DNA from: an uncultured virus (IMG/VR IMGVR_UViG_3300022745_000033)
Taxonomy: Duplodnaviria > Heunggongvirae > Uroviricota > Caudoviricetes
Direction: 5' to 3' (one strand)
Virus record (IMG/VR): IMGVR_UViG_3300022745_000033
Length of the DNA stretch: 20,000 bases
Shown: positions 1 to 20,000 of the stretch, piece by piece
Numbering within the stretch: position 1 is the first letter of the stretch
Layout: each line of letters opens with the position of its first letter
Made by a program: the position numbers and the translations under genes
The notes under the pieces: model-generated
What the model was told of the DNA's origin: nothing
Database searches by the model: none
What the model saw: the letters and a program-made list of their open reading frames with translations, nothing else

Positions 1-119
1 GCAGCGATTTCAGCTTTGTCGAACGATGTGTTATGGGTAGCATTTGCCACACGCTCGTGCAGCCACCTCACACGACGCTGGAGGAAACGCAGATGCCTGG
101 AAGGGTCGCTGCTAGTCAT
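1..119 (-). CDS. Hypothetical phage protein, 3' end outside the window (MTSSDPSRHLRFLQRRVRWLHERVANATHNTSFDKAEIA...)
   Basis: Translated by hand: ATG at 119-117, frame open to the window edge; overlaps the end of the upstream small ORF, as in the rest of this operon. Confidence 0.55.
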   Translation of the reverse strand, partial: MTSSDPSRHLRFLQRRVRWLHERVANATHNTSFDKAEIA

Positions 120-270
120 GTGATCTCAACAACAGTTCGAGAGACATGATCACCGCGCCGACACTGGTAGCAATCTGGGCGTAGTGTGAAGGCGGCGTGT
201 CCATGCAAGCGTTGACAACGCTTTCAACAAGCAGAGCAGTCCAGAGAAGGGTAAGGGTAAATCGAGTCAT
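112..270 (-). CDS. Small putative membrane protein, 52 aa (MTRFTLTLLWTALLVESVVNACMD...SVGAVIMSLELLLRSHD)
   Basis: Not in the ORF track. GAAGGAG SD upstream, ATGA overlap with the stop of 267-785, two hydrophobic stretches. Confidence 0.6.
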   Translation of the reverse strand: MTRFTLTLLWTALLVESVVNACMDTPPSHYAQIATSVGAVIMSLELLLRSHD

Positions 271-785
271 GCGGGTGCTCCTTCCTTTGTCTTGGGCCAG
301 CCTGCCTTGACGAAGTCTGCGATCACGTTCTGCACCACAGGCAACGTGCGCACGGCCTTGGCCTCGTCTTGAGGCAGGTACTTCTCGAACTCAGGCAGAG
401 CGTCGGCAAGAGCCTTGCGTGTGGTCACGCTCATAGTCACACCACGAATCTGCTCTTCCAGCTTGGCACGCTGGATGTTTTGCTCACGGTGCCGCACATC
501 CAGTGCTTTCAGGGTCTCCCACAACTCGGGTAAGTTACGTTCAACGAAGTTATAGTGAGAAGAGTAGGTGTACACAGAGAGCAGATGCCCAGGCAATTGG
601 ACACTCTGGAGATTCACCCAATTTCCTTGTCCAAGCTCGGCTATTTCGACGCCAAACGTCTCCTTGAAGTAGGAGGCAATGGCATTGATGACCAGCTTGC
701 TTGCTGCTTCGTTGTAGTCGACGAAGGGTACGTCGTTCATGACAGAGCGTACGAATGCGTCACGGATGGTGTTAGTGAGTCTCAT
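267..785 (-). CDS. Nmad5-like (nucleotide modification associated domain 5) phage protein
   Basis: N-terminal MRLTNTIRDAFV and C-terminal SVTTRKALADALPEFEKYLP resemble the Nmad5 family pattern as I recall it; ATGA coupling on both sides. Confidence 0.65.
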   Translation of the reverse strand: MRLTNTIRDAFVRSVMNDVPFVDYNEAASKLVINAIASYFKETFGVEIAELGQGNWVNLQSVQLPGHLLSVYTYSSHYNFVERNLPELWETLKALDVRHREQNIQRAKLEEQIRGVTMSVTTRKALADALPEFEKYLPQDEAKAVRTLPVVQNVIADFVKAGWPKTKEGAPA

Positions 786-928
786 TGTTCAAACTTTCGG
801 AAGGTTACGCGGTGCATGAATTCGCGGCCTCGGTCATAGGCCAGCTTCAGGTGGTAGGAGGTGTAGTACATCGTGAAGGACGAACGAAACTCGATCATCC
901 CCATCACGAACGCTTCAATTTTTTCCAT
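782..928 (-). CDS. Small hypothetical phage protein, 48 aa (MEKIEAFVMGMIEFRSSFTMYYTSYHLKLAYDRGREFMHRVTFRKFEQ)
   Basis: Not in the ORF track. GAGGA SD, fills the gap between neighbours, TGA overlaps the ATG of 267-785. Confidence 0.7.
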   Translation of the reverse strand: MEKIEAFVMGMIEFRSSFTMYYTSYHLKLAYDRGREFMHRVTFRKFEQ

Positions 929-1136
929 AGGTTCCTCTCAGTCGAGCTAGCGCTGCTTTCTCTTCGGTTAAATAAATGAATTCGTACTGCTTTCCTTGTG
1001 GAGAGCAGTTACGGCTTCTGGAGTCAGGGTGGTGACATGCCCCGACGAACACACCTGATTCAGGCGAGTGATAGTGGCAGTCCCTACACCCATGTTTGCG
1101 AGGGACGATGACTTTGGTGATGGTGCGGTCGGTCAT
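915..1136 (-). CDS. Small Cys-rich protein (CxxC...C...C, C-terminal ARLRG)
   Basis: GGAGG SD, ATGA overlap with the upstream gene; shares its motif layout with 1133-1354. Confidence 0.7.
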   Translation of the reverse strand: MTDRTITKVIVPRKHGCRDCHYHSPESGVFVGACHHPDSRSRNCSPQGKQYEFIYLTEEKAALARLRGTYGKN

Positions 1137-1354
1137 TGAATCCTCCCACGTAGACGTGCCTTAATGGCGTCGTCTATGCGCATCCAGATAATGTTTTTGC
1201 AGTCAGGAAGCGCTCCATATCCGTTTATACCGGTCTGACATCTCGGAAGGCGATAACCAACACATTGGGTACATGAGGGGCCAACTTCGGTTCCGTCTGT
1301 GACGGCAACAATTTCGTCGCCGTCCCATAACTTGGTTTCAAGTAATGTGATCAT
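1133..1354 (-). CDS. Small Cys-rich protein (CxxC...C...C, C-terminal ARLRG), probable paralogue of 915-1136
   Basis: 73-aa ORF in operon context with four Cys and an ARLRG tail. Confidence 0.7.
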   Translation of the reverse strand: MITLLETKLWDGDEIVAVTDGTEVGPSCTQCVGYRLPRCQTGINGYGALPDCKNIIWMRIDDAIKARLRGRIQ

Positions 1355-1401
1355 CTAAAGTTTCTTTCTGCCTTCATGGACCGGGGTCTCCATCAGCCTG
1401 A

Positions 1402-3783
1402 TCATTTCGTCTTCGCCTTGGCTCCCTTCGTTGCGAAGTGATCGGCGATGTACTTGCTGAAGTTCTTGGTGTCCTGCCATTGCACGGACAACCCATTCAC
1501 GCTCTTGTTGTTCACCCACACGACCTTGGTATGGACGCGGTGGTGCTTGAGCAGGCTCGTGAATTTGTTGGGCGATACAGGGATGTTGCCCACCACGTAC
1601 TCCAGCATGGCGCGCAGCTCATCGCGGGCGATGTTGCATTTGCCATCTGGTGCTGTGCGGCCCAGCAGGGCAGCGAGCACTTCACGGTAGTCCTCGACTT
1701 TGCCGTTGAGCATTGCATTGCGCTGGTAGGACAGGTCGGTAGGCAGCTGGTCGATGAAGAAGCCGAAGTTCCCTTCCAGCAGAGCCGACGCCACGGTGTC
1801 GATAGACGACTCCGAGATAGAGATCATGGTGTCGCGGTCTGTGGTGTGGATCACTTCGCCTGCCTTCTGTTCATCCAGTGGGTAGGACAGAAGGAAGTCA
1901 TGAAACGATTGCAACTCTTTCTCAAGGTCGGCCAGCTCCTTGTCGCTGATGACCAGCTTGTCGGGCTGGTAGCGACCAACGTTGAAACGGCGGTCGTTCT
2001 TGTCGATCAGCACTGGGTCTGTCATGTTGGACATGAGAATCCAGTTGGTGTAATTGCGGGCTTCCTGTGCGTTGCTGTACATGGCACGCATGGGCACAAA
2101 CTCCTCAGTGATGAAGTTTTTAAGTTTGGCCATGACGCCCTTCTCGTTTTGGAGCGCCTTGATCTGCACCTCGTCCACAAACACGAGCAACGAGTTCTCC
2201 ATGAACTGGTTGTACTTGTCTGCCAGCTCCTCCATCCGACGGCTAGCTACATGAGCAGCACCGAAGATCGGACGCAGGATGTTGTTAGTCAGGATGCCTT
2301 TTCCTGTCCCTTGGGTGCCATGCAGCACCCAGGCTGTTTTGGCGCGATCACGGCGTTGCAGTACGAATGCAGTCCAGTTCAGGAAGTGCTCAGTCACATC
2401 CACATCCATACCCAGTGCGTGGTGCAGGACTTTGAAAATGGTGGGCGGGCACTTGGTGACCTTCTTGGCCTGGGTCTTCATGTACGGGCTAGGCACGAAC
2501 TTGTTGATGACTTTGTTGGCTACGTCCACACGCACGTTGTCCATGGGATCAAACACCAGGTCCCACTCAGGGATGTAGTCGCTCAGCGGCACACCGTACT
2601 GGAGGGCAAAGTGACGAAGTTGGGTTTCGTTCTTGGCGGGTGTGATATCCAGAAGGTCAGAAGTGTTGTCGTAAGTGCCACGGTAATAGATGCCAGACTT
2701 GCGGTCACAGAAAGCCAGGTACGTAATGCCTGAGCTTGACGTGCGTAGATTTCCTGAGCTGGTGATCTGGAGCCAGTATTCGGGCAGCAGCTCTTTGGTG
2801 AGGTAGCTCGGCTCACCCTTGAAGTTGTGGATGTAGTCAGGTTTGTCCTCCGGGTGGTAGTAAGCCCAGCTGTCACCACCATTCAGGTTGAAGTACACGA
2901 AACCGCGTTCGACCTTCATCTCGGTGATGGTGGCCTCGTCCGGCTTGAGCAGGACGTGGGCTTGACCGGCTACCTTGTAGGTGAACTTGCGCTTGGGCAA
3001 TCCGAGCGAGTCACGCAGTTCGTTCACACGCTCGTGTGTGAGTTTGGTGTTCTTCTCGGTGGTGTTGATAGCACTAGCCAACGAGAGCACGTCGTACTTG
3101 CGCTTCTCCAGCTTGATGCGTGGGTTCTTGCCCATCGGGTCCTTGATGCCCTTGAGGATGGGAGGCGCAATGTAGATGAGCTTGTCGTTCTGGCATGCGC
3201 TGATGTCCAGTGGCCAGGAGATGGAGTTGCCAGTTTTGGTCAGACCCATGGAGTCACGCAGCATGGGGACTTCGTGGTTCTTCTGGATTAGCCATTGCTT
3301 GAGCAGAGGTGCTGCGTACGAACGGTCGAGCATCATGAAAACGTGGGCACGAATCTTTTTATCGGACACGCCATAGGAAGCTGACCACTGCACCACATAG
3401 GAGATGTCTTGCAACCCCATCTCACCGAGGAACAAGTCGATGGTGAGCGGTTGTGAAACAGTCTGACCACCAGGTGTCTGGATGGTGATGTGTTCGGGTA
3501 GTCCATCTAGGTCTAGCACCAACCATTCTGTGGTGTCGTTGGTTGAAGTGCTGCCTGCACGAGACTCTTTCACCAGGTCACGAGAGATGACACCTTTGAG
3601 CACACAGTTGCCTTTTGCTGCGTGTTTATTCAGAAGTGACTCGAACTGGGACAGGTTGTTGACAGACTCTTGGTGGGAGGTGAACTCCCACACAAAGGGG
3701 TAGGGAGTCTTTATGAGATCACCGTTGACTTTCGTATATTGCTTGGTCAAAGGCTCACTTGCTTGGAGGAAGTAGACGTTCAT
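1402..3783 (-). CDS. Primase-polymerase (AEP-like N-terminus) fused to an SF3/D5-like helicase (NrS-1/DUF5906-type replication protein)
   Basis: Walker A GTQGTGKG, Walker B LLVFVDE, motif C ILMSN and DRRF Arg finger. N-terminal LVLDLDG (DxD) and RAHVF (His) are AEP-type motifs. Start placed at ATG 3783 behind AAAGGA. Confidence 0.85.
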   Translation of the reverse strand: MNVYFLQASEPLTKQYTKVNGDLIKTPYPFVWEFTSHQESVNNLSQFESLLNKHAAKGNCVLKGVISRDLVKESRAGSTSTNDTTEWLVLDLDGLPEHITIQTPGGQTVSQPLTIDLFLGEMGLQDISYVVQWSASYGVSDKKIRAHVFMMLDRSYAAPLLKQWLIQKNHEVPMLRDSMGLTKTGNSISWPLDISACQNDKLIYIAPPILKGIKDPMGKNPRIKLEKRKYDVLSLASAINTTEKNTKLTHERVNELRDSLGLPKRKFTYKVAGQAHVLLKPDEATITEMKVERGFVYFNLNGGDSWAYYHPEDKPDYIHNFKGEPSYLTKELLPEYWLQITSSGNLRTSSSGITYLAFCDRKSGIYYRGTYDNTSDLLDITPAKNETQLRHFALQYGVPLSDYIPEWDLVFDPMDNVRVDVANKVINKFVPSPYMKTQAKKVTKCPPTIFKVLHHALGMDVDVTEHFLNWTAFVLQRRDRAKTAWVLHGTQGTGKGILTNNILRPIFGAAHVASRRMEELADKYNQFMENSLLVFVDEVQIKALQNEKGVMAKLKNFITEEFVPMRAMYSNAQEARNYTNWILMSNMTDPVLIDKNDRRFNVGRYQPDKLVISDKELADLEKELQSFHDFLLSYPLDEQKAGEVIHTTDRDTMISISESSIDTVASALLEGNFGFFIDQLPTDLSYQRNAMLNGKVEDYREVLAALLGRTAPDGKCNIARDELRAMLEYVVGNIPVSPNKFTSLLKHHRVHTKVVWVNNKSVNGLSVQWQDTKNFSKYIADHFATKGAKAKTK

Positions 3784-3870
3784 GAAAGTCCTTTCAGAGA
3801 GGGAGAGTGTATTCGATCTAAAACAGAGCTTAGAACCATAAACCATAATAGGTGTTCATAAGCCTGTTTT

Positions 3871-3980
3871 CCCTCTATATATCTATATACCTTATACTCT
3901 TATACTTATAATCTTATCTTATTATTTTGAAATAAAGATTAGATATTAGATACTGATTAGAAAAACCTATATAGAGATGG
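3871..3980. other. Very AT-rich tract with short iterated motifs; candidate replication origin
   Basis: CTTAT(A) iterations on the left, ATTAGA three times on the right, bounded by the inverted repeat CTCTATATA (3873-3881) / TATATAGAG (3968-3976); lies directly upstream of the primase-helicase gene. Confidence 0.55.
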
Positions 3981-4028
3981 GGCGGCAGTTCATAACGAAA
4001 GACCATATTCCCATCGACCAAGATCGAA

Positions 4029-4066
4029 GAAGTAGGCGGTAGAGGCATAGCCCTACCACCTACTTC
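4029..4066 (-). terminator. Long hairpin after the 296-aa gene (terminator or RNase III-type site)
   Basis: - strand reads GAAGUAGG-U-GGUAG-GGC-UAU-GCC-U-CUACC-G-CCUACUUC, about 10 nt after the stop; only a weak U tail. Confidence 0.5.
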
Positions 4067-4075
4067 ACTCAGTCC

Positions 4076-4966
4076 TTAACCGACATTCGCTTCAGACGCT
4101 TCAGCAACACGCTGAGCAGTACGGAACTTAGGTGACGCGAGTACACGCTTGATGTCACGTTCTACGTTGAACGCACCATCATCAATATCCTCAGCTTCAC
4201 GGTCAGAGAGCGAGCGATCATCTTCAGCCCACTCAGCCACATTGTTCGCAGCGCGTTGCGCGTTGTCCAGCAGAACTCGTTGTAGCTCGATCGGTAGTGC
4301 CGAGAATTCTTTGCTACGTTCAGCTGCACTGCTTTCATCAGACCTCAGTGCGAATTCCATCATCATGACTGCAGCACCGGTCATAGCGTCAACGTTCTCT
4401 TTGACTTGCACTAGCTTGTCTTCTTTCTTAGCCAGCTTGGACTCGAAGCGACGTTGGGTGGTCTCGGTATCCCAGTCGTATGCTTTGGCACGACGTTGGA
4501 TGTTCATCTTCATCCGACGCTGAGTGTCTTGACCTACCCGGTAAGGTTTGTCACTAGAGAACGCAGTTTCAATGTCAGGGATTTCGTAGACACGTGCATT
4601 GCCATTCCAGTCCCAGGTCATCTCAACAAGTTGCTTAGCCAGGTCGTGCCATTGGTCACGTTGCGAGTTCAATGCACGGATGCTTTCACATGCGGTCTCG
4701 TTACTAGAGCCCTGTTCACGGAAAGATTCTTCAGCGAAGTCTTTTTCGTGCAACGCAGTGGTGAGTTCAGCCATTGAATCCACACCACCGTTAGCGTGGA
4801 AGATTTCTTGGCGGATGTTCTTGAAGATGCCACGCGAAGTCGTAGCGATAAGCTGGTCGATCTTCCACGCGGTAGACGCAGCCATTTGTGCAGCGATCCG
4901 AACTTCAGGCACTTTGACGACGTAGTCATACAGGTTGAAGTAGTGGTGGGTGGTGTTAGCAGACAT
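4076..4966 (-). CDS. Hypothetical phage protein, about 296 aa, predicted helical and acidic
   Basis: Long ORF; AAAGGAA SD before ATG 4966 (MSANTTHHYF); no recognisable motif. Confidence 0.8.
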   Translation of the reverse strand: MSANTTHHYFNLYDYVVKVPEVRIAAQMAASTAWKIDQLIATTSRGIFKNIRQEIFHANGGVDSMAELTTALHEKDFAEESFREQGSSNETACESIRALNSQRDQWHDLAKQLVEMTWDWNGNARVYEIPDIETAFSSDKPYRVGQDTQRRMKMNIQRRAKAYDWDTETTQRRFESKLAKKEDKLVQVKENVDAMTGAAVMMMEFALRSDESSAAERSKEFSALPIELQRVLLDNAQRAANNVAEWAEDDRSLSDREAEDIDDGAFNVERDIKRVLASPKFRTAQRVAEASEANVG

Positions 4967-5029
4967 GATGATTCCTTTAATAAAGAGTTGATTGAGTGGG
5001 ATGCAGTCACTCACTGCCTGGGGAACGGT

Positions 5030-5221
5030 TTAACGCAGCGGTGTGGCGCAGATACGGCCAAGCACGATTTGCTGTGCTTCTTCTTCAGAGACATCGAGCA
5101 CCTCAGCAATTTGCTGGATCTTTGCCCACATCACTGCGTAGGGGTCTAGCTCTTCAACAGCCTCGTCTTCGATGAATTCGAGAGAGATGAACAGAGCGGG
5201 TGGTTGTTTTCGGATAGCCAT
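5030..5221 (-). CDS. Small early protein, 63 aa (MAIRKQPPALFISLEF...)
   Basis: AAAGGA SD before ATG 5221; lies downstream of repeat copy 1. Confidence 0.7.
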   Translation of the reverse strand: MAIRKQPPALFISLEFIEDEAVEELDPYAVMWAKIQQIAEVLDVSEEEAQQIVLGRICATPLR

Positions 5222-5249
5222 GAATGAGTCCTTTTGTATGTGCGAAATG

Positions 5250-5285
5250 CACACGCCAAAAAGGCCCGAACGCATGTGCGCTCGG
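5250..5285 (-). repeat. Early-region hairpin repeat, copy 1 (loop ACAU, one G-U pair)
   Basis: + strand cacacgccaaaaaggc-ccgaacgc-atgt-gcgctcgg. Confidence 0.9.
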
Positions 5286-5296
5286 TATTTCTGGCT

Positions 5297-5533
5297 CTAT
5301 GTGTTGTATTTGAAGAGCAGTCGTTCGTACTCTGCTTCGAGTAATTCGTCGTCGCCTTTAGCGAACGCTATTGCCTGCGCGTATAGGCGATCACGTAAGT
5401 GCGCACGCGGTGGTGTGATGACGACGTGACTTTTCAGTGGCGTTCTGATGTAGCCATTGAGTGGGTCAGTCAGCACTGGTTGGTTCATGCAAAGAGCGAT
5501 GTATTTAGTCTCTTCGTCGCGCGTACGTCTCAT
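5297..5533 (-). CDS. Small early protein, 78 aa (MRRTRDEETKYIALC...)
   Basis: AAGGAG SD and ATG are supplied by the 69-bp repeat. Confidence 0.75.
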   Translation of the reverse strand: MRRTRDEETKYIALCMNQPVLTDPLNGYIRTPLKSHVVITPPRAHLRDRLYAQAIAFAKGDDELLEAEYERLLFKYNT

Positions 5534-5598
5534 GTGTTTACTCCTTGGGGTTAGATACACATGCGAAAAAGGCCCGAGCGCTTCAGCGCTCGGAACTT
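5530..5598 (-). repeat. 69-bp perfect direct repeat A, containing hairpin copy 2, SD and start codon
   Basis: Identical to 5821-5889. Confidence 0.95.
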
Positions 5599-5605
5599 GG
5601 CTGAC

Positions 5606-5824
5606 TCAGTGAGCCATCTTGTGGCTGGGCTGGCGTGCAACGAATGCGTCGCGTGCAGCCTCGGTGTGGAAGAAGTGGATGCGTTCTGAGCCAGTACGTT
5701 CGTCAAACGTGTAGGCCTCGAACTCAGGCTCTTCGAAGTGAAGGTCCTGATGGTGAGAGCACGCATCCATGTGTGTGCCTTGGTTTGGGCAGGACAGGAA
5801 GTTGCAGCTACGGCAAGTGGTCAT
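5606..5824 (-). CDS. Small early Cys/His-rich protein, 72 aa (MTTCRSCNFLSCPNQG...)
   Basis: SD and ATG are supplied by the 69-bp repeat; CxxC-x4-C...C pattern. Confidence 0.75.
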   Translation of the reverse strand: MTTCRSCNFLSCPNQGTHMDACSHHQDLHFEEPEFEAYTFDERTGSERIHFFHTEAARDAFVARQPSHKMAH

Positions 5825-5889
5825 GTGTTTACTCCTTGGGGTTAGATACACATGCGAAAAAGGCCCGAGCGCTTCAGCGCTCGGAACTT
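5821..5889 (-). repeat. 69-bp perfect direct repeat B, containing hairpin copy 3, SD and start codon
   Basis: Identical to 5530-5598. Confidence 0.95.
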
Positions 5890-5895
5890 CTCAGG

Positions 5896-6105
5896 CTAAG
5901 TACAGAGTGGTCGGAAGCACGGTGTGTTCATGTCAATGGTGTAGACATAGTCACCGCGACGTACTTCGATGACCTGGACTGGGTATCCAACCAGATGGTT
6001 GTCGATCTTGTCCATTGCTTCTTCGAGCGTGTCGAATGTTGCGCAGAACTTCCAGTTAGGGTCGCCCTCTGCGTAGAGCGTTCCGCAAAACACGTTGTAC
6101 TTCAT
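5896..6105 (-). CDS. Small early protein, 69 aa (MKYNVFCGTLYAEG...)
   Basis: ATG 6105 overlaps the TGA of the upstream 29-aa ORF. Confidence 0.7.
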   Translation of the reverse strand: MKYNVFCGTLYAEGDPNWKFCATFDTLEEAMDKIDNHLVGYPVQVIEVRRGDYVYTIDMNTPCFRPLCT

Positions 6106-6191
6106 GGCAGCACCATGAGCAGAGCGCAAAGAAAAATAGCTGCAGCGATGCAGCTATTGACGATGATCTCGCCGTGAGTGTCGAAATTCAT
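6102..6191 (-). CDS. Tiny single-pass membrane peptide, 29 aa (MNFDTHGEIIVNSCIAAAIFLCALLMVLP)
   Basis: Not in the ORF track. AGGAG SD, ATGA overlaps at both ends, hydrophobic C-terminal half. Confidence 0.7.
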   Translation of the reverse strand: MNFDTHGEIIVNSCIAAAIFLCALLMVLP

Positions 6192-6496
6192 TTGAGTTCT
6201 CCTACTGAATACTTGATCCAACCGACGTGGTAATACCGGCCCTGTTCGAGGTAGCCGTAGAAACTGCGAGCCATGGACACGGTGACCATGGAGCAGATAA
6301 ACGATGCAATGCCGGACATGGTTCCTATCAGCGTGCCCCAGTGAATCAATAGATTTAAACTAAGAACAAACACGTGTAATAGGTTTCTTCTATCGCTGCC
6401 GAGCACCCGTAACCGAGTCCTCGGATTCAGCATGCTCAGCAGCACGAACTCGAACAACACATTAAGTGCACCGAAGACAAAAACGGCTTCAATCAT
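6188..6496 (-). CDS. Putative membrane protein, 102 aa, 2-3 hydrophobic segments
   Basis: Hydrophobic runs; overlaps both neighbours; AAGGGG SD. Confidence 0.75.
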   Translation of the reverse strand: MIEAVFVFGALNVLFEFVLLSMLNPRTRLRVLGSDRRNLLHVFVLSLNLLIHWGTLIGTMSGIASFICSMVTVSMARSFYGYLEQGRYYHVGWIKYSVGELK

Positions 6497-6674
6497 GGTT
6501 GCGCCCCTTCTCTAAATGTGCGAGAAGCGCGGTTTGAAGTTCCACGGCCACGTCGATGAGGCGCTCGACGCTTACCTCTACGTTGTAGTTATCGACGCTG
6601 TAGTCCAGCACCGTGTACCCTTCGTTGTCGATGATCTTGGCCTGCGCTTGTCCCAGTTTGATGATGATCTGCAT
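6489..6674 (-). CDS. Small early protein, 61 aa
   Basis: TAAGGA SD; downstream of repeat copy 4. Confidence 0.75.
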   Translation of the reverse strand: MQIIIKLGQAQAKIIDNEGYTVLDYSVDNYNVEVSVERLIDVAVELQTALLAHLEKGRNHD

Positions 6675-6713
6675 ACCTGTTCCTTAGTTGATGGCATCAG
6701 CCCAGTGCTGATA

Positions 6714-6749
6714 CACACGCCGAAAAGGACCGAGCGCCGAAGCGCCCGG
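6714..6749 (-). repeat. Early-region hairpin repeat, copy 4 (C-UUCG-G loop, one G-U pair)
   Basis: + strand cacacgccgaaaagga-ccgagcgc-cgaa-gcgcccgg. Confidence 0.9.
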
Positions 6750-6756
6750 TATTCAC

Positions 6757-7056
6757 TCACGCTGCCACCTGACGGATGACTGCCTGATTGCTGCCCTTCC
6801 ATTGGTGGCGTTCCCAGACGGAGCCATCCGCCTTGGTGAAGCGCTTGACCGTGTGCGCAGGCTTCACAGCCTTGACCACGGGTGTGGGAGTTGCGATGCA
6901 GCCACGAGTGGCCAGCAGCGCGTCTTGCTCTGCAAGCTTTGCACGTTGCGCACGGAACACCTCGGTTGCAAGTGCAAGCCGAGCTTCCAGTACAGTGACT
7001 TTGGCTTCCAGCTCTTTGTTGGCGGCGATGAGGGCGGGGCGGGTGATAGTTGCCAT
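6757..7056 (-). CDS. Small early coiled-coil protein, 99 aa (MATITRPALIAANKELEAKV...)
   Basis: AAAGGAG SD before ATG 7056; heptad-like N-terminal half. Confidence 0.75.
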   Translation of the reverse strand: MATITRPALIAANKELEAKVTVLEARLALATEVFRAQRAKLAEQDALLATRGCIATPTPVVKAVKPAHTVKRFTKADGSVWERHQWKGSNQAVIRQVAA

Positions 7057-7085
7057 GGTGTTACTCCTTTGTTGGCGGGTTGGTT

Positions 7086-7121
7086 CACACGCCAAAAAGG
7101 CCCGAGCGCTTCAGCGCTCGG
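7086..7121 (-). repeat. Early-region hairpin repeat, copy 5
   Basis: + strand cacacgccaaaaaggc-ccgagcgc-ttca-gcgctcgg. Confidence 0.95.
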
Positions 7122-7176
7122 TTCCCCATTCCCCATAGTCCTCAAACAGAGGAGTAGGGCCGTAGCCCTACCTACC

Positions 7177-7410
7177 TCAGACTGCCTCAGCCTTCAGCTT
7201 CAGCTTGCGCTGACGCTGAGCGGGCACAACTTGGACAGCAGCGTCACGGCGTGCCGCCAGCTCTGCCGACTTGATCGTGTACTGCTCACTAGCAGACGAG
7301 ACAACCTCTGCACCAAAACGCCCTGTAGCGTTAACAGAGACAACAGCACCATGTACTGCATACGCAGCGGTGTTAGCGACGAACTTACCAATAGCGGAAC
7401 CTGCGGACAT
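7177..7410 (-). CDS. First gene of the leftward arm, Ala-rich, 77 aa
   Basis: TAAGGAG SD; downstream of repeat copy 6. Confidence 0.75.
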   Translation of the reverse strand: MSAGSAIGKFVANTAAYAVHGAVVSVNATGRFGAEVVSSASEQYTIKSAELAARRDAAVQVVPAQRQRKLKLKAEAV

Positions 7411-7447
7411 ATCGAACTCCTTAATGAGATAACAGAGCGAACTTGCT

Positions 7448-7484
7448 CACACAACTACCAAGACCCGAGCGCTTCAGCGCTCGG
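7448..7484 (-). repeat. Early-region hairpin repeat, copy 6 (perfect stem, divergent tail without a U-run)
   Basis: + strand cacacaactaccaagac-ccgagcgc-ttca-gcgctcgg. Confidence 0.85.
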
Positions 7485-7665
7485 CTACACCGGTAGGGAC
7501 TCCTACCCCCGAGCACAAACACGAACCCGAAGTGGGGGCTTCGTAAGCGCTAGGGGGAGGAGAGACTCACGAGTCGGTGTGGTTCTAAAAAATTTCTAAA
7601 AAATTTTCCTGCCCAGAAATTAAGCACCTCACCCTCCAATCCAAGTTCGATCTAAAATCGCGCCC

Positions 7666-8265
7666 ATGACTACCATGCGAAACACGGCGCAGATAAAACG
7701 TAAAGAGCGCACCAAAGCCTCTGACATCGCCAAACTGCGTAGCAAGGAAACCACGACCATGGCCGCTGCGGCACGGGTCAGCCCAGACAAGCCCCTGACG
7801 GAGCAACAGCGCCTGTTTGTCCAGTTCTGGGCAGAAGGCGACTCCCTGCCAAACGCCTACCAGCGTGCCGGCTACTCCACCGAGCAGGTCTCCTATGCGT
7901 ACCGCATGACCAAGATGCCCAACATCCTGAAGCAGTACAACTTGGTGAAGGAAGAGTTCCGCAAGGCGGCTCAGATGACCCGCGAAGAGGTGATGCTGGG
8001 CCTCAAAGACGCCATTGACATGGCCAAGCTCATGTCTGAACCGGCCACCATGATTGCTGGCTACCGTGAGATCGGTAAGCTGTGCGGCTACTACGAGCCG
8101 AAGAAAGTGGACATCAACGTGAATGTCAATGGAAGCGTCGCCATTGAGCGCATGAACAAGATGACCGACGCGGAACTCCTCAAAATCATTGAAGAAGCGT
8201 CCCTAACCGGCGTGGATCAGGCCTTGATTGGCGTGGACCACGACGATGGCGACGAAACCAACTGA
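7666..8265 (+). CDS. terS: Terminase small subunit
   Basis: LTEQQRLFV...AYQRAGYS HTH-like motif typical of TerS; upstream of terL. An alternative start exists at ATG 7759 behind AAGGA. Confidence 0.8.
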   Translation: MTTMRNTAQIKRKERTKASDIAKLRSKETTTMAAAARVSPDKPLTEQQRLFVQFWAEGDSLPNAYQRAGYSTEQVSYAYRMTKMPNILKQYNLVKEEFRKAAQMTREEVMLGLKDAIDMAKLMSEPATMIAGYREIGKLCGYYEPKKVDINVNVNGSVAIERMNKMTDAELLKIIEEASLTGVDQALIGVDHDDGDETN

Positions 8266-8665
8266 TCCCTCCCTGCGCGAGCAGCTCTTCGGCAACATCG
8301 GCCCTTACTGGTCGGCGCAAAATGCGGAGTTCGAAGCCTCGAACCCCTCGTTCGCCCAACGCGTCGGTCGCCAGTTGAACCCTATGACTGGGTTTGGTTC
8401 GAACCTGGGCCAGCTGCATGACGCACTGGGGCAAGGAAACTTCGGAGATGCCGCCGCAGCCGCCGCGCTGTCACTCCCGGGCTTCGCAGCCGTTCGCAGC
8501 GTAGCTACCCCCGCTGCCGGGGTGGTGAAGTCGGCAGTTCAGAGCCTGCCCTCACTGCGCGGCACCCTCGCCCCCATGGTTGGAACCGCTATCGCGGGTG
8601 CTGCGTACGACGAGGCCAACGCCGAGCCGCTGCCCAAGCGCCCGACCATTACAGGACCCCGCTGA
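8246..8665 (+). CDS. Unknown Ala/Gly-rich protein, 139 aa, between terS and terL
   Basis: ATG 8246; TGA overlaps the terL ATG; begins MATKP exactly like terL. Confidence 0.65.
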   Translation: MATKPTDPSLREQLFGNIGPYWSAQNAEFEASNPSFAQRVGRQLNPMTGFGSNLGQLHDALGQGNFGDAAAAAALSLPGFAAVRSVATPAAGVVKSAVQSLPSLRGTLAPMVGTAIAGAAYDEANAEPLPKRPTITGPR

Positions 8666-10260
8666 TGGCGACGAAACCGCTTAAGGACCCCACCCCAAAC
8701 CCTGTTCTGCTCAAAGCGCAGGCCGAACTGGCCCAGCGCGTGCTCTCCAAGCGTCTGCTGCTGCCGTTCGTGCAGCGCTTCAACCCGAAGTACAAGGACG
8801 GATGGGTTCATCGTGACATCTGCCGCCGCCTGGAACGATTCTCCAAGGACGTTGCGGCTGGGAAGTCGCCCCGGCTGATGCTTCTGATGCCTCCACGGCA
8901 CGGGAAGAGCGAGCTGGTCTCCCGTAACTTCCCCGCATGGCACCTCGGCCAGCACCCTGACCATGAATTCATTGCGTGTTCTTACAACGTGTCTCTGGCT
9001 ATGGACTTTTCCCGCAAGGTCAAGCAGATCATTGCGGACCCGCTTTACGAGAACATCTTTGACACCCGCTTGGACCCTAACAACCAGTCCACAGAGTCGT
9101 GGGGCGTGAAAGACAGCCGGGGTGGGTACGTCGCCGCAGGTATTGGCGGCGCCATCACCGGTAAAGGTGCGCACTGTCTGGTGATTGACGACCCGATCAA
9201 GAACGCCGAAGAGGCTGACAGCGCGGACACGCGGGAGAAAATCTGGGAGTGGTACCTCTCCACCGCCTACAGCCGCCTGGCCCCGGGCGGGGGCGTGCTG
9301 ATCATCCAGACGTGGTGGCACGACGACGACTTGGCTGGGCGTCTCCAGACCATGATGAAGGAGGGCAGCGACGACGAGTTCGTGGACAAGTTCGAGGTCA
9401 TCAAGTACCCCGCCGTGGCGGAGGACGACGAATACCTGAACCAGAGCACGGACCTGATTGAGTACGGCGAGCCCCCAGAGAACGACCCATACACCCTCTT
9501 GCGCCATAAAGGCGACGCCCTGCACCCTGATCGGTATGACCTCGACAAGCTCATGCGGATCAAGGCCCAGAACAAAGGCGGCCGGTGGTGGAGCGCCCTG
9601 TACCAGCAGAACCCTGTGCCGGCTGACGGGTCGTACTTCACCAAGGACCAGTTCCGTCGCGGCCAGCCGCCGCACCTCCAGAAGTCGTACGTCTACATGG
9701 CGTGGGACTTCGCCATCAGCGAGAAAAAGCAGAGCGACTACACCGTGGGCACCGTGGGCTTGCAGGATGAGAACGACGTGCTGCACGTGGTCGACCAGCT
9801 GCGTTTTAAGAGTGGAAACGCGTTTTTCATCGTTGAGTCTATTCTGAATCTAGCTTCGAAATGGTATAGTCCGACCCTAGTAATCGGCTTCGAGGACGGT
9901 CAGATTTGGCGGGCAATCGAAGCTCTATTGAAGAAAAGAATGCGAGAGCGGAAGTTCTACCCCTCCATCGTGGTCCTGAAGCCCATCACCGACAAGATGG
10001 CCCGCGCCCGCCCACTGCAAGGGCGGATGCAGCAGGGGATGGTCAGCTTCAACACGAACGGGGAGTGGTTCGACTCGCTCAAGGCAGAGATGTTGCGATT
10101 TCCGGCTGGCGCTCACGATGACCAAGTGGACTCACTGGCCTGGATGACGCAGTTAGTGATAGGGCGCGAAGCGCCGCGTAAATCAGAGGCGAAACCCATG
10201 AAATCCTGGCGCGACAAGCTCAAGCTCTCCAACTCTACTGGCTCTGCGATGGCCGCGTAA
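8665..10260 (+). CDS. terL: Terminase large subunit
   Basis: Walker A MPPRHGKS, Walker B LVIDD, coupling motif IIQT, nuclease motifs AWDFA, SDYTV and HDDQVDS. Confidence 0.97.
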   Translation: MATKPLKDPTPNPVLLKAQAELAQRVLSKRLLLPFVQRFNPKYKDGWVHRDICRRLERFSKDVAAGKSPRLMLLMPPRHGKSELVSRNFPAWHLGQHPDHEFIACSYNVSLAMDFSRKVKQIIADPLYENIFDTRLDPNNQSTESWGVKDSRGGYVAAGIGGAITGKGAHCLVIDDPIKNAEEADSADTREKIWEWYLSTAYSRLAPGGGVLIIQTWWHDDDLAGRLQTMMKEGSDDEFVDKFEVIKYPAVAEDDEYLNQSTDLIEYGEPPENDPYTLLRHKGDALHPDRYDLDKLMRIKAQNKGGRWWSALYQQNPVPADGSYFTKDQFRRGQPPHLQKSYVYMAWDFAISEKKQSDYTVGTVGLQDENDVLHVVDQLRFKSGNAFFIVESILNLASKWYSPTLVIGFEDGQIWRAIEALLKKRMRERKFYPSIVVLKPITDKMARARPLQGRMQQGMVSFNTNGEWFDSLKAEMLRFPAGAHDDQVDSLAWMTQLVIGREAPRKSEAKPMKSWRDKLKLSNSTGSAMAA

Positions 10261-10263
10261 CCT

Positions 10264-10629
10264 ATGGCCTACACCGACACCTGCCCCACCTTCATCGCTG
10301 AGTGTTTTGCCTTGCGTACGGCGATTCACTTTGCCCATCTATCGAGCAAGTCTTACGCCGAGCACATCGCTCTGGATGAGTTCTACACCAGCCTGCTCGA
10401 ACTCACCGACAAGTACGCCGAGGTCTACATGGGGCTGACCAAGCAGGTCACGTCGTGGCCCACCGTCGAGCTGCCTGCAGGCACGCCGGTCGAGCTGCTG
10501 GAAGAGTTTTTGGAAGACATCACAGAAGAAGAGAGCGAGGACGCCGACAGTCAGTCGCTCCTGAACATCCTGGCCGAGATGGAAGGTTTGACAGCCTTGA
10601 CCCTCTACAAGCTGCGGAATTTGAAGTGA
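10264..10629 (+). CDS. Ferritin/Dps-like four-helix protein (DUF5856-like)
   Basis: HFAHL..SYAEHIALDEFY...D.YAE.YMG and C-terminal LYKL match the phage Dps-like pattern. Confidence 0.75.
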   Translation: MAYTDTCPTFIAECFALRTAIHFAHLSSKSYAEHIALDEFYTSLLELTDKYAEVYMGLTKQVTSWPTVELPAGTPVELLEEFLEDITEEESEDADSQSLLNILAEMEGLTALTLYKLRNLK

Positions 10630-10701
10630 TCTTTAACTTCCACCCCCAAAGGATGAAGAGCGCATCGCTCGGACTTTGTGTTTACACAAGCCGAGCGCAC
10701 C

Positions 10702-12858
10702 ATGCCAATCAACACCGAACTCGCTAAGAAGATCTGGACCCGTTACGCGTGGGCTCGTGACAACGGGCACGCCAAGTACGTCGAGAAGGCAGAGAAGTGC
10801 GACCGCTTCTTCATGGGCGACCAGTGGGACCCTACCGACCGCGCCCGTCTGGAATTGGTGCGCCGCCCAGCGCTGACGATCAACAAAATCCTGCCCACGG
10901 TGTCCAACATCATGGGCGAACAGATTCAGGCTCGCGCCGAGACCAGCTTTCGCCCTCGTGCCGGAGCACCCAGTGAGACCGCCGACGTCCTGAACAAGGT
11001 CTACAGGCAGATCATGGACAACAACCAGATGGCCTGGAAGCGCTCGGACATGTTCGCTGACGGGATCATCACCAGCCGTGGCTTCCTGGACGTTCGTATC
11101 GACTACAACGACAGCATGGAGGGTGAGGTCGCCATTGACAACATGAACCCGAAGAATGTTGTCATCGACCCTGACGGTGAGGATTACGACCCGGACACAT
11201 GGAGCGAGGTGTTCACCACGAAGTGGGTGACCGCCGACGATATCGCGGTGCTGTACAGCGAGGAGGATGCCAATTTGCTGCGCAACCGCGAGCAGAGCTA
11301 CTTCCCCTACGGTTACGACTCCATACAGGCGTTCCGCGACCGCTTCGGCGACCGCTTCAACCCGATGTACACGGGCGACTACGACAACAGCAACGTGATG
11401 CGCAACATCCGCATCATCGACCGCCAGTACCGCATGCTGGATCGCCAGAAACACTTCGTTTCTCAAGATGGTGACATGCGCCCCATCCCGCAGGAGTTCG
11501 ACCGCAACCGGATTGCCACGTTCGTGGAGAAATTCGGCTTCAGTGTCACCACGAAGCTGGTGCGCCGCATCCGCTGGACAGTGATTGCAGACAACGTGCT
11601 GCTGCACGACGACTGGTCGCCCTACAAACACTACACCATCGTGCCGTTTTTCCCCCACTTTCGCCGGGGGAGCACCGTCGGCCTTGTGGAGAACCTCATC
11701 GGCTCCCAGGAGCTGCTCAACAAGGTCACCAGCCAAGAGCTGCACGTGGTGAACACCACCGCGAACTCAGGCTACAAGGTCAAGGCCGGTGCCCTGAGCA
11801 ACATGACAGTCGAGGAGCTGGAAGAGAAGGGCGCTCAGACCGGCATCGTGATCGAGGTGAACGGGGACCCGGACAAAGATGTCCAGAAAATTGCGCCGAA
11901 TCAGGTACCCCAAGGACTGGATCGAATCTCCTACAAGGCGGAAGAGCACGTCAAGACCATCAGCGGAGTCTCAGACTCCATGCAGGGGATGGACCGTGCC
12001 GACGTTGCCGCTAAAGCCATCCAGCAAAAGCGTCAGGCGGGTTCTACGAATCTGGTCAAGCCGCTGGACAACCTGACCCGTACCGACTACATCCTGGCCC
12101 GCAACGTGCTGGACCTCGTGCAAGAGTTCTACACCGAGCAGCGGATCATGACGATCACGCACGACCAGACTACCGGCGCCACCGAGCAGTTCACGATCAA
12201 CCAGACCACGCCCACAGGCGAAGTGGTAAACGACCTGACCCTTGGTGAGTACGACATCGTCATCACCTCCGTCCCGGCCCGCGAGAGCCTGGAAGACAGC
12301 CAGTTCGAGCAGGCCATCGCCATGCGCGAAGCCGGTATCCAGCTGCCTGACAGCGTGATGATCGACGCCAGCCGCCTGATGAACAAGAAAGACATCATCA
12401 AGCAGATGCAGGGCGACCAAGAAAGCCCCGAGGCACAGCAACAGAAGCAGCTTCAGATGCGTGCGCAAGCCGCAGAGGTATCCAAGGCTGAGGGTGAGGC
12501 GGCGCAAAAGCACGCCGACGCCGGTCTGAAGCAGGCGAAAACCCAGCAGACAGCCGTCGAGACCCAGATCGCCGCTCAGGGCGAGCCGGACGACGGCAGT
12601 GCGCAGGCCAAGATGGCCGAGGCACAAGTGAAGGCCGGGCAGGCTCAGCACGACATGGACTTGAAAGAGCGCCAGTTCGAGCATGAGCGCCAGATGGACT
12701 TCATGGACATGGGACTGCGTCGTGAGCAGAGCCAGAGCGACATGGCCCTCAAGGCGCAGGACATGGCGGAGAAACGCGATATGCAGCGCGTGGAGCAAGC
12801 ACGTATGGCAGCGGCAGCTGTCGAGCGCCCCACGGCGCAAACTGGAGCACCAAAATGA
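10702..12858 (+). CDS. Portal protein (P22-like, long Gln-rich C-terminal coiled coil)
   Basis: GDQW...RPALTINKI..V..I.GE motif, size ~720 aa and position after terL; start uncertain (ATG 10702 or GTG 10678). Confidence 0.92.
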   Translation: MPINTELAKKIWTRYAWARDNGHAKYVEKAEKCDRFFMGDQWDPTDRARLELVRRPALTINKILPTVSNIMGEQIQARAETSFRPRAGAPSETADVLNKVYRQIMDNNQMAWKRSDMFADGIITSRGFLDVRIDYNDSMEGEVAIDNMNPKNVVIDPDGEDYDPDTWSEVFTTKWVTADDIAVLYSEEDANLLRNREQSYFPYGYDSIQAFRDRFGDRFNPMYTGDYDNSNVMRNIRIIDRQYRMLDRQKHFVSQDGDMRPIPQEFDRNRIATFVEKFGFSVTTKLVRRIRWTVIADNVLLHDDWSPYKHYTIVPFFPHFRRGSTVGLVENLIGSQELLNKVTSQELHVVNTTANSGYKVKAGALSNMTVEELEEKGAQTGIVIEVNGDPDKDVQKIAPNQVPQGLDRISYKAEEHVKTISGVSDSMQGMDRADVAAKAIQQKRQAGSTNLVKPLDNLTRTDYILARNVLDLVQEFYTEQRIMTITHDQTTGATEQFTINQTTPTGEVVNDLTLGEYDIVITSVPARESLEDSQFEQAIAMREAGIQLPDSVMIDASRLMNKKDIIKQMQGDQESPEAQQQKQLQMRAQAAEVSKAEGEAAQKHADAGLKQAKTQQTAVETQIAAQGEPDDGSAQAKMAEAQVKAGQAQHDMDLKERQFEHERQMDFMDMGLRREQSQSDMALKAQDMAEKRDMQRVEQARMAAAAVERPTAQTGAPK

Positions 12859-13868
12859 GTATTCTCTTAAAGCACCTTCTCTCCCCCTACATGGCCCCGG
12901 CCGGTGATGCCGATGGCGGCGGCGGCATAACCGATCGCGGTGACGACTTTACCCCCACGGGTGATGACGCGCAGGATGACACTAGCGCAAAAAAGGACTC
13001 CGAACCCGCAGCGGACGCTGGCGATGACGACGACCTGGACCCTGAAGACCCTGACGCAGAGGTCACCGACGAGGCCAAGGACGGCGACAAACCCAAGAAA
13101 AAAGACTCCCGCATCCCTTTGAGCCGCCACAAGGACATCCTGGCACGTGAGCGTGCGCAGCGTGAGGCCGCTGAGGAGCGTTTGGCCCAGTACGAGAAGG
13201 GTCAGAAGGTCGCCACGATCAACGACGACCTGACCAAGCTGGAGACAAACGTCCTGGCACTGGAGAAGGAGTACACGAAGCTCCTGGCCGACGGTGAGAT
13301 CGACAAGGCGACCGACAAGATGCGCGAAATCCGCACTGTTGAGCGTCAGATCAACGACGCCAAGACAGAGTACCGCACGCAGGTCGCCATTGCACAGGCG
13401 ACCGAACAGGCTCGTTACGACGTCGCACTGGAGCGTATCGAAGAGGCGTACCCATCTCTGAACCCAGACCACGACGAATTCGACAAGTCTCAGTTGGGCG
13501 AGGTCGTGGAGTGGAAGATTTTCTACGAGAAACAGCGCAACCTGACCCCCACGAAGGCGCTCCAAGCAGCTGTGAAGAAGGTCGTCGGCTCTGAGACCAA
13601 GGCACAGGCCAAGGCCACCACTGTGGCTCCGAAGGTGGACGCTGAAGAAGTGGCGAAGGACGTGGCCAAGGAGCGCAAAAAGGCCGCTGTGTCTAAAAAC
13701 GTGGACGCCGCGAGCAAGACACCGGCCAGCACCGCGAAGGTGGGCATGGACAGCGACAAGGCCGGCGGCTCCCTGACCGCGAAGGACGTGATGAAGATGT
13801 CCCAGGACGACTTCCGCAAGTTGCCGGACGACGTGCTTGCACACATGCGCGGCGACACATTCGTTTAA
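12855..13868 (+). CDS. Capsid scaffolding protein
   Basis: Acidic disordered N-terminus, RIPLSR motif, coiled coil, C-terminal MSQDDFRKLP; lies between portal and capsid genes. Confidence 0.8.
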   Translation: MSILLKHLLSPYMAPAGDADGGGGITDRGDDFTPTGDDAQDDTSAKKDSEPAADAGDDDDLDPEDPDAEVTDEAKDGDKPKKKDSRIPLSRHKDILARERAQREAAEERLAQYEKGQKVATINDDLTKLETNVLALEKEYTKLLADGEIDKATDKMREIRTVERQINDAKTEYRTQVAIAQATEQARYDVALERIEEAYPSLNPDHDEFDKSQLGEVVEWKIFYEKQRNLTPTKALQAAVKKVVGSETKAQAKATTVAPKVDAEEVAKDVAKERKKAAVSKNVDAASKTPASTAKVGMDSDKAGGSLTAKDVMKMSQDDFRKLPDDVLAHMRGDTFV

Positions 13869-13879
13869 GGAGTCACAAC

Positions 13880-14257
13880 ATGAACCACATCACATCACCC
13901 CGCACTGACGACGACGCCGTCGAGCAGGAAATCAAGGCCAAGGGCTTGGTCGCGCCCCGCGTCACGCCTGCTGACATCACTGCGAACATCATCGACGTGC
14001 TGTACTTCACAGCCTATGAGGCCTCTGTAGGTCAGGAACTCGCCCCCGCAGATCGCCCCTACACGGCCAGTCAGGCGCACCGCCTCCTGACATTCTGTGT
14101 ACTGACCCTGCGCAACGGCTTCATGGTGACCGGCGAGAGCGCCTGCGCATCGCCCGAAAACTTCGACGCCGAGATCGGCCGCAAGATCGCCCTTGAGAAC
14201 GCCAAGCAGAAAGTCTGGCCTCTCATGGGCTACGCACTGAAGGAGAAGCTGGCATGA
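13880..14257 (+). CDS. Gp49-family protein (Phage_gp49_66)
   Basis: LTFCVLTLRNGFMVTGESACASPENFDAEIGRKIA...VWPLMGY signature; AAGGAG SD. Confidence 0.9.
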   Translation: MNHITSPRTDDDAVEQEIKAKGLVAPRVTPADITANIIDVLYFTAYEASVGQELAPADRPYTASQAHRLLTFCVLTLRNGFMVTGESACASPENFDAEIGRKIALENAKQKVWPLMGYALKEKLA

Positions 14258-14613
14258 AATCCATGGCCCACTCCATCGCCCGCGTCTGCCACGAGGTGAA
14301 CGCGGCCTACTGCGCTGCCATTGGCGACAAGTCCCAGCCTCTGTGGGAGGACGCACCCCAGTGGCAGAAGGACAGCGCCATCGCAGGCGTTGAACTGCAC
14401 CTCTCCAACCCGAATCTCGGCGTCGACGCCAGCCACCAAGCGTGGTTGGAGCACAAACGCGCTGACGGCTGGACCTACGGGCCGATCAAGGACCCAGTCA
14501 AGAAGGAGCATCCGTGTTTTGTGCCTTACGCCGACCTGCCGCAAGAGCAGAAGGTGAAGGACTTCCTGTTTCGCGGTGTCGTACACGCCATCGCACGCGA
14601 GATGGCACGCTGA
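14254..14613 (+). CDS. RyR-domain protein
   Basis: H..W...K..DGWTYGP.KD..KKEHPC.VPY.DLP.EQK.KD is the RyR repeat signature. Confidence 0.88.
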   Translation: MKSMAHSIARVCHEVNAAYCAAIGDKSQPLWEDAPQWQKDSAIAGVELHLSNPNLGVDASHQAWLEHKRADGWTYGPIKDPVKKEHPCFVPYADLPQEQKVKDFLFRGVVHAIAREMAR

Positions 14614-14615
14614 GA

Positions 14616-14688
14616 GCCATGTAGTTGTCTCCCTGCATGGTGTGCCATGTTTGAAACCCGGCCGCTCACGAGGTGGCCGGGTCTTTTT
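14616..14688 (+). ncRNA. Candidate anti-SD small RNA (stem-loop displaying UUGUCUCC, followed by a terminator)
   Basis: GCCATGTAG-ttgtctcc-CTGCATGGT stem-loop followed by a strong terminator; resembles betaproteobacterial anti-SD 'toxic sRNA' motifs as I recall them. Confidence 0.45.
14656..14688 (+). terminator. Rho-independent terminator
   Basis: ACCCGGCCGC...GTGGCCGGGT stem followed by CTTTTT. Confidence 0.85.
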
Positions 14689-14716
14689 ACATCTAAACTC
14701 TAAAATAGATTACACT
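14686..14716 (+). promoter_or_regulatory. Candidate promoter for the capsid operon
   Basis: TTTACA (14686-14691) and TACACT (14711-14716), 19-nt spacing, in AT-rich DNA just after a terminator. Confidence 0.4.
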
Positions 14717-14841
14717 CCGATCTATTCGATTTAGGCAGGTTCTCGATAGCAACCTCCACCCTCGTTGGTCGAGACGACACATCGGCAAGAAGCAGCGGAA
14801 ACGCAATTTTTGTTTGATCTCATCTCTAAAGGAGAGCCACT

Positions 14842-15960
14842 ATGGCTTTAACTAATTTTGGCTTGCTGACAAGCGAGCAAAAGACCGTCTGGTCTATGGA
14901 CCTGTGGAAGCAGGCACGAAACATGTCTTTCGTGAACAAGTTCCTGGGCAAAGGCCCGAACTCCATGGTTCAGCACATCACTGAGCTGAAGAAGACCGAG
15001 AAGGGCGCACGCGCCGTGATCACCCTGCTGGCCGATCTGACCGGTGACGGTGTGGCCGGTGACCGTACGCTGGAAGGCAACGAAGAAGGCATGCAAACCT
15101 TCGACCAAGTGATTCGCATCGACCAACTGCGTCATGCGAACCGTCACGAAGGTCGTATGGCCGACCAGAAGTCTGTCGTTGAGTTCCGGGGCAACAGCCG
15201 CGACGTTCTGGCCTACTGGCTGGCTGACCGTATCGACCAGATGGCGTTCCTGACGCTGGCTGGCCGTAGCTACGCCTACAAGAACAACGGCGCTGCCCGC
15301 GTCGGTTCTGACCTCCAGTTCCTGGAATTCGCTGCTGATGTGACCGCCCCCTCCAATGCACGTCGTCTGCGCTGGGATGGCACTTCCGCCACCAAGACGC
15401 TGGTTGCTTCCGCTGCTTCCTCTGGCGTGGCCGCTACGGACACCCCCTCCTGGAACATGTTTGTCCAACTCAAGGCATACGCCAAAGACCGCTACATCCG
15501 TGGCGTGACTGGCGAGGGCGGTGAGGAGACCTACCACGCGTTCCTGACGCCCCAGGCCATGGCGAAGCTGAAGATGGACCCTGATTACATGGCCAACTTG
15601 CGTTACAGCCAGTCGTCCAGTGTGAACGACAACCTCTTCAGTGGCTCCACCGTGAAGATCGACGGTATCTACCTGCACGAGTTCCGCCACGTACCCAACA
15701 CCACTGGCGCTGCCTCTGGTTCCAAGTACGGTTCGGGTGGCACCGTCGATGGATGCCAAGTGTTGTTCTGCGGTGCCCAGGCGCTGGGTATGGCCGATAT
15801 CGGTGCCCCTGAGTGGAACGAAAAGGGCTTCGACTACGACAACCAGCAGGGTATCTCTGTTGGCAAGATCGCCGGTTTCCTGAAGCCCAAGTTCGGAAAC
15901 ATCTACGAGAACGGTGCCGTCGAGGACTTCGGCGTGCTGTCTTGCTACGTCGCTCAATAA
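14842..15960 (+). CDS. Major capsid protein (DUF4043 / N4-gp56-like)
   Basis: L.GDGV.GD.TLEGNEE...IDQLRHA motif, strong AAAGGAG SD, size and position. Confidence 0.92.
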   Translation: MALTNFGLLTSEQKTVWSMDLWKQARNMSFVNKFLGKGPNSMVQHITELKKTEKGARAVITLLADLTGDGVAGDRTLEGNEEGMQTFDQVIRIDQLRHANRHEGRMADQKSVVEFRGNSRDVLAYWLADRIDQMAFLTLAGRSYAYKNNGAARVGSDLQFLEFAADVTAPSNARRLRWDGTSATKTLVASAASSGVAATDTPSWNMFVQLKAYAKDRYIRGVTGEGGEETYHAFLTPQAMAKLKMDPDYMANLRYSQSSSVNDNLFSGSTVKIDGIYLHEFRHVPNTTGAASGSKYGSGGTVDGCQVLFCGAQALGMADIGAPEWNEKGFDYDNQQGISVGKIAGFLKPKFGNIYENGAVEDFGVLSCYVAQ

Positions 15961-15974
15961 GGAGGTAACACACC

Positions 15975-16481
15975 ATGAGCAAACTCCTCGCCGCACGTAC
16001 TGTGCAACGCAACCTGGTTGCCGAGTTCGCCTTCAACTACAACGACTGGGCCATCGACTCTGTCTCGCAAGTGAAGACCACTTTCGGCTCCACAGCTGCC
16101 GTGGCCGACCCTTCGTCCGCTGTATCTGGTCTGACCGCTGGCACCGGCATCACCTTTGACTGCATCCCGATGCCTATCGGCGCTGTGATCACCGGTGGGG
16201 CTCTCATTGTTGAGACCGCATTCGTCGGCATCGGCGCAGCGGCCGTACTGAATCTGGGTATCGCAGGCAACACCAGCGCCCTGATCAGCGCTTTTGACCT
16301 GGATGCAGCTGCAGCTGGCTCGCGTACGGCTCTGACCCTGACTGCACCTCTGCTGTGCAACGCGGGTCAGAACATCCGTCTGACGACCTCCGGTCTGACC
16401 GCCACTGCCACCGCTGGCAAGGTTCGCGTTCGCGTGGACTACACCATTGACGGCAAGGCCGACGAGACCGTCATCGCTTAA
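15975..16481 (+). CDS. Probable capsid decoration/cement protein
   Basis: Ala/Thr/Gly-rich beta-type sequence, TAAGGAGG SD, directly after the capsid gene and before a terminator. Confidence 0.65.
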   Translation: MSKLLAARTVQRNLVAEFAFNYNDWAIDSVSQVKTTFGSTAAVADPSSAVSGLTAGTGITFDCIPMPIGAVITGGALIVETAFVGIGAAAVLNLGIAGNTSALISAFDLDAAAAGSRTALTLTAPLLCNAGQNIRLTTSGLTATATAGKVRVRVDYTIDGKADETVIA

Positions 16482-16491
16482 ATGACGAAGT

Positions 16492-16517
16492 GAGCGGGGC
16501 TTCGGCCCCGTTCTTTT
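16492..16517 (+). terminator. Rho-independent terminator
   Basis: GAGCGGGGC-TTCG-GCCCCGTTC-TTTT. Confidence 0.9.
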
Positions 16518-16539
16518 ATCAACCCACGGAGAACCAAAA

Positions 16540-16914
16540 ATGAAATTTGTAATGCACCGCAATCGCACTATCGTGTCCACCAGCGGGCACGCCATCGAAT
16601 TCGTGAAGGGTGAGCTGACCCACGTGCCTCCCTCCATGTACGAGGAGGTTATGGCCGCAGGCGCTGTACCTGAAGAAGAGCTGGACTTGGACCCCAAGAC
16701 CAACCCCGAGATCGTTGAGCCGACAGACCCCTCCGTGCGTCAACAAGCCATCATGGAAGCCATGGAGACGGTCACCCTGCGCGGCAAACGCGAGGACTTC
16801 ACCGCCGCTGGTGCTCCTCACGCCAAGGTCCTGTCCACCATCGTCGGCTGGACGGTTCATAACAAAGAGCGCGACACCGCTTGGGTCGCATTCAAGACCA
16901 AGGAAGTTGACTAA
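16540..16914 (+). CDS. Hypothetical morphogenesis-module protein, 124 aa
   Basis: GGAG SD; position in the structural operon. Confidence 0.75.
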   Translation: MKFVMHRNRTIVSTSGHAIEFVKGELTHVPPSMYEEVMAAGAVPEEELDLDPKTNPEIVEPTDPSVRQQAIMEAMETVTLRGKREDFTAAGAPHAKVLSTIVGWTVHNKERDTAWVAFKTKEVD

Positions 16915-16916
16915 TC

Positions 16917-17558
16917 ATGAACACGACAGAACTGCTCAGCGTCTTCCGTGAGGAGATGAGCGATGCCGTTGCCCCCTACCTGTGGAGTGACGCGTTGGTC
17001 TACACCTACATCGACGACGCCCAGAAGCAGTTCTGCCGCTGGACCTACGGCATCGAAGATGCCCGTAGTTTCAAGATCATCATCAAGGCAGACGGCACCG
17101 AGTGGTACGCGCTGGACCCGATGATCTTGAAAGTACGCAGTGCCACGAGTCAAGCGACCGGTGACGACATGCCGCTGGTTGCCGCAGAAAAGATGCGCGA
17201 GAAGGGTATGAAGTTTGATGGCAGGGTCGGCCCGACCCGCGCCCTCATCACTGGCTTGGAGAAGGGCTATGTCCGCACACATCCCGTACCTAATGTTGCA
17301 TCTGTGGTCGAACTATCTACTTTCCGCTTGCCCAATGATGTGGGAGCTGGCGACGATTTCGAGATCGACCCCCAGCACATCCTCCCTCTCCTCTACTGGG
17401 TGAAACACAAGGCATACGGCAAGCAGGACACCGAGACCTTTGACGCCCGCAAGTCCGCTGAGTTTGAGAGTCGCTTTGACGGTTATTGCGCTCAGGCCAA
17501 GGTGGAGCAAAGCCGTATGCGTCGTCCGGTGTCTGCAGTTTCATACGGAGGCATCTGA
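16917..17558 (+). CDS. Probable head-tail adaptor/connector protein
   Basis: PYLWSDA...YIDDAQ.QFCR N-terminus and L.Y...KAY.KQD.ETFD C-terminus are typical of podovirus adaptors; AAGGA SD. Confidence 0.7.
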   Translation: MNTTELLSVFREEMSDAVAPYLWSDALVYTYIDDAQKQFCRWTYGIEDARSFKIIIKADGTEWYALDPMILKVRSATSQATGDDMPLVAAEKMREKGMKFDGRVGPTRALITGLEKGYVRTHPVPNVASVVELSTFRLPNDVGAGDDFEIDPQHILPLLYWVKHKAYGKQDTETFDARKSAEFESRFDGYCAQAKVEQSRMRRPVSAVSYGGI

Positions 17559-17830
17559 TGGCGACCTACAAGAAAGACCCGAACGCCACACTGGATTACA
17601 TGTTTGACTGGGGTCCGTACCTGACCCCGCTGGTCGACACCATCCAGTCGGTAACGTGGGTGCTTTCGTCAGGCCTAACAAAGGTATCGCAGTCGAACAC
17701 CGCGACGACGGCTACCGTTTTTGTTTCCGGTGGTGCATTGGGCGACACCGAAACACTGACCTGCCGAATCACAACCGCCGGTGGGCGGGTGGATGACAGG
17801 TCTATCCAACTGAAGATTGTTTCACGCTAA
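17558..17830 (+). CDS. Probable fibre-tail adaptor, Ig-like (MATYKKDPNATLDYMFDW...)
   Basis: KDP...LDY.FDW...SGG..G....TCRITT..GR..DRSI pattern; GGAGG SD and TGATG coupling. Confidence 0.7.
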   Translation: MATYKKDPNATLDYMFDWGPYLTPLVDTIQSVTWVLSSGLTKVSQSNTATTATVFVSGGALGDTETLTCRITTAGGRVDDRSIQLKIVSR

Positions 17831-17843
17831 CCAGGAGCCCCTC

Positions 17844-18023
17844 ATGCCCATTCCAAAAGGCACTGTCGTTCATCAGATCATCCCTGTGATATCAGGGACC
17901 GTGGTGGCGACGAAATTTAACGACGACGTCAATGCTTTCGAGTATTGCGTCGAATTCCTTAACGCCGACGGTGAAGTCAGCCAACGTTGGTTCAACGAAA
18001 ACGAAGTCGAGGTATCAGCATGA
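17844..18023 (+). CDS. Small hypothetical protein, 59 aa (MPIPKGTVVHQ...QRWFNENEV)
   Basis: AGGAG SD; ATGA overlap with the next gene. Confidence 0.7.
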   Translation: MPIPKGTVVHQIIPVISGTVVATKFNDDVNAFEYCVEFLNADGEVSQRWFNENEVEVSA

Positions 18024-18592
18024 ACACCGAAACACTGAACGCAGCTGCGGCATCTAACGCAGGTATCACCAGCAATGGCGTCCACAACGAAGGCGCCAAC
18101 GCAAGCGGGAACTACCACGTCCAGTGCTTCGACATTGACGGAAACCTGAAATGGGAAGACACCATCAAAAACTTGGTGACCACTGTCGGTAAGAACTTCG
18201 CCCTGGACACGCTCATGGCGGGTTCTGCTTACACAGCTACCTGGTACCTCGGGCTGATCTCCAGTGTGTCGTACACCGCCGTCGCGGCAGGCGACACGAT
18301 GGCGTCCCATGCAGGATGGACCGAGGCTGGAGCTGCCAATGCACCTACCTACTCCCAAGGTGCTCGCCCCACCGCTGCATGGTCTGCTGCATCCGCAGGC
18401 TCGAAGGCTCTTAGTGCTGCACTGAGCTTCTCGATCACATCGGCCGGCACGGTGAAGGGTTGTTTCCTGAACAGCGTCTCGACCAAGGACGGTACCACGG
18501 GCACGTTGTATTCAGCCGGGCTGTTTTCGGGCGGGGACAAAGTCCTGTCGAACGGAGATTCTCTGGCTGTTTCGTACACAGCATCCATGTAA
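18020..18592 (+). CDS. Virion/tail-fibre-associated structural protein, 190 aa
   Basis: GAGGT SD; KNLVTTVGKN...WYLGL...GTLYSAGLF...GDSL.VSYT pattern common in tail modules. Confidence 0.7.
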   Translation: MNTETLNAAAASNAGITSNGVHNEGANASGNYHVQCFDIDGNLKWEDTIKNLVTTVGKNFALDTLMAGSAYTATWYLGLISSVSYTAVAAGDTMASHAGWTEAGAANAPTYSQGARPTAAWSAASAGSKALSAALSFSITSAGTVKGCFLNSVSTKDGTTGTLYSAGLFSGGDKVLSNGDSLAVSYTASM

Positions 18593-18675
18593 GCCCACAC
18601 GGCGGCGAAAGCCCGGTCAGCGCAGGCCGCTGACCGCCGCCTTGTGGTGGGCTGATCACGAATAAGGTTACCGCC

Positions 18676-20000
18676 ATGATTATTCTTGCCAGTACCAGCG
18701 ATAAGATTCAGGTCACAACAGCACAGGCCGTCACCGTTGACGTCCATGCGTCGTGGGTAGACCTCACCGGTACCACGGTGACACCCGGCCGTCTCAACTC
18801 CAAGATCAGTACGGCAACCACGACGGATGTGGTGACCTCGCCGGGCGCAGGCGCGGCACGAAACGTCAAGCTGATGACGGTGACCAACATCCATGCTTCC
18901 AGTTCGGTCGATATTTTGATCAAACATACGGACGGCACGAACGCTGTCGAGCTTTGGGGTGCAACGCTGGCAGCAGGCGAGTCGGTTGAGTTTGATGAAA
19001 ACGGCACGCAGGTTTTGACAAACACCGGAGCTTTGAAAGCTCCCGGCCCGAGCATCTCCAGCACCGTCGATATCCAGACATTCACCAACTCAGGGACTTG
19101 GGTAAAGCCAACGGTTTTCACACCCAAGTCAGTCCTTGTGAAGCTCTGGGGCGGCGGCGGCGGCGGCGGCGCTGGCGCATCCCTGGGCACGGCAGTAGCC
19201 CACCACGGTGGTGCAGGCGGTGGCGGTGGCGCAGCAAACTTTCAGCTGTTCAACGCTGCTGATCTGGCATCCACCGTGGCAGTGAACATAGGAGCCCCTG
19301 GCTCTGCTGGCGTGAAGGGTGCAATTGGTGCTGCCGGCGGTAATGGTGGCACCGGCGGTACTACCACTTTTGGCTCACTGATCTCGGCCTATGGGGGCGG
19401 TGGAGGTGCAGGTGGCCCGATCACAGCCACGGCCACAGCTGGCGGGTCAGGTGGCGGCACCGGTAGTGCAGGAAACATCGGCGCTGCTGTAGCTACTGCG
19501 GGTGGTTACCCGGGCACAACCGCAACAGGCGTGAACGGAGTCTCAGGTGGTGGCGCTGGTGGGTATGTGGCCGCTGTCATGACCTCTGGCCTCGCCACGT
19601 TTGGCTGCGCAGAGTACGGCGGCGCAGCGGGGGCCGGGCAGATAGCCACAGCAGCAGCAGCTTCCTTCGGTGGAAGCTCACTTTATGGCGGCGGCGGCGG
19701 CGGTGCTGGTGGTAGTCACACAGCAGTTCCTGCTACCACACTAGCTGGTGCCGGCGGTACATCAGGCGTCCATACTTGCGGCGGCGGCGGCGCGGCCGGT
19801 AGTGACGGCGGCTCAGCTGGCGCCGGTGGTAACGGCTCAGCCGGAGCAGCCGGGAATTCAACCAAAGGCGGGTCGGGCGGCGGCGGCGGCGGCGCGTCGA
19901 CCAACACAACTTTTGCTGCGGGTGATGGTGGCGCAGGGGGTCAGGGCGGCGGTGGCGGTGGCGGTGGCGGCTGCGGTGGCGGCACACCAGGCGGGCTCGG
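18676..20000 (+). CDS. Glycine-rich tail fibre-like protein, truncated by the window end
   Basis: Not in the ORF track. TAAGG SD, ATG 18676 (MIILASTSDKIQVTT...), then QTFTNSGTWVKP...VKLWGGGGGGG and continuous GGxGG repeats; no stop noticed up to 20000. Confidence 0.85.
   Translation, partial: MIILASTSDKIQVTTAQAVTVDVHASWVDLTGTTVTPGRLNSKISTATTTDVVTSPGAGAARNVKLMTVTNIHASSSVDILIKHTDGTNAVELWGATLAAGESVEFDENGTQVLTNTGALKAPGPSISSTVDIQTFTNSGTWVKPTVFTPKSVLVKLWGGGGGGGAGASLGTAVAHHGGAGGGGGAANFQLFNAADLASTVAVNIGAPGSAGVKGAIGAAGGNGGTGGTTTFGSLISAYGGGGGAGGPITATATAGGSGGGTGSAGNIGAAVATAGGYPGTTATGVNGVSGGGAGGYVAAVMTSGLATFGCAEYGGAAGAGQIATAAAASFGGSSLYGGGGGGAGGSHTAVPATTLAGAGGTSGVHTCGGGGAAGSDGGSAGAGGNGSAGAAGNSTKGGSGGGGGGASTNTTFAAGDGGAGGQGGGGGGGGGCGGGTPGGL

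What the first reader, a model, noticed from the sequence alone, without database searches (positions are those of the whole stretch)
5250..7484. Array of six hairpin elements dividing the early region into gene cassettes
Seen: the - strand consensus CCGAGCGC-(UGAA)-GCGCUCGG-GCC-UUUUU-(G/C)GC-(G/A)UGUG recurs with stems at 5266-5285, 5574-5593, 5865-5884, 6730-6749, 7102-7121 and 7465-7484. All copies are intergenic and co-oriented. Copies 1-4 begin 7-12 nt after the upstream stop, and all six end 40-55 nt before the next ATG. The intervals are 308, 291, 865, 372 and 363 bp, so most hold a single unrelated small gene. I see no sigma70 promoter inside the element. The U-run is offset 3 nt from the stem and is missing in the first-transcribed copy (6), so a plain terminator fits poorly. 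Known analogues are PeSL cassettes of T4-type phages, T7 RNase III sites, nut/put antitermination sites, N4 hairpin promoters and integron attC sites; I recognise none as this sequence. Inference: a phage-specific system that expresses or processes each early gene as a unit and may also allow cassette exchange.
Basis: partly seen in the sequence, partly recalled or inferred. Interest (0 to 1): 0.85.

Follow-up and report, generated by a model that had tools for sequence, protein, structure and literature searches.

The report
Repeated terminator hairpins between phage early genes
An uncultured freshwater phage related to Pseudomonas phage KPP25 separates its small early genes with six copies of a hairpin module that most likely acts as a leaky transcription stop, a known kind of arrangement, here preceded by a conserved folded leader RNA of unknown role.

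Summary
Six co-oriented copies of a 45-58 nt module lie between the small early genes on the - strand (0 of 200 shuffles reach the count). The window is a podophage whose closest cultured relatives are Pseudomonas phages KPP25 and phiR18.

Relatives carry 0-7 such elements at matching gene junctions. Stem sequences differ but stay paired (92.8% of cells; 0 of 500 shuffles). The 3' flank (U-run, then GUG) stays constant. Internal copies have a purine-rich 5' flank and a U-run (20 of 27). The copy in the 5' leader never has a U-run (0 of 7).

No phage RNA polymerase, sigma factor or sigma-70-like promoter was found. I therefore read the elements as leaky intrinsic terminators fused to the next gene's 5' UTR and ribosome site. 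They resemble T4-type PeSL cassettes but lack a recognisable promoter. Gene gain and loss between relatives often, not always, abuts them.

Two new features frame the array. A covarying ~75-nt leader RNA with an invariant 16-mer lies upstream. A much longer hairpin closes the operon. A put-like antitermination system is possible but unproven.

The parts
7583..7607 (-). A/T-rich block (AAAATTTTTTAGAAATTTTTTAGAA), the probable early promoter region. It lies in the gap between the divergent early (-) and late (+) gene sets.
   Evidence: An equivalent block lies at the same distance upstream of the leader in most of the 23 aligned relatives. The promoter function is inferred. The consensus scan finds no sigma-70 match here.
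7496..7570 (-). Conserved structured leader: an outer helix, an inner stem, and a core 16-mer at 7522-7537. The core is CCCCACTTCGGGTTCG here and CCCCACTTCGGATTCG in most relatives.
   Evidence: The core is found once, on the early strand, in 22 further records. Nine columns are invariant in alignment A2. Each genome's own helix arms pair better than arms swapped between genomes: outer helix 0 of 5000 permutations, inner stem 2 of 5000. No Rfam match.
7435..7492 (-). Copy 6, the leader copy. Hairpin 7465-7484 has no U-run. GUGUG follows, then a small second hairpin at 7435-7448.
   Evidence: The leader copy lacks a U-run in 7 of 7 genomes.
7177..7410 (-). First early gene (77 aa, my cluster F2), conserved as the first gene in 13 of 21 early regions compared.
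   Evidence: No PHROG or Pfam hit. The Atlas search gave nothing above chance.
7153..7172 (-). Additional hairpin directly after the first gene's stop, with no clear U-run.
   Evidence: Hairpins with other sequences lie at the same place in L011, L013 and L016.
7072..7129 (-). Copy 5: hairpin 7102-7121, GCC, U5, GGCGUGUG.
6757..7056 (-). 99-aa gene (cluster F6).
6695..6757 (-). Copy 4: hairpin 6730-6749 with a UUCG loop, UCC, U4C, GGCGUGUG. A second hairpin at 6695-6715 begins at the GUG box.
5896..6674 (-). Four tightly packed ORFs with no element between them: 61 aa at 6489-6674, 102 aa (cluster F1) at 6188-6496, about 29 aa at 6102-6192, and 69 aa at 5896-6105.
   Evidence: F1 is present in 21 of 21 early regions compared.
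5835..5892 (-). Copy 3, 100% identical to copy 2 over 69 nt.
5606..5824 (-). 72-aa ORF unique to this phage, flanked by the identical copies 3 and 2.
   Evidence: Absent from the complete relative G002.
5544..5601 (-). Copy 2.
5297..5533 (-). 78-aa gene (cluster F10).
5236..5293 (-). Copy 1: hairpin 5266-5285 with two compensated stem changes and an ACAU loop. A second hairpin lies at 5238-5254.
4076..5221 (-). Last two genes of the early unit: 63 aa (F4, 5030-5221) and 312 aa (F3, 4076-5014).
   Evidence: No family hit.
4013..4084 (-). Long hairpin closing the early unit. The core stem is about 17 bp and about 31 pairs are predicted in all. It overlaps the F3 stop codon and is followed by a U-rich tail.
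   Evidence: Folding energy is -39.6 kcal/mol, z = -6.3, and 0 of 200 shuffles fold as well. Relatives have 9-18 bp stems at this place, against 8-9 bp (up to 10 in L016) in the array.

Best explanation
The six elements are members of one family of intergenic modules. I read each as a leaky intrinsic (factor-independent) terminator for the host RNA polymerase, fused to the 5' UTR and ribosome-binding region of the next gene.

How it would work: transcription starts at the A/T-rich block and passes the structured leader and a U-less copy of the hairpin. It then meets, after almost every small early gene, a GC-rich 8-9 bp hairpin with a purine-rich 5' flank and a U4-5 run set 2-3 nt from the stem. 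That offset should make each stop partial. Expression would step down from gene to gene, each upstream message would gain a protective 3' hairpin, and some polymerases would read on to the long hairpin that closes the unit at 4013-4084.

Because the modules are alike, they also serve as points of homologous recombination, so small genes are gained and lost beside them.

Shown: the repeat, its conservation, the stem covariation, its position relative to genes, the contrast between leader and internal copies, and the absence of a recognisable phage polymerase. Inferred: termination itself, its leakiness, and recombination at the modules.
For: (1) Anatomy: 4 of 6 copies pass a terminator consensus scan and no sigma-70-like site lies inside any copy.
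(2) In 34 elements from 8 genomes the 8 core pairs are kept through changes on both sides. 92.8% of cells are paired, 71 cells have double changes, and 0 of 500 shuffles reach this. Slid registers give 28-44% paired.
(3) A U-run of 4 or more is present in 20 of 27 internal copies and 0 of 7 leader copies. The 8 nt upstream are purine-rich in internal copies.
(4) Elements sit at matching junctions (F2|F6, F6|F1, before F4) in the window, L011, L013, L015 and L016.
(5) The family is confined to the early unit. In the complete 67.8-kb relative G002, model R2 finds 3 strong hits, all in the early region on the early strand.
(6) No phage polymerase was found. PF00940 is absent from 5 of 5 relatives, 4 of them at least 98% complete. 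No RNA polymerase, sigma or antiterminator family appears among 68 of 97 G002 ORFs scanned or among 30 window ORFs.
(7) An unrelated late-region terminator (16492-16513) is followed by the same UAUCAACC...GGAG stretch before the next gene. That part of the module therefore belongs to the downstream gene's UTR, not to a promoter.
(8) Between relatives the elements match at 82-89% while the flanking genes match at 69-80%.
Against: The U-run is 2-3 nt from the stem, and 7 of 27 internal copies lack a run of 4.
A conserved (U)GUG box 9-20 nt after the stem (28 of 34) is not a terminator feature. It is kept even in the U-less leader copy.
L010 repeats a 10-bp hairpin twice without any U-run.
Within some genomes (window, L015, L016, L010) the leader and internal copies share nearly the same stem. 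This could mean recognition by a genome-specific factor rather than mere common descent.
No RNA 3' ends were available. The RNA-library contigs are short and low in depth. One contig (6657-6820) bridges copy 4, which fits read-through only if it is RNA and not DNA carry-over.
Confidence: 0.5

Rival explanations
1. Processing and stability punctuation. The polycistronic early RNA is cut in the single-stranded U-rich stretch between hairpin A and the second hairpin, for instance by RNase E. Each gene's message then ends in a protective 3' hairpin and begins with a 5' hairpin.
For: Several copies have a second hairpin starting at the GUG box: copy 1 at 5238-5254, copy 4 at 6695-6715 and copy 6 at 7435-7448. 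The U-run is offset from the stem. A-rich and U-rich flanks can pair into a longer stem.
Against: Copies 2 and 3, and most L011 and L013 copies, have no local second hairpin. Stems of 8-9 bp are short for RNase III (criterion recalled, not tested). This reading does not explain why the U-run is lost only in the leader copy. It is compatible with termination rather than exclusive of it.
Confidence: 0.15
2. Binding sites for a phage-encoded RNA-binding regulator, working like lambda nut sites. The hairpin plus the GUG box is recognised by a small early protein that modifies elongation or translation. The U-less leader copy loads the factor.
For: The hairpin and GUG box are kept in the leader copy, which cannot be a terminator. 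Stems are nearly identical within some genomes but differ between genomes. The first gene after the leader copy is conserved in 13 of 21 early regions.
Against: In L011 and L013 the stems and loops differ from copy to copy within one genome. This argues against sequence-specific recognition of the hairpin. No early protein matches any RNA-binding or antiterminator family. Loops vary (UGAA, UUCG, ACAU, CAAG, GCAA, 3-nt loops).
Confidence: 0.12
3. A true terminator-promoter composite of the PeSL type. Each module stops the upstream transcript and restarts transcription at or near the GUG box, from a promoter of a type the consensus scan does not recognise.
For: The conserved sequence runs from the U-run through GUGUAUCAAC. 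The repeat includes the ribosome site and ATG, as in PeSLs (PMC2839356, passages read). Second hairpins would sit at the 5' end of such transcripts.
Against: No sigma-70-like site lies in any copy. TATCAA and TATCTA lack the T at the last position of a -10 hexamer (read from the sequence). The A/T-rich block that marks the probable main early promoter is absent from the modules. The UAUCAACC stretch also follows a terminator inside the late structural operon, where no promoter is expected. The stretch after GUG is not conserved in L015, L016, L021 or KPP25.
Confidence: 0.1
4. DNA-hairpin promoters for a virion-carried RNA polymerase, as in phage N4.
For: Hairpins followed by T-runs lie upstream of early genes. 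Relatives encode a giant virion protein (2789 aa in G002).
Against: PF00940 is absent in 5 of 5 relatives (the family rang in none of the 14 control genomes either, so this is weak on its own). The giant protein matches only 'virion structural protein' PHROGs, no Pfam family and no PDB sequence. Only its C-terminal ~870 aa, which carry an HExxH motif, are conserved between phages whose primases are 87-88% identical. Stems are 8-9 bp with 4-nt loops here, not the 5-7 bp stems with 3-nt loops that I recall for N4.
Confidence: 0.03

Closest known systems
PeSLs (promoter-early stem-loops) of T4-type phages (Arbiol et al. 2010, PMC2839356, passages read; Comeau et al. 2014, PMC4122927, abstract read)
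   Same: Both are repeated intergenic modules in a plastic early region. Both hold a stem-loop that attenuates upstream transcription and carry the Shine-Dalgarno sequence and start codon of the next gene. Both flank small orphan genes, and indels between close relatives lie beside them.
   Different: PeSLs are defined by a strong sigma-70 consensus promoter with an A/T-rich upstream region. No such promoter is found here. Here the conserved part is hairpin, U-run and GUG box. The phage is a KPP25-like podophage, not a T4-like myovirus. Mini-circles were not tested.
Ordinary intrinsic (Rho-independent) terminators and intra-operon attenuators
   Same: A GC-rich covarying hairpin with stable tetraloops, a purine-rich 5' flank and a U-run, placed 7-12 nt after stop codons and co-oriented with the genes.
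   Different: The U-run is set off by a conserved G/U-C/U-C spacer. The same module recurs up to seven times in 3 kb. A conserved GUG box follows it. A U-less copy sits in the 5' leader.
Operons with several internal terminators and a processive antitermination element at their start: HK022 put RNA (PMC9378689, passages read); conAn with a long-stem resistant end terminator (PMC10325885, abstract read)
   Same: The layout matches. A structured conserved RNA lies just downstream of the probable early promoter, then several short-stem terminator-like hairpins, then a much longer hairpin at the end of the unit.
   Different: No sequence relation to put was tested. The leader here is one long irregular hairpin of about 75 nt, not two stem-loops. 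No antitermination activity is shown. Relatives with few or no array elements (L012, L027) also keep the leader.

Membership tests
Intrinsic terminator | Stable GC-rich RNA hairpin whose structure, not sequence, is conserved | tested here: met
   8 core pairs; 92.8% of 305 cells paired; 71 double-change cells; 0 of 500 shuffles reach this.
Intrinsic terminator | U-tract directly 3' of the hairpin | tested here: inconclusive
   A U-run of 4 or more lies within 11 nt in 20 of 27 internal copies, but it starts 2-3 nt after the stem. It is absent in 7 of 7 leader copies. 4 of 6 window copies pass the consensus scan.
Intrinsic terminator | RNA 3' ends at the U-tract and reduced downstream transcription | not testable with these tools
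   Only contigs from two metatranscriptome libraries were available. They cannot show transcript ends.
PeSL (T4-type promoter-early stem-loop) | Sigma-70 consensus early promoter within the repeat | tested here: not met
   None of the 5 promoter-like sites in the window lies in an element. The candidate hexamers TATCAA and TATCTA lack the final T.
PeSL (T4-type promoter-early stem-loop) | Stem-loop plus SD and start codon within the repeat, flanking orphan genes that differ between close relatives | tested here: met
   Copies 2 and 3 are identical over 69 nt including SD and ATG. The segment 5534-6102, which holds two cassettes, is absent from G002. L013 has an extra 101-aa ORF between two elements where the window has only copy 1.
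N4-type hairpin promoter | A virion RNA polymerase gene in the genome | tested here: not met
   PF00940 is found in 0 of 5 relatives. The giant virion protein has no polymerase match and is variable outside its C-terminal third.
N4-type hairpin promoter | 5-7 bp stem with a 3-nt loop and a central purine (criterion recalled, from no call) | tested here: not met
   Window stems are 8-9 bp with 4-nt loops. Some relatives (L015, KPP25) do have 3-nt loops, on 9-bp stems.
T7-type RNase III processing site | Long irregular double-stranded stem of about two helical turns (criterion recalled) | tested here: inconclusive
   The core stem is 8-9 bp. Pairing of the A-rich and U-rich flanks gives up to about 15 pairs in copies 1 and 6 only.
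HK022 put RNA | An RNA of about 70 nt with two stem-loops just downstream of the early promoter, followed by terminators before the early genes (PMC9378689) | tested here: inconclusive
   Position and covarying structure are met for the leader at 7496-7570. The two-stem shape is not seen. Sequence relation and activity were not tested.
Lambda nut site | boxA plus boxB hairpin read by an N-type protein | not tested
   No N-like family was found among the early proteins. No boxA search was done.
Integron attC | An adjacent integron integrase and conserved core sites | tested here: not met
   No integrase among 30 window ORFs. G002 has a tyrosine integrase (phrog_1) about 30 kb from its array. 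The attC core sites were not searched.
Host REP element | The same palindrome dispersed in the host chromosome | not testable with these tools
   The host is unknown and the window's own assembly is not held. The exact 20-mer occurs in IMG/VR only in the same phage's record. Stems differ among related phages at matching sites, which argues against capture from a host.
Rfam families | Score at or above the gathering threshold | tested here: not met
   The best match is Acido-Lenti-1 at 22.9 bits against a threshold of 37. It is a match to the bare palindrome, on both strands.

The most novel reading that the evidence does not exclude
The hairpin array may be one part of an RNA-based processive antitermination circuit. 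The conserved, covarying ~75-nt leader with its invariant 16-mer would be transcribed first. It would make the polymerase that made it resistant to the five short-stem terminators, as HK022 put RNA does. Stray transcripts would be stopped. The much longer hairpin at 4013-4084 would then end the unit, as long-stem terminators do in the conAn system. This would be a new class of cis-acting antiterminator RNA, present in cultured Pseudomonas phages (KPP25) and so directly testable.
Probability: 0.18. Interest if true: 0.8.

Novelty: new variant of a known kind. Interest (0 to 1): 0.45.

Why it matters
Repeated terminator-like hairpins that split phage early regions into small cassettes are a known design (PeSLs), and this scan has already met it in other phages. 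The array alone is therefore of modest interest.

Three things are worth keeping. First, this is a clear case where the stems drift by compensatory change while a short 3' box stays fixed. Second, a U-less copy sits in the leader of every relative that has the family. Third, a previously unrecorded structured leader RNA is shared by at least 23 records, including cultured P. aeruginosa phages used in therapy research.

If the leader controls read-through of the array, it would be a second natural example of a protein-free antitermination RNA. It would also be a compact tool for insulating synthetic operons.

Tried and rejected
- **DNA similarity to cultured phages:** a search of 5000-7700 gave no match.
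- **Exact 20-mer in IMG/VR:** it found only the same phage's own record.
- **Metagenome scans:** the 28-mer gave 0 hits. The degenerate 3'-flank pattern gave one 67.9-kb contig of nearly the same length as G002. Neither added relatives.
- **Leader 16-mer in genome contigs:** By my own arithmetic about 280 chance hits are expected in 596 Gb, so this is noise. Only 4 of the 80 fetched loci have the A/T block or 3' motif beside the 16-mer.
- **RNAalifold on the MAFFT leader alignment:** it found only 2 pairs, because the variable helices are misaligned. I replaced it with the own-versus-swapped duplex test.
- **Sequencing runs:** 7 runs hold the stretch, 2 of them RNA libraries. Laid contigs are short and of depth 2-5. 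Their ends and gaps say nothing about transcript ends. One DNA contig in X4 skips 5482 to 6102, but only 21 letters lie on one side, so I do not count it.
- **Other readings of the GUG region:** I checked by eye for a DnaA box, an IHF site, a sigma-54 promoter, an extended -10 element and a 3-codon mini-ORF. None holds across the copies.
- **GANTC methylation sites in the leader:** not consistent across relatives.
- **ESM Atlas on the first early protein:** best score 0.79, within the range of chance.
- **Structure prediction of the giant virion protein:** not run, once the HExxH motif and the lack of N-terminal conservation made a polymerase unlikely.
Full report
**What the window is.** The - strand from about 7600 down to 1 carries small unannotated ORFs, then an 814-aa primase-like gene (1402-3846; phrog_24712, E 2.6e-224). 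The + strand from 7666 carries small and large terminase, portal, major head protein and other structural genes. The closest cultured relatives by primase are Pseudomonas phages KPP25 and phiR18 (43% identity over 94% of the protein), genus Kochitakasuvirus. An IMG/VR record (G001) is the same phage at 99.7% identity. A protein-anchored scan gave 28 loci of relatives, with primase identity from 34% to 100%. Runs holding the sequence are freshwater metagenomes.

**The observation.** The distances to the flanking stop and start codons also hold; the numbers are in the observation check. Copy 5 is preceded by a further hairpin (7153-7172). Copies 2 and 3 are identical over 69 nt, including the ribosome site and ATG.

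**The family in relatives.** A covariance model built from the six copies finds arrays upstream of the primase, on the same strand, in L011, L013, L015 and L016. A plain hairpin scan finds further members in L018, L021, L034 and KPP25.
- I aligned 34 elements from 8 genomes. The eight core pairs are 92.8% paired, with 71 cells changed on both sides. 0 of 500 shuffles reach this, and slid registers give 28-44% paired.
- The stems drift, for example CCGAGCGC, CCAAGGGC, CCGAUGGC, CCGGGUGC, CCAGCACC and AGGCCCGC. The 3' flank stays: G/U-C/U-C, U4-5, about four bases, then (U)GUG.
- GUG occurs 9-20 nt after the stem in 28 of 34 elements.
- These sequences are related, so the counts are not independent events.

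**Leader copy versus internal copies.** In each of the 7 genomes where I could identify it, the first copy lies in the 5' leader before the first gene and has no U-run (0 of 7). 20 of 27 internal copies have a run of at least four U, and their 5' flank is purine-rich. In the window's leader copy the U-run is replaced by CUUGGUAG, which pairs with CUACCGG upstream.

**Where the family occurs.** Model R2, built from the 34 elements, was run on the complete 67.8-kb relative G002. It gives three strong hits, all in the early region on the early strand, and one weak hit elsewhere (E 0.054). In the window there is nothing beyond the six copies, their antisense echoes and a weak match to a late terminator.

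**Is there a phage polymerase or other reader?**
- PF00940 is absent from 5 of 5 relatives, four of them 98-100% complete by CheckV. The family rang in none of the control genomes either.
- PHROG scans of 30 window ORFs and of 68 of 97 G002 ORFs show no RNA polymerase, sigma factor or antiterminator. I left out the structural module and the giant ORF from the G002 scan. G002 does have a tyrosine integrase.
- Relatives encode a giant virion protein of 1825-2859 aa. It matches only 'virion structural protein' PHROGs, no Pfam family and no PDB sequence.
- Only its C-terminal ~870 residues are conserved (32-37% identity), and they carry an HExxH motif. I did not fold it.
- A cryo-EM paper on the genus member A1002 does not contain the words 'RNA polymerase' (PMC13730344, term search).
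- Host RNA polymerase is therefore the likely reader.

**Promoter or not.** The consensus scan finds no sigma-70-like site in any copy. The block that probably holds the main early promoter is A/T-rich (AAAATTTT...AAAATTTT) and conserved in position among relatives. The modules have nothing like it. The UAUCAACC...GGAG stretch that follows GUG in the window, L011 and L013 also follows an unrelated terminator inside the late operon (16492-16513). It therefore belongs to the downstream gene's UTR.

**Cassette turnover.** I clustered early ORFs of 21 regions by blastp. The cluster names F1, F2 and so on are mine.
- The backbone is F2 - F6 - F1 - F10 - F4 - F3 - primase. F1 is present in 21 of 21 regions and F2 in 13 of 21.
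- The number of elements ranges from 0-1 (L012, L027) to 6-7 (window, L013, L016).
- Compared with G002, the window has an extra segment at 5534-6102, holding a 69-aa ORF, copy 3, a 72-aa ORF and copy 2. Its right end is at copy 2. Its left end is at an ATGA stop-start overlap with no element.
- L013 has element - 101-aa ORF - element where the window has copy 1 alone.
- Other homology breaks lie at gene starts without an element.
- Elements cross-match between genomes at 82-89%, while neighbouring genes match at 69-80%.
- Exchange at the repeats is therefore partly supported.

**The frame around the array.**
- Upstream: between the A/T block and copy 6 lies a ~75-nt element (7496-7570) with a nearly invariant core 16-mer. 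The core is found once, on the early strand, in 22 further records including KPP25.
- Its helices differ in sequence between genomes. One example is CCCCC/GGGGG in the window against GGGGG/CCCCC in L010.
- Each genome's own arms pair better than arms swapped between genomes: outer helix 0 of 5000 permutations, inner stem 2 of 5000.
- It has no Rfam match. L025 and L030 carry a second copy on the other strand, upstream of the primase.
- Downstream: the unit ends, right at the F3 stop, in a much longer hairpin (4013-4084; -39.6 kcal/mol, z -6.3). A ~120-nt A/T-rich stretch follows, then the primase.
- Relatives have 9-18 bp stems at that place, against 8-9 bp (up to 10 in L016) in the array.

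**Reading.** The most economical explanation is a family of leaky intrinsic terminators fused to the next gene's UTR, spread by duplication and recombination. It works like a PeSL but fails the PeSL membership test for want of a promoter (PMC2839356, passages; PMC4122927, abstract).
- The GUG box, the U-less leader copy and the near-identity of stems within some genomes are not explained by this reading. They keep three rivals alive: RNA processing, a nut-like protein site, and an unrecognised promoter.
- The layout of structured leader, short-stem stops and long-stem end recalls operons under processive antitermination (HK022 put, PMC9378689, passages; long-stem resistant terminators, PMC10325885, abstract). 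I give that about 0.18.
- Against it, relatives with almost no array elements still keep the leader.

**Novelty.** This scan's earlier notes list similar hairpin or terminator cassettes in early regions of other phages. A word search returned 32 findings in at least 31 genomes. These are unchecked AI notes. The kind is therefore not new, though this family and its leader RNA are.
- On print: my search for 'KPP25' with 'phage' returned 25 papers, of which 15 were listed. None is about transcription, judging by title and the start of the abstract.
- I did not search for the leader motif in papers, and I looked at no supplementary files.

Noticed in passing
window 7496-7570 (-), core 7522-7537: A conserved, covarying structured leader element with a near-invariant 16-mer. 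It is shared by at least 23 records, including Pseudomonas phage KPP25, and has no Rfam match. L025 and L030 hold a second copy on the opposite strand, upstream of the primase.
   Followed up: partly
window 4013-4084 (-): A very long hairpin (about 31 predicted pairs, -39.6 kcal/mol) overlaps the stop of the 312-aa gene and closes the early unit. Relatives have 9-18 bp stems at the same place.
   Followed up: partly
window 3870-3990: A ~120-nt strongly A/T-rich stretch with repeated TATAAG and ATAAGA words lies between the long hairpin and the primase gene. It could be a promoter cluster or a replication origin.
   Followed up: no
window 16492-16513 (+) and 14656-14682 (+): Two ordinary terminator-like hairpins lie in the late operon. 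The first listed is followed by the same UAUCAACC...GGAG pre-start stretch as the early modules.
   Followed up: partly
window 267-785 (-): A 172-aa protein matches Pfam Nmad5 (nucleotide modification associated domain 5; E 3.1e-13, above the cut-off). This hints at DNA or nucleotide modification.
   Followed up: no
window 18676-19998 (+): An ORF open at the window's end is full of GGC-rich repeats (repeat families D2, D4, D5). It is a glycine-rich, perhaps fibre-like, structural protein.
   Followed up: no
L038 215-8584 (G002) and counterparts in G003-G005 and KPP25: A giant virion protein of 1825-2859 aa. Its N-terminal two thirds are unrelated even between phages with 87-88% identical primases. 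Only the C-terminal ~870 aa, which carry an HExxH motif, are shared.
   Followed up: partly
L038 12260-13309 (G002); L076 (Methylophilaceae chromosome): The complete relative G002 encodes a tyrosine integrase. A leader-like context (A/T block plus the core 16-mer) lies in a Methylophilaceae chromosome. Some relatives may be temperate, and the host may be a freshwater betaproteobacterium.
   Followed up: no
L010 5217-5240 and 5524-5547: This relative (primase 89% identical) lacks the family. Instead it repeats its own 10-bp hairpin twice, once in the leader and once after the first gene, both without a U-run.
   Followed up: no
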